Positions 1-64,000 of a DNA stretch of 64,000 nucleotides are shown here, piece by piece (within the stretch, counting starts at the first letter, position 1; every line of letters starts with the position of its first letter). The notes under the pieces are model-generated. The model worked only from the letters and a program-made list of their open reading frames with translations. It made no database searches and was not told the origin of the DNA. Both the position numbers and the translations under genes were made by a program. Source of the stretch: Eledone cirrhosa (Eukaryota); assembly GCA_964016885.1 (NCBI GenBank), contig OZ024742.1, positions 202,926,001 through 202,990,000 on the forward strand. Direction: 5' to 3'.

Positions 1-40
1 ATATTATATATTTATATAATATATATATTATATATATATA

Positions 41-84
<44 letters not shown>

Positions 85-485
85 TATATATTATATATAT
101 ATATATTATATATATATATATTATATATATATATATTATATATATATGTATATTATATATATATGTATATTATATATATATATAATATATACATATATAT
201 ATATATATAATAAATATATATATATATAATATATATATATTATATATAATATATATATATATTATATATAATATATATATATATTATATATATATATATA
301 TATAATATATATATATATAATATATATATATATATATAATATATATATAATATATATAATATATACATATATATAATATATATAATATATAATATATATA
401 ATATATAATATATATATATAAATATAATATATATATATATATAATAAATATATATATATATATAATAAATATATATATATATATA

Positions 486-540
<55 letters not shown>

Positions 541-545
541 CATGT
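1..545. repeat. Interrupted (TA)n microsatellite
   Basis: Almost pure TA dinucleotides with TAA/TTA interruptions; the YI-rich ORFs here are artefacts. Confidence 0.97.
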
Positions 546-797
546 ATATATGTCACACATATACTCACACACAGACCAATCAATAATTGGCATTAATTAT
601 CAATACCAATTACTCTATATTTCTCATACCAACGCCACAAACATCTTTCAACAATATTTTTTTGTCCAGATTTATTGTTGGTTACCAGACCAAAATATAT
701 TTGATTTTTGTACAATGTGCAAAAAAAAATATCTGTATACTAGCTCCCCCCTCCCCCAACATAGTTACCTGTACTATCATCATTACCACCAACACTA

Positions 798-884
798 TCA
801 TATATATATATATATATATATACATATATATGTATATATATATATACATATACACACACACATATATAGATACACACATATACA

Positions 885-915
<31 letters not shown>

Positions 916-982
916 CACACACACATATATATATATGCACACACACACACACACACACATATATATACACACACACACACAC
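798..982. repeat. (TA)n/(CA)n compound microsatellite
   Basis: Direct reading. Confidence 0.95.
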
Positions 983-1072
983 GTATGTAAATGGTAACCA
1001 GAAATAAAGTAAACGACGACACAGTACATTGAAGAAGTATATTAGTTTAACACCTGAAATAGCAAGAAGAGA

Positions 1073-1113
<41 letters not shown>

Positions 1114-1213
1114 TTTATTTAAATAACAGATTAAAGTTTAAGCAAAGAATCGCTGCTTTGATCGTTAGTCTTCAAATTTATTATTATTAATATTATTACT
1201 ATATATATATATA

Positions 1214-2152
1214 TCTATATAAAGTTGTAGTTCCTGTCTGTTTGTTCATGAACTCCTCCTATGGTTTTGGAGATAGACCCCCATCATTTCATTTCATTTC
1301 ATTTCATTTCATTTTACGTCCACTTTTTCCCTGCTTGCAAGGGTGGGACGGGAACTGATTCTGGCTTGATTTCTGCAGCTGGATGCCCTTCCTAACACCA
1401 ACCTCATTTACAGTGAGTGCTGGGTGCTTTTTTGCCGTGGCGCCTACACGTCCACTTTGCAGTGGAATGATATGGACCCCAGGCCCTATCATCTCATTTC
1501 TACAGCTGAGTAAACTGGAGCAATGTGAAATGAAGTGTCTTGCTCAAGGAAACAACACATCACCCGGTCTGAGAATTGAACTCCCAACCTTTCGATTGCA
1601 AGGCCAATGCTCTAACCACTAAGCCATTTGCCTCCACATAACCATATATATTCTGAAACTACATTGCCCAGGGTACTTGGATAAGTATATTTCATTTTAA
1701 TTAAAGGTTTTCCCGGGGGCACAAACCTCCGCTGAATACCCCTGCTGAAAATGTTTTTGCTTCTATTTACATGAAATTTAAACCATACGTAAATGATGCC
1801 TATTCACAAAATTTCAGTAAATATCAATAATACTAAGACACCCTAATGGGGGTTAAACCCCCTATAGTGAACATTTTGGAAGCCCATAACTTGAGTATTG
1901 GAACCTCTATTATCACAGAATTTTTCTATTAATTAAACGTAAATCAACAAAAAGAGCACCTCTCTTTTATAGTAAAATTTTGCTAGACATTTTAATCACT
2001 AGAATTATGACAACAAAAATTATTATGCCTCTACTTTTTTAACATTTTCCCTTTATTTTTTCTCCATGAATTATATCACTGATTTAATATCAATCATCAT
2101 TTTCTTACAAAACAAATGTGTGAAATGTAACAAGGTGCGGGTAATTCGGATA

Positions 2153-2153
<1 letters not shown>
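1214..2153 (+). mobile_element. Non-autonomous Helitron-like element (interrupted by a SINE)
   Basis: Starts a|TCTATATAAAG..TTCCTGTCTGTTTGTT and ends GCGGGTAATTCGGATAG|t (degenerate CTAG), typical Helitron termini, inside a TA tract. Confidence 0.55.
1283..1637 (-). mobile_element. tRNA-headed SINE family A (CORE-like body, RTE-derived tail)
   Basis: Reverse strand: A box TGGCTTAGTGG, B box GAGTTCAATTC, CCTTGAGCAAGACACTT core, tail GGTTGGTGTTAGGAAGGGCATCCAG and (GAAAT)n end; near-identical to copies at 22935, 27975, 53461, 62966. Confidence 0.9.
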
Positions 2154-2192
<39 letters not shown>

Positions 2193-2374
2193 CGTCGATT
2201 TTTTCACACTAGCATCATGAGGTAGAGGTGTTGGCTTGTTGTGAGATAAAGCAGGTCAGATGACCATGTCTTACGCATACCAAACTGATTTTGGCTCGGT
2301 TTCTATGGTTGGATGCCCTTCGTAACGCCAACCACATAGTGTGTACTGGGTGTTTTTTGTTGTGACACCTACAT

Positions 2375-2997
2375 ATATATATGGATGTGTAATAGTAATA
2401 TACGTAAATGGTAAAGCATAAAGGAATTGAGAGAGAGAGACTGAGCATAAGAGGAATCAAATGCTGTGTGCAGGAGAGAAGGTTGCATTGGTATGCTGCA
2501 TAAAAAGGTGCACAGCACTAAAAGTCAATGGCCTTGGAGTCAGGAGACTCAAGAAGACCTGGGATAAGGTGATGAAAACTGACCTTGCCCAATTCCACCT
2601 CTCAAAGGCGAGGACACAGGACAGAGACCTCTGGGGTTACACAGTAGTACAGAAAACCCGACTTCTCACCGGTACAAGCTGAAGCATATAGACAATATAC
2701 CGCAAACCCCTCCCACTGCAAAGAGGTGTGGACGTGTCACGACAAAAAAGCACCCAGCCCACACTGTAAAGTGATCGTGTAGGTGCCACAGTAAGAAAAA
2801 GCACCCAGCACTCACTGTAATTGAAGTTGGTGTTAGGAAGGGCATCCAGCTGTAAGAATCAAGCTTAAATCAGTTACCATATGAGCAAGACATGGTCACC
2901 TGACCTGGCATTACCCACAACAGGATCCATGTCTAACCCCGACTAACCCATGGTACCGTGGAAGAATGGACATAAAACAGTGATGATAATGATGATA
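2375..2997 (+). mobile_element. RTE-clade LINE 3' fragment with 3' UTR
   Basis: Decayed LSIRGIKCCVQERRLHWY...RRLKKTWDKVMKTDL..DRDLW, then the 3' UTR shared with SINE A and a (GAT)n tail. Confidence 0.8.
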
Positions 2998-3130
2998 TAT
3001 ATATCTATGCAAAAGGCAAACAGAAATAATAAAACAAACAACACAGAAAAATGAAGATATATATTATTAGTTTTATGCTTGATATAGTATGAGAAGAGAC
3101 AACGTTTCTAACGCTAGTCCTTCATCATAT

Positions 3131-3250
<120 letters not shown>

Positions 3251-3696
3251 GAGTGTCCTTCCCCATTTGTGTCTTTCCATATGTTTGCTATTTATTTATG
3301 TGCCATAACCTGATGATGCAACAGAAAAGAAAATCAAACTTAAAAAAAGGAACTGATCTTGATATGATCAGCTAAATCCTTTCAAGGCAGTACCCAGCAT
3401 GTTCGCAGTTTAATGACCTAAACCAGTAAACTGGGTTTAAAATGCCCAAGACACTATGTTATGTCAACATCCCTATATATTTATTAGGAGTTCAAGGGTG
3501 AAGGAAAGATATATATATATATGTATAAATACATGATAAATATATATATATCTGTATACCTGTATGAATATGAATGTATATCTGAATATACATATATATA
3601 TATATATATATGTATGCATGCATGTGTGTTTGTGTATGTATGAATGTATGTATATATGTATGTATGAATATGTATGTATATATGTACCTATATATG

Positions 3697-3973
3697 TATC
3701 ATCATTTCATCATTTCATTTTACGTCCGCTTTTTCCTGCTTGCAAGGGTGGGACGGGAACTGATTCTGGCTTGATTTCTACAGCTGGATGCCCTTCCTAA
3801 CATCAACCTCATTTACAGTGAGTGCTGGGTGCTTTTTTGCTGTGGCACCTCCACGACCACTTTGTAGTGGAATGATAGGGACCCAAGTCCCTATCATCTC
3901 ATTTCTACAGCTGAGTAAACTGGAGCAATGTGAAATAAAGTGTCTTGCTCAAGGAAACAACACATCACCCGGT
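3697..3973 (-). mobile_element. SINE family A, 5'-truncated
   Basis: Matches 1283-1568; lacks the tRNA head. Confidence 0.88.
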
Positions 3974-4160
3974 GTGTATGAAATATGTATGTGTGTGTGT
4001 ATGTATATACGTATATGTGTGTAAGGGGGACAATTTCTCTTTTTTTTCCATCTTTTTGTGTTTTTCTGTAAAATACTCAAACATTCCAAAAACAAGTAAT
4101 TTAGTAGAACACATCACTTCAAGACAGCAATTCCATTCATGTAGCAGACATAACATACTT

Positions 4161-5203
4161 CTGTGTCTCTGTCTGTCTGTGTGTGTATGTGTGTGCCTGT
4201 GGGTGTGTATGTCTGTATGTGTGTCTGTCAGTGTATGTGTGTGTGTGTGTGTATGTCTGTGTGTGTGTGTGTGTGTGCCTGTGTGTGTGCCTGTGTGTGT
4301 GCCTGTCAGTGTGTATGTGTGTGTGTGCCTGTGGGTGTGTATGTCTGTCTGTGTGTCTGTCAGTGTATGTGTGTGTGTGTGTATGTGTGTGTGTATGTGT
4401 GCCATCAGTGTGTGTATGTGTGTATGTCAGTGTGTATGTGTGTGTGTATATGTGTGTGTGTATGTGTGTGCCTGTGTATGTGTGCCTGTCAGTGCGTGTA
4501 TTGGTGTGTCTGCCAGTGTGTGTGTGCCTGTCAGTGTGTGTATGTGTGTGTATGTGTGTGTCTGCCAGTGTGTGTGTGTCTGCCTGTCAGTGAGTGTATG
4601 TGTGTGCCTGTCAGTGTGTGTATGTGTGTGTATGTGTGTGTCTGCCAGTGTGTGTGTGTCTGCCTGTCAGTGAGTGTATGTGTGTGTGCCTGTCAGTGTG
4701 TGTATGTGTGTGCTTGTCAGTGTGTGTATGTGTGTGTGTATGTGTGTCTGTCAGTGTGTGCCTGTCAGTGTGTATGTATGTGTGTGCCTGTCAGTGTGTG
4801 TATTGGTGTGTCTGCCAGTGTGTGTGTGTGTGCCTGTCAGTGTGTGTATGTGTGTGTATGTGTGTGTATGTGTGTGTCTGCCAGTGTGTGTGTGTCTGCC
4901 TGTCAGTGAGTGTATGTGTGTGTGTGTGCCTGTCAGTGTGTGTATTGGTGTGTCTGCCAGTGTGTGTGTGTGTGCCTGTCAGTGTGTGTATGTGTGTGTA
5001 TGTGTGTGTATGTGTGTGTATGTGTGTGCTTGTCAGTGTGTGTATGTGTGTGTGTGTGTCTGTCAGTGTGTGCCTGTCAGTGTGTATGTATGTGTATGCC
5101 TGTCAGTGAATGTATGTGTGTGCCTGCCAGTGTATGTGTATGTATGTGTGTGCCTGTCAGTGTGTGTCAGTGAGTGTATGTGCCTGTCTGTGTGTGTATG
5201 TGA
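4161..5203. repeat. Complex (TG)n satellite with recurring GCCTGTCAGT / TCTGCCAGT interruptions
   Basis: Higher-order repeats within a TG array; the CV-rich ORFs are artefacts. Confidence 0.93.
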
Positions 5204-5487
5204 GTTAGTACCTAGGTACTTAGCAACCTAGGCTAGCTCTACATGTGCCCCATACTGCGAAATAATTTCCACTTACTCATGGGTCCCAAATAATGGGGGG
5301 AGGAGGTGGAATAAGCAGGAGGTTAGGGGTGGAGAATCATTATTTATCTAGGTTGTCTTCATTGATTTTTTTAAAACCAGAATTAGTCATTTAGTTTACA
5401 TATTGACTCTCTAACCCATCCTATTTATTTTATAACATGGGATTTCTTGTAATGTTTTTTTTTTTGTCATATATAATGTTTTCTTAA

Positions 5488-6004
5488 CTCTTTAGCATTT
5501 AAACCGGCCGTATCCGGCCAGAATTCTACCATCTCTTTTTGTTCAAACCAGCCATAACTGGCCGCTCATACCAACATTAAGGCATTGTTCTCAAAATAAA
5601 TAATATCAAAATCTCGTAGATTCCATATTATGTGAGGTAATTACGTGAGGTAAAGCTGTGAAAATACAATAGTATATATAGAGTAATAATAATAATGAAA
5701 ATATTGTGTACAATGTTCAGGTGCACTACAACTCATCAAAAGTGTATGTATAGTACATAGGGTAATGTACAAACGTCAGGAAAATGAACAGTGCATGAAT
5801 CAAGTGTGCATGTGTATGGAAGGGGCACATCAGGTGTAGTTTTGGTGGATTTCGGGAAGCATGAGGGTTTTAAAAGATGCAGTGTCCCAACAGCTAACAA
5901 CTGACGCAGGCAGTTTGTTCCATGCTTCAGCAACTCTAAGCGTGAAAAAATGTTTCCGAAAGTCATGGGAGCTGTGCTGTTTTCTGACTCTAATGTAAAT
6001 GCTA
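5488..6004. mobile_element. TTAA-flanked MITE interrupted by a CR1/L2 3' end
   Basis: TTAA|CTCTTTAGCATTTAAACC start matches the MITE family at 20581, 41497, 62083; MITE-like AATGTAAATGCTAA resumes near 5991. Confidence 0.6.
5684..5990 (-). mobile_element. CR1/L2-type LINE 3' end
   Basis: DFRKHFFTLRVAEAWNKLPASVV..ASFK is the CR1 ORF2 C-terminal motif; (TTA)n tail; related 3' UTR copy at about 25120-25320. Confidence 0.8.
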
Positions 6005-6289
6005 ATTGTTGCAGGAATGCTACCACTTAAATAAAATTTCAACAGAGATAGATTAGCAAAATTTAATAAGTGTGTGTGTGTGTGTGGGGGGGGGGGGTAT
6101 AATCATGTGACAGGTCATAACTCTATACAACCTTCTCCAACACTTTCGACTAATGCTATATAGGAATGTTGTTTACTGATTAATTTACTGATTGTAAGAA
6201 ATTATTACATTTTCAGTTTAATTATACAAATTAAATAATACTGTGATTCTTTAGAGTTCAGTAATGCATCTGTCTAAAGTCAAACATCT

Positions 6290-6590
6290 CAAGCCACTTG
6301 TAGGTGGCTTGAGATGTTTGAGCCAAAGAGTAGCCAAGATCTCCTTGGTGGGGTAAAGGATGGTGTCGTCAGAGGAGACTTTTCTGATGGCAGCCATGAC
6401 ATCACCCTTGATAAGTTTGTTGTTTATGTGGTTGCATAAATGCTTTGAACCGGCATCAGGAGTGGAGGACTGCGGGCGCACAAATATGTGGAATGTGGCC
6501 TTCTCAGACACACTGGATATTGGCATCTGCCCAAAGGTTGAGATATTGGCCTTGACCAGGGCTTCTGTCAACAAACTGCCTCAATCGGCA
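6290..6590 (-). mobile_element. CRE-like non-LTR retrotransposon fragment (pre-RT region)
   Basis: NKLIKGDVMAAIRKVSSDDTILYPTKEILATLWLKH resembles the KLEEGDVRGAVRLASS...L..KHP motif preceding RT in CRE-clade ORFs. Confidence 0.6.
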
Positions 6591-6849
6591 TAAGATTTGG
6601 GGATATGAAGAGCGAGTGAAACAATTGTTGTCCCTGAACAAGATATTTGATTTCACATTGCTCCAGTCCACTCAACTGGGGAAAATGAGTTGTACACATG
6701 AGTCAAAGGGCACACACAGTGTCATTCTGAATCACCCTTAAAACTATGTAAAAGGTATCTGTCTGTGGAATGGTCAGACACTTGCACATTAATTTGAAGA
6801 GCAGGCTGATCTGTTGATCAACGTGTCAGTTTGTTTATGAAATTAATGG

Positions 6850-7485
6850 GCAAATGGCTGAGCACTTCACAGCATGTGTACCATAACATCATTCTGAGAT
6901 TCAGCATGTCAAGTATAACAAATAACAAGCCTGACTCTTTGTATTACAGCTACAGTCCATCCTTACTATTATGTGACTAGCAGTTCCACAGACACATGTA
7001 ACTTTAACATATTTCTCACAGACATTTGCAATAACACAGTGTGTGACAAGACAGACCCTATGTATAAACAAACAGGCACAGACATGTCATTTTAACATAA
7101 TTCTCAAGGAAATTCAATATGACAGTGTTTGACAAGGTTGGCCTTGTCATTGAATTACAGATACAGTTCATCATGTATTAATGTGTAAGTGGTCAAGTAT
7201 TCCAGTCATGTGTATCTTTAATGTAATTCTCAGATATTCAATATGATAAAGTGTATGACAACACCAGCCTTTTTGAGGGTACCTTTAATGTAATTCTAAG
7301 GGAGATTCAATATGACAAACTTTGAGACAAGACTAGCTTTTTGAGTGTCCCTTTAACATAATTCTTAGCGAGATGCAATGTGACAAAATCAATGACAAGG
7401 CCAACCTTTTGAGAGTAACCTTATGTAATTCTCAGGGAGATTCAGTGTGACAGTGTATAACAAGACTGGCTCTTTGAATTATACA
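6850..7485. repeat. Degenerate tandem repeat (about 60-95 bp units, TTTAAYRTAATTCTCAGRGAGATTCARYRTGACA...ACAAGRCTRGC)
   Basis: About 7 diverged units; single related copy at about 37190-37290. Confidence 0.8.
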
Positions 7486-7500
7486 TCAATCCATCTTGTG

Positions 7501-7825
7501 TACTCTCAAGTCTGGAATAATCATCACCCAACCCCATCCTGCTTATTGATTTTCAAATTTTTTCAATCCCCAAATCTTATTCCACCCCTGCTTATTAAAT
7601 CTCCAGCGAAATTTTTCTTTATACATTAAAAAAAGTACATAATTAGAAATCCCATACATTATATAATAAATAGGATGGGTTGGAGTCTCAATATGTAAAC
7701 TAAACCACTAATTCTGTTGTTTTTTTTTAAATCAACCGAGTCAACCATGAAAAATTATCGAATTTCCCCCACCACCACCATTTATTCCACCCCAGCCCAC
7801 CCTATTATTTGGGACCCTTGAATAA
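7501..7825. mobile_element. Tc1/mariner-pogo-like MITE remnant
   Basis: Imperfect TIRs TACTCTCAAGTCTGGAATAAT / ATTATTTGGGACCCTTGAATA; related fragments at about 5275-5440 and 19885-20000. Confidence 0.45.
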
Positions 7826-8104
7826 GTGACTGAGCATTCATCATCATCATCAACAATGTTCTCATTCAACATGTCTTCTTTATCACACACACACATGTAC
7901 ACAACTGGATGCACACACATGTACACATACACACGCAAAGTCATAAACACCACAACTCACATATGCCACATATACATACACCCAAGCATAACCATATACA
8001 TACACATACACACTACAACTCTTACCACCAATAACTCCACCCATCACAACCCTATCGCCCCTACCCCCAACAAATTAGGTATCAAGCAAAAGTTGAAAGA
8101 GCAC

Positions 8105-8176
8105 ATTATATCTGAAGAAGTGTCGATTTAGAGTCTGGATCCAATCGCATAATAAAACCAGAGCTGATCATTATAA
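8105..8176 (+). ncRNA. Decayed type I hammerhead-like motif upstream of the Penelope-like RT
   Basis: ATTATAT-CTGAAGA-stem II (GTGTCGATT/AATCGCAT)-AAAA (GAAA mutated)-CCAGAGCTGA-TC-ATTATAA. Confidence 0.4.
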
Positions 8177-8232
8177 AAACAATTGTAATATTAAATGAAG
8201 TTTACAAAAAGCTGCAAGTATTATTGTCACTT

Positions 8233-8264
<32 letters not shown>

Positions 8265-8306
8265 TTTATATACATATATTTATATATATATTTATATATA
8301 TATATC

Positions 8307-10303
8307 GAGTCTAACCTGCCAGTCAGACTGATAGCCCCCTCCCAGTCAGACATGGGGGTTATTAGAAAAAGCATTTTAGATAGGATCCCGCCCACACTTA
8401 AGAGTAAAATAAGGTTACAACTCTGGTCCTGCACCAGCCAGGTGCTGGACTGGTTTACCTGACAAACATAGGACTAGCTTCATACAACTAGACATACAAT
8501 TACTACTCCTCTATCTCGCCCATAGTCCTGAACAAGGCACTCATATTCATGATGAATAGGACAGACATAACATGCGACGAGGTCCGAATCATACACGCCG
8601 CCAGAAAGACCCTGATCTGATTCGGTGGGGACATATGGACCCAGAGCGACTGGCCAAATAATTTTGACATTACAATGGGCTCCAGTGACTCCGTGCAGCT
8701 AACTTGGTTGGGATATACATACTCTACGAGATCAGGAGAGAAATACCCAACCTGGATGGCGGGCTGTACCGAGACGACGCACTCTTCACCATAGTGGACC
8801 ACAGCACCACAATGGTAAAAAATATGAAGAGGAGAATTAGGCACTTCTTTAGCAAGGTAGGACTTAAAGTAGAGATGGAACCCAATAGAAAAGTAGTGAA
8901 TTTCCTGGACACCACCCTCAACCTCAACACCAAGCTACACCACCCATATCATAAACCCAATGAGAAGCTGGTGTATATCAACGCTGGATCCAATCACCCT
9001 AGATCTATAGTTAAGACCATAGTTAAGAGTGTCTCTGACAGGATCTCTAACTTGTCGGCCAATAAAGAGATCTTCAATAGTAACGCTGATTACTATAACT
9101 CAGCGTTAGCCAAGGCGTCCCACAGTCATAGGATCAGCTACAACCCTAAGGGACATGATCGAGATGACCTAAGGGACCAATACCCTCAGGGGCATGAGTC
9201 GCCCACCTAATCCCTCGGTGACCAGTAGTAACACTCCCAGACCCCTATCTGTCACCACCCCCGGTAGAAGGTCCCGCATACCCCACAGGTCTAATACCTA
9301 CAGTGCTGGCACCCCTGCACTGGCCCCACCACCCGCTGAACCCTAATTGAGCAGGGAGGCCGCACCTCGCAGGTTTATAGCCCCACGGTGGGCCCATATA
9401 ACCCTCATGAAAGTGACCGCTCTGCACACCTGAGTGACACCAACTGAGCTCGACCTGAGCTGTGCACAACCACGTGATGGACCATGGCGGACACCCAACA
9501 ACCCCGCAAGAATAGGACCAGAAAGGTCACATGGTATAACCCTCTGTACTCGGTGGGTCTACGTACCAGCCTGGCTAGAACATTCTTTAGAGTATAAATG
9601 TTTCACTAGGGTCACAAGTACTATAAAATATTCAACAGGCACACAGTGAAACTTTCCTACTCAACCACATGCTCCGTAGCCCAGCACACAGCCGGCATAA
9701 ATAGGAATAGGCTCACTGCCTCTAATACCACCGTAAACCCCGGAGCCACACAACAGAACCAGCACGCGGGACGCACCGGAACCCGGACAGGCCCAACTAG
9801 CACACCGGAACCCAACGACCCTGTGCTGATTGCGGAGTCTACCTAGCCAACCCCGAGTGATGGTAACCACGCGGTACATGTGGTGGGGCTTAAGACCCAT
9901 ACTATGCCCCCTTAGTAATGAATGCATGACGAAAAACGTAGTCTACAGGTGCAAGTTCACAACCCCTAACTCGGAGCACCACTACATAGGATCCACAGCG
10001 ACGAGCTTCAAAGATCGGTGGTATAACTATCGCCATTTCTTTAACAAAATAGATAAGAGGAAATGTACGGCCCTTTCTGAATTGATCTGGAAGCTCAAAC
10101 TTGAAATGAACCCGCACTCTCTGGTCTGGTCCATGGTTAGAAAGGTTCCCCCAGACAGAGGCTGGTCTGGTATTTACAACCTCTGTCTTAGTGAGACACT
10201 CAATATTCTTCATGGCGGAACCAAGCTATTAAACAGAAGGGCCGACTTATTCGGTGACTGCAGACACCTAAGGACGGGAACTTTCCTCAAGCTATATGGA
10301 TAA
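8307..10303 (+). mobile_element. Decayed Penelope-like retroelement (RT + C-terminal GIY-YIG endonuclease), 5'-truncated
   Basis: RT motifs FDITMGS, GGLYRDDAL, VNFLDTTLNL, PYHKPN..YINAGSNHP; KIFNRHTVKLSYS; CPLSNEC..NVVY..YIGST..FKDRW GIY-YIG and terminal DCRH; stops and frameshifts; begins in a (TA)n tract. Confidence 0.9.
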
Positions 10304-10555
10304 ACCCCGGTTAAGGCCTCCCACAACACCCCCTCCCCCTGTAGGTCCCCTACACCCCGTACCAATGACCAATGGACAACAACAACCACCCATAGTTTGT
10401 GGTCCCTATGGTGGATGGTCCACCAGATCCTCTACTGGTTAGGGGTCATCAAAATCACGTTTTATTGAAACTGATTTTATATATTTATATATATATATTA
10501 TATGTATATATATATATATATAGTTAAACGAATAGAGGTGTAACACACAAGTTAT

Positions 10556-10798
10556 TATATATTGGTAAACGGAATAGAAAATGCTGACAAACTGTTCACA
10601 GTTGAAAAATGGTTTAATTAGGAATAAAAGAGTATTAGTGATTGTATGGGTTAGTATTCAGTTGTGGTTTTAAGTTTTTAAGTTTTTACCGGTTGCGCAT
10701 TTCTAAATGCTTTTCAAAAATAATTTTGAGATAGAGTGTCCGTGCTGTTTGCTCTGATCAGCATTTGTCAGCATTTTCTATTCCGTTTACCAATATAT
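10556..10798. mobile_element. Small TA-embedded insert with about 35-bp inverted ends and an internal hammerhead-like motif (minus strand)
   Basis: ATATTGGTAAACGGAATAGAAAATGCTGACAAA inverted at 10764-10798; minus 10684-10720 reads TTT-TTGAAAA-GCATT tagA AATGC-GCAA-CCGG-TA-AAA. Confidence 0.7.
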
Positions 10799-11027
10799 AT
10801 TTATATATATATATTATATGTATATATATATATTTATATATATATATTTTATATGTGTATATGTGTGTATGTGTATATGTGTGTATTTTATATATATGTG
10901 TATATGTGTATATGTGTATATGTGTATATGTGTGTATATGTGTGTATTTTATATATATATGTATATATATATATTTTATATATATATGTATTTTATATAT
11001 ATATATGTATGTATATATGTATTATAT

Positions 11028-11636
11028 GTCAGGTCACCACTTGGTGCTACTGGTAACATGTATCCCAGTACAACCTGTCTCATGGTCGGGTCGTTGGCGA
11101 CTAAACTGGCAACCCCACCAAGGTTTCTTGGTGAGGAGGGTGACTTTGGACATCCTGCAGGACTAAAAACAAAACCTGTCAAAGGGCAAAGGAGCTCTTA
11201 AGAGTCAATGGCCATCCAAAATCACTGGGAGAGATGACCCCTTAGCCTTTGTCAAGGCAGAATTCTAGGAGAAGGAAAACTCTGATATAACACCTGCAAC
11301 CCTGATGGTATCCAATGATGTTGACTTGTTCTTCTTTTTGGTAAATATCATCTTGGTTAAGAGAGTGGGACTGGCTTTGTGCAGTGCCTTTGCTCACTAT
11401 AAATGCTTCACGGCACAGGCATTGCTTTATATCTGGAGATCTCTCTGCACTTGTCGTCACATGGTGCCAAGGGCAAAGCGCTATGTGTCGATAATTGTCA
11501 CAGGTGTAGTGTTTGTGCCAGAGTTTTCAAGTCGCTGGCTGGACTAAAAAGTCACACTCGTTCAGCGCATCGGTAGGGGTTCTCCTACATGGATATAAAG
11601 TAGTGGCCGTACTCGAAAACGAGTTGGCAGCCACCA
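11028..11636 (+). mobile_element. Bipartite non-autonomous RTE derivative (RTE 5' UTR-like part + BovB-type zinc-finger 3' end)
   Basis: GGAGAAGGAAAACTCTGAT RTE 5' UTR-like motif; 3' part encodes [23 protein letters not shown]; tail GGCCGTACTCGAAAACGAG..CCACCAT; more copies at 52354 and 53947. Confidence 0.75.
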
Positions 11637-12927
11637 TATATATATGTATTTTATATATATATATATATGTGTATGTATATTTTATATATATATATATGTA
11701 TGTATATTTTATATATATATTTTCTTGACGTTATAGTCGCATATATGTTATAGAATGCCGTTAGCTTCTTGCTAAAACAATCTCTATACCTCTCATTTAT
11801 ATTTTATATATATATATATTTTATGTATATATATATATTTTATGTATATATATATTTTATGTATATATATATTTTATGTATATATATATTTTATGTATAT
11901 ATATATATTTTATTTATATATATTGTGCATACACACCTGTATGGATTTTTGTGTGTGTAGATGTGTGTGTGTCTGAGGGGGTAGGTGTGAGTGTATGTAC
12001 AAGACAACCAACATAAGCCTTTTATTTCTAAATTTTCTAAACTATCTAAGTATTGGTCTCTAACCATTATTTTAAGTATTACCACCCCACATAAATTCCT
12101 CAATTTGTATGTGTGGATGTGTGTGTGTGTCTGTGGAGGTGGGTGTGAGTGTATGTGCAAGCCAACCAACATAAGTCTTTTTATTTGTAAATTTCTACTC
12201 TAACCATAATTTTCAGTAGCACCACTCCACATAAATCCCTCAATTTAAGAATGTCCTATAGTATCTATTTCATACTATTAACCTTAATTGAATATATATC
12301 TGACCAGGAATGCTTTTTGTGAAAATCAGTCATATGGAACTATTGTCATCTTGCCTGATGGTTTGCACTTTACAACACCACCTGCCTCTTTGAGGTCACC
12401 CTACTAGCATCTACAAACTGACCAATGAGAATTAAGACTATTCCTGCTGACAACATTAAATTATTTCTAACAAGCTCATATGTCCTAAGGCTCTGATACT
12501 ATCAACACTATAAACACAGAGCTGGCATATCTAAGAACTGACTAACTGCCTGATTAGGTCATAGCCATTCAATGGCTATCATCAAAATATATATAGCAGT
12601 AAATAAAGGATTATGAGTTCATGCAATTGACTAAGTAAATAATGACAACAAGGATTACAGTTACGAAAGGTGTTAGGTATTATATATATATATATATATA
12701 TATATACTTGAAAAAGAAGTAAGGTTCTATACAAAACAGAGGTTATAGAGAAGAAGTGTAATTGGAAATGGCACGAAAAGTATGTTTAAAGGATCTGTTT
12801 TTCTTTTCTTCTTTCATTCGTTAAGTGACATTATTCAACATTTCGAAACCGGTTATATTTGATATACTTTATAAAACGCCTTTTTTTAAATTAAAACTTT
12901 TCCTCACATTGTTTCAATATATATACA

Positions 12928-13660
12928 AAGCTTGCATGCTCCGTTGGATGTGTAATAGTAATATACGTGAACGGCAAAGCATAAATGAACTAAGTGAGAA
13001 ATTAGGAATAAGAGGTATCAGATGCTGTTTACTCGAGAGAAGACTACGTCGGTATGGTCACGTGATGCGCATGAAAGACGACAGCAGTATAAAAAAGTGC
13101 AGGGCGAACAAAATAGATGGAAGCTACAGAATAGGCAGACCCAGAAAAACCTGGGACAATTTGATAAATTCCGACCTCACACACTTACACCTCTCCAAGA
13201 CAATGTCACTGGACCGAGATCTTTGGCGCTACACAGTAATACAGAAGACCCGCCTTGACTAAGTACAAAGCAAAACCTACAGTCAGTAGGTACCTCTTAA
13301 CCAAAAATACACCGCATTTCCACTAACCCTACCCCCATCTGCACCACCCCTTTCTCTGTAAAGTTATGCTGGTACCACAACATCCAGTCTTAAATAAATG
13401 AGGTTGTGTAGGTGTCACAACAAAAAAACACACAGTCCACGCTGTAATGTGGACATGTAGGCAACACGGTAGAAACCTCCCAGTCCATACTGTAAACGTG
13501 GTTGGTGTTAGGAAGGGCATCCAGTCGTAGAAAACCTGCCAGACAGTCCTATACGAGCAAGACAACCAATCTTGCCTCAAGTGGGACAATTCCCGTCTAA
13601 ACCCATGCTAGCGTGGAAGATAGACATTAAACGATGATGATGATCATGATCATGATGATT
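12928..13660 (+). mobile_element. RTE-clade LINE 3' end
   Basis: MLRWMCN..LGIRGIRCCLLERRLRRYGHVMRM..GRPRKTW..DRDLWR, 3' UTR, (GAT)n tail. Confidence 0.9.
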
Positions 13661-13776
13661 ATTATGTATATATATATATATATCCAAAATTAAATTAAGG
13701 GTTTCATGTCCGAGACATGCGCCATATCCACCGTAGAATATGCTCCAAGATTCCAATGAATAGATCCGAGCATTTT

Positions 13777-13995
13777 ATATCAACTAGAAACAGATTTACA
13801 TATATATATATCTAAAATAAACATATGAAACCATCAGAGGGAATAATTTGTAAAAGTGTCTAAGCACACATAGTTAAACTTTAATTAGTTACCTACCTAG
13901 CTATGTGTGATTACACACTTTTACAAATTATTCCCTGTGATTGTTTCCTGTTTATTTTATATATATATATATGTCAATCAATTTCTAGTTTATAT
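13777..13995. repeat. Fold-back inverted repeat (about 95-bp imperfect arms, 27-nt loop) in a TA tract
   Basis: AGGGAATAATTTGTAAAAGTGT..CACACATAG versus CTATGTGTG..ACACTTTTACAAATTATTCCCT. Confidence 0.8.
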
Positions 13996-14065
13996 GTATA
14001 TATATATATATACATACACACACACACACACACATGCTGTATATATATTTAGATATATATCATAC

Positions 14066-14137
14066 TGTATCATCATCATCATGATACAGTACGTATGTGT
14101 GTGTGTATATATATACAGTATACACACACTGTATATA

Positions 14138-14172
<35 letters not shown>

Positions 14173-14233
14173 TGTGTGTATACTGTATATATATATATAT
14201 ACACACACACACATACGTACTGTATCATGATGA

Positions 14234-14237
<4 letters not shown>
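14066..14237. repeat. Low-complexity palindrome
   Basis: ATCATCATGATACAGTACGTATGTGTG..CAGTATACACACACTG mirrored across a central (TA)n. Confidence 0.8.
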
Positions 14238-14269
<32 letters not shown>

Positions 14270-14279
14270 GTAGTATATA

Positions 14280-14317
<38 letters not shown>

Positions 14318-14832
14318 CACAAACATATGTATACATACACATATGTATGTATGTGTGTGTGTTTATACACACACACAGAGAATGTTATCATATGCTACAT
14401 TAAATGAACAAATAAACAAACAAATTAAATTGCCCCTCCCCAATGTGAATTCCAATCTCAGTGGAGGTTCTACAGACACACAGACACACAGACACACAGC
14501 GATACAGGCATGAAGTACTGTAAGAAAGAAATGTAAGAAAAAGAAAATTAAAAAATCTCTATGGGGTAGCTTGATCTGCCAAAAATAACAGCCAAAACTT
14601 CTCTTAAATCTACCACAACTATCTTATGTATGCATGAGCAAGTGAGAGCTTGTTCTGTTTAGAAATAGCAGCCAAAACTCTCAAACCACACACTAGTATG
14701 TATACCCACACCTACTCAATCCAAGATCCCCTTAAATCATAACTCTCCTCAACCTCTCTACCAAAAATCACCCCAACTCTCTTTCTCTCAATCCCTCATA
14801 CCCCTTCAGTTACAACATACAAGTCATAACTT

Positions 14833-15110
14833 GTTAGGCGCTGAGATAGCTCACTGCAGGTGTGAGCCTTGTGACATGGAATGGCTCTTCCAGCGCATCT
14901 CCCTAACCCTCCTCCGGGGAAACGCCTCCTCCATTCTGTCCGTCAGGGCCGTGGGGCGGCCAGCACATGGGACCCTATTTGCTCATAATACAAAGAGATG
15001 GGGAGGGTGAGAGAGATGGAGGCGATGACAGTGGGAGTTCGGCTCTTCCATGTTCGAACGTGGAGTGCGGTGTCAGATGTCCATAGGGAGGTAGTGGTTT
15101 GGACTTAGCG
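14833..15110 (+). mobile_element. CRE-like retrotransposon restriction-like endonuclease C-terminus
   Basis: Translates LGAEIAHCRCEPCDMEWLFQRISLTLLRGNASSILS, matching the FQRLSxxxxRGNA terminal motif of CRE-clade ORFs. Confidence 0.7.
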
Positions 15111-17021
15111 AAGGTTTTTAGAACCCTGTGTTTGCTATTATGAAGCGATAGATAGTTTGTCTCTTTCTTTTAGGATTCTTTTTTATTGAAACAGGAAAAG
15201 CATTTCCGAAGAGAATGGACAGATACTATATTTGTCAATATTTTGACTGTCATCATCATCACAGTATGCCCCTGATATAGGAGTTAAATCCCTGCCCCTT
15301 TCTACTCATCACCCTGTCAAATCCTGCTAGACTTGTCATACATTCAGACATCATAGTTATCAGTCTCACCCCCCACTCCCACCCACACACACGGGGTAGA
15401 GGGGCTGTTTAGTTGAGTCAATAACCAACAAACCTTCTGGTGCTAGTACCCCACAATATACGCCCAGTTTACCCTGTGAGGTAGTTAGCAAAATGAAGGC
15501 CGTCAAGCTATTGGAACCATGTGGGAAAATGGTGGAAGCGACACTCTAGTTGTGTCAAGGACACAACAACTTCACTAATGTTGGTGATCTACATGATAAA
15601 CACACACAATACACTCTGTAAAGTTGTTGGTGATAGGAAGGGCATCAAGCCATAAAAAGCTTGCCAGACTGAGGGTTGGGGGGACTCATCAGCAGTTTCA
15701 AAGACAAATTCCTGCTCCCCACCTCCTACACCATCTCTCTGAGACGTCAGTAACATTAAGTACTGACTTGGCTGGTGATGACCTGTCCAACCCTTGCAAG
15801 CAAGGAAAAGCAGACATATAATGATGATGATGATGATGATGATACTCTGAGCATGGATGTAGGAGGGGGGAGGGGTATGTAATTATGAACCAATGTGGGA
15901 GACCTCTATATCGTAGTTAGAATTGCCAGAAATAGATTCACATCTCTTTCAAATCACACCCCACTGTCTTATATATTTGTATATCTATGTAAGAGGCAAC
16001 GTGGGAGACATCAATTTGGTAGCTAGTTTAGTAGAAATAGCAGCTAAATATGTCTTAAGTCACACCCTACTGTCTTACACATTAATTTATGGTAGTATGA
16101 GCCAATCAGAAATACCTCTACATGATTAATAGATTTGATAAAAATAGCAGCCAAACCTCTCTCAAATCATGTTTTATCATCTTAGTTAACTATATATGTA
16201 TGTAAAAGCAAAGGAGAGAGAACTCAACATAGAAGCTAATTGTAATAGAAATAATAGCCAAATCTCCCTCAAATAGTATTGTACTGTATATGGATAGACA
16301 AGCAAAAGAGAGAAATCTCTTCACTGTAGCTAGATATCATAGAAATAGCTACAATGTTCAAGTTGCACCTAAATGTCTTGTGTGTGCGTGTACACACACA
16401 CACACACATTATATATATATATATTCATACACATTTATATATGTACATACACATATAAATGTATATATCCAACCATTACTAGAAGGAAAAAATGGTCACG
16501 AAATGTAGAGCAGGACACTGAATTGTGTCAAAAACATGATAGCCCCTTCTGTGCACAAGGTGGAATGTGAGACCATAGATAAGCGAAACACAGATCCTTG
16601 GCCCCTCTGGGAGACTAGTGGCTCTGCTTCAGTACGGACTTGGTCTATTGTTGACCTGTTCAACCCTTGCTATCAGGAAAAGTGGGCATTAAAATGACAA
16701 TGATGCTGATATATATATGCACACACATCACACACACACACCTACATACTTAGAATGCAGATGTAAATTCATGATGATGATGGTAAAATATGTATACATG
16801 ATATATATATATGGTCGTGTAGGCGCCATGGGAAAAAAGCACCCAGCACTCAATGTAAATGAGGTTGGTGTTAGGAAGGCCAACCAACTACTGCCCACAA
16901 CAGGACAACCCGTCTAACCCATGCTAGCGTGGAAGAACGGACGTAAAACAGTGATGATGATATATATATATATTTATTGGCTTGATTAAAACAACAAGAG
17001 GCCAGACTGGTGATGTTCCTT

Positions 17022-17095
17022 TAAAGTTCTATTGTTGCGAAAACAATTTCTATGGCCTGGATATGTAAGATCCTGGTGACATCATCAGATGCAGA
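17022..17095 (-). ncRNA. Decayed type I hammerhead-like motif
   Basis: Minus: CTGATGA-TGtcaCCaGGAT cttacat ATCCaGGcCAta-GAAA-TTGTT ttcgc AACAA-TA; stem I poorly paired; next to a TA tract. Confidence 0.45.
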
Positions 17096-17588
17096 TTGCA
17101 GAATTAGTTAATCAATAAAGGAATTAGAGCATACACAAACAGAGAAAGTACAGAAAAAATACACAAAAAATATTTGATTTGAAGATGTCCAGCGATCTAG
17201 GTATTATTGTTGTCACAGGCCATACCCAGAAATTCATTTTCAGCTGAGTATACTGGAGCAACATGAAATGAAGTGTTTTGCTCAGGAACACAACACACAA
17301 CCCAGCCCAGGAATTGAACCCATGTTATTATGATCGTAAGTCCAACACCCTTACCATTAGGCCATGCACCCCCACACTATCAAATGACCATGCCTGCAAC
17401 TACAAATGTTACAACCTACCATCTCATCTCTATTAACATGGAGCAGTAATACAGTAATACTTTAAGCTCCAAGAGTTATTTTATACTTCTAGTTTTCATA
17501 TCTTAGGGCTGGCATTTAAAAAAGTTAATAGAATGCATTAAGGGAATTTTGTTAAAAAATACTTTAAAAGAAGAGAAAGCAATATATA

Positions 17589-17656
<68 letters not shown>

Positions 17657-20034
17657 CATACATACAAACACACACAGTGACAGATTTATTTTAATGCTCT
17701 ATCAATTTGTTCTAATAAAATTTCTATAATTTATCCCACTTAATTTGACTAAATCCATTTTCAGGCCTGTAACACCAAATAAATGGCAAAATGCGTTAAT
17801 AGAAATATATGAGTCTGTATGTATATATATGTGTGTGTATATATTTGTTTATAATCATTATATTTTTATGTCCACATGCTTGCATGTGTTGAGTCAGATT
17901 TCTCTATCATAACTTTCCTCTACCTGTCACTTTCCTTGGTCAGGAGAGTGAGAGTGTGTGCATGTGTGTATGTTTATGTGCATGTGTGAGAGAGGGTGAG
18001 ACAGAGAGAGAGAACAAGTAGGGATGTGTGGTTAAAAAGTTCATTTTGCAATCATGTGGTTTCTAGTTTCAATTATGTGCCATAGCTAGGGCAAGCTTCA
18101 TCTACAATAGCCTTGCGTTGGTCAAAACCTTGTGAATGAAGTTTAGAGGGCAGAAACTATCTACAACCATGATGATGATGATATTCAGTTCAGTGGTAGT
18201 TACATGATTAGGACAACTCCCTCTTTTCCCTCACATAATACAAGGCAAGATTCATAAAAAAGTACCGTGGTCGAATGAAGTTGCCTAAAAGCATTTCAAT
18301 CTTTTAACATTTAAACTGACTGCATCCAGCCAGAATTCTCTCACCTCTCTCTGTTTAAACCAACCATAACTGACCGCTCATACTGATGTTAGGGTATTGT
18401 TCTCAAAATGAAATATCAAAATCTATTGGATTTGATATTATGTGATTTGATATTACTGTGAAAATATAATAGTAAATACAGAGAAATGGAAATGCTAAAA
18501 GGTTAAGTAGCTGTCCAGTATGGCAGCAGTCCAATGATTTAAACCAGTAAAAGAATAGGAACATTCCATCTAACTCCTGGTAGAATCTTAAGGACAGAAA
18601 CTATCTTTCTTCAGGTTTGAACACAGCCAATTTATTCCAGAGAAAATGTGAGAAAGAAGGAAGCCAAACAGAAAGGAAAAATAGATGTAGAGAATAAATT
18701 AACCCCAGTACTGACTGGCACTTTATTTACCAACCTCATAATTTGACCTTGGCAGAATTTAGAATCAAGGTGTAGAGAGTCAAAATGAATATTGTAAAAC
18801 ATTCTATATGATGTCCAAAATTAATAAGATATCAATTTAGTAAGAAAACACAGAACTGGAAGAAACACTGTGATAATTGTTTCTAAAGTAGGCCCAAGGT
18901 GATAAATTTGTAAGAAGGTGAATAATTAATTATAATGATGACCCCCTAGTCTTTCACTGGTATTTTATTTATCAATCTTGAAATGATGAAATGCAAAGTT
19001 AACCCCAGCACGATTTGAACTCAGGACATCGTGAGCTAGAACAAATACAGTAAAACATTTTATCCAACAATGAGTGCCAATTTACCACCTAAAAGAATAC
19101 TATAAGGAATAAATAAAAAAAATAAATCCATTTTATTTCAAAATTTTAAATGGCTCCTCATTGCAACAAATTCCCTTGTCATAAAACATCAAAATTTATT
19201 GCCCAAATTTTGTCCTTTTTATTGAATTTGATTTCTTTTACAAATAATTACATTCTTTAGTAACTGTTTCTTTTCTAACTATTCTATTATTGGTATTTTT
19301 ATCACCATACATTCTGAGTTCAAATCTTACTGAAACCAATTATGGCAAGGAACAAATTTTACAAAAAACCACATCACATATGTTAACAAAATACATTAAA
19401 AAGAATGTCTATTTTTTTCTACATTCAATGTAGAAAAACATAAGTTAGAAATCTATTATTTTCCATCATTATATTGTTCCAATAAACTATTGCTATAATA
19501 TTTTCCAGAAAATTTTGCATAATCCATTCTCATCACGCTAACTTAGAAAAAATAGTAAAGTCAATGTGTGTGTATGGATGTGTTTATTATGCACGTAAGT
19601 GCATATGTATGAGTGTGTACATGTGTGTGATATCTCATAAGGCCAGAGACTAGAAAAAAGGTACCCATGCCTAACAATGTAATATATGGTGTATTCTTTA
19701 AACCTTTTCTTTTCACCATATTTCTAATGAAAATCACTGCCTATGATTTTTAAATCATATTGAAAACAATAAATATTTGTGGGGATTTAGAAATATAACT
19801 TTTCATTTTTAAGTTGGTGTTTGAAATATAACAAAAATTCTTATATAAAATGATGGTGGAAAGTTTTAGATAAATATAAGTACAGTTGGGTTCCAAATAA
19901 TAATGGGTGGTATAAGCAGGAGGTGGGTTAGAAAATTGGCAATTTTTTTTAGGCTGGCCCCCTTGAATATTTTAGAAACCAGAATTAGTTGTTTACTTTA
20001 AATATTGTGATTCCAACCTATTGAAAATCTGTGA

Positions 20035-20555
20035 CTCTCAGCTATTTGAGATCAGCTCTCACCACCTCCGCCCAGATCTTCCTTGGTTTACCTCTACTGC
20101 AGCTTCTTTCAACTGGGATTTCCTGGCACTTCTTCACACAGTGATCATCATCCATGTGCATCACATGTATGTGCCAATGTAGTTTTCTCTCCTGCACAAC
20201 ACTTCTGGTTACTCTTAAAACCAGTTTCTGCCTCAGTTCATCCAAGCTCTGCCATACTCTCATATTTACATTGCACATCCAACGAAACATGGATGCTTCA
20301 TTTCTCTCCAAACCATGCATGTCCTCTGCAGTCTCTGCCCATATTTCACTAACATGCAGCATCAGACTTTGCACACAGGAATCATACAGACGTCCTTTTG
20401 TAAATAGGGGGAAGTCATTTGTTGTCGACAGTGTGAATACCGCCCTAAACTTCATCCATCCTATCCTTATTCTAGCTTTTATGCTCTCAGAGCACCGTCT
20501 CTGTTGCTAATTAGGTTACCTAGATAGCAGAAGCTATCAACCACTTTCATGGATC
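20035..20555 (-). mobile_element. RTE-clade LINE fragment
   Basis: KGRLYDSCVQSLMLHVSEIW..LERNEASMFRWMCN..ERKLHWHIHV..GKPRKIW. Confidence 0.88.
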
Positions 20556-20580
20556 CTTTATATGATTGGAAAAGGTTTAA

Positions 20581-20794
20581 CCCTTTAGCATTCACATTAC
20601 TCTATATATACTATTATATTTTCATGGTAAATGCTTTACCTCGCATAATTATCTTGCATAATATCGAATCTATGAGATTTTGAAAGTATTTATTTTAAGA
20701 ACAATACTTTAACATCAGTGGCCAGTTACAGCCAGTTCCAACAGAAAGAGGTAGAGAATTCTGGCCGGTTTTGGCCGGTTTGAACATTAAAGGG
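20581..20794. mobile_element. TTAA-flanked piggyBac-type MITE
   Basis: TTAA|CCCTTTAGCATT...CATTAAAGGG|TTAA; family repeated about 7 times in the window. Confidence 0.85.
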
Positions 20795-20882
20795 TTAATC
20801 ATTGACACTCTTTCCCTTGACCACTCCTGTGCATCTTTTACATACAAAGCTTTCCCTTCCTGTTAGTATACCTGATATCCCA

Positions 20883-21061
20883 CTACATCTCTTCTGTATT
20901 CAAGAGTATGTGTATGTATGTATATACGCACGAGATGCACATAATGGTTGTAATACATGTATACAGGAAGGTGAAGGGCAACACGTTAGCAGAATCATTA
21001 TCACATTGAATAGACTGTTTTGTAGTATCCATATCAACTGTCCGTGCTCTACGTTCAAATC
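20883..21061 (-). CDS. Candidate host terminal coding exon (unknown product, hydrophobic C-terminus)
   Basis: Unique sequence with acceptor TTTGTCTTCTGCAG|G; open in phase 1 (FERRARTVDMDTTKQSIQCDNDSANVLPFTFLYTCITTIMCISCVYTYIHILLNTEEM*) and also in phase 0; no recognised homology. Confidence 0.3.
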
Positions 21062-21382
21062 CTGCAGAAGACAAATTTGTTTTCCTTTTTCTAATACTGA
21101 TAAGTAAACTATCAGTAGATTACTGGGATCAATTCTCTCAGGAAGAAATTAGCTGTTCAGGCCAGGAGAAAGATGCTTTCAGCCAAGTTCAAAATGCCCA
21201 AGACATGCCATATATCACTATAGTAGCCCTACAACTCTATCAGGATATTAAGGGCCAAATACATGTATTTATACAGATGGCATTTGCTGCATGGTGCATT
21301 CTATATGTGTGCTGCCTTTAAGAACTGATCAAGTGATCAGGTGTTCATGTGCACACACTACTGCAGTGCAATCCAAGCTTAC

Positions 21383-21484
21383 CAGGGGGCACTTGTTGCA
21401 CAGGATGCAGATGACAAGGGATGAGATAAAGACTGCAGAAAGGGAAGCTGCAGTTGAAGCTGGCACAAGGATTAGTGGAGGAAC
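21383..21484 (-). CDS. Candidate 102-bp symmetric internal exon
   Basis: Acceptor ATTAACCTTTAG|G and donor G|GTAAGC; stop-free in phase 0 (VPPLILVPASTAASLSAVFISSLVICILCNKCPL) and phase 1. Confidence 0.35.
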
Positions 21485-21900
21485 CTAAAGGTTAATAACA
21501 AATAGAAAATAAATGTCACAGCAAGCTTAGTGGCAGTTGAAGTTTATATATATACATATATTTATACACTCACACATATATTTACATATATATACATATA
21601 TACATATATACACAAATATATATACATATGATGATGGTTGCCCCCTCGTTATCGAGTATGGCCATTGCACGAGAAGAAAAAAAAAAATTAATAAATAAAT
21701 AAAAAATTAAATTAAAATAAAAAAAAATACACATATACATATACATATATACACACACATATATATACACACACACATATACATTAATAACAATAATAAT
21801 AATAATAACAACAATAATAATATACATATACATATATATAATACACATACACGCACACACATAAACATATCTATACACACACACACACACACAATAGCAA

Positions 21901-22655
21901 CTAACAGCGCTGCGATCGAATGTGGCTTTTTAGCCCAGCCAATGATCTAAAATGTCTTGCACAGAGTCGGCAACCAAAACATTCACTGGGAATAGCCGGC
22001 TGTGGTTGGAGTTCATGTACTTTTGCATGTCGCTTGAGCCCTCCTGCTGATTTACATTCTCTACCACATGTTTGGCAAGCAGGCTGAGTAGCATCTCCAA
22101 CAGCAGCCTGGTAGTCAACCACTGGTCTTACTTTATGGCTGCGAAGATGACTTTCGAGTCCAGCTTTGCTGAGGCAGAGTCTCTCACAGACGCTGCATGT
22201 AAGCACCATAGGAGGACCCTCGCCGTCTGGAAGTGCAACAGCAATGCCCTTCCTCACATCCCGCTTTACTTTCTCGTATGCAATTCGAAATGCCTCAAAG
22301 GCAACTTTTCCCTCATATACAGTCTTTCTCCATTTATTACGATCAGCAGCAATATTTTCCCATGTACCAGCAGAGATGTTAGCGTCTTTCAGAGAGGCTT
22401 TCAAGGAATCCTTATACCTCTTTTTTGGTTTATGTGGCGGTCGTTTTCCTTTAACCAACTCTCCATAAAAGAGTTGTTTTGGTATTCTAGAATCCTTCAT
22501 CCTGGCAAGGTGACCACTCCAACGGAGTCGTTGTTTAAGCACAAGAGCTTCTATACTGTCACACATAGAGCTTTCCAAAATCTCGACATCACTGATGTGG
22601 TCCCTCCAGTGAACGCCATGGATCCGTCTGAGACACATCTGATGGAAACGCTCCA
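21901..22655 (-). mobile_element. RTE-BovB-type LINE 3' end with three C-terminal C2H2-like fingers
   Basis: LERFHQMCLRRI..QRLRWSGHLARMKDSRIPKQLFYGEL..GKR...PKKRYKD; fingers CSVC..SHLRSH, CQTC..RHAKVH, CRLC..SHIRSQ; tail GGCCATACTCGATAACGAG at about 21640-21665. Confidence 0.92.
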
Positions 22656-22934
22656 ATAAAAAAATAAAAAAAACCACAAACAAACAAAAAAAATCAAAAT
22701 AACAAAACACACACACTCACGCACACAACACAACAAAAACATCAACTGCCACGACCACCACCACCGCCGCCATCACCAGCGACCGGGCCTTAAGAAAACA
22801 ACTTTAATAATAATAATTTTTCTGCTTTTGGCACGGATCCAGCGACTGGTCCAGCGCATTATATATATATATATACACATATATATACACATATATACAC
22901 ATATATATATACATATATACACACATATATACAT

Positions 22935-23278
22935 GGAGGCACATGGCTTAGTGGTTAGAGCATTGGCCTTACAATCGAAACGCTGTGAGTTCAATTCTCA
23001 GACCGGGTGATGTGATATTTCCTTGAGCAAGACACTTTATTTCACATTGCTCCAGTTTACTCAGCTGTAGAAATGAGATGATAGGGACTGGGGTCCATAT
23101 CATTCCACTGCAAAGTGGTTGTGGAGGTGCCACGGCAAAAAAGCACCCAGCACTCACTGTAAATGAGGTTGGTGTTAGGAAGGGCATCCAGCTGTAGAAA
23201 TCAAGCCAGAATCAGTTCCCGTCCCACCCTTGCAAGCAGGGAAAAGTGGACGTAAAATGAAATGATGATGATGATGAT
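22935..23278 (+). mobile_element. SINE family A, full length
   Basis: GGAGGCACATGGCTTAGTGGTTAGAGC..GAGTTCAATTC..CCTTGAGCAAGACAC..(ATG)n tail. Confidence 0.92.
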
Positions 23279-23304
23279 ACATATATACACACATATATAT
23301 ACAC

Positions 23305-23341
<37 letters not shown>

Positions 23342-24023
23342 TATATATATATATATGTATATATATATGTATATATATGTGTGTATATGTATATATGTAC
23401 ATATATGTCCTAATAAATCTGCCAATATATATATATCATCATTATTTTACGTCCACTTTTCCCTGCTTGATATATATATATATATATATATTGGCAGATT
23501 TATTAGGACAGAAGAGGGTGAAGTGTGATCAGAGAATCATATCTATTCTATAGATGAAGATGTAAGATGTATTTTCCAAAAAACATTTGAATAATTCGAG
23601 GTCATAGTTCATTTGAAGAGATTAAAAACAATTATTTGATGAAAGAGGAATGAGTTTCCATTGATACTTTTGTATGTATATATATATATTCAATTTAAAT
23701 GTCCATATAGAGCCATGACAGACTAAGGGAAGTATCAAGTATTCATTACAGTTGATAATCAAAAAGAGCTAGTGAGACAAGTAATAAAAAAGAAAAAAGA
23801 AATAATTAAATAAAAACTAAAAGAAAAGATAAAAGGGGAAAAATACAATAAAAATTAAATTTAATTTATTGAAGGCAAATGGGAGGCAGATTATGGATCA
23901 GAAAAAGAAAAGTTATATAAATGTATATAATTACAGTAATGTAATTAAATAGCTCTGTACAATACATAGAGGTCTCTTTTTTCCTTTACCTTTTTTATGG
24001 AATTACTTAAGACACACAAACAA

Positions 24024-24057
<34 letters not shown>

Positions 24058-24694
24058 ATACACGTGTTTAGATATTCATATTCAGGCAATTATGCCATTC
24101 AAATGTCAGAAAGACATAATGGATGAAAGAGAGAATGTGAAGTAAAACTTCAGCTGAAAGCACACGGTTAGATTAGATAGAATGAACTTTATGTCATTTG
24201 ATGGGGTGATAGGAACCAGTGCTTACATACTAATAAGCTAATAGTACATATAGCTTATTGTGTAAACCATATACACCAATATATGAATAATTACTACTGT
24301 AGATGGAAGCCTTATTCTATAGGGGTATCTTAACAGATATTCTAACCTATTGTTTACAGTAATTAACTGTTGCAATTGTTTCTGCATTTGGGATTACTAC
24401 ATATTCAAATCACCCAATGCTTAGATAAATAATTTTATATATATATACAAGTATACATATACATTATTACACACACACATATACATATATATAAAGATAG
24501 AACCAGATGAAACTAGTTAGACCATTATTCAACTTGAGTCGAGGCCCGATGGCTGAGCTCTTTCCGTTTCAACAGCTAGTTCCAGATGTGTGTATGTGTA
24601 TCTATCTATCTATTATATAACGAAGGAAATGTGGTAAGGAACCAGGTGAACCATAACGCACCAAAGTACTCAATACTTAGGGTAGTAGAGTGGG

Positions 24695-24813
24695 TAATAG
24701 GAACAAGTAAGACCCCGACGGCTGAGCTCAAGCCGTTTCGACGGCTAATTCGTTCAGAATTAGCCGTCGAAACGGCTTGAGCTCAGCCATCGGGGTCTTA
24801 CTTGTTCCTATTA
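24695..24813. repeat. Near-perfect palindrome (57-bp arms, 5-nt loop) containing the 3' half of a hammerhead
   Basis: Arms differ at one position; each strand reads hairpin-GAAA-CGGCT TGAGCTC AGCC(G/A)-TC-GGGGTC. Confidence 0.9.
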
Positions 24814-24864
24814 TCTATTATATATATATATATAGTTAGCTAATAAACAACATCAGATAATTAT

Positions 24865-24935
24865 TTCATTTACCAAAGGTTTCACGAAGACAGACGAGCT
24901 TGACATTTACGTCTGCCTTCAATCATCAGAACGAA
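24865..24935 (-). ncRNA. Type I hammerhead ribozyme, canonical core
   Basis: Minus: TTCGTT-CTGATGA-t TGAAGGCAGACG (13-nt loop) CGTCTGTCTTCG t-GAAA-CC ttt GG-TA-AATGAA; stem I 6 bp, stem II 12 bp, GUA cleavage triplet. Confidence 0.78.
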
Positions 24936-24993
24936 TTTATACCTACATAGAGCACTCTCTTTTCCTTTACCTTTCCTACGGAAATACTTCATT

Positions 24994-25026
<33 letters not shown>

Positions 25027-25934
25027 GCAAATAGACACATGTTCAAATATGTTCCAACTATATTTAAAATTTTGAAAAACAAATTTTAGAGTCCAAATTA
25101 CAATGACCCAACTTAAATAATAATAATAATAATGAAATTATTGTGTAAAGTGCTCAGGTGCACTACAACTCGTCAAAGGTGCATGTATAGTACATAGAAT
25201 AATATACAAATGTCAGGGAAGTGAATAGTGTATGAGTCATGATATACATGTGGGTATGTGTGTGGAGGGGGAACATTAGGTGTAGTGTTGGCAAATCTCA
25301 GGAAGCATGGAGGTTTTAAACTTATAACAGTCCATTAATCACTATGTCTCATTGTACACCATCTGCTTTTTATTTGTGACAAGATCAATATTTGAGAACA
25401 GTGTGGTGCTGTAATTTAAAAAGATCTGGTATATCTTAAGCTCAGAAGCTAAAATTTACCTCTGAGGTTTTGTTCAAGATAAGCTCCTTAACATACAGGA
25501 TTTTTAAGGCTTCAACAGTACAATGGTGTTTAACATTTTCTGATACCATTATAAGATCTAGTCTTTGCAAAGGTCTCCCAATATAATCCATATTGAATGT
25601 TCCTCTTTTTCAAGCACTAGGTGCTATGTGTGAATGAAGATATATTCCTTCTAAATGGATTTCGAAATGAATGGTTGTGCATATATCTTAGTCAATACAT
25701 ACAATTGTATTTGGGCATGTGTATTTCAATATATTCATGTGTGTTATTGTAAATATATATATTTGTATTTATGATTACTATAAATGTATATTCATAATTG
25801 ACAATTGAAGTATAAGTTAGTAATAATATTTGTAACACAAGTAGTTTTCTTATATATCTTTTATACTGACCATTTATTTTTATTGAGTCTTATCATAATT
25901 ATTACATTTATTTATTACTATTGTTATAGTTATT

Positions 25935-27293
25935 ATCTAAACTATAATAAAGCAAGGGCTGCAGGACTGTGTACGGTTTATTTCTTTTAATCCAGTTAGT
26001 AAAATAAGTTGGATTACTTTGAATAAATAATTGTTTCTACTTTTGGCACAAGGCCAGCAATTACCCAATGCATTACTGGTACTTTATTCTATCGACCCCG
26101 GAAGGATGAAAAGCAAAGTTAACCTCGGCGGGATTTGAACTCAGATCATACAGGGAGGTAACTCTATGCTTCAAAGCATGGCATCTGATCCTTTACCGAA
26201 ATTTAGCACATAAGTTATGTAATATTCATTCATTACTTTGAATAAATAATGAATGAATATTACATAACTTATGTGCTAAATTTCGTAAACAAATAATTTT
26301 GTAAAAATAAATAATCTTTTCAAAGTTGCACTTCCGGTATATCGTCGCCACCACCACCACTTCAACTACCATATATAGAGAAAGAGAGAGTGTGTGATGA
26401 GAGAGATAAAGAGATTATGATTTTCTACACACTGACACACATGAGTGTGCACATGCATACATCTATATGTATGAGTATATAACTATTATTAGTATATAAC
26501 TATAATCGCGCAATCACAAACTTATAAAAATACACACTCACGGACATTCACACAAATACACATACATTCACACATACTTTCACACAAACATACATACATG
26601 CACACATATACATTTACACAAACACCCACATACAGTCATGATAGCATCAGGTTTAATTGGAAATGGGAGGGTAAAACAAGTATAACGTTTTATTAGCATG
26701 TGTAGTGTGTATATTGATATTATACGCAAGTATATATGCATGTAGATATGATACATCAAACAAAACCGTAATTGACAATATACACAGAAATTGAACGAAG
26801 ACTGTTACACTGTTTTCTGTAAATAGAAATGTATTCCATGATACATTAGAAAAAGACAATATTATATATCTGCTAGCATGTGTAGTGTGTATATTGATAT
26901 TATATGCATGTAGATATGATCAAATAAAATCGTAATTGACAATATACACAGAAATTGAACGAAGACTGTGTTACACTGTCTTATGTAATCCATGATACAT
27001 TAAAAAAGACAATATTATATATAAACTGCATTAGGAGAAAATTAGTGACAGAAATATATGAATATTTATTTAAACGATCGCTAACCGGAAGTGTTGACAT
27101 TTGAAAATTTTAAAGAAGTGAATCTTTAAATAAGTAATAAAATATATTTAATGAACAGCCACGAAATTTAGTAGATAAATTATGTAATATTCATTCATTA
27201 TTTTTTCAAAGTAATCCAACTTATTTTACTAAGGGGATCAAAAATTATAAACCATACACAGTCCCGCGCTTCTTACTTTATTATAGTTTAGAT
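25935..27293. mobile_element. About 1.36-kb element with about 200-bp imperfect terminal inverted repeats
   Basis: ATCTAAACTATAATAAAG..GGACTGTGTAYGGTTTAT..TTAGTAAAATAAGTTGGATTACTTTGAA..CACTTCCGGT mirrored at 27084-27293; internal about 180-bp tandem duplication at 26690-27020. Confidence 0.75.
26026..26197 (-). mobile_element. tRNA-headed SINE family B (Meta-domain-like body), 5'-truncated
   Basis: Minus: GAGTTCAAATC B box, TTTCATCCTTCCGGGGTCGATAGAATAAAGTACCAG body, CTTGTGCCAAAAGTAGAAACAATTA tail; duplicated flank ATTACTTTGAATAAATAAT. Confidence 0.85.
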
Positions 27294-27360
27294 TAAGCAC
27301 TGTTGTACGCCCATTGATTAGATATATATAAATGTAATAGCATATTAATTATGTCTGATG

Positions 27361-27408
<48 letters not shown>

Positions 27409-27421
27409 TACATACCACACC

Positions 27422-27820
27422 ACACACAAATTGTCTTCCGAAGTTAGTGAAGCTATTATTAATCCTCCCCGGGTGAAGTAACTTGCAAATTCTTCGTAAT
27501 TCATGAAATGCAATAATACATCTAACGGACACAGACACAAATATATCTATTCATACATAGACATAAATATAGGCGAAGTCTGGACCGAAGTGCGCATGCG
27601 GGAAGTCCGGTCCGGAGTGCGCATGCGCGATGATCAGTTTGTACTGTACATGCGCGAAGGCCGGTCCGTACTGCGCTAATATTTATATATATAGACACAC
27701 ATACATACTGCACACAAATCATCTTCCGTGGTTTGTGAAGCTATTATTAATCCTCCCCGAATGAAGAAACTTGAAAATTCTTTGTAATTCTTGAAATGCA
27801 ATTATCAATCTAACGGACAC
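27422..27820. repeat. About 110-bp direct repeats flanking a GCGCATGCG-rich core
   Basis: CACACAAAT..TCTTCCG..GTGAAGCTATTATTAATCCTCCCC..TCTAACGGACAC at 27422-27531 and 27711-27820. Confidence 0.75.
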
Positions 27821-27974
27821 ACTCTCTAGAATAGATATATTTGTGTGTGTGTGTGAGAGAGAGAGGTAGATAGACAGGTAGGTTGGCAGGTAGATAGATA
27901 GGTTGATAGATTGATACTTAGATATATAGGTAGTTAGATAGAAAGATAGACAATAGTGTGGTTATCTGTATATG

Positions 27975-28280
27975 TGGGCACATGGCTTGCATTGGGCTTG
28001 CATTCGAAAGGTTGTGAGTTCAATTCTCAGACCGAGTGATGTGTTGTTTCCTTGAGCAAGACACTTTATTTCACATTGCTCCAGTTTACTCAGCTGTAGA
28101 AATGAGATGATAGGGACTGGGTTCCCTATTATTCCACTGCAAAGTGGTCGTGGAGGCGCCACGGAAAAAAAGCACCCAGCACTCACTGTAAATGAGGTTG
28201 GTGTTAGGAAGGGCATCCAGCTGTAGAAATCAAGCCAGAATAAGTTCCCGTCCCACCCTTGCAAGCAGGGAAAAACGGAC
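27975..28280 (+). mobile_element. SINE family A
   Basis: Matches the 22935 copy with a small deletion in the head; (GAT)n tail. Confidence 0.9.
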
Positions 28281-29032
28281 GTAAGATGATGATGATGATG
28301 TGGCTGTGTGTATGTATGTGAAGATGTGGAAATAAGGAAAGGATAATTTACTTCAGTACCAATGATTCAATCCACAGGTATATATTCTTTTTACCATTGC
28401 ATAAGTACATAGACTCACTCACACACGTATATATATATATATATGTGTGTGGTGTGTTTATATGTGTGTATGTGTATATGTGTGTGTGCATAAGTGTTTA
28501 TGCGTATATATATATGTGTGTGCATCTGTTTGTTTATGTGTGTGTGTGCATATGTGTGTTACTGTATCTGTGTATGTGTGCATATGTGGTGTGTGCGTTT
28601 ATGTCCGTGTGTGTCTCATGATTGTAATGTTGAGAGTTCAAATCCCATCAATGCATTGTGTTCTTGAGCAAGACACTTTATTTCACCTTTCTTCTCTCCA
28701 CTGAAGTAAAAAAAAGTGTACTCTGCCAGTAAGTCGAAGAACCAATGTAGTCCCACCCTGAAACCCTCCATTATATGTGTCTATGGAATGCTCAGACACT
28801 CTCACCTTAATTTCAGGCAGTTCCATTTGAGAAACCTATCTGGAAGAAACCTCGTCACAAGCGCTAGGGTACCATCATACATATGAACACAGACACACAC
28901 TCACGTTTCAAAGAGAATAGAAGAGATCAATAAAATAAGTACTAGATTTTAAAATATATGTACTGGAATTGAGGTCAAGAAAATCCTTTAATTGTGTACC
29001 CCAGCATGGGCACAGTCTATCGTCTGAAACAA

Positions 29033-32000
29033 GTGCAGGCCGGAGAATTGTTCTTCCTCCTTCAATCTATGATTCCCCTCGCTTCTACAGTGAGTGCTTT
29101 CAGAATTCGATGACTGCAGTTTGACACATGGTAAAGCCATCTTATTTCATCACGATAACAACTAACCCTAACTGGGATGAAATAAAAAATAGTTTGCACC
29201 CTGGTGAAAAACCTAGTGACCATCCTGATATTTGTGCAAGTCTTCAAGATCAAGTATGACAGCCTCATGGATGATTACTGAAAAAAAATGTCCCAGGAAA
29301 AGTTGTGGCTCATTCTGCTACAATAGAGTGGCCTCACTCATGCTCATATTCTGCTGATAATGGCTGAAGTTAGCAAGCCCAAAACTGCTGATGCCATTGA
29401 TCAGATAGTGTACTGTGAGATTTCTGATAAAGAGACCAATCCAATTCTGCATAAGATCATCACATCCTGCAACATTCATGGCTCTGGTGGACAAGCTAAT
29501 ATGATGTGCTCATGTATGGAAGGGCTAGGACAACAACGCCATTGCTCAAAAAGTTATCCCAAGGCATTCAGACAAACCACATTTGTTGCCGAAAATTCCT
29601 TTCCGGAGTATAGCAGAAGGGATAGACAGCTTAGTGGTAACACCCATACAATCCAACTGAAAGGTCAAGAATTTACTGTTGATAATCGTTGGATTGTTCC
29701 ATACAACCCTTTCCTCTCATTGAGATATCAGTGCCACATCAATTGTGAGGTTGTCCACAGTGTCAAGGCTGTTAAGTACTTATATAAGTACATCACAAAA
29801 GGATCAGACAAGATCACTTTCACTATTAAGGATGATCAAGGAAATTGTGTCCATGCCTAAAATGAGATTGAGACCTATATCAATGCATGGTACATCTCAG
29901 CCAGTGAAGCATTCTGGAGAATCTATAAATTTCCATTACATCATCGAAAACCGCCAGTTGAAAAGTTACCTTGCCATTTACCTGGAGAACAAATGGTCGT
30001 GTATGAGCGAGGGCAGGAAGAAAGTATTGTTTCTAGGGGAGAGCCAATGACTAAGTTGACGGAATATTTTCAACTGAATATTAGAGATCCACTGGCACAA
30101 AACATATTGTATATTGATATTCCTAGATATTTCACTTGGACAAACAAAAAGTGGCAAAGAAGAAAAAAGGGACATCTGGATGGTGATCAACAATTTATGA
30201 GTGAATCTCTTGGACACATTCCAACAGTATCTCTCAGTAGACATCAATCTGAATTATATTACCTCAGGATGATCCTACATCACAAGGCTAGGTCAACTTC
30301 ATACAAAGAGTTGAGAACAATTGAAGGAGTTGAATTTCCAACATTCCAAGAAGCATGCAGGAAACTTGGTCTGTTAGATAAAGATGGAGAAAAAGACAAA
30401 GCTATGGAAGAGGCCTTATCCATTACGCATGGTCTTCAGCTGTGAGAGATTTTCTGCACCATTTTATTGTACAGCATGCCAAATGACCCTCTGCAGTTCT
30501 GGGAGAAATGGAAGAATTGTCTTGTAGAGGATATCATGCAAGTCATGTCCATGCAAACCGTGCAGATTCGCCAACATTGAATCTTGAGCAACTGGTTATT
30601 TTTCACAAAGTAATCACCTCTGTATATGAAAATGAAGGCAGAATTTTCTGCTTGAATGCAAGTGGAGGTACAGGAAAGACCTACGTCATAAACATCCTAT
30701 TTGATTACCTCCAATCTAAAAAGAAAAATTGCACTTGCCACTACCATATCTGGAATAACAGCCACTTTGCTACACAAAGATAGAACTCTTCATTCCAAGT
30801 GCAAGATTCCTGTCAATGTGACTGCTGAATCAACTTGCTTCTTCACAAAGAGCGATGACACAGGTAAACTTATGCAGCAAGCTGACCTGCTAATCATTGA
30901 TGAGATAGGTATGGGACATAAGCATATCTTTGAATGCCTTGACAGGAGCTTCAAAGATGTTCGAGATTTCAAAAAGCCATTTGGTGGTATTACTATCTGG
31001 TGACTGGAAGCAAATTCTTCCAGTTGTACGTCATGGTGTTAGACCACAAATAGTTGAGGCAACCATCAAGAGATCCTATCTCTGGGACTATGTAGAAACC
31101 ATGGAGATGACAACCAATCAACGGTTAATTAATGCAGAGGATTCTGATGAAAGACAGTTTGCAAACTACCTTCTTGATGTGAGAAATGGTAACATTCCAA
31201 CTGTAGGTGCATTCACAATTCTTCTGCCAAATGAACTTTATCTTGAATATGGTAATGTGACTGTGTGATTTTATGTATACAAATCTTCCAAGAAACTACA
31301 CAAACCCACTATGGCTTGCAAATAGAGCCATTATCACTCCAGCAAATTATGCAGTAAGATTGGTGAATGAGTTCATGGTCAACAAGGTCCCTGGTCATAA
31401 GATAATCTACAGAAGCTCTGATACAGTAGATAATTATTTCTACTTTTGGCACAAGGCCAGCAATTATCGCAGTGTATTACTGGTACTTTATTTTATCGAC
31501 CCTGTAAGGATGAAAGGCAAAGTTAACCTCAGCAGGATTTGAACTCAGAATGGCAAGCGACGTAACTCTATGTGTCAAAGCATAGTGTCCGACCCTCTAC
31601 CGATACTGCCAATCCAGGTAGATAATGAACTGCAATATCCAATTGAGTTCATCAACAAACTTACCCCATCAGGCTTCCCAACACACATACTTAAACTGAA
31701 GAAAGGCAGTTTCATCATGCTTCTGAGAAATCTGGATCCTCTAAACGGGCATTGCAATGGTACACACTACATCACCATCAGTTTACATAATCATGTAATT
31801 GAAGCTGAAGTGGTATTGGGTCTCAATGCTGGAACACGGTTGCCACATGTATCTCAAGAGCTTGAGTTCCCTTTCACCTTTACTCGCAAGCAATTTCCTG
31901 TCAAACCAACCTTTGCCCGTTATATGCAACAAGGCACAAGGGCAGACATTTGAAAAGACAGGTGTATATCTACCAACACAATTCTTCTCACATGGTCAGA

Positions 32001-32571
32001 TGTATGTTGCATTATCATGAGTTACAAAAAAAGAAAATATTAAAATATTAAATGAAAGGGGTCTGTTTGCTGACAACTGTTTCTACAAAGAAATTCTACA
32101 GCGATGTGAAACAACTATCACTCTCTTTTAGTTGAAATGCATTTCAATTTCTTTTTAACTGCTAGAAAAGGGACACTACAAAAACTGAAGAAGTCTATAT
32201 GTGAATACAGTAAAACAACAATATAGCGAAGGTCAACTCTTCATATTGGTAAATGTAATTCATTCATACCAGCAGCATCTATTTTCAAATTCACTGCTTG
32301 AAGCTTCCCATCGACATTCTCAAGTGAAGATTCATGAACATTTTCCGTCAACAGTTTCATTGCTTTTCCATCTCCATTATCGCCTTTTTTTTAAAAATGT
32401 ATCATGGATTACTTTACTGATTACAGAAGTAAGTGTAACACAGTCTTTGTTCAGTTTATGTGCATATTGTCAATTTACGTATTATATCTATGTGCATATA
32501 TATTTGCATATATCAATAAATACTCTATAAATGCTAGCAGAAAACTGCCCGAAGGGCGGTTCTTGTGCTAG
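29033..32571 (+). mobile_element. Decayed autonomous-type Helitron (Rep HUH + Pif1-like helicase), 5'-truncated, intact 3' end
   Basis: GRRIVLPPS..SPR, FITITTNPNWDEI, HAHILL, VDNRWIVPYNPFLSLRYQCHINCE, KYLYKYITKGSD; helicase GGTGKT, LLIIDEI, GDWKQILPVV, MLLRNLD..GHCNGT, QFPV, KAQGQT, FSHGQMYVALS; many stops and frameshifts; 3' hairpin ACTGCCC-GAA-GGGCGGT then CTAG|T. Confidence 0.95.
31435..31617 (-). mobile_element. SINE family B inserted in the Helitron helicase
   Basis: 9-bp TSD GTAGATAAT (31426-31434 and 31618-31626); removing it restores SSDTVDN-ELQYPIEF. Confidence 0.9.
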
Positions 32572-33899
32572 TTATTAATGATATCATGAGGTTTGTAGAC
32601 TGACAGAATCAGTAGAGCATCAGACAACCTACTTTGTGGCATATTGTTGTGACCCTTTACGTTCTCAGTTCAAATATCGCTGCAGTTAGGTTTGCCTTTC
32701 ATCTTTATGTGGTCGATAAAATAAAGCACCAGTAATGCACTGGGGTCGATTTCCTTGACTTTCTCCTTCTCTATAAATTGCTGCCCTTGTGCCGAAAAGT
32801 AAAAACAATTTTTAATCTCCTCATCAGTCTTATTTTTATTGTGTCATCACTGCATTACTGAGCACAGCTCTGTGTGTCTTGAGCATTATCATTATTTTAT
32901 AACTTTGCCTTTCATCCTTACGGGGTCGATAAAATAAAGTACCAGTAATGTACTGGGTAATTGCTGGCCTTGTGCCTAAAATAGAAACAATTATTTTATA
33001 TGTTGTAATAAAGGCTTGACTCCTGCCAAACAAATGGTTGGGAGGGCCCTTCAGTTCTGTCAAGAACATGGTGATCTACATGATAAATGCACCCAGTACA
33101 TGCTGTAAATTGTTTGGTGAGAGGAAGGGCATTCAGCTGTAGGAAGCTTGCTAAACAAAGGGTCGGGAGGACCTTTCAGTTATGTCAAAGACATGACAAT
33201 CTCTCTTGTGTACTCAGTAGAACATGAGAGTGTATATAAGCGAGAGGCAGACACCGCCAGCCTGTCTGGGAGGTCAGTGATCCCACTTCAGTATTGACGT
33301 GGTCAATGCAGAGTTGTCCAAATCTTGCTAGCAGAGAAAGTGGAGATTAAACAATGATGATGATGATAATATTAATTATTAATTTATTCAGGTATTCAGT
33401 TTACTTAATTAATTACCATTCACTCATTAGCATGTAAGCATTGGTTCTTTTCAGCTTATCAAATGGTAACACCAATAACCTTTATTAACACTAAGTTCAT
33501 TCTGTCTAAGCTAGCTTCATGATTGCAGATGAAATTTTACCTCGTTAATCTGTTATGTCTTTTCAATTTTGAATATAATTCTTGATTCTAATATTTTGAA
33601 ATCTTTAGATCTATATTCAAAGAACTTAGAATATCTCAGTTTCAAAAGATCCCTTGAAAGGGTAAAAGAAGAGATTCTGTGCTTGAAGTTTTAATCTATT
33701 TAAAAAATATATATATATATCTGAACAAACATTGTGTGTGATGCTCGATTTTCGAACTTATTAAACACCAAGAAAATATATTTCTGAGAATCTACAGGAA
33801 GCTGACACAGAAAATAACTGCAATTATAGTCACTTGCTATAAAATAGCTTATAAAAATTGGGTAAAGACCCGTTCTTCTTCTATACATCTGTTACCAGT

Positions 33900-34225
33900 G
33901 CCATAATAAAGTTCTTCCAGCTCATCCTCTCTAACATCGCCGTCTGAATTTCTCCTGCCTTCAACACAGTTTCATCTTCAAGAACATCTTTCAGCATTGT
34001 GGTGGTCTCACAACTCATCTACATACAGCAGGCTTCCAGAAAAGGACTCTGCTAGCAGATTCATTGTGATATTTCACATGTCTGGCTAATATGAGCCTCC
34101 TCTGCCTTATGATGTCAGAAAGGCAAAGGTGTAAGCTATAGAGCAATTTCTTAGTTATGAGTGTTCTCCAGGATATGTTCTGGATCTTTCTTAGCATCCG
34201 GGTGAATGTGCCATTAATCCTCTTT
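33900..34225 (-). mobile_element. RTE/RTEX-like LINE 3' fragment
   Basis: RMLRKIQNISWRTLITKKLLY..SDIIRQRRLILARHV..ASRVLFWKP. Confidence 0.7.
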
Positions 34226-34650
34226 GTAAGTATTTGAAAGTGGAAAAATGTTGCCAGCCACTGCTACGTAAAACTCCTTTGTCGGGTGTCCCTTAGCTTA
34301 ATGGTTAGAGCACCTAGACAGTTTCTGGGAGATATGGAGTTCCATTCTTTTTCCATCTCTAAGAGTCTTTACCCAGTTTCCCCAGTTTCCATAACAACTG
34401 ACTGTAATTGCAGTTATTTTCATTGTCTGAGCTTCCTACATCTTCTTATATATTACTCTACTATATGTTCCAGCTGACAGACTGACGCCATGCTGGAGCA
34501 CTGCCATATATATATTTTTATTTATTTATTCATTGGGTTTGATTCTCTGTAGCAGCTACTGCCCCTTTTTCTGTCTATAGGGGTATTTTACCCAATTCTT
34601 TAAGCTGAGTTCACAGATATTTTCCTGTGTTTGAGATATTTTACTTTTCT

Positions 34651-34700
<50 letters not shown>

Positions 34701-35104
34701 CATTAGGAAAGGCATACAGCTATAAAAACCAAGCCAAAATCAGTTCTGTACGAGCAAGACATGAACATCTCATCTGGCTCGTCTCACAACAGGAGAACTC
34801 ATCTAACCCATGCTGGCATGAAAAGATGGACGTCAATTGATGAGGATGATATATATACTCACACATTATATACATGGGTGTTGAGTTCATTTGGCTACTA
34901 TGAATATTCCATTACTATTAAATGTAGATGCAGCAATGATGATGATGATCATGGTGATTGCAATGATGATGATTCAATTAATGAAGAGTAGTTATTTACA
35001 GCCATGAAGATGCTCTAGATTTTAGTGGAGGTATTGTTTCTAAGCCCTAAGTATGACTGATCAAGCAGACCTTATTATCTAAAATATAATAATGTAGTTT
35101 TAGT

Positions 35105-35672
35105 TATCATCATCATCATCGTTTAATGTCCATCTTCCACGCTTGCATGGGTTTGGACGGGAATTTTCCCACTTGAGGCAAGATTGGTTGTCTTGTTCGT
35201 ATAGGACTGTCTGGCGGGTTTTCTACGGCTGGATGCCCTTCCTAACACCAACCACGTTTACTGGGAGGTTTCTACCGTGTTACCTACACGGCCACATTAC
35301 AGCGTGGACTGTGTGTTTTTTTTTTTGTCGTGACACCTACACGACCTCATTTGTTTCGGACTGGATGTTGTGGTACCAACATAACTTTACATTGTAAGGG
35401 GTGGTGTGGATGGGGTGGGGTAGTGGGACGGGGGTGTATTTTTGTTAGAGGTGCCTACTGACTGTAGGTTTCGCTTTGTACTTAGGTAAGGCGGGTCTTC
35501 TGTATTACTGTGTAGCGCCAAAGGTCTCGGTCCAGTGACATTGTCTTGGGGAGGTGTAAGTGTGTGAGGTCAGAATTTATCAAGTCGTCCCAGGTTTTTC
35601 TGGGTCTGCCTACTCCGTGGCTACCGTCTATTTTTATCACCCTGCACTTTTTTATACAGCTGTCGTCTTTCT
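35105..35672 (-). mobile_element. RTE LINE 3' end (same family as 12928-13660)
   Basis: Reverse complement of the GRPRKTW/DRDLWR region plus 3' UTR and (GAT)n tail. Confidence 0.88.
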
Positions 35673-35716
35673 ATGTTTGAAATAAATGGGATAGCCACAG
35701 CAGGAATATCTTTTAA

Positions 35717-36108
35717 CCCTTTAGCATTTTCAATACCAGTCTACACTGTAAATGTGGTTGCTGATAGGAAGGGCTTTCAGTCGTAGAAAACCTGCCAGAG
35801 AGAGTTCTGTACGAGCTAGACACGGAGACACAACCATCTTGCCTCAAGTGGAACAAACCCGTCCAACCCATGCTAGCGTGGAAGATGGACATTAAACAAT
35901 GTTGATGATTACTATTATATTTTCACAGTAAAGGCTTTATTCCAGATAATTATCTCACATAATATGGAATCTACAAGATTTTGGTGATAATGATATTTAT
36001 TTTGAGAACAACAACTTAATGTCAGTATGAGTGGCCAGTTATTGCCAGTTTGAACAGAAAGAGGTGAGAGAATTCTGGCCAGATATGGTCGGTTTAAATG
36101 TTAAAGAG
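35717..36108. mobile_element. TTAA-flanked MITE containing an RTE-tail insertion
   Basis: TTAA|CCCTTTAGCATT...AATGTTAAAGAG|TTAA with an RTE 3' UTR piece at about 35740-35910. Confidence 0.75.
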
Positions 36109-39100
36109 TTAAATATAGAGCTTGTCCAATCAGGTCTGACCTAAAGTTAAACCACATCAATAGCTTTTATTAACACTAAATACTAGGCTGAGGTAACCAC
36201 CACTGAAGATAACTACAAAGATAAGTCATCAAAAAAAATCTTCTATCTGCTTGATTGGCCTGCTAGAAATAGCAACCAAATCTCCCTAAAAAATCCCCCT
36301 CCCCACCGTTTTAGTGAAGGACATGCTGTATAATGTGATCATCAGCTTCCTGCACGTATGATAGAAGATGAATTATCATGGCTGGTAGGCCTTTGATTAT
36401 AGTTATACTGTGTCAGGGATGACCTGAATCTAAACAACACACATACAGGATAATATACATGATATATACTGCATTGGAGAGATTAGAAGGCACAGTTATT
36501 TTCCTAAAGAATGTAAAAAAAAAATCAGGAAAAGGAAAGAAAAGAAGTCAGATTAGAGGAAGGAAGCAATATTTCTATTGTAAGTCCCATTATAAGCATC
36601 ACTGAGTCCTTTTTGAGACATGTTTTTACAGTCGGAATCCCTTAGCCTCAACATGTTTAGTTATCTCAAAGAAAGTGTGTATCTATTCTAAAGTGGAGAC
36701 AATATAATATAATATAATTGTTTCTAATTTTGGCACAAGGCCAGAAATTAACCCAGTGCATTACTGGTACTTTATTTTATCAACCCCGTAAGGGATCTGA
36801 ACTCTGAATGGCAAGGGTCGTAACTCAATGCATCAAAGCATGGTGTCCGACCCTCTACCGATAGAATCCACCGCCATATGATATAATATAATATAGACTA
36901 ACTCATTTTATATGGTGATATGTAAACAAAATTTTAACGATTTATATTTTGTTTATTTTTTTTACCTATACTTACATGTAATTAAATTGGCTTTGAGACA
37001 AAAATTCCATAATAGATTTGTGTATATTTGTGTGTATGAAGGTATTAAGTTGTGTATGAAACACCACATTAATATAGCAACAAGTAAATAAATAAAAAAA
37101 TAACAATTACAAAAATGAAATATTAATTAAAAAATAGTTAAAGTTGCTTTACGAAACCTGTGTTAATTCAAGATTATTTTGAATGCATAAGTGGCTGAGT
37201 ATTCCACAGAGATGTACATGAAACATAATTCTGAAGGAGATTCAGTGTGTCACAATATGTAATGAGCCTGGTCCTTTGAATTAGAACAGTCCATCCAAAT
37301 AGTTTCTGTGTACACAATCTCTCTCACAAAGCATATTTCCAAAGAAAACACTGCCGAGAATTTTGAAAATAATAAAGAGTTTGCAGGCGTTTTTGTAATG
37401 TAACTAATTTTCTCACTATAAAGTTGGTGTTCAAAACAACTTATTGTATTTCCCGGCGCCGAAGACACTTCATCCTTGAGGACGCACCCTAATTTTGACA
37501 ACCAAAAATTTGAATAGAATACTAAACAACCTTCAGCCTCCAGGACGCATGGTAGATTTTTGAGACTTAATTTAGGAAAAAAGTAGCATCTTTGACGCCC
37601 GGAAATACGATATATGTATTAAATAAAATTAAAATAGAAGTGTTTGAACATTTGAAAATAAACAGCTTTGTATCATAGAACTAAGGCAACAAATTAACAG
37701 AATTATTAGAACATTGGATAGAATGGTTTGTGGTATTCATTTCTGCTCTCTATTCTGTGAGTTTAAATCCTGCCAGGTTCAACTTTACCTTTCATCCACT
37801 CAAGGTAGATTAAAAAAAGTACCATTCTTGTACTGGAGTCGAATCTTCCTCTATATATCTTTCTTATGTCCATTCTCCCACTCTATCCTTCTCTGGAAGA
37901 AATCTGCTGTATTTAAACCTGGAGAGGAGATAGGCTCTGCTAGGTTTTAAAATGCCCTAGAAATGCTGTATGTCAATAGGGTGCCCCTATGACTCCCCCA
38001 GGAGTTACGGGACCATGGAAACATGTATCATAGAACTAACAGCAGTTTAAAAATGAAACATTGGATTATGTGGAAAGAAAATAAAAGGAATGGTCAAATC
38101 TGGAACTCCTTACATCACAAGTCTATTCGATCAGTACTAAACTGAGGCTAAACTATATTAACATCTACAAACCAAATATTTCCACCACCTCCACATAGAC
38201 AATCAAACTCACATTCAAACATCCTACACACTGAGATCCTAAAGCCATGCAGTTTTATAACTAGCTACCATGGTAACAGGGAGGTAAAAACCATAACATC
38301 AGAGAGGTAACACCATAGAAAGAGTGTGGTAATGTCATAGTAATAGAGTGGTAACATCATAACAACAGGATGGTAAAACGAAGCTAACACTATAGCAACA
38401 CCATAGCAACAGTGTGGTGACACTATAGTAAAAGGCACTGTCGGAGTGGATCAAAATTGCATAGGGTCCTCTGGATAAAAATGTAATTGAGGTTCTTGCG
38501 TCAAACTGATTTTAATACAATATATTACTGGCAGAGTTCTCAGTATTTGCCCTGACTCTTTATTTTCTGAGTTCAAATCCTGTTGAGGATAATTATGCCT
38601 TCTGCCCCTCTGGGGTAAATAATATAAAGTACTAGTCAAGTACTAGTGTTGATGTAATTAAGTTTGTCCTTCCCTAAATTTTCTGGCATCATACCTAAAT
38701 TAGAAATCAATATAATATATTATTTATGGCAGCAAAAAATATTAATTTTGAGGCTATTAGATATTGTGGGGTTTCTGGCTATATCCTGGATAAATTAAGG
38801 TTAAAGTCTGTCCTCAGCCTAGAGACTCACCTGGCCAAAACTTATTTGGATTTCATTGGCATTAACTGGTGAAGAATGCAAGTTTTCCAACTAAACAGAA
38901 CACCTGTCCATTTGAGAATAAAGTATTTCCCCAGCCCAGAGGTTCATCAGGCCAGAAATTGTTTTTGTTTATTGACATTAAGAGGCTGAAAATACAAGAC
39001 TTAGCTTTAGACAAGATGCCAGCCCATCACAGATTTAATGTTTGTCCGAAGCTCATCAGCACAAAGCTTTTCTGGGTTTCATTAACATTAAGTGACTAAG

Positions 39101-39802
39101 AGTACAAGACACCCATCCCTTCTAGATAGTAAACCTGACTGTTGTAAGGTGAATCCCTAACTACCATTGCTGGTAAATTTTTACAGTTGAGTGGACTGTT
39201 GCAATGTGAAATAATGTATCTTGCTTTAGGACACAACTTGCCATGCAATCTGGAAATCGAACTTACTGCCTTATGATAGTGTGCCCAACACCCTAAGCAT
39301 GAGGCCACATGCCCTCCCCAGTGTAGTATCAGGGTGGTAACAACAAAAAGAAAGAATTTATAAATGTGGAAATAATAGTACTATAGTAGTATATATATTT
39401 TATATATACTCCCTTGTGTATGTTTGTGTGTGAGCTTGTGTATGTGTACGTTTAAATGTGTGTAAATATACAAATGTTTGTAGATACATGTATGCATGTG
39501 AATAACTGTCTGTAGGTGTACATATGTGTGTGAATGTGTGTTTCTAAGTCTGTGTGTGTATTTGTATATGTAGGTATGTGTGTGTTTGTAAGTATGTGTG
39601 AGTATATTCATAGGAAGAATAAGAATGAGGAGGAGAGGGATGTGGTGAGAAATATTTTGGCATTGGCTGGTTGCCAAATATAAAGAAATGTGTTGATATG
39701 TTCCATTCTCTTCAACATTCCCTGATTATAGACTACCTCACTACCTGCTTCACTCACCGACCTCAGCAGAACTATCAGCCATAATTATCAGCCACGTGTG
39801 TT

Positions 39803-39860
<58 letters not shown>

Positions 39861-40237
39861 AGTGTCTGTAACACTTTAAAATTTATACACAGAGACATAG
39901 ACACAATGCATTTCTCATCTCAGTCATGTTGCAACAATAAGAATTTCACTTTCCAATCAAAAAGTGCTGGCTTCTAACCCTGCAAATAGTTATTTCTCCA
40001 AAATTACTCATACATTTAATCTTGTATGTCATCTGTATGTATATGCTAAACAATTATATAATTATATCCTAGAAATAAATTATCAAAATATCACTTCCAT
40101 GTGTCAGCCATCAACACAAGCTATAGGGTTTCTCTTATGCAAACTATTAATTTATCAAACCACAAATTTCCCAGTTACTATGTTCATATATCTGGTAACC
40201 CTGATATATATGGCATACCAATACATTTAACACTATG

Positions 40238-41460
40238 TCGAGGTTAACTTTGCCTTTCATCCTTACGGAGTCGATCAAATAAAGTACCAGTAATGCACTG
40301 GGATAATTGCTGGCCTGTGCCAAAAATAGAAACAATTATTGATGGCACTAGTCCACCAGTAATTATAGTTTCTAGCAAAAGCACAAAGCCAGTAATTTGG
40401 AGGAATTAAATCAACCCCATTATTTTACTGGTACTTTATTTTATTGACCATGGAAGGATGAGAGGCAAAGCTGACCACCGCAGGATTTGAACTGAGAATA
40501 TACTATACAAGCCATAACTAAATGCTATAAAGAATTTTGCTTAATGCTATAACAATTTCACCAATTCACTGCTCAAAGGTTTAAAGCAATAATAATAATA
40601 ATGAATTTTAGTTTAGGGACATAGCCAGCAATTTTGTGGGTGGAGAAATTGATTAGATTGACTCCAGTACATGACTGGTACTTTATTTCACCAACCTCAG
40701 AAGGATGAAAGGCAAAGTTAACCTCAGTGGATTTGAACTTCAATTATAAAGAGCCATAATAAGATACCCCAAAACACTTGATCTGATGCTCAAAGGATTT
40801 TGCCATTCTATTACTCTAATAATAATAGTTTCTGATTTAGGCACGAGACCAGCAATTTTTTGTGTGTGTGTGGGGGGGGGGGGGATTAAAATCGACGCCA
40901 GTACTTTATTTTGTCGACCCTTTAAGGATGAAAGAAAAAGATTCGGCAAGATTTCCACTATAGACACAAGGCCAGAAATTTGGGGAGAGGGGAAAGTCGA
41001 TTAAATCTCCCCCAGTGCATTACTGGTGCTTTATTTTAATGACCCTGTAAAGATGAAAGGCAAAGCTAACCTTGGCAGGATTTGAAATAACAATAATAAT
41101 TGTTTCTACTTTTGGCACAAGGCCAGCAATTACCCAAGTGCATTACTGGTACTTTAATTTATCGACCTCCTAAGGATGAATGGCTAAGTTAACCTCGGCA
41201 AGATTTGAACTCGGACTGTAAAGGGCCGTAACCATGCTGGAAAGCATCGCATCTGACCCTCTACCGATACTAGCAATCCACCGCCCTTAACAACAATAAT
41301 AATAATAATTGTTTATACTTTAGGCACAAAACCAGAAATTTGAAAGGGAGGAGAATGTCAATTAAATCAACATCAGTGTATTACTGATGTTTCATTTTAT
41401 CAACCCCGGGAGGATGAAAAGCAAAGCTAACCTCAGTGGGATTTGAACTCAGAACATAAA
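40238..41460 (-). mobile_element. Cluster of about 7 SINE family B copies (mostly minus strand)
   Basis: Repeated GGCACAAGGCCAG..CTGGTACTTTATTTT..GACCC..GGATGAAAGGCAAAGYTAACCTC..GATTTGAAC blocks separated by (AAT)n; complete copy about 41095-41288. Confidence 0.88.
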
Positions 41461-41496
41461 GAATAATAATTATTATTATTATTAAGATTTCTTTAA

Positions 41497-41704
41497 CTCT
41501 TTAGCATTTACATTACTCTATATTTACTATTGTATTTTTGTGGTAAAGGCTTTATCTCACGTAATATTGAATCTACGAGATTTTGATATTATTTATTTCA
41601 AGAACAATACCTTAACATCAGTATCAGTGGCCAATTATGAGTAGTTTGAACAGAAAGAGGTGAGAGAATTCTGGCCGAATATGGCTAGTTTAAATGCTAA
41701 AGGG
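41497..41704. mobile_element. TTAA-flanked piggyBac-type MITE
   Basis: TTAA|CTCTTTAGCATTT...AAATGCTAAAGGG|TTAA. Confidence 0.88.
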
Positions 41705-41799
41705 TTAAACACAAGGGGCTCAAATCAAGAAAAACATTAAGGACAGCACAGGACAAAATATAGAGTTTGAGAATTTTATGTGTAAACAGATTTAATAAT

Positions 41800-42470
41800 A
41801 ATAAAGAGAAAGTAGTAATAACATTTTAACAATACGTATTCTGCAATAGGGTGGAGACGGCAAAAGGGTTACTTCAGGAAAAACTTCATAAAACCATGGT
41901 TATTCAGGCCGCTAGGGCAAGTGCCCTCGCTCAGTTCTTTAGCTCCAATTTACAGGTGTATACTCAGGGGAAGCCCATTCACTCAGACTGTCCTTGCCAC
42001 TCTCATCCACCTTTCAACAATATGGCAGAAAGGCAATATTTCTCTCTTTCTGGCCTGATTTTCCTCAACAAGTGAAACCTGAAGAAATTGATGAACAATT
42101 CACCAAAGAGGAAAGTGTTTATCTTCAGCCCATTTAATCGTATCCATCATACAACCTCTTTCACCATGGCCACCAGGCATATAGAAACTGCCTGCCCTTT
42201 CCAAATAAACAAAGGCAGCTGGGCGATCCTCATGATGGATTCAGTCAATAGATGAAGCTATCCTACATGTGACAGCAGATGTTCAACATAAACCTATAGG
42301 CCAGCATTACTTAGGCACCGCCTAGGTTAACTTTGCCTTTCATCCTTACGGGGTCGATAAAATAAAGGTAATTGCTGGCCTTGTGCCAAAAGTAGAAACA
42401 ATTACTTAGGCACTGAACGAGTGTTTGTAGGATAGTTTCATCATCCAGCACACATCTTGGACATGCTGAA
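41800..42470 (-). mobile_element. L1/Tx1-type LINE ORF2 C-terminal remnant, with a SINE B piece inserted
   Basis: Minus: CPRCVLDDETILQTLVQC knuckle..CLVAMVKEVV*WIRL..INFFRFHL.RK.R.ER..ERW; SINE fragment flanked by 13-bp TSD ATTACTTAGGCAC (42306-42318, 42401-42413). Confidence 0.6.
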
Positions 42471-43424
42471 CTGATGACATTTGATATTGAAGATGATGTG
42501 ATAATGCTAATAATAGTGTTGATGATGATGATTGTGGTAGTGATAATTGACGGAGTAGATAAGTACTGTTGATAATGTTGGTATTAGTCCAGAATATTTG
42601 GTTTACAATATATCTAGTTCACTGTTGGGTACTCTTACGTTTGTTCAGTAAATGAGGAGGCTTCTGCATGGTCAAGAATCCTGCTAGAAATAGCAGTCAA
42701 AATTTCAAATCACACTCTATAGTCTTTAAAAAAATAAAAATAAAAGAAACATTCCTAGATTTATTGTTACTGGAAAGAAAGTGGGGATGATCATGGCTAG
42801 AAATACTTTGATCATAAGTTTACTCATCAACAAGAGCTGACCTGGGGCATAAGCCAGCACCTAGCTTTCTTGCATCCTAGGCTAGCTCTACAATGTACAG
42901 CCTTCACTCAGTTATGTACCCCATTCTTTCAAATAAAATAATTTCAGCTTACAGCTTGGCAAGCTGACAAACCTAGTTTTTGACACTTCTTGCATTCTGG
43001 GCACACTAAGGAAATTATTAATCCTGCATTTTTGCACTCCACAATCCATATCTACCTAGGCTAGGCCATGCAACAGCTCATAACATCATACAGTCTTCTC
43101 CGCTGCTTTTGGTATTTCCACTATACTGTGCTGCTGTGACAAAGATGTTTAGCAATTTACCATATATACTTGAATATAAGCACACACACACCCCTTTTTA
43201 TGTCTAAGAAATGGGCAAACATCCAACATCCAAACCGTGTCTATAAGCCACAGCAGCTAATCAGCACATTATGTTTAGGTGGCATAGTTTTGAAATTCTC
43301 AATGAATATAAAATATATGTAGTTTTAATATTTTGATGTTTAGAGTATAGTTTTTGTTGCAACAAGTTTCTCGGATTTTTACTTACTTCTGGCACTCTCA
43401 TATTAGGACTACTTTGAAAGCAAG

Positions 43425-43770
43425 AGATTGAATAAGAGAACTGACACAGGACCGAGACCTCTGGCATTACGCAGTAATTCAGAAGACCCGACTTCCCATG
43501 AGTACAAGCTGAAGCTGAAGCATATAGACGATATGCCCCAACCCTCTCCCACTGTAAAGTGGAGGTGTAGGCGCCACGGAAAAAAAGCACCCAGTACTCA
43601 TTGTAAATGAGGTTGGTATTAGGAAGGGCATCCAGCTGTAGAAATCAAGTCTAAATCAGTTCCTGTATGAGCAAAACATGGTCATCCGACCTGGCATTAC
43701 CCACAATAGGACAACCTGTCTAACCCACACTAGCGTGGAAGAATGGATGTAAAATGATGATGATGATGAA
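43425..43770 (+). mobile_element. RTE LINE terminal fragment / 3' UTR
   Basis: DRDLWHYAVIQKTRL end plus the same UTR as 2620-2997. Confidence 0.8.
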
Positions 43771-44880
43771 CTTTGAATAAGGTTTCATAGAATAAAAGAG
43801 GGATGAAGAGACAGCAAGTGAGAGAGAGTAGAGGCAGAGTGAGAAAAAGAGAAGGCAAAAGCAAGAAGGAAGAGAGAGAGACAACAATAAAACACAAGTC
43901 AGAAGTAAGAATTCAATCTTAAATAAGATTGAAAGAAATAAGTAAGAGAAAAACATGCATATGTGTGCATGCATGTATGTGTGTACAAAAGGTTCAAATT
44001 ATAAAAATTTGTTGGAAATATGTTCAAGGAAATAACCCCAATGATGTAGAAAAACTGTTTCATTGTAAAAATAATTACTCCAAATATTTTAGCACTTTAC
44101 TTATGTAGAATTTGAAGTAGATGAAAATCGGCAAAATATTGACCTCAAATACAAGCTGACGCCCCATTTTACCATTGATTTTTTTTGTCACATATTTCTC
44201 AACTTATATACAAGAATATATGAGAGAAAGGCAGAGGTTGGATGAGCGGAGTGAAAAGTTGGGTTGAAGAGGAATCTGAGATGGTGTGCAAGAGAGAAGA
44301 CTGCATTGGTGCATGGATGATGATCGGTGGGTGAAGAAATGCCAGGAAATGCCAGTGGATGGAAGCCACAGTAGAAGTAGACCTGGCTGACATGGTGCGA
44401 GCTGACCTCAAATCGCAAAGACTCACAGAAGAGACGACGAATGTATGTGGTAAGTGGAAAGATGCTCTGCTGAAAAGGATCCATCCAACCAATGCAAGTG
44501 TGAAAAAACACATGTAAAAATGATGATGATGATGATGATGATAATATGGTATTTACTGATCACAGGGGATTGTATATATTTAAGTTAATAATACAAATTT
44601 CTATAAAACTGTGATGATTTACAGTTTAGAAATACACCTCACTGAGACCTGCACCATGGATGGCTGCTATTTTGGCCTTAATGGTAGTGTCAGGACTGTC
44701 TTGAGTTAACCAACAACAAGAACATTAGAAGAAGTAACACCACCACCACAAAGATATTGCTATACATCTAAGTGTATTCAATTACACATAAAAGCAATGT
44801 AAAATCTAGTTTACTTAAGCTATACCTAGAAGTATTTTTCAATGTATCAAACACATGCTGTTTAGTATACCAATATTTAA

Positions 44881-45088
44881 CACTTTAGCATTTACATTAC
44901 TCTATATTTACTATTGTATTTTCACAGTAAAGGCTATATCTCACATAATATTGAATCTATGAGATTTTGATGTTATCTATTTTGAGAACAATACCTTAAC
45001 ATCAGTATGAGCAGCCAGTTATGGCCAGTTTGAACAGAACGAGGTGAGAGAATTCTGGCCGGATACAGCTGGTTTAAAAACTAAAGGG
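44881..45088. mobile_element. TTAA-family MITE
   Basis: Same internal sequence as 41497 and 62083. Confidence 0.85.
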
Positions 45089-47406
45089 TTGAGTTATATT
45101 TTTCATTTTTCTCTTTTAATCTCATCCCTTTTGTTAACATATTTCTAATGAAAGGCACTACTACCCACAATTTTAAAATAATTTTGAAAATAATCAATAA
45201 TTTGGAGGAATATAGTAATATAGTAATAAAACTAACTTCTTCATAATTAAACTGGTATTTGCAGCATAAATTTAAAAAAATCATGATGAAAGGTTTTAAG
45301 ATAGATACTTTAACCCTTCTGTTACTATATTTCTGCACCAGGATGGATTAGAACGACCTCGTCTTGATCATATGTTCCATAATTCGCATGGATTTTATGG
45401 CTGGATGCCCTTCCTAATCCTAACAGCCTTACAAAGTTTTTAATGGGTGTATTTTTTGTGACACAACTTTACAGAGTTGACTGGTTGTATTTTATCATGA
45501 TACTGGCACTAAATATACAAACTAATCATCATCATCATTGTTTAACATCCATCTTCCACGCTAGCATGGGTTAGATGGTTTTATTCCATTCAATGTGAGA
45601 ATGGTCGGGAGACCATGTCCCGCTTGCACGGAAGTGTCTCTGGCAGGTTTTTTTTTACAGCTGGATGCCCTTCCTAACACCAACCACATTTACAGTGTGG
45701 AGTGGGAGCCTTTTTACCGTGTCTCCTACACGGTAATACAGATATTAATTAAAAGTAATCACTAAGCATATAATGGATAAAGATGTTGGTCTCACATTCA
45801 TATGGTTTGATGTCTGAACTGGGAAGAGAGTTGTGTTTCTGAGCAAAGCACATCCTTTTACAGTGATCCAGTTCACTCAGCTGAAATAAATTAGTAGCAG
45901 TAGTGACAGCTGAGAGTTAAACTTGAGACAAATTGGCATCCCATCCAAGTCGGATAAACCTGTACTATCATTTAACACCACATCAAACCAGGCAAATCTC
46001 CAGCCTGATGAGCCTCTAGACTCAAGAAAGATTCCTGCTTTTAAATTAATAATTATTTCTAATGTAGGCACAAGGTCATTAAATTTGGAGGAAGGAAAAG
46101 TCAATTAAATAGACCCAGTACTTGACTGGTACATTATGTTATCAATCTTGGAAAGATGCTAGCCCAAACTGACCTCAGCAGGATTTGAACCCAGAATGTA
46201 AAAATGCTGTAACTAAATAATTGATTCTACTCTTGACGCAAGGCTAGCAATTACTGGTACTTTATTTCATCGACCCTGTAAGGATGAAAGGTAAAGTTAG
46301 CAGCAGGATTTGAAATCAGAATGTAAAGGGCCATCACACTATGCTGCAAAGCATGGTGTCTGATGCTCTACTGATACTGCCAAATACAAAGCATTTGTCC
46401 AACACTATCGATTCTGTAAATCCACTGTCCTTGTTTTTAAACTAATTATAAGAAAATAATGTAAAACATATAAACTGACAAAGAATAATAGAACTTGTTG
46501 TAAGACTATGATAGAGATTAAGAAGCTGTGTTGTAACATGAGTGATATAACATTTAAAACAGATATGTTAATGTAATATATATCGATAAAAAATACCAGA
46601 TAAACCACCTATGGATCTGTTTTTGCCAACAACTCCTCACTCAAGTGGGCTATGGTGTTCAAAGTATGATTTAAATATAAAATATGATTAAAAGACTGTT
46701 AGTTGGCACTATTAAGTCAGATAAGTCCATTACTGTCCTACTAATGTTATCAAAGTTAATAATAAGAAAACTATGAAATTAAAAGAAGCTAGCAGAATAT
46801 AATAGAATTAATATTGGTGTAAAAATAAGATAGTGATTAAGAAGCTGTGTTGTAACAGCAGTGATGTAGAATATAGCAACAAAAGTAGATACTGAGTAAT
46901 ATATATTGATCCAATATTGTAACAAGCCTACATCATATTCATTGGCCTCATATTTTATGTTGTTTAACAGTACCAGTTCAAGAGAATGTAGGAGCCTCCA
47001 ACACTTTTGATACCAACGCACCCAAAACTGCCTCTGCTTCTATGAAACAAAACAACCATTTTAGAAGATTTCTATTTTACCTTAAAATCTTCCAATATTA
47101 GTTGATATAAGAACCTTTTGTTAAATTATGTTACAGATTCCACCTTAACTCTTTCATGACTGCATTTCTAATGAAATACACTCTATTTTAGTTAATTAAT
47201 GAAGAATTTTGAGGGATTTACTAAAAGTATTAATTATTTCATTACTAAGATAGTAAATTAATTTTGTGCTTATAAAAAAAATTTGTCGTCCATTTCCAGG
47301 GTTTTTTTCCGTGCAAAGAAAATCAATACTTTATCGCGAAATAAATACTTTTGTTTATATTTTGTTATTCTGTATACAAAAATATCTGCACACGAATATA
47401 TTATTA

Positions 47407-48510
47407 CTAGCAGCAGTACCCAGCGTTGCCTGGGTAGGTAAAATGATATCTGCTTTGATGAAAAGGTGTTGATCTTAGCGACTGCTTCTCGATGACTCAT
47501 CTATGGCCACACACAGGCCATGCGGGGGAGGGTGGTCATGACCTCTATCACTGAGAAACGCGGGTGACTGACGAAGGGGCATGCTGGGGGAGGGAGGTAA
47601 TGACCTCTAACACTAAGCCAAATTTCCTCACGCTACTTGATTGGAAACCGATGAATTCTCAAATACACAACTAAAACCTCAGAGGCCATCGTTTTGCCTT
47701 TGACCATCTATAAGATGTGCAATGATAGGTTCTATCGTAGTATAAAAGTTGAACCAAATAAATTGATTTATGTGTGAGGTGGAGCCGAAGTTTCGAATTT
47801 GAACGAAATCGGTTGGAAAATGTGGGAGCTAATGATAGGTTCTATCGTAGTATAAAAGTTGAACCAAATAAATTGATTCATGTGTGAGGTGGAGCCGAAG
47901 TTTCGAATTTGAACAAAATCGATTGAAAAATGTGGGGGCTAGAGTCGAAAAGGCGGAAATTTGAGCGAAAAGGTGGTATTTTCAAATATTTAAGCGGCTG
48001 CCACGCCATTCCTGAACAAAAAATCCAAAATGTAAAGCTACTATAAATCGTGAAATAATCAGATCCAGCGTAGTGTAAAATTTGAACAAAGTAGGTTGAT
48101 TAATGTGGGAGCTAGAGCCGAAAAAGTGGAAATTTTAGTCTAAAAGTGGTATTCTTGAATATTTAAGCCGCTGCCACGCCGCCCCTGAACAACAAATGCA
48201 AAATATAAAGCCATTACAGGATGTGCAATGATAAATTCGATTTTGCTTTAAAATTTGAACGAAATCGGTGGCAAAATGTGGGAGCTAGAGCCAAAAATCT
48301 TATTTTTCGATACCTAAAAAAAGGTGACACCCCCTATCGATTTTTATCTGCCGAATGATCCCAGAATAAAAAGAACGATACGCTGATATATAGAAAACAC
48401 TCCCCTCGACTAATCTATGAGCTTGTAAAGTTTCATAAAAATCGGTCGTAAGATGTAGGCCCCTATAGGTAATACACAGACACACACACATACTTAATTT
48501 TATATATAGA
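47407..48510 (-). mobile_element. Complete non-autonomous Helitron with internal tandem repeats
   Basis: Minus 5' TCTATATATAAAATTAAG..(TG)n; 3' hairpin ACCCAG-N6-CTGGGT then GCTGCTAG|T; 110-bp tandem pair 47721-47940 and about 175-bp repeats 47941-48295. Confidence 0.85.
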
Positions 48511-48949
48511 CATATATATATATATATATATAAATAAAATATAGAGTTATTAACTCATATAGATACCCTGGAATTAACAAGCTCAAAGTATAAATACTGA
48601 GCATTATAATATTAATATGTGTAGAACATTTGTGATGTTATCTACCCTCTGTGTTTACTTCTACACATATTAATATATATATAAAGTTTAAGCAAAGAAT
48701 CGTTGCTTTCACCCTTAACGGGATCTTCTCAAACTAAAATAAAAAAAATATCAATCTGTGAACACAGAAGTAAATATTTCGAAAAACGTTACACACTATA
48801 TACACACACACACACACACACACAGCTACGTCATAATGTCGTGATGCAGACAGTCAGGCATACAGACAGATATTATTATAAGGGCGCGACGTTACAACTA
48901 TGTATCTATCTAAACAGAGAAAGACTAATAATTATAGAGAGAGATCGCT

Positions 48950-49126
48950 AAATCGTCTAATGCAGTGACTAGAGCATTGAAAATTTGAAATTCTTTTGGT
49001 CAAAAGACGCACGGGACCATAAGTATTACATGTGTAAAGTTTGAAAAAACTTGGTTGGGCGGTTCTCGAGTTTTAGTAATTGTAGAGACAGACAGACAAA
49101 CAGACATTCTGTTTTAGTAATATAGA
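48950..49126 (-). mobile_element. 5' fragment of another non-autonomous Helitron
   Basis: Minus a|TCTATATTACTAAAACAGAATGTCTGTTTGTCTGTCTG. Confidence 0.6.
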
Positions 49127-49597
49127 TTATAGCCACACACATTGGGGGTGGTTGCTTTATGGAGTAGATTGGTGGGAGTTATACTGTTCATAAGGGCGTC
49201 ACCCTAGCTAATAAGGGTGCTACTTTGTAATTTTTCGATCTCCTAGAAGTAGCAGCCTGGTCTTCCATAAATGGCACCCTGTCATTAATGAAAACACACA
49301 TGGTAATAATATAAACTGCTATGGACATGGGCAAAGAACTTATAACCATATTATCAAATGTGTGATGTAACGTATATTTGGCTGCTATTTCTAGCATGTT
49401 ATGGAAGATGGTGTGCTGTGTTGGTGGTTGTAGCAGAAGGTGGTGTAGTGGGATGGTAGTGGTAAGTGGTGTGGTTGTAGTGGAAGGCAGTGTTGTGATA
49501 GTGGAAGATGGTATTGAGGTAGTGGTTGTAGTGGTGTGGTCGTAGTGGCAGGATGGTAGTGGTTGTAATGGTGTGGTGGCAGTGAAAGATGGTATTA

Positions 49598-51560
49598 AGG
49601 TAGTGGTTGTAGTGGTAGGTGGTGTGGGGGGGATGGTATGGCAGTAGCAGAGTATGGGGATGGTGATTGTAGTGGTAGGTGGTGTGGGGGGGGGTATGGC
49701 AGTAGCAGAGTATGGGGATGGTGATTGTAGTGGTAGGTGGTGTGGGGGGGGGGGTATGGCAGTAGCAGAGTATGGGGATGGTGATTGTAGTGGTAGGTGG
49801 TGTGGGGGGATGGTATGGCAGTAGCAGAGTATGGTGATGGTGATTGTAGTGGTAGGTGGTGTGGGGGGATGGTATGGTAGTAGCAGAGTATGGGGATGGT
49901 GATTGTAGTGGTAGGTGGTGTGGGGGGGATGGTATGGCAGTAGCAGAGTATGGGGATGGTGATTGTAGTGGTAGGTGGTGTGGGGGGATGGTATGGTAGT
50001 AGCAGAGTATGGGGATGGTGATTGTAGTGGTAGGTGGTGTGGGGGGGGGGGGTATGGCAGTAGCAGAGTATGGGGATGGTGATTGTAGTGGTAGGTGGTG
50101 TGGGGGGATGGTATGGCAGTAGCAGAGTATGGGGATGGTGATTGTAGTGGTAGGTGGTGTGGGGGGATGGTATGGCAGTAGCAGAGTATGGGGATGGTGA
50201 TTGTAGTGGTAGGTGGTGTGGGGGGGATGGTATGGCAGTAGCAGAGTATGGGGATGGTGATTGTAGTGGTAGGTGGTGTGGGGGGATGGTATGGCAGTAG
50301 CAGAGTATGGTGATGGTGATTGTGGTGTGGGGGGATGGTATGGCAGTAGCAGAGTATGGGGATGGTGATTGTAGTGGTAGGTGGTGTGGGGGGATGGTAT
50401 GGCAGTAGCAGAGTATGGTGATGGTGATTGTGGTGTGGGGGGATGGTATGGTAGTAGCAGAGTATGGGGATGGTGATTGTAGTGGTAGGTGGTGTGGGGG
50501 GGATGGTATGGCAGTAGCAGAGTATGGGGATGGTGATTGTAGTGGTAGGTGGTGTGGGGGGATGGTATGGCAGTAGCAGAGTATGGGGATGGTGATTGTA
50601 GTGGTAGGTGGTGTGGGGGGATGGTATGGCAGTAGCAGAGTATGGTGATGGTGATTGTGGTGGTAGGTGGTGTGGGGGGATGGTATGGCAGTAGCAGAGT
50701 ATGGTGATGGTGATTGTGGTGTGGGGGGATGGTATGGCAGTAGCAGAGTATGGGGATGGTGATTGTAGTGGTAGGTGGTGTGGGGGGGATGGTATGGCAG
50801 TAGCAGAGTATGGGGATGGTGATTGTAGTGGTAGGTGGTGTGGGGGGATGGTATGGCAGTAGCAGAGTATGGTGATGGTGATTGTGGTGTGGGGGGATGG
50901 TATGGCAGTAGCAGAGTATGGGGATGGTGATTGTAGTGGTAGGTGGTGTGGGGGGGATGGTATGGCAGTAGCAGAGTATGGGGATGGTGATTGTAGTGGT
51001 AGGTGGTGTGGGGGGGATGGTATGGCAGTAGCAGAGTATGGGGATGGTGATTGTAGTGGTAGGTGGTGTGGGGGGGATGGTATGGCAGTAGCAGAGTATG
51101 GGGATGGTGATTGTAGTGGTAGGTGGTGTGGGGGGATGGTATGGCAGTAGCAGAGTATGGGGATGGTGATTGTGGTGTGGGGGGATGGTATGGCAGTAGC
51201 AGAGTATGGGGATGGTGATTGTAGTGGTAGGTGGTGTGGGGGGGATGGTATGGCAGTAGCAGAGTATGGGGATGGTGATTGTAGTGGTAGGTGGTGTGGG
51301 GGGGATGGTATGGCAGTAGCAGAGTATGGTGATGGTGATTGTGGTGTGGGGGGATGGTATGGCAGTAGCAGAGTATGGGGATGGTGATTGTAGTGGTAGG
51401 TGGTGTGGGGGGATGGTATGGCAGTAGCAGAGTATGGTGATGGTGATTGTGGTGTGGGGGGATGGTATGGCAGTAGCAGAGTATGGGGATGGTGATTGTA
51501 GTGGTAAGTGGTGTGGTGATAATGATTGTAGTTGTAGGTTGTATGGGGGGATGGTATGGC
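49598..51560. repeat. G-rich minisatellite, about 59-bp unit (47-62 bp variants), roughly 33 copies
   Basis: GGATGGTATGGCAGTAGCAGAGTATGGGGATGGTGATTGTAGTGGTAGGTGGTGTG(n) with variable G-run; short variant lacks about 12 bp. Confidence 0.97.
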
Positions 51561-51989
51561 AGTAGCAGCAGTAGTAGTAGTAGCAGCAGTAGTAGTAGAG
51601 GTGTTTGCAACAGAAGCATTATGAAATCTTTTATTTGGCTCTGGTATGAAGATCAGATCTGTAAATCTACCAAATAAAATAAACACCTTACCAATTCTAC
51701 AGAATCAACTGGCATGTGTTCTTGAAATCAAGGGATTATGCTTATCAACGGTTGATTGTTATCACTTTGGCATTTTTTGTATAGTAGTCTTGCCACATGG
51801 AATTATATTGGTTTTACCATGTATACATATGTCGGTGTGTGATTGTGTCTATGTGTGTGTATGTGTGTCTATATATGGGTGTGTGTGTATGTGTGTGTAT
51901 ATGTGTGTATACATATATATATTAATGATAATGTTGGGGTTGTTGACTTATATTTAGTTTTATAAATAACAGTGATGGATGGTAATAGA

Positions 51990-52294
51990 CCTATATATAT
52001 ACAAATATATATACAAACATACATATGCACACACATATATATATACATAAATATATACACACATATATATATATACACATACATAAATATACACACATGT
52101 ATATATATACATATATACACATACATAAATATACACACATGTATATATATACATATATACACATACATAAATATACACACATGTATATATATACATATAT
52201 ATATTTACATATATACACATATATATATATACATACATATATATATACATATATACACACACATATATATACATACATATATATATACATATAT

Positions 52295-52356
<62 letters not shown>

Positions 52357-53365
52357 TGGCTGCCAACTCGTTTTCGAATACGGCCACTACTTTATATCCA
52401 TGTAGGAGAACCCTACCAATGCGCTGAACGAATGTGACTTTAAAAAGTCAGCAACTTGAAAACTTTGGTACAAACACTACACTTGTGACAATTATTGACA
52501 CAGTGCTGGGCCCATGGTACCATGTGATGACAAGTGCAGAGATCTCCAGATATAAAGCAATGCCTGTGCCGTGAAACTTTTACAGTGAGCAAAGGCACTG
52601 CACAAAGCCAGTCCCACTCTCTTAACCAAGATGATATTTACCAAAAAGAACAAGTCAACATCATTGGATACCATCAGATTTGCAGGTGTTATATCAGAGT
52701 TTTCCTTCTCCTAGAATTCTGCCTTGACATATATGTATGTATATATATATACATACATATATACACATATATATACATATATACACACATATATATACAC
52801 ATACATATATACACATACATATATACACATATATATATATACATATATACACATATATACACATATATATACATACATACACATATATATACATACATAT
52901 ATACACATATATATACACATATATATACATACATATATACACATATATATACATACATATATACACATACATATATACACATATATATACACATACATAT
53001 ATACACATATATATACACATACATATATACACATATATATACATATATACAAATATATATACATATATACAAATATACACATATACATATATACATACAT
53101 ATATACAAATATATATACATATATACACATATACATATATACATATATATATACACATATATACATATATACACATATATATATACATATATACATACAT
53201 ATATACACATATATATACATATATAAACATATATATACATATATACACACATATATATATATATATACATACATATATATATATATACATATATACATAC
53301 ATATATACACATATATACATATATATACATACATATATACACATATATACATATATATACATACA

Positions 53366-53401
<36 letters not shown>

Positions 53402-53438
53402 CATACATATATACACATACATATATACACACACATAT
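51990..53438. repeat. (TA)/(CA) compound microsatellite field
   Basis: Direct reading; interrupted by the element at 52354-52728. Confidence 0.93.
52354..52728 (-). mobile_element. Bipartite RTE derivative, 5'-truncated
   Basis: Reverse complement of 11250-11636. Confidence 0.85.
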
Positions 53439-53460
53439 AACTCACAACCTTTCGATTGCA

Positions 53461-53785
53461 AGTGGTTAGAGCATTCCCCTTGCAATTGAAAGGTTGTGAG
53501 TTCAATTTTCAGACGGGGTGATGTGTTTCCTTGAGCAAGGCACTTTATTTCACATTGCTCCAGTTTACTCAGCTGTAGAAATGAGATGATAGGGACTGGG
53601 GTCCCTATCATTCCACTGCAAAGTAGTCGTGGAGGTGCCACGGCAAAAAAGCACCCAGCACTCACTGTAAATGAGGTTGGTGTTAGGAAGGGCATCCACC
53701 TGTAGAAATGTACCAGATTCACTTCCCGTCCCACCCTTGGAAGCAAGGAAAAGTGGACGTAAAATGAAATGATGAAATGAAATGA
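53461..53785 (+). mobile_element. SINE family A with inverted duplication at its 5' end
   Basis: Family A body; 53439-53462 is the reverse complement of 53479-53502. Confidence 0.88.
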
Positions 53786-53946
53786 TATATACATATATAC
53801 ACACATATATATACACATGCATATATACATACATATACATGTATATATATGCATACATATATATATGCATACATATATATATATATACACATATACATAT
53901 ACACATATACATATATATATATATGCATACATATATATATATACAT

Positions 53947-54481
53947 GGTGGCTGCCAACTCGTTTTCGAGTACAGCCACTACTTTATATCCATGTAGGAG
54001 AACCCCTACTGATGCGCTGAACGAGTGTGACTTTTTAGTCCAGCCAGCGACTTGAAAACTCTGGTACAAACACTACACTTGTGACAATTATTGACAGTGC
54101 AGGGCCCATGGTACCATCTGACGACAAGTGCAGAGAGATCTCCAGATACAAAGCAATGCCTGTGCCATGAAGCTTTTATAGTGAGCAAAGGCACTGCACA
54201 AAGCCAGTCCCACTCTCTTAACCAAGATGATATTTACCAAAAAGAAGAACAAGTCAACATCATTGGATACCATCAGGGTTGCAGGTGTTATATCAGAGTT
54301 TTCCTTCTACTAGAATTCTGCCTTGACAAAGGCTAAGGGATCATCTCTCCTGGTGATTTTGGATGGCCATTGACTCTTAAGAGCTCCTTTGCCCTTTGAC
54401 AGGTTTTGTTTTTAGTCCTTCAGGATGTCCAAAGTCACCCTCCTCACCAAGAAACCTTGGTTGGGTTGCCAGTTTAGTCGC
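53947..54481 (-). mobile_element. Bipartite RTE derivative
   Basis: Reverse complement of 11097-11636, high identity. Confidence 0.88.
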
Positions 54482-54701
54482 ATATAAATACACATGCATA
54501 TATATATACATATAAGTGGGGGCACATGGCTTAGTGGTTAGAGCATTGGCCTTGCAATCAAAAGGTTGCGAGTTCAATTCTCAGACCGGGTGATGTGTTG
54601 TTTCCTTGAGCAAGACACTTTATTTCACATTGCTCCAGATTACTCAGATGATATTAAATACACATGCATATACACATTCATACATACATATACATACACA
54701 T

Positions 54702-54745
<44 letters not shown>

Positions 54746-54800
54746 GTGAGGTTTTTTTTACAAAATGAAAAATAACCGAGGTGTCCTACATGAGCGAAAG

Positions 54801-55009
54801 TATAAAGAAAAAAAGATGAAATAGAAAATGCAATTGGAGTCTTATTTTTAAAAAAAAATATATATATTTATTTGGTTCCTCCATCTCAACTCTACTTTTG
54901 AAAAGCAGAAGAACTGCGAAACCGGTAAAGGAACCAAATAAATATATATATTTTTTTTTTAAAAATAAGACTCCAATTGCATTTTCAATTTCATCTTTTT
55001 TTCTTTATA
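54801..55009. mobile_element. Fold-back insert (about 80-bp arms) with a minimal hammerhead in its loop
   Basis: Arms 54801-54880 / 54929-55009; plus 54895-54930 CTT-TTGAAAA-GCAG aagaa CTGC-GAAA-CCGG-TA-AAG. Confidence 0.8.
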
Positions 55010-55049
55010 TATATAGACGTTAATATATATATCCCTTATTCTCTCTTCA

Positions 55050-55776
55050 TCTAGGAGATTGTATCAGATCACACTGGATAGCATCAGATTGGACAGTTAT
55101 TAATCTATCCAATCCAGTCGAATTTGACCCAGCCCAATACGGTTTGATCCGACCCGACCCATTTTGATCCAATCCAGACCATTTTGTTCCGGTCCAAGCT
55201 GATCTGATTTGGCCCGATCTCGTCTGAAGCAATCAAATCTGATCCAGTCTGATCTAATTTGGTCCAGAGTAATCCAATCCAGTCTGATTGCAATCTGATC
55301 TGATCCAGTTTGATTCAACCTGGTTTGGTCCAATCCAGTCTGATCCAGCCTGGTTTGTTCCAATCTGTTCAGATCTAAACTGGGTTGATCCAGTCTGGTC
55401 TAATCCGGTTTAATCCGAGCCAGTTTGATCCAATATAATCTGAACCAATCCAGTCTCATCTGAGCCAGTTGGATCCAATCCAGTTTGATCTGAGCTGGTT
55501 TGATCCAGTCTGGTCTGATCCAATCCGGTCCAATCTGATCCTGTTTGATCCAATTCTATTCCATTTGATCTGATCTGCTCTCGTCGGAAATGGTTTGATC
55601 TGATCTGGTCAGATCTAATCCACATTGATCCAGTTTGCTCTGATCCGGTCTGGCCCAATCCGATCCGGTTTGATCTGATCAGATCCGATTTGATCTGATC
55701 CGGTTTAATCTGATCCGATCCGATCTGATCCAGTTTAATCCAATTTAGTCTGATCAGAATTGGACTGGATCAGGAC
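55050..55776. repeat. Degenerate pentamer satellite (GATCY / AATCC / GGTYT)n
   Basis: 5-bp periodicity, purest near 55660-55735; the DQTG/LDW ORFs are artefacts. Confidence 0.88.
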
Positions 55777-56475
55777 ATTATATATATATCGCTGTGAGAG
55801 GGGTTTGGCACTGCTAACTGGCTTATCCTTTCTCATAGCAGTGCCATGCAACACCTGAACTGAGTGTCTGCTGTGTGAAGGGTTTGGTGTGGCCAATTGG
55901 CCTGTCCCTCCTCATAGTGGTACCATCCAGAACAGGGTCCAAAACTATTGCTATGCTGTGAAATGGGTTAGGCTCCTCGTATCGATACCATCCAGTACCC
56001 AGCTCCAACTTGTCTATCCATATAGTGGTGCCATCAAGCACGAGGCTATCAAGCTGTGTTCTGCACCTGTCTCTCCTCATAGTGGTGTCATCCAGTACTG
56101 GGGCTCATCCATTGGGATCCCGGATATTTTCATATATATATATAGAGAGAGAGAAATTAACGTTTACACTCTACTAATGTATTGAGTACCTTACTAACTG
56201 TGGATACCCCCAACTGACCCTGGGACTGACACACACTCAGCAAAATGTGCCCAACCCACACAGTAAAGTGGTTGTGTGGGCAAAAAGCATTTAGTACTCA
56301 CTATAAATGAAGTTGATGCTAGGAAGGGCATGCAGCTGTAGAAACCGAGCCAAAATCAGTTCTGTATGAGCATGACATGGTCACCTGACAACAGGATAAC
56401 CTAGGATTACCAGTGTGGTAAAATGGACGTTAAACAGTGATGATGAATATGATGAACATATATATATATATATAT

Positions 56476-58209
56476 ATATTAAATTCAAATATTAATAAAA
56501 TAGATGTTCTTGTGATCAATTCAATTTTATTATACATATTTCAGAGGTACTTGAATCAAGTTCAATAGTACGTCCTCATCAGATAAAATAAAATGATACA
56601 TGACATACCCTGACATGTTAAATGCTTAAGATTTAATCAAGGTAGTGATTAACTTGGGAGAAAACTCAATATTTATACCGTACAAATGAGAACATGGGAA
56701 AACGTAATAGAATCAATAGAGAGGGTGTGAGTAAGAAAAAGATTCCTTTAATGCAACAGTTATAGAGATATTAATGTTTGAAATACTACTGTAGGACTAT
56801 AGAGGAAGACTATAGATATCTGGAGTTATATTAGTTTTTAGTTTGAGAATGCAGCTGATATATAATTAAAGAGAGAGGGATAAGGGGAGTAATTTATGCA
56901 CAAATATTCATCAGACACATATAAACATATATAGCCTTGGCGGTTAAGTTTCAAAATATTTAATTTATGTTATTTTAGGGTAACAAATCAAAATTATAGG
57001 TTTTAAAAGTTGAGGGTTATTTGTGTTATAAATTTTATAAATTTATAAATGTGTTAAATTTCTAAAATTCAAAGTTTTATGAAATCGAATTTATGAAATC
57101 GAATTTAAAGGATTATACTGTTCAATATTCATGCAAAGGTAATCTTTAAAATATTACTTGTAATATTATCAACAATATCCATATGTATAGTTTATGAAGT
57201 ATTTACAGTTATAATTATCAAGGAATTTATTGTTAAATGGTTATAGTGGTTATAGTGGTTATAGTGGTTATAAAAATTTACAGGTTAGATATCAAAACTA
57301 TATTTAAAACAGAGATAGAAAAATAAATGTCTGGATCAAAGTTAATAATATCCAAAAATATTGTTTAAGAACAAGATGGCATGTTGATATACAATACCTA
57401 TGGCTTTTTGGATATACTTTTGTTATACTTTAGACACTATAACCATTTAACAATAAATTCCTTGATAATTATAACTGTAAATACTTCATAAACTATACAT
57501 ATGGATATTGTTGATAATATTACAAGTAATATTTTAAAGATTACATTTGCATGAATATTGAACAGTATAATCCTTTAAATTCGATTTCATAAATTCGATT
57601 TCATAAAACTTTGAATTTTAGAAATTTAACACATTTATAAAATTTATAAAATTTATAACACAAATAACCCTCAACTTTTAAAACCTATAATTTTGATTTG
57701 TTACCCTAAAATAACATAAATTAAATATTTTGAAACTTAACCGCCAAGGCTATATATGTTTATATGTGTCTGATGAATATTTGTGCATAAATTACTCCCC
57801 TTATCCCTCTCTCTTTAATTATATATCAGCTGCATTCTCAAACTAAAAACTAATATAACTCCAGATATCTATAGTCTTCCTCTATAGTCCTACAGTAGTA
57901 TTTCAAACATTAATATCTCTATAACTGTTGCATTAAAGGAATCTTTTTCTTACTCACACCCTCTCTATTGATTCTATTACGTTTTCCCATGTTCTCATTT
58001 GTACGGTATAAATATTGAGTTTTCTCCCAAGTTAATCACTACCTTGATTAAATCTTAAGCATTTAACATGTCAGGGTATGTCATGTAACATTTTATTTTA
58101 TCTGATGAGGACGTACTATTGAACTTGATTCAAGTACCTCTGAAATATGTATAATAAAATTGAATTGATCACAAGAACATCTATTTTATTAAATATTTGA
58201 ATTTAATAT
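56476..58209. repeat. Long inverted repeat: about 773-bp arms (56476-57248 / 57435-58209) with a 186-bp spacer, in a TA tract
   Basis: Arms are reverse complements with only about 4 differences found by eye; each arm carries a hammerhead-like motif. Confidence 0.93.
58090..58160 (+). ncRNA. Hammerhead-like motif in the long inverted repeat (mirror copy at 56524-56595, minus)
   Basis: ATTTTATTttat-CTGATGA-GGAcGTACtaTTGAA cttga TTCAAGTACcTCT-GAAA-TATG-TA-tAATAAAAT; minimal stem III, imperfect stem I junction. Confidence 0.55.
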
Positions 58210-58299
58210 TAATAACTCTGGAAAATATCTTCTTGTTGAGTGCTTTCAATCTACTGTAATACTCATTCTTTGATGTACTCATTGAATCTTGTTTAACTC

Positions 58300-58354
<55 letters not shown>

Positions 58355-58413
58355 GGAATACTGTTGGGTTCTTGCTACAATAATTTCTATACTTTTCATT
58401 TATATATATATAT

Positions 58414-58798
58414 ATATGAATGTATATACAGTATACTTTGCAATACACTGTATGCTTAATTAAAAGCTTTTTAAGACCTTATGCTATTGTTTTAGAGCGC
58501 CAAATCTAATTTTCAATTTCTGCTTGACGGACAACCGCTCTGTATAGTCAGTTCCTGATTATTACTAGAAATTCTATAAGAATCAAACATTCATGATTTT
58601 CAGCAAACAGGTGGAGTACTTGGCTTTGATAAGTACCAATCAGTACGAAACATAGCTCTGTCAGCTTTATCTCCCCTGTTTGCTGAAAATTAAAGTAAGT
58701 GAGTCTGTCACTAATCTAAAACAATAGCATAAGGTCTTAAACATGCTTTTAATTAAGCATACAGTGTATTGCAAAATACACTATATATACATTCATAT
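58414..58798. mobile_element. TA-adjacent insert with about 83-bp inverted ends enclosing a hammerhead
   Basis: ATATGAATGTATATA..GCAATACACTGTATGCTTAATTAAAAGC..TTAAGACCTTATGCTATTGTTTTAGA mirrored at 58715-58798. Confidence 0.85.
58596..58690 (+). ncRNA. Type I hammerhead ribozyme with U3-A8 core and extended stem I
   Basis: GGCT-TTGATAA-GTAC caatca GTAC-GAAA-CA tagctc TG-TC-AGCT; GUC cleavage after 58662; stem I continues as GGAG/CTCC and TTTTCAGCAAACAGG/CCTGTTTGCTGAAAA. Confidence 0.82.
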
Positions 58799-58799
58799 G

Positions 58800-59697
58800 G
58801 CCTAGAATCATAAGGCCTTAAAGTTAACTTGTCTAAGACTAAAGTTCTAGTTTGTAGGAAGGAAAATAGGGCACCGGTCCCACCTGGGAAATGGCCATGC
58901 TCAGTGTGTAGGAAAGAAGTAGGCAGAAACTCCATTTTATGTCCCAAATGCAAAGTATGGGTGCAGTAAAGATGTAGTGGGATCACAGGTAAGCTAACTA
59001 AGAATATACATTTTATATGTGGCCGGTGCTCTGGTGCAATAAGTAGCAGCAAGTGCCCACAGAATACTAGCTCATTCCATTGCACAGATGGTTCTATAGA
59101 AATAGTGGACACCTTCCGTTACCTGGGTGAGAAAAATCAGCAGTGGGGGTGGGTGCTCTGAAAGTACAGTAACTAGAGTCAGAACGGGATGGCAAAAGTT
59201 CAGAGAGCTTATAGCACTATTGGCCGCTAAAAATGAAAGGCAGGCTGTATGATGCCTGCATATGAACAGCAATGTTACATGGCAGTGAGACCTGGGCATT
59301 GTGTGCATAGGATATATGCAGACTGGAGAGAAACGAAGCTTGCATGCTCCGCTGGATGTGTAATAGTAATACACGTGAACGGCAAAGCATAAACGAACTA
59401 AGCGAGAAATTAGGAATAAGAGGGATCAGATGTTGTTTACTTGAGAGAAGACTACGTTGATACGGTCACATGATGCGCATGAAAGCCACTCCGTGGCTAC
59501 CGTCTATTTTTATCGCCCTGCACTTTTTTATACAGCTGTCGTCTTTCATGCGCATCACGTTACCATACCAACGTAGTCTTCTCTCGAGTAAACAGCATCT
59601 GATCCCTCTTAATCCTAATTTCTCACTTAGTTCATTTATGCTTTGTTGTTCGCGTATATTACTATTACACATCCAATGGAGCATGCAAGCTTCGTTC
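58800..59697 (+). mobile_element. RTE LINE RT C-terminal fragment followed by an inverted copy
   Basis: GLKVNLSKTKV..CSVC..CPKC..RC..CGRC..IVDTFRYLG..GWQKFREL..ERNEACMLRWMCN; 59543-59697 is the reverse complement of 59332-59485. Confidence 0.88.
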
Positions 59698-60640
59698 CTA
59701 TTTCATAATCATCATCATCATCATCATTTTACGTCCGCTTTTCCCTGCTTGCAAGGGTGGGACGGGTCTTAATAATATATATATATTATGAAATACTGTT
59801 GGCTTCATGCTCACAATAATTTCTATACTTTCATTTATATTTATACTCGGAATTTTCCTAGAGTGCTTAAAATTACAGACACAACTGGAGCAATGTAAAA
59901 TAAAGTGTTTTGCTCAAGGATACAATGCACTGCTGGGGTATCGAACTCATGACCTTACAATTGTGAGCTGGATACCCTAATCACAACATATGCACATGTG
60001 CATTATTATTATTCGCTTATGATGTTTTACCACCAATACAAGACTAAGAAAGAAACTAAAAACGTGGCCATACTAACATATTTAGACTCAATAGAAAATT
60101 AGTGTAGAAAAAACTAAAGGTCATTTAATAACTTTCCACATTACTGGAGGGGTTTAAGCCCCCAAAACCCCTTAGTGGGTTGTCATATATAGGTTGAACA
60201 ATGAAAACTAAAAAGTGAGGTCTAATGCTTAATTAGCTCATTGTTTTACAATCGTTTCAGAAGGTTGATTGATCATGATAATATTGATATACTGACTAAT
60301 CAATATCAGTTATGTAACGTTATATTAGTCTTGATATAATATGGAGTTACATAACTTCTATTAATTAGGTATTATGTTAATCTTGGTCAATCAACCTTTT
60401 GGTGTCTGTCGCTCTACCGATATTGCCAATCCATAGCAGAGTGTAATAATCGTTTCTACTTTAGGCACAAGGCCAGCAATTACCCAGTGCATTACTGGTA
60501 CTATATTTTATCAACCCCGTAAAGATGAAAGGCAAAGTCAACCTTGGCGGGATTTGAACTCAGATCGTAAAGGGACGTAACTATGCTGGAAAGCATGGCG
60601 TCCGACCCTCTACCGATATTGCCAATCCACCAGTGTAATA

Positions 60641-60871
60641 ATAATGATAGGTATGGATGAGGTGTCAAATTTTCATTATGTTTATTTAGGTGACATGCAT
60701 TTTGTGATTGATCAGCTGAAGGTTTGATCGGTATCGATCGGGCCCAACTCTGAAATAAAAAGCTCACCAGATTTCTGTTAGTGCAATGACGGAAATATCA
60801 ATCATGAAACATGTGTCACCTAAATAAATGTAATGGAAATTTGACACCTCATCCATTCTTATTATCATTAT
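60641..60871. mobile_element. MITE with about 70-bp TIRs
   Basis: TGGATGAGGTGTCAAATTT..TTTATTTAGGTGACA..TGATTGAT mirrored at 60797-60871. Confidence 0.8.
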
Positions 60872-61199
60872 ATGATGTATGTATACTCTCTCACACATTC
60901 ACACACACACACATATATATATACACACAGCTGCACAGTACATGGCAGGTGCGAGTTCTTGTCCCACAGGTGAAACTGTCCACTTTTTTTCTTATCAGGG
61001 AGTCATATACCCAACTAATCAAAAATGTGCCCTGAAGCTGTTAAAACTTGATCAATAGCTATATAAATCGACTAAATATATATATATATATTTTATATAT
61101 TTGTGTTTATGAGTGTGTGTATATTTATGTTGGTTACACTTGGGTGTTTTAATAATCGTCCCCGTCTCAACAGAGACAACCTAGAAAAATTACTGATGT

Positions 61200-61640
61200 C
61201 TTCAATTCAATATTCGTTCCAACCCTTACCTATGGTCATAAATCTTGGGTAATGACCGAAAGAATCCGATTGTGAATACAAGTGGTCAAAACGGGGTTCT
61301 TCCGAAAGGTCTGTGGAGCAACTTTACTTGATAAAGTGCGTAGTTAGAATATTAGAGAGTTACTCCAGGTAGAGCCACTACTTCTCCAAATTGAGAGATC
61401 AAAGCTCCGATATTACAGGTATGTGGTTATAATGTCTCAGGAAAGAATTGCTGGACACATTTTATGGGCAAAACCAACCTGCAGGTGACCCAGGGGTAGA
61501 CTCTCAGCAAGATGGTTGATAACATCGATGAGCTCAGATGATCTCGCTTGGAGATCTAGCTGGATAAGTTGGAGATGAATGTTTCTGACAGGACCTGTTG
61601 GAAGGAGTGTTTGAGAATCCTCCCCCATAATCCTCTCAGC
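61200..61640 (+). mobile_element. RTE/Expander-like LINE 3' fragment
   Basis: SIFVPTLTYGHKSWVMTERIR..GATLLDKVRS..IRELLQVEPLLLQIERSKLR. Confidence 0.8.
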
Positions 61641-61780
61641 AATAAGTGGGCGATAAAGAAGACATACATATACACATATATATATATATACACACACCTA
61701 ATCGATAAAATAAACAATGATAAAAGATGCAGTAACAGCTGTCTGTATACATTGTAATGTTTGACAATGAAATTGACTGT

Positions 61781-61814
<34 letters not shown>

Positions 61815-62082
61815 CAGCAGCAGCAGTAGTAGTAAAATCTATTACAGCAATCAATGGCAATGTAAGTGTAGATGTCACCATCCTTCTTATAGTGAACCCT
61901 CCCCCTGTAATGTTTCGTATGTGTTGCTATAGAAGACTAACCAACACAATGTCATACAATTTGTTAAATAATTCAAGTTTGTGTGCCTTTACGGTAGAAC
62001 AGAGGAGAGAATAATTTGAGGTATATTTTCTGTCTCTCTGAGCTCTGAGTTTAAATCCCGCTGAGGTCAATTCTGCTTTTAA

Positions 62083-62303
62083 CCCTTTAGCATTTACATT
62101 ACTCTATATTTACTATTGTATTTTCATGGTAAAGGCTTTACCTCACATAATAATCTCACATAATATTGAATCTATGAGATTTTGATATTATTTATTTTGG
62201 GAACAATACCTTAACATCAGTATGAGCAGCCAGTTATGGCCAGCTTGAACAGAAAGAGGTGAGAGAATTCTGGCCAGATACAGCTGGTTTAAATGCTAAA
62301 GGG
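62083..62303. mobile_element. TTAA-flanked piggyBac-type MITE inserted in a SINE B remnant
   Basis: TTAA|CCCTTTAGCATTTA...TAAATGCTAAAGGG|TTAA. Confidence 0.9.
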
Positions 62304-62965
62304 TTAAATCCTTTAAGGTTGATAAAAACAAAGTACCTTTCTAGTCTTCCTCTATATCCCATTCTCACTTCCTCTCTCTCTCTTTCCTTCCCTAGAAGAA
62401 ATCAATTGTGTCCAGAAAAGACTATACAGTCCAATCTACCCTATCAACCCCCCCCCCCAAAAAAAAATACATGCAATATATATACAAATATGCACACTAT
62501 TGGATGGCTGTTGAGTCTCCTGAGTTCCATTGTCATTTAACAGTTTTGGCTTTGATTGCACAGGGCATTCAAAATTAACACTTTTAACCAAACACACACA
62601 CACACACACACACACACTCTCTCACACATACAGACATATATATATAGAGGAATTGTCCTACATGTTAAATTTAACCATGGTAGTGTCACTCAAGTCTAAA
62701 ATCTGTCTCAAGCCTGAAGACCCATCAGGCTAGTGTTTATCCCAGTTTCCGTAGCACGAAGTGGCTCAAAGTACAAAACTCGCCCCTTGAACAGGGCAGA
62801 CATCCATCACAGGGTTAAACCCCCAGCTATTTCTGGTATGCATTTTCTGATGTGTAAACTGAAGCAATGTGGAATGAAGTGTTTTATTCAAGAACACAAC
62901 ATACAACCCAGTTCAGGAATCAAACCTATGCCATTATGATTTTAAGTCCTTTACCACTAGGCCAC

Positions 62966-63355
62966 ATCATCATCATCATTTCATCATTTCATTTTACGTC
63001 TGCTTTTCCCTGCTTGCAAAGGTGGGACAGGAACTGATTCTGGCTTGATTTCTACAGCTTGATGCCCTTCCTAACACCAACCTCATTTACAGTGAGTGCT
63101 GGGTGCTTTTTTTCCGTGGTGCCTACACATCCACTTTACAGTGTGGGCTGGGTGCTTTTTTGCCGTGGCACCTCCATGACCACTTTGCAGTGGAATGATA
63201 GGGACCCCAGTCCCTATCACCTCATTTCTACAGCTGAATGAACTGGAGAAATGTGAAATAAAGTGTCTTGCTCAAGGAAACAACACATCACCCAGTCTGA
63301 GAATTGAACTCACAACCTTTCGATTGCAAGGCCAATGCTCTAACCACTAAGCCAC
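62966..63355 (-). mobile_element. SINE family A with an internal duplication
   Basis: Family A sequence with the TTTACAGTG..GGGTGCTTTTT..CCGTGG block duplicated. Confidence 0.88.
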
Positions 63356-64000
63356 ATACGTAATATATTGAGATGAAAATCTTAGGTTAAATGAATGTGT
63401 CTAGCCACCAAGGCTTCATAACAGGTGTAGCCAAGGAGAAGTAAACCATGAATAGTACATCTTGGGTAGAACTACCAGGATACAGGATGGAGCTTGACCG
63501 ACTCCAGCTGGGTTGCCTGGGTGATGTTGTCTGATGTTGAACCCCTAAAAACAACCAAGGACAAATCAGTTGAAAAAGAAAATAAACTCCCTCTAGGAGT
63601 TATTACAGCATCAACATCGCCATTTTTACGTTGCCTTTCCCGTGTTGACTTACGATGGATGAGACATTTTGAGGCAATGTTTTACAGACAGATGCCCTTG
63701 CTGACACTAACCCTTTTAGTTGCTTCTTACAACATGCAGGGATATACAAAATGCATATACATAGATGTGTGTGTTTGCATGTGTGCATGTGTGTGTTTAC
63801 AATGAGCTTCTGAGATTTCTGTCTACCAAATATCAACCCCAGTACATATTTTTTAGATTTGGTGCTTATTTATTAATCCCTTTTTGTGGAGCCAGTAAAT
63901 TATGGGGCGTAAACAGTAAATGTAAACACAGACATAAACACACACACACATTTATACATATATGCATATAAATATATACATACATATATATACACATAAC

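Follow-up and report, generated by a model that had tools for sequence, protein, structure and literature searches.

The locus and its surroundings

The window, i.e., the whole 64-kb stretch of DNA analysed here, is microsatellite-rich, AT-rich and eukaryote-like, and it is crowded with mobile-element remnants; its repeats prompt the guess of a cephalopod-like animal. At 24835–24993 lies an island of about 159–161 bp between two (TA)n tracts (24819–24834 on the left and 24994–25026 on the right), which together are the probable insertion target; the first-pass annotation had likewise placed an island of about 160 bp between TA tracts at this point. On the minus strand the island carries a hammerhead ribozyme motif (24865–24935) followed by the ribozyme-downstream sequence (24835–24864), which runs to the left TA tract and which read depth and loose ends mark as the high-copy end of an inverted piece. 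On the plus strand there is a TACATAGAG/pyrimidine-rich block (24940–24993) that faces away from the ribozyme piece and that, from repeat comparison and loose ends, is a putative terminal extension, or "tail". The pyrimidine block also bears a likeness to a 3' splice region. It recurs next door at 23963–24008 (84.8% over 46 nt, E-value of 2e-9), as had been noticed earlier. The island was said to have no ORF, and we too found no credible one: a stop-free plus-strand frame of 79 codons (24836–25072) gave no Pfam match, and on the minus strand there is a 36-codon ATG frame. Nor was a host exon recognised among the 150 frames scanned, which gave only a Helitron helicase, a zinc-finger match and weak matches.

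Other features of the window include a frameshifted Helitron-like remnant with PIF1 helicase domains (29327–31950), nested inverted repeats at 25935–27293 (97-nt arms 1165 nt apart, with inner pairs of 55 nt and 42 nt), a G-rich minisatellite with a 59-bp unit, 33 copies and a marked strand skew (49603–51516), and a minus-strand tRNA-like head at 63289–63361 (29.5 bits, just over the Rfam gathering score) that has similar heads near 22940 and is probably a tRNA-derived SINE. Three frames (12825–13262, 20042–20506 and 21901–22716) look by eye like the 3' ends of LINE ORFs, and one of the three contains C2H2 zinc fingers.

A complete type I hammerhead motif

A descriptor scan identified the minus-strand motif at 24865–24935 as a type I hammerhead in which the core nucleotides CUGANGA, GAAA and UH stand where three helices meet, helix I being open, and read variants and folding bear on the same elements. 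Helix I pairs 24935–24930 with 24870–24865 (6 bp, including one G·U) and is followed by the core CUGAUGA (24929–24923), the N7 of which (24925) is U or C among family copies. The segment 24922–24884 begins and ends with a U·U at 10.1–11.1 (U 24922 opposite U 24884), within which lie the 12 bp of helix II (24921–24910/24896–24885) and a variable 13-nt loop II. The remainder (24883–24871) comprises GAAA (24883–24880), a near-palindromic helix III (ACC/GGU with the loop UUU), and the cleavage triplet GUA with U16.1 at 24872 and A17 at 24871, so that the predicted cut falls at 24871/24870. Throughout, the scan agrees with the core nucleotides, the 6-bp stem I, the 12-bp stem II with its U-U and the ACC/GGU stem III that had been read from the letters before. 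The accompanying label "canonical" is apt for the complete core but not for the rest, given the 12-bp helix II, the missing G10.1–C11.1, the weak helix III and the silence of the Rfam models. There is also no single unpaired base between positions 9 and 10.1, and none of the alternative pairing registers at 10.1–11.1 yields a G-C.

The motif was the sole match in the 64-kb window at each set of helix minima used (6/12/2, 6/8/2, 5/5/2 and 4/4/2), while 300 block-wise dinucleotide shuffles of the window gave mean matches of 0, 0, 0.003 and 0.017, respectively. The hammerhead families of Rfam (release 15) have the same catalytic core, yet the Infernal/Rfam check that had been suggested came back negative: no hammerhead family matched the whole 64 kb at the gathering score, and the 26 matches to 24400–25100 at E ≤ 10 included none to a hammerhead family. 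On its sequence, the motif is a real and complete hammerhead, and it is predicted to cut itself.

Folding of the 24865–24935 motif gave a z of −2.59, with 1 of 200 shuffles equally good. Helix II is predicted to pair with a probability near 1, its first pair excepted, and helix III with a probability of about 0.4–0.5. The active arrangement lies 0.2–0.3 kcal/mol above the minimum when 0–15 nt of flank are included. In the whole island, where the core pairs with downstream sequence, it is disfavoured for that reason, lying 3.9 kcal/mol above a predicted fold that has no helix I. As to a contact between loops 1 and 2, a 4×5 internal loop is predicted and, past it, a second segment of helix I (6 bp), whose 5' strand (24945–24940) overlaps the inversion junction described below; loop II sits 12 bp out.

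The family in public reads

We compared four public runs (X1, X5, X6 and X14) with 24500–24992 at 80% likeness, leaving out runs with small shares. Depth in X1, which is not to be read as a copy number, was 1.4–1.9e5 at 24857–24890, 2.5e4 at 24891–24907, 1.4e3 at 24908–24924, 4.8e2 at 24925–24941 and 0.9–1.4e5 at 24942–24975, with about 1e2 at 24500–24516, a contrast of about a thousandfold within the run. The raw reads of X14 had the same shape, with 775, 792 and 732 reads at 24866, 24877 and 24885, respectively, then 167 at 24901, 109 at 24906, 58 at 24925 and 48 at 24932. The hammerhead family is high-copy and the 5' half of its ribozyme is rare; the suggestion that the ribozyme is part of a repeat family is thereby borne out, and it is strengthened by the variants described below. 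Depth does not step at the predicted cut (24871/24870), which argues that uncleaved sequence was the source of most copies; it falls instead along helix II, and this fall can reflect either 5' truncation at the hairpin or a divergent helix II in other subfamilies. Molecule ends at 24750, 24758 and 24859 in X14 were rejected as element ends since they coincide with AATT sites and are library cut sites, and the end at 24983 is probably an AATT-type library cut site in other copies. The runs X5 and X6, which have other organism codes, hold mostly the neighbouring 24620–24822 repeat, X6 also having a few pieces of the hammerhead family. The runs listed as containing the sequence include no RNA run, which does not bear on whether it is expressed. 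Beyond these runs, a 26-nt family pattern had no match in metagenome contigs and a 19-nt pattern none in viral contigs; an 18-nt pattern had 54 matches in metagenome contigs, two of them with CUGANGA ≤70 nt upstream, neither like the hammerhead family.

Of 118 variant rows 40 were listed, and among these nine variants fall within the motif, all of them in loops, at N7 or pair-keeping: loop II has four, loop III and N7 have one each, and three are pair-keeping. The pair-keeping changes are U-A to U·G at 24866, U·G to U-A at 24885 and G·U to A-U at 24932, the last being A-U in 32 of 48 X14 reads; N7 (24925) changes from U to C in 20 of 58. Fold-compatible substitutions make up 82 of the 213 possible, and the chance that nine of nine listed variants (among the 40 of 118 rows) would be compatible is about 0.001 if they are independent, or about 0.01, calculated by hand, with 24906–24908 taken as one event. 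There was no two-sided compensatory change among the 40 rows listed. The loop III variant, at 24877, has a frequency of 34% in X1 and in X14 alike; it turns helix III into a near-perfect palindrome and takes the predicted self-duplex from −5.1 to −8.9 kcal/mol. By analogy, such a palindromic helix III is the dimer signature of the hammerheads of Penelope-like elements (PLEs) (PMC4209133).

These results bear on whether the motif is a chance look-alike, or else a dead fossil of a family that never depended on cleavage. As none of the 300 shuffles held a strict match and all nine motif variants in the 40 rows listed are compatible, chance is excluded, an argument that bears on chance and not on the silence of a single copy. 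In favour of a look-alike or fossil speak the unmatched Rfam models, a helix III predicted to be paired about 0.4–0.5 of the time, and the dispensability of hammerhead cleavage for insertion in vitro reported for one PLE (PMC11167929). Taking look-alike and fossil together, we regard this explanation as highly improbable.

Orientation of the island and its decayed sister copy

Loose ends preceding the block were found before 24940 in one contig of X6 and before 24942 and 24944 in 26 and 70 contigs of X1, with a median of 14–15 letters in X1. Their sequence matches the minus-strand reading of the island's far left end (18 of 20 letters in the X6 contig) and then forms a short hairpin; the window itself has the same form at 23944–23962. 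This would indicate that the usual order on one strand is ribozyme, downstream end, hairpin, TACATAGAG block and TA tract, an order by which the island would be a head-to-head inversion inside (TA)n. Relative to most copies, the halves of the island stand in opposite orientation. We infer that the island consists of two outward-facing pieces with a junction at about 24940–24944, where some ten bases of the hairpin are missing; none of the read pieces listed spans this junction. The earlier description of the island as essentially ribozyme plus flanks stands as regards the lack of an ORF; otherwise the island resembles two pieces of a larger element put together so that both face outwards, rather than a ribozyme unit standing on its own.

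About 1 kb away, the plus strand carries at 23850–24010 a decayed sister copy whose parts follow the common order: first an eroded ribozyme with the downstream end, then the hairpin and the block. The ribozyme core of this copy is destroyed. Its block is certain and its upstream homology is weak: the ribozyme match has the predicted orientation and was equalled by none of 1000 shuffles, but it ranked third among 1366 real tiles of the window. A candidate inverted block upstream of this copy was discarded, 110 of 1000 shuffles being equally good.

That the core is intact here and lost in the sister copy could suggest that the ribozyme was retained by the host at this single locus, processing an intron or non-coding transcript as the conserved amniote intronic hammerheads do, and the active fold would allow it, lying no more than 0.2 kcal/mol above the minimum when about 15 nt of flank are included. 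Yet an intact core is also expected of a young insertion, the scanned frames gave no host exon, and at 24885 (in part) and 24932 (in most reads) the island has weaker G·U pairs than the commoner alleles, as expected of drift or subfamily origin. We therefore consider exaptation very unlikely.

Neighbouring inserts and a Penelope-like remnant

Immediately to the left of the island, at 24620–24822, inverted repeats and depth reveal a palindromic insert of a different and far more abundant family (X1 depth of about 3e6, versus about 1e2 at 24500–24516). Its 66-nt inverted arms hold the 3' half of a hammerhead-like fold twice, head to head and lacking CUGANGA; outward along the left arm are a helix II strand, GAAA, a 6-bp helix III and GUC, and the insert folds back in the would-be helix II. 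An extension of about 65 bp is present on one arm only. Rfam microRNA matches at 24706–24802 were dismissed, as they are below the gathering score and reflect the long hairpin. A decayed third piece of this family lies at 24545–24582.

A second, unrelated type I hammerhead family occurs as two identical copies at 56492–58303 (CUGAUGA at 56582 on the minus strand and at 58102 on the plus strand). These lie in near-perfect inverted arms of about 765 bp (56492–57256 and 57427–58192), with an extension of roughly 110 bp on the right arm only and TA tracts outside; the hammerhead has a 7-bp helix I, an interrupted helix II, a palindromic AUAUGUAU helix III and a predicted cut after 58153. Kinship between this hammerhead and that at 24865–24935 found no support, as 178 of 500 shuffles scored as well. 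The two other hammerhead-bearing families of the window share the outward-facing, one-tailed, TA-flanked layout. Elsewhere, a TA-flanked insert at 10520–10803 has inverted arms that match perfectly over 36 nt, and it is extended on a single side; no hammerhead was recognised in it.

Between TA tracts at 8306–10450 we identified a degraded Penelope-like element with look-alikes of an RT thumb and of a GIY-YIG domain, the latter C-terminal, at 8689–10300, which Pfam did not recognise. The island has no similarity to this remnant (25 of 100 and 69 of 100 shuffles scored as well), and within the 64-kb window no RT/GIY-YIG ORF is tied to the hammerhead family.

Origin and possible activity

The complete type I hammerhead of the island belongs to a high-copy repeat, present here as a short and inverted copy, that is likely the terminal repeat (pseudo-LTR) of a PLE. 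The hammerhead would cut its own RNA at 24871/24870, probably poorly by itself and more readily when dimeric or assisted by the protein of the element. Inversion within (TA)n agrees with the published signature of PLE insertions, which are described as comprising an inverted truncated copy, a 30–40-bp tail at one end only and microsatellite or (TA)n targeting (PMC8557442). Here we find a high-copy dispersed family, an inverted copy, an extension at one end and a microsatellite target, together with a 5' truncation that can also be read as divergence; the fall in depth could be subfamily divergence rather than truncation, which would count against a PLE origin.

If the island did arise from a PLE, a GIY-YIG/RT protein would have nicked the (TA)n tract, and the RNA would have been copied from two nearby starts, one giving the terminal block (24940–24993, plus strand) and the other the inverted piece that ends at 24835 (minus strand). 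Most copies would then stop matching inside helix II, while the island copy would have run a few bases past helix I, a read-through by which the ribozyme would have been kept whole. Its role in the parent element may be to process transcripts that are long or tandem, probably acting as a dimer or assisted by protein; the solitary stub at 24835–24993 most likely has no function for the host and is carried along as a passenger. We also put forward, as a rather unlikely extension of this model, that helix II of the ribozyme sets where the RT stops or folds back, that several unrelated families here are copied mostly as half-ribozyme stubs and palindromes (compare the fold-back of the 24620–24822 neighbour exactly in a helix-II-like hairpin and the drop in depth along helix II in the hammerhead family), and that the rare read-through copy is an undescribed variant with a long, U·U-closed helix II that gained its second helix I segment at the junction and could cleave as a monomer.

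Animal genomes contain thousands of such hammerhead motifs, and the association of hammerheads with PLEs has already been described. Should the PLE reading be true, the motif at 24865–24935 would add a hammerhead family whose helix II is unusually long and which escapes the Rfam models, and the three independent families of the window, outward-facing, one-tailed and in (TA)n, would be material on how PLEs start, stop and invert reverse transcription and on whether PLE ribozymes cut at all. A literature search, limited to main texts, found no paper on the family, which may already be catalogued, for instance in the supplements in which many hammerhead alignments are kept or in Repbase-type libraries. 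Octopus Penelope-like families are listed in PMC13282606, the main text of which contains neither "ribozyme" nor "hammerhead".

Comparison with known systems

The motif may be compared to retrozymes, which are proposed to derive from the terminal repeats of PLEs, with solo monomers described as common and cleavage reported in one of nine dimer elements (bioRxiv 10.64898/2026.07.22.740005). As the solo monomer of a non-LTR retrozyme, the island would be a non-coding unit of 150–400 nt that is transcribed, cleaves itself, is circularised and is re-inserted by a PLE enzyme. It is indeed short and non-coding, and like the axolotl HHR_Amex2 (Cervera and de la Pena 2020, PMC7229834) it has a type I fold with a 6-bp helix I, a 2-bp helix III and a U·U at the base of helix II, so that the U·U is not a new feature; the predicted second helix I segment past the 4×5 internal loop recalls extended type I folds, and the HHR_Amex2 monomer is reported to cleave by 22% in 1 h, the dimer better (PMC7229834). 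HHR_Amex2 is, however, described as lying in 350-bp tandem repeats, with a tetraloop III and loop–loop contacts (PMC7229834), whereas here the motif is dispersed and inverted, sits in (TA)n, has a far longer helix II and shows no tandem array at the 24865–24935 locus. What adjoins the block in other copies stands inverted rather than head-to-tail, the extra helix I is drawn partly from the inverted block, and copies of cleaved RNA would start at the cut, where X14 depth has no step. We consider a retrozyme monomer quite unlikely, and its proposed origin from PLE terminal repeats makes it overlap with the main reading.

To return to the PLE reading, by layout alone the island resembles the Poseidon element PAc of Anolis (Frangieh et al. 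2024, PMC11167929), which is described as having a hammerhead, a stem-loop and an optional tail, with two end points around the stem-loop about 100 nt downstream of the hammerhead; the tail is explained there by two internal RT start sites in that stem-loop. Further likenesses are AT-rich targets and uncleaved sequence in inserted copies, and the PAc hammerhead is reported to be protein-assisted (PMC11167929). A difference from PAc is that no ORF start was recognised in the hammerhead family here.

A close likeness is to the metazoan PLE pseudo-LTR hammerheads (min-HHR and variants; Cervera and de la Pena 2014, PMC4209133), described as heterogeneous families of type I motifs with a long helix II and a small palindromic helix III that occur mostly as solitary dispersed copies and in opposite-strand pairs, all of which we see counterparts to here. 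They differ from our motif in a helix II of 7–8 bp in Schistosoma (versus 12 bp and a 13-nt loop here), a helix I of 4–5 bp (versus 6 bp), and a conserved G10.1–C11.1 with a bulged base after A9, in place of which our motif has a U·U and no such bulge (PMC4209133). The monomers of these hammerheads are reported as inactive and the activity of their dimers as low (PMC4209133), dimer action also being supported by PMC6765202 and PMC6155905. The canonical metazoan type I hammerhead, on the other hand, is described as pairing a 6-bp helix I with a 4-bp helix II and conserved loop contacts (PMC4209133); by analogy, the motif at 24865–24935 appears closer to the PLE-type motifs that cleave poorly alone than to this canonical type.

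Follow-up and report, generated by a model that had tools for sequence, protein, structure and literature searches.

A hammerhead-bearing hairpin in Eledone cirrhosa is probably a microhomology-joined pair of truncated Penelope-like element ends

In the genome of Eledone cirrhosa, a long hairpin carries a minimal hammerhead ribozyme motif, and one of its arms starts beside the position at which that motif is predicted to cut. Did the ribozyme-cleaved end of an RNA set the breakpoint of this inversion, as a sequence-only reading of the DNA had proposed, or was the join made in another way? We examined the locus within a window of 64,000 nucleotides, the whole stretch of DNA that was analysed (assembly GCA_964016885.1, contig OZ024742.1, 202,926,001 to 202,990,000 of the forward strand); all positions below are those of the window. 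We think it probable that the locus is a dead insertion of a high-copy Penelope-like element (PLE) end, in which two 5′-truncated copies with a common source were joined in opposite orientation at 3 nt of microhomology, and that the hammerhead did not set the breakpoint. The parts of the locus are as follows.

54687..54740, no strand: (CA/TA)n microsatellite in the left flank, the likely insertion target, read from the sequence.
54741..54800, minus strand: optional 3′ tail of 60 nt, present on the inverted copy only and covered at family depth.
54801..54880, minus strand: left arm, an inverted 5′-truncated copy of the element end, identified by its match to the right arm.
54878..54880, no strand: CCT microhomology of 3 nt at the junction of the inverted and direct copies.
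54878..55009, plus strand: direct 5′-truncated copy of the element end, lacking the tail and ending in TATA-rich flank.
54895..54930, plus strand: hammerhead motif of minimal type I, its core U3-A8 and its stem III palindromic, predicted to be cut after 54927.
54929..55009, plus strand: right arm, the first two bases of which double as 3′ strand of stem I.

The order along the locus is (TA)n, inverted tail and arm, direct copy to the proximal 3′ end, and TA-rich flank. The arms (54801–54880 and 54929–55009) are identical in 79 of 81 aligned columns, differing by one mismatch and one homopolymer indel, and are separated by a loop of 48 nt (54881–54928). The folding energy of the hairpin stretch is −105 kcal/mol (z −21.8), which none of 200 shuffles equalled, in agreement with the 80-bp hairpin described earlier. 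The direct copy begins 47–50 nt above the predicted cut, which lies 82 nt before the proximal 3′ end. Both flanks are TA-rich, and any target-site duplication is unreadable in (TA)n. Both arms carry T at 54834, a position at which C makes up 98.7% of the depth in run X1 and was found in 807 of 836 reads in run X4. Because this minority letter is common to the two arms, they must come from one source, or one must have been copied or corrected from the other; a shared source is what our preferred explanation, two copies joined back to back, entails.

The window around the locus is AT-rich, animal-like DNA with many (TA)n tracts and tRNA-like repeats. tRNA-like SINE heads lie at 54525–54600 and 63289–63361, the second of which reaches the Rfam tRNA threshold, and a degenerate satellite with a 5-nt period directly follows the hairpin (55100–55770). 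There are LINE-like pieces near 12.8, 20 and 22 kb, and ORF pieces at 29327–31953 which, from their translations, we take to resemble a Helitron Rep-helicase.

All parts of the hammerhead that had been placed in the 48-nt loop could be located. Stem I pairs 54895–97 with 54928–30 (3 bp) and stem II pairs 54905–08 with 54914–17 (4 bp); the core consists of TTGAAAA (54898–904), GAAA (54918–21), CCGG (54922–25) and UA (54926–27), with N17 at 54927. With its first base at 54929, the right arm begins 2 nt after N17, as close to the cleavage site as had been stated. TTGAAAA, GAAA and TA agree with the conserved type I core, (U/C)UGAN(A/G)A, GAAA and UH with 3-8 pairing. A strict hammerhead descriptor, composed after the motif had been seen, found one match in the window and none in any of 100 block-wise dinucleotide shuffles. 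In Rfam, no hammerhead family reached the gathering level anywhere in the window, nor did any match 54700–58300 at E up to 10. In public reads, the core is free of variants among the 40 of 94 variant positions listed.

Minimal PLE hammerheads have been described with ∼1,300 U3-A8 matches in Schistosoma mansoni, and with dual motifs on opposite strands; cleavage was absent in the monomer and low in the dimer (PMC4209133). The core and the need for a dimer reported there, together with a predicted 6-bp intermolecular duplex of the ACCGGT palindrome (−10.3 kcal/mol), bear out the earlier reading of the motif as a minimal hammerhead of Penelope type, with a U3-A8 core and a stem III whose palindrome would make dimerisation necessary. 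The S. mansoni Cercyon U3-A8 hammerheads share with the Eledone motif the type I layout, the U3-A8 core, the G10.1-C11.1 pair, a short palindromic helix III, the predicted dimer requirement and a distribution mostly as single, dispersed motifs from truncated elements (PMC4209133). They differ in the stems: stem II has 4 bp here and 7–8 bp in S. mansoni, stem I has 3 bp here and 4–5 bp there, our motif has no extra base between 9 and 10.1, and its stem I overlaps the inverted arm (PMC4209133).

This overlap qualifies the earlier picture of a ribozyme displayed in the hairpin loop, since the 3′ strand of stem I has three bases, of which two (54929–30) fall within the right arm. Within the hairpin, the predicted pair probability is 0.0 for stem I and 0.97–1.0 for the arm pairs, and forcing the hammerhead fold is predicted to cost 9.8 kcal/mol. 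For the direct unit alone, lacking the left arm, the corresponding predictions are a stem I probability of 0.001 and a penalty of 5.9 kcal/mol. In a transcript across the locus, the long helix is thus predicted to hide stem I, and on these folding models the motif would be inactive here.

To what kind of element does this end belong? Since no ORF is linked to the family, its assignment rests on non-coding features. It shows those of endonuclease-bearing (EN+) PLEs: a hammerhead near the 3′ end or in the pLTR, an adjacent inverted 5′-truncated copy, a tail at one end, copies dispersed in AT-rich or microsatellite targets, and loose 3′ ends in (TA)n. The element is very likely a PLE end, an architecture that, like the U3-A8 core variant, has already been published, and the locus is likely the truncated end of a very common one. 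Elsewhere in the window, at ∼8400–10303 on the plus strand, is a broken ORF of PLE type, with reverse transcriptase (RT) and a C-terminal endonuclease. The C-terminal piece scores 0.94 with GIY-YIG atlas clusters in which that family is annotated on 25–33% of members, and Pfam found nothing in two pieces of the ORF. Its reading as RT is presumed from a YRDD motif. By blastn, this ORF remnant shares no match with the hairpin family ends.

Published EN+ PLE insertions resemble the locus in several ways (PMC8557442; PMC3846280). They likewise consist of a direct and an adjacent inverted 5′-truncated copy with 3′ ends pointing outward, a tail at one end, a short overlap at the junction and an AT-rich microsatellite target. 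PMC8557442 describes the inverted 5′-truncated copy, a tail of 30–40 bp and (TA)n targeting, and PMC3846280 a 15-bp overlap between the inverted and the direct pLTR. In contrast to these, the Eledone locus is only 270 bp long, has no ORF and carries a tail of 60 nt. Poseidon of Anolis carolinensis also has two 3′ ends that bound a tail, with the proximal end ∼85–92 nt after the predicted cut (our subtraction from positions in PMC11167929) as against 82 nt here; its hammerhead is of the C3-G8 kind and overlaps the start codon, whereas our motif contains no start codon (PMC11167929). PLEs have also been annotated in Octopus vulgaris (PMC13282606). Non-LTR retrozymes are alike in having a type I hammerhead, in being non-coding and present in high copy, and in their relationship to PLEs, and differ in consisting of head-to-tail repeats of 170–400 nt with a hammerhead in each unit (PMC7229834; bioRxiv 10.64898/2026.07.22.740005). 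We rejected a retrozyme for this locus, which has one motif, an inverted arrangement and no tandem unit.

The family was then followed in public reads. Of the six runs listed, four were mapped onto 54738–55040 at 80% likeness and scanned to about 85%: a RAD-seq run and three sets of contigs, all three from a single sample. The mapping tool masked 54927–55040 as repeat, so that those records fell on the left arm, and we infer that the right arm is family sequence from its match to the left one. Matching records numbered 4000, 3751 and 3457 contigs and 2366 reads; the family appears to be very abundant, with apparently thousands of copies, although mapping of this kind yields no copy number. A family 3′ end lies at 54801, where loose ends in 14 and 17 contigs are followed by TA repeats, and a second at 54741, with loose ends in 3 contigs and 96 reads; from both ends, contigs continue into TA-rich sequence. 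Tail and arm are continuous in records 1–5, 9–14 and 17–22 among those listed. At 54878 the upstream sequence of the family joins in 82, 91 and 69 contigs and 260 reads. Left-arm records continue past 54880 into the hammerhead read backwards in 9, 6 and 7 contigs and 98 reads, and in two opposite-strand joints. Pattern scans of metagenome, genome and viral contigs gave no match to the family; its upstream motif is absent elsewhere in the window, and no longer copy was found in the window or in the contig scans.

The junction of this particular locus was crossed by none of the 24 pieces listed (of 11,525), so that the reads confirm its parts and not the join. This, together with hairpin-shaped Rfam matches, is what could be said for a fold-back artefact of assembly or library, a DNA transposon with terminal inverted repeats (TIRs) or a microRNA precursor, all of which we consider very improbable. 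Against an artefact, the two arms differ at two places, and the family tail is present on the left arm and absent from the right one. The Rfam scores fall far below gathering (32.8 versus 65 bits) and are matches of shape. A MITE or TIR DNA transposon was rejected, as other copies run on from arm to hammerhead, and from loop to upstream sequence, so that no terminal inverted repeats bound the family. Finally, the window holds three more hairpins of the same plan, which we refer to as copies B, C and D.

10523–10800, minus strand (copy B): exact inverted repeat of 36 bp with a U3-A8 hammerhead in its loop.
56476–58305 (copy C): inverted repeat of 783 bp whose arms are 99% identical, each bearing a C3-G8 type I hammerhead towards its outer end.
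58414–58798 (copy D): 84-bp inverted repeat with arms 94% identical, its loop holding a U3-A8 hammerhead (core at 58626).

These three belong to families or subfamilies different from that of the locus studied here. Copy B has arms at 10556–10591 and 10764–10799, a likely tail of ∼33 nt beyond its direct arm and (TA)n on both sides. Its hammerhead region (10684–10736, minus strand) is 81% identical over 52 nt to the motif at 54895 (E 3e-8). The hammerhead itself (10684–10720) shows one compensatory change in each stem and one change in the core, GAAA to GCAA. This covariation, in which T-A replaces C-G in stem I and G-C in stem II, is between two copies only, and the partner columns are not among the read variants listed. 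A short motif seemingly common to the tails of the two copies was discarded, 364 of 1000 shuffles having aligned as well; on sequence comparison, only the hammerhead region links them. A connection of copy B, at 10.5 kb, with the neighbouring broken ORF was likewise set aside, as a (TA)n tract separates them and blastn gave no match. Copy C has arms at 56476–57256 and 57427–58209, a likely tail of ∼95 nt on the right and (TA)n at both ends, and at its junction a unit of 9 nt is repeated. It has the look of a young insertion from another PLE family, unrelated to this one. Copy D has arms at 58414–58496 and 58715–58798 and a near-palindromic stem III loop of 10 nt. Two further inverted structures were seen in the window. 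At 24545–24830, a palindrome of ∼50 bp per arm beside a partial inverted copy ends in (TA)n and resembles the palindromes at PLE inverted junctions. At 60638–60871, an inverted repeat of 75 bp, with arms 83% identical, encloses a loop of 84 nt; no hammerhead match was found there even when one core mismatch was allowed.

R2 elements, the 5′ ends of which are defined by an HDV-like ribozyme at the true 5′ end, offer a precedent for the idea of a breakpoint set by a ribozyme. At the Eledone locus, 54878–80 fits both the arm and the upstream sequence, and the inverted copy can therefore start anywhere from +2 to +5, where +1 is the first base after the cut; equivalently, owing to the 3-nt microhomology, it starts 1–4 nt past the predicted cut. 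If breaks were spread uniformly, this copy would break within 4 nt of the cut with a probability of 0.03, and one or more of three hairpins (this one, B and D) would do so with a probability of ∼0.09. The other hairpins in the window break at +96 (copy B), +53 (copy D) and −726 (copy C, both arms of which extend 726 nt past the cut). Within the family, a junction of 54830 to 54887, seen in one contig, lies at +50 to +53, and there too three letters are compatible with either side. A loose end that follows 54814 is at about +66 (74 reads, likely one locus), and a weakly supported one behind 54865 falls between about +5 and +8 (agreement 0.83 in 3 contigs); these latter two were read from consensus letters. 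Because similar hairpins nearby join elsewhere, we conclude that the adjacency of join and predicted cut here is probably a coincidence.

The contrary view is that the inverted arm is cDNA from hammerhead-cleaved RNA, on which RT ran off at the 5′ terminus (54928); after the loss of one base, the product would have annealed by microhomology to cDNA of uncut RNA. We consider it unlikely, although several observations would accord with it: the end of the arm can be placed 1 nt from that of the predicted cleavage product, the family junction near +5 to +8 favours cleavage, the core is invariant in the variant list mentioned above while stems covary between copies, and PLE hammerheads do cleave in vitro with the help of protein (PMC11167929). 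Against it, none of the three other hairpins and at most one of the three other family junctions is near the cut, and no mixed ends at 54877–54881 occur among the 24 best-supported of 346 loose ends. Such loose ends as lie behind 54880 are confined to 9, 6 and 7 contigs and their consensus continues through the hammerhead, although its agreement there is only 0.66–0.79, which leaves room for some ends at the cut. In X4, the hammerhead is the deepest part of the family (∼1340–1420, against 770–800 for the inner arm), the reverse of what would be expected if many copies started at the cut; this excess can also stem from diverged subfamilies that share that motif alone. In vitro, moreover, uncut RNA is the dominant substrate (PMC11167929), and the microhomology explains the position of the junction without cleavage.

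The proposal that cleavage of the RNA by the ribozyme placed the inversion breakpoint is thus weakly contradicted, in a test of low power that drew on 24 of the 346 loose ends and in which the mapping tool dropped 12 joints and 24 loose ends at repeats from X4. A strong peak of breakpoints at the cut is unlikely, and a weak or modest enrichment is possible. One can imagine that ACCGGT-paired RNAs in a dimeric RNP are used together, the cut one templating the short arm and the whole one the read-through arm; that a measurable share of the inverted 5′ copies of the family are run-off cDNAs of this kind seems to us doubtful. The literature searched, outside which most subscription papers lie, contained no test of inversion breakpoints against the hammerhead cut.

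How, then, would two uncut templates give this structure? We infer the mechanism from what is seen directly, namely two copies, a tail on one of them, two family 3′ ends, the microhomology, a common minority allele and the hammerhead motif. L1 twin priming yields inversions with microhomology made of non-overlapping parts; at this locus, by contrast, one and the same 3′ end is copied in both arms. In our preferred scheme, the RT-endonuclease of the element would nick both strands of a (TA)n target, and each nick would prime a cDNA, the left one beginning at the distal start site and including the 60-nt tail, the right one beginning at the proximal site and lacking it. The left cDNA would halt after ∼140 nt and the right one after ∼130 nt, the latter having passed through an uncut hammerhead; their 3′ ends would anneal via CCT:AGG and be filled in. 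In the master element, the hammerhead may act as a dimer via the ACCGGT palindrome, perhaps with the help of protein. The scheme is in line with the Anolis PLE protein, which cuts and extends both strands, starting at two sites that bound the tail (PMC11167929). According to that work, hammerhead mutants insert normally, no RNA-seq reads begin or end at the cut, and the protein-assisted cleavage is dispensable for insertion.

A further possibility differs from this scheme solely in the origin of the second arm: the antisense strand, extended past the hammerhead, would fold back at AGG:CCT and copy itself, and one tail would be lost when the endonuclease resolves the product, again without cleavage by the ribozyme. 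Self-priming has been put forward for PLE inverted junctions (PMC3846280) and tail asymmetry has been attributed to endonuclease resolution (PMC8557442); it would also directly explain the minority allele at 54834 in both arms and the short 48-nt loop. We nevertheless regard it as decidedly improbable. A target-primed cDNA that lacks a tail cannot template one on the other arm, and at this locus only the inverted arm has a tail, so that an additional step is needed in which the tail is trimmed from the direct copy; in addition, both target strands are primed in vitro (PMC11167929). The one-sided tail excludes only snap-back from target-primed cDNA, and twin priming and self-priming are indistinguishable with the present data.

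We see in the locus, for the present, one more truncated Penelope-like insertion, in a window that alone contains four hammerhead hairpins of the same plan. The role of PLE hammerheads in vivo has been called unclear for EN+ elements (PMC8557442), and their cleavage is dispensable in vitro (PMC11167929). If the run-off reading were true, the breakpoints in the genome would preserve a fossil trace of PLE hammerhead cleavage in vivo that could be counted across thousands of copies. The abundance of the family makes it a test bed, both for the use of cleaved RNA as template and for twin priming versus self-priming.

Follow-up and report, generated by a model that had tools for sequence, protein, structure and literature searches.

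The RNA of a non-coding repeat of approximately 321 bp in Eledone cirrhosa is predicted to self-cleave through a hammerhead ribozyme, and was likely reverse-transcribed into (TA)n sites by an autonomous Penelope-like protein. Taken together, the predicted self-cleavage and the likely Penelope-type insertion lead us to consider this monomer an animal non-LTR retrozyme, with a probability of about 0.8. One copy of the family lies in the 64,000-nucleotide stretch of DNA analysed here, referred to below as the window.

The type I hammerhead motif of this copy occupies 58622-58666 on the plus strand, where its core, stems and C17 were identified in the sequence. Stem I (GGCU/AGCU, 58622-25/58663-66; 4 bp, one of them G-U) encloses the core UUGAUAA with U3 and A8 (58626-58632), stem II (GUAC/GUAC, 58633-36/58643-46) with its loop CAAUCA, the GAAA (58647-50) and helix III (ACA/UGU around UAGCUC, 58650-61). 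By hammerhead numbering, cleavage is predicted after GUC, between C17 (58662) and 58663. The required nucleotides are all there (U4, G5, A6, A9, G12, A13, A14, A15.1-U16.1, H17 and G10.1-C11.1), and the U3-A8 core, stem II, stem III, GUC and stem I were all read where the original prediction had placed them. A type I descriptor scan of both strands of the 64 kb returned this motif as its single match, and 20/20 shuffles gave 0 matches. A CUGAnGA descriptor scan of the window was empty, just as had been anticipated for searches requiring CUGAnGA. Rfam also missed the hammerhead at 58622-58666 at its gathering score, the best relevant match being Hammerhead_HH9 over the whole model (18.2 bits vs. 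a gathering score of 52, E 0.11).

The ribozyme sits within a plus-strand hairpin (58596-58690) consisting of an outer stem (58596-58611/58675-58690), a bulge and an inner 4-bp stem (58613-16/58671-74). Folding of 58596-58690, outer stems included, gave a z of -6.6. Both stems had been predicted, the longer one as 15 bp; we count 16. The earlier description of the hammerhead as intact is accurate for the core nucleotides, but in the minimum-energy fold of the hairpin only stem II forms, while stems I and III do not. Relative to the ensemble, the hammerhead fold is 3.3 kcal/mol higher in energy, vs. 1.8 in a clade of sister copies with C3-G8, tertiary contacts being outside the model. Stem I has three Watson-Crick pairs plus the G-U, vs. 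6-7 pairs, with a median of 7, in the C3-G8 clade. As modelled, the window copy is among the weaker predicted ribozymes of the family.

Comparison of copies showed that the repeating unit is a head-to-tail monomer of approximately 321 bp (58490-58798 in the window plus a linker of about 12 bp), with a GC content of 0.32-0.35. The family occurs as solo copies, short tandems and one long array, with a cut-to-cut period of 317-329 nt in natural tandems and one type I hammerhead per unit. The long array was followed over 14 kb, in which it has at least 42 complete monomers, its right end lying beyond view. Its units (G000:C28:5643555 onwards; L127, L128) include recurring variants, suggesting a higher-order repeat, and several have A9G or stem I changes. 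The window copy has no reading frame of 130 aa, in keeping with the predicted lack of an ORF, and stop-to-stop frames in arrays are 77-99 aa long.

The insertion in the window begins at a (TA)n tract (58401-58413), the likely target site, as most classified 3′ ends of the family abut (TA)n. It is followed on the minus strand by an inverted, 5′-truncated second copy of the monomer 3′ end (58414-58497, a 94% match to 58715-58798), which meets the monomer at a short common AGAG. The plus-strand monomer (58490-58798) stops at a 'short' 3′ end, without the linker and the tail of about 30 nt found in other copies. Outside the element, a broken LINE reading-frame fragment, recognized by translation and presumably RTE-type, starts abruptly at the junction (58799-59485, plus strand). 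This LINE sequence has a 157-bp inverted repeat of its own (59329-59485/59543-59699, 90%). Of the two inverted-repeat levels originally described, the inner hairpin and the outer match (58414-58496/58715-58798, 83/84 bp, 94%) are both present; the outer one does not, however, represent terminal repeats. The proposed 385-bp element with 83-bp terminal inverted repeats gives way to the tandem monomer seen in other copies, where the length of the arm varies. That the 385-mer folds like a rod (z -21) results from the inversion in the window copy; the circles predicted for six natural cut-to-cut monomers are branched (z -2.3 to -5.9, 55-62% paired). The window copy is about 93% identical to its clade-mates. 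Having only one ribozyme, it would not release a cut-to-cut monomer, and it probably derives from tandem source loci instead of being a source itself.

The 95-nt hairpin had 1,588 preliminary candidates in the 3.0 Gb genome searched, and 21 of the 40 scored were identical to the window sequence, itself included. Counted as exact matches to the core plus stem II (reversed-pattern controls gave 0), U3-A8 occurs 1,405 times and C3-G8 106 times genome-wide; an unpaired or wobble combination was found in only 26 of 1,537 exact matches (C3-A8 in 12, U3-G8 in 14). The survey of genomic copies called for by the original prediction yielded more than 1,400 copies, with all but these 26 exact matches paired at 3/8, and the U-A found here vs. 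C-G in sister copies bears out its view of U3-A8 as a compensatory pair. It should be noted that these exact patterns undercount the family, since stem II varies: two copies in L039 (1609-1703, minus strand, and 1996-2090, plus strand) both have a U-A to C-G double change in this stem, and the 3′ half of that change appears at about 11% of depth in the contig data.

The C3-G8 copies are the same monomer with the same architecture, at about 83% identity. A third clade, at 80% identity, has 40 matches, all with A8, with U3 in 19 of the 20 loci read, and its helix III is a 10-nt palindrome. In an unrooted tree of 41 of 151 rows, the three clades had support of 100/99 or better, and the C3-G8 clade was set apart by one double change at 3-8, a single event on such a tree. 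We examined covariation in an alignment of 65 of the 121 hairpins found plus the window, with none of the 38 divergent ones left out. Among 64 distinct copies, 92.2% of cells pair, compared to 31-41% in slid controls. Double changes affect 10/32 pairs, a level reached by 4/500 shuffles, although kinship among the aligned copies inflates such counts. They include a C-G to U-A change in stem I and an A-U to G-C change in the outer stem, where 5/16 pairs show double changes. Each of the three clades has a helix III of different sequence that is complementary to itself, with a self-duplex of -12 to -20 kcal/mol; the helix III of the window copy lacks one pair (self-duplex -7.3). One paper reportedly treats Penelope hammerheads that cleave as dimers. 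By analogy with systems described in passages of PMC4209133 and PMC7229834, the palindromic helix III fits cleavage as a dimer. The compensatory changes at 3-8, in stem I and in the outer stem, together with the three palindromic helices III, speak for selection having acted on the fold in the source copies.

Three comparisons addressed the core. Between clades, it varied at 0/12 columns vs. 42/237 elsewhere, a result biased by the use of core patterns to find the clades. The contig data, which are unbiased, have 26 variable places and none in the 14 core places, numbers too small for significance. In the long array, core changes were found in 8/546 cells vs. 431/9,243 in the rest, the units not being independent. 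Differences between clades concentrate in the hairpin region and the last 60 nt of the monomer differ at one column only; judged by sequence, this near-invariance suggests what would be expected of a recognition site. In a sequencing run from a second organism (X4), a small share was seen at a depth of 2-5, as a 190-nt piece with 7 differences and a loose C3...G8-core end, a thin observation. None of the data sets listed as containing the sequence was RNA, and three further runs, made up of contigs of unstated type, show neither starts nor ends. Metagenomes gave 35 pattern matches; a complete type I fold was found in 0 of 20 distinct contexts, and none resembled the monomer.

To characterize how copies are inserted, 146 clusters were reduced to 112 distinct insertions of at least 150 bp with both flanks in view. 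Loci were chosen for the presence of a ribozyme, which inflates read-through and does not affect the test of 5′ breaks. Both orientations were present in 77/112 insertions (56/89 when the 385-nt search, which favours inversions, was left out) and 35/112 had no inverted arm. Across 75 insertions, the shorter inverted arm measured 30-497 bp, with its inner end anywhere in the monomer; this variability is why we recognize neither a 385-bp element nor a terminal repeat. The outer 3′ ends were far more regular: 164 of 186 lay at one of two sites, the first after ...CATTCAT(AT) and the second 26-33 nt beyond it. Measured from the predicted cut site, these ends are 135-170 nt downstream. In 48 insertions there was one end of each type, short on one side and tailed on the other. 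(TA)n abutted 133 of the 164 classified 3′ ends, vs. 562/5,600 random spots (10%). The 5′ breaks fell within 4 nt of the cut site in 3 of 189 cases, where about 5 would be expected if they were uniform, and 70/189 arms were longer than one monomer plus tail. At most one ribozyme motif per strand was present in 86/112 insertions, and at least two in 14.

These marks, i.e. 5′ truncation with an inverted copy, an optional tail and a microsatellite target, are a Penelope-like signature. For Penelope-like elements, passages of PMC8557442 describe partial tandems, an inverted 5′-truncated copy, an optional tail of 30-40 bp and microsatellite targets, and PMC11167929 describes the tail as the stretch between two internal reverse-transcription starts. 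A non-coding monomer whose insertions have this shape agrees with the non-autonomous retroelement originally proposed.

Two explanations that dispense with retrotransposition can be judged from the same survey. The ends of the window copy, a 94% inverted match with TA at the left end, could be taken for the 83-bp terminal repeats of a miniature DNA transposon with a TA target and a captured hammerhead. This we regard as scarcely credible: with arms of any length between 30 and 497 bp, inner ends anywhere, 35/112 insertions lacking an arm, head-to-tail arrays and 48 insertions with unequal ends, the copy survey found no fixed repeats or length and ruled out a terminal-inverted-repeat transposon. 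A satellite spreading at the DNA level by unequal exchange or extrachromosomal circles, with the hammerhead as a relic of a Penelope terminal repeat, would account for the long array on one contig, and 10.64898/2026.07.22.740005 puts forward a local amplification that starts from a terminal repeat. We consider it very improbable for the family as a whole, however, as most insertions are dispersed and short (86/112 with no more than one motif per strand), and DNA-level exchange does not produce 3′ ends at fixed sites, 5′ ends that vary, or inversions. It may account for no more than the lengthening of the long array.

A linear cut monomer was ruled out, since 5′ breaks are not piled up at the cut (3/189), leaving a circle or an uncut multimer as the likely template. 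It is conceivable, if rather doubtful, that the monomer is a non-autonomous Penelope-like element propagated from uncut read-through multimers with no circle at all. Its hammerhead would then be a passenger that is weak or needs a protein, or one now decaying in the youngest clade. The disregard of 5′ breaks for the cut site and the 70/189 arms exceeding a monomer plus tail are what this explanation would predict, but a ligated circle would yield the same pattern. In its favour, insertion of the Anolis element persists when the hammerhead is mutated, with uncut RNA serving as its chief substrate (PMC11167929), and stem I and helix III are, by modelling, weakest in the youngest and most abundant Eledone cirrhosa clade. 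Against it stand the compensatory changes at 3-8, in stem I and in the outer stem, the three palindromic helices III, and the rarity of an unpaired or wobble 3/8 (26/1,537 exact matches).

The retrozyme reading would proceed as follows. Tandem loci would be transcribed, and the ribozyme would cut slowly, aided by two units pairing through their palindromic helix III. Released monomers may then be ligated into circles. A Penelope-type reverse transcriptase would have two internal starting points, 135-170 nt downstream from the cut, and from one of them copy circular or uncut multimeric RNA; a second priming event or a template switch would give rise to the inverted arm.

A candidate for the helper is a young Neptune-like Penelope family with a reverse transcriptase, a CX4CX2C linker and GIY-YIG at the C-terminal end (26,942 preliminary candidates; for example L177:2537-6187, minus strand, with further copies in L175, L176, L178 and L179). 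Its frames are 1,141-1,217 aa long and many copies have equal scores. The family has a minimal hammerhead in its 3′ repeat, and the 3′ ends of its copies lie at three fixed sites, after which comes (TA)n. L121 contains a head-to-head join between a monomer array and a 5′-truncated Neptune-like copy, with no target DNA between them; the join runs through a 13-nt inverted piece of monomer and (TA)n lies at both outer ends. A second head-to-head join, in L142, involves another Penelope family. Joins of this type to Penelope fragments thus account for 2/38 5′ ends and concern two different families, and in a repeat-rich genome they may be due to chance. Penelope fragments near other copies (L074, L089, L119, L051, L069) were set aside as independent insertions, with (TA)n or other DNA lying in between. 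The monomer has no detectable sequence similarity to the Neptune-like 3′ repeat (155 and 292 of 300 shuffles equalled the score), in a comparison of terminal repeats that covered this one Penelope family in full and others as fragments. A likeness between the 3′ ends of monomer and Penelope noticed by eye did not beat shuffles either. We tentatively suggest, as one possibility among several, that a monomer circle is inserted by the Neptune-like protein through recognition of how its conserved 3′ hairpins fold and no common sequence, the two forming a matched retrozyme-helper pair with U3-A8 and C3-G8 versions.

Further Penelope families with minimal hammerheads of their own were seen at L125:6950-7000 and L121:8190-8240 (both minus strand) and in the L120 flank, and elements that target (TA)n pile up side by side. 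In the window, broken Penelope-like reverse transcriptase and endonuclease frames at 8689-10303 (plus strand) resemble those in L124. Directly upstream of the window copy, at 56476-58302, lies a second high-copy non-coding family (2,162 preliminary candidates), a 1.75-kb head-to-head palindrome (94%) with an extension of about 90 nt that terminates in (TA)n. A type I hammerhead-like motif, CUGAUGA...GAAA, is present in each arm (about 58096-58161 on the plus strand); its stem I is 7 bp, its long stem II is bulged and has G-U as closing pair in place of G10.1-C11.1, and its helix III is palindromic. This family has the same inversion and two-3′-end pattern as the monomer, and a diverged relative with the same core occurs in L183. 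Elsewhere in the window, broken reading frames at 29327-31953 (plus strand) look to us like a Helitron-type helicase, and a marginal tRNA match at 63289-63361 (minus strand; 29.5 bits vs. a gathering score of 29) is possibly the head of a SINE.

The family shares much with the animal non-LTR retrozymes of coral, mussel and axolotl, as presented in passages of PMC7229834: a 150-450-bp non-coding tandem monomer with a GC content below 50%, one type I hammerhead per unit, a range from monomers to long arrays, and a predicted self-paired circle. Like them, and like the retrozymes in the main text of a vertebrate survey (10.64898/2026.07.22.740005), it coexists with Penelope-like elements. It departs from those animal retrozymes in the U3-A8 core of most copies, with a C3-G8 sister clade, and in its Penelope-type inversions, tails and (TA)n targeting, for which word searches of the main texts of both papers gave nothing. 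In the vertebrate survey, 24/57 Xenopus retrozyme families correspond to known elements, in 21 cases to PLEs, unlike the Eledone cirrhosa monomer, which has no similarity to the one PLE terminal repeat tested; 8/9 Xenopus retrozymes tested there did not cleave.

U3-A8 itself has been described in natural hammerheads (PMC3088659, in part), and about 1,300 Penelope-associated (Cercyon) U3-A8 motifs are reported for Schistosoma mansoni in passages of PMC4209133. The two species have in common the U3-A8 pair, high copy number and a palindromic helix III for dimers. The schistosome motifs are, however, minimal hammerheads, mostly single and heterogeneous, in which stem II is long and helix III nearly absent, whereas the Eledone cirrhosa motif combines a stem II of 4 bp with a helix III of 3-4 bp and a stem I that contains an internal loop, and belongs to a tandem monomer. 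In stem II, helix III and the stem I internal loop, it resembles the Rfam HH9 consensus. Its insertions resemble those of endonuclease-bearing Penelope-like elements (Neptune, Naiad) and of non-autonomous Chlamys elements such as MRC1 (passages of PMC8557442 and PMC11167929) in 5′ truncation, partial tandems, inverted copy, tail and microsatellite target; unlike these elements, the monomer has no frame, a 321-bp unit, a canonical-type hammerhead and no autonomous parent recognizable by sequence. The relevant passages of PMC13282606 do not mention ribozymes. The monomer family is not described in the literature on hammerheads, Penelope elements and cephalopod ribozymes that we covered, a search for which subscription papers, supplements and repeat databases were mostly outside scope; supplements or repeat databases may list it already. 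Similarly, neither a U3-A8 tandem retrozyme with a C3-G8 sister clade nor a count of Penelope-type insertion marks for a retrozyme was found in the main texts compared.

Penelope-like elements are named in a passage of PMC7229834 as a candidate for carrying animal retrozymes to new sites, and a tie between retrozymes and PLEs is argued from co-occurrence and common sequence in parts of 10.64898/2026.07.22.740005. The monomer family adds evidence from the anatomy of insertions: marks of a Penelope-type reverse transcriptase at more than 100 loci, and a template that is not a cut linear monomer. It also places a retrozyme and a young helper candidate with intact frames in the same genome, and brings to light a ribozyme family of at least 1,400 copies that is invisible to CUGAnGA descriptors and Rfam thresholds. 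As the component parts are already known, what is gained is a case open to testing and no novel type of system. Penelope-type proteins can be assayed in vitro (PMC11167929), and if the monomer and the Neptune-like family do form a matched retrozyme-helper pair, a first reconstitution of retrozyme transposition from a circle would become possible.
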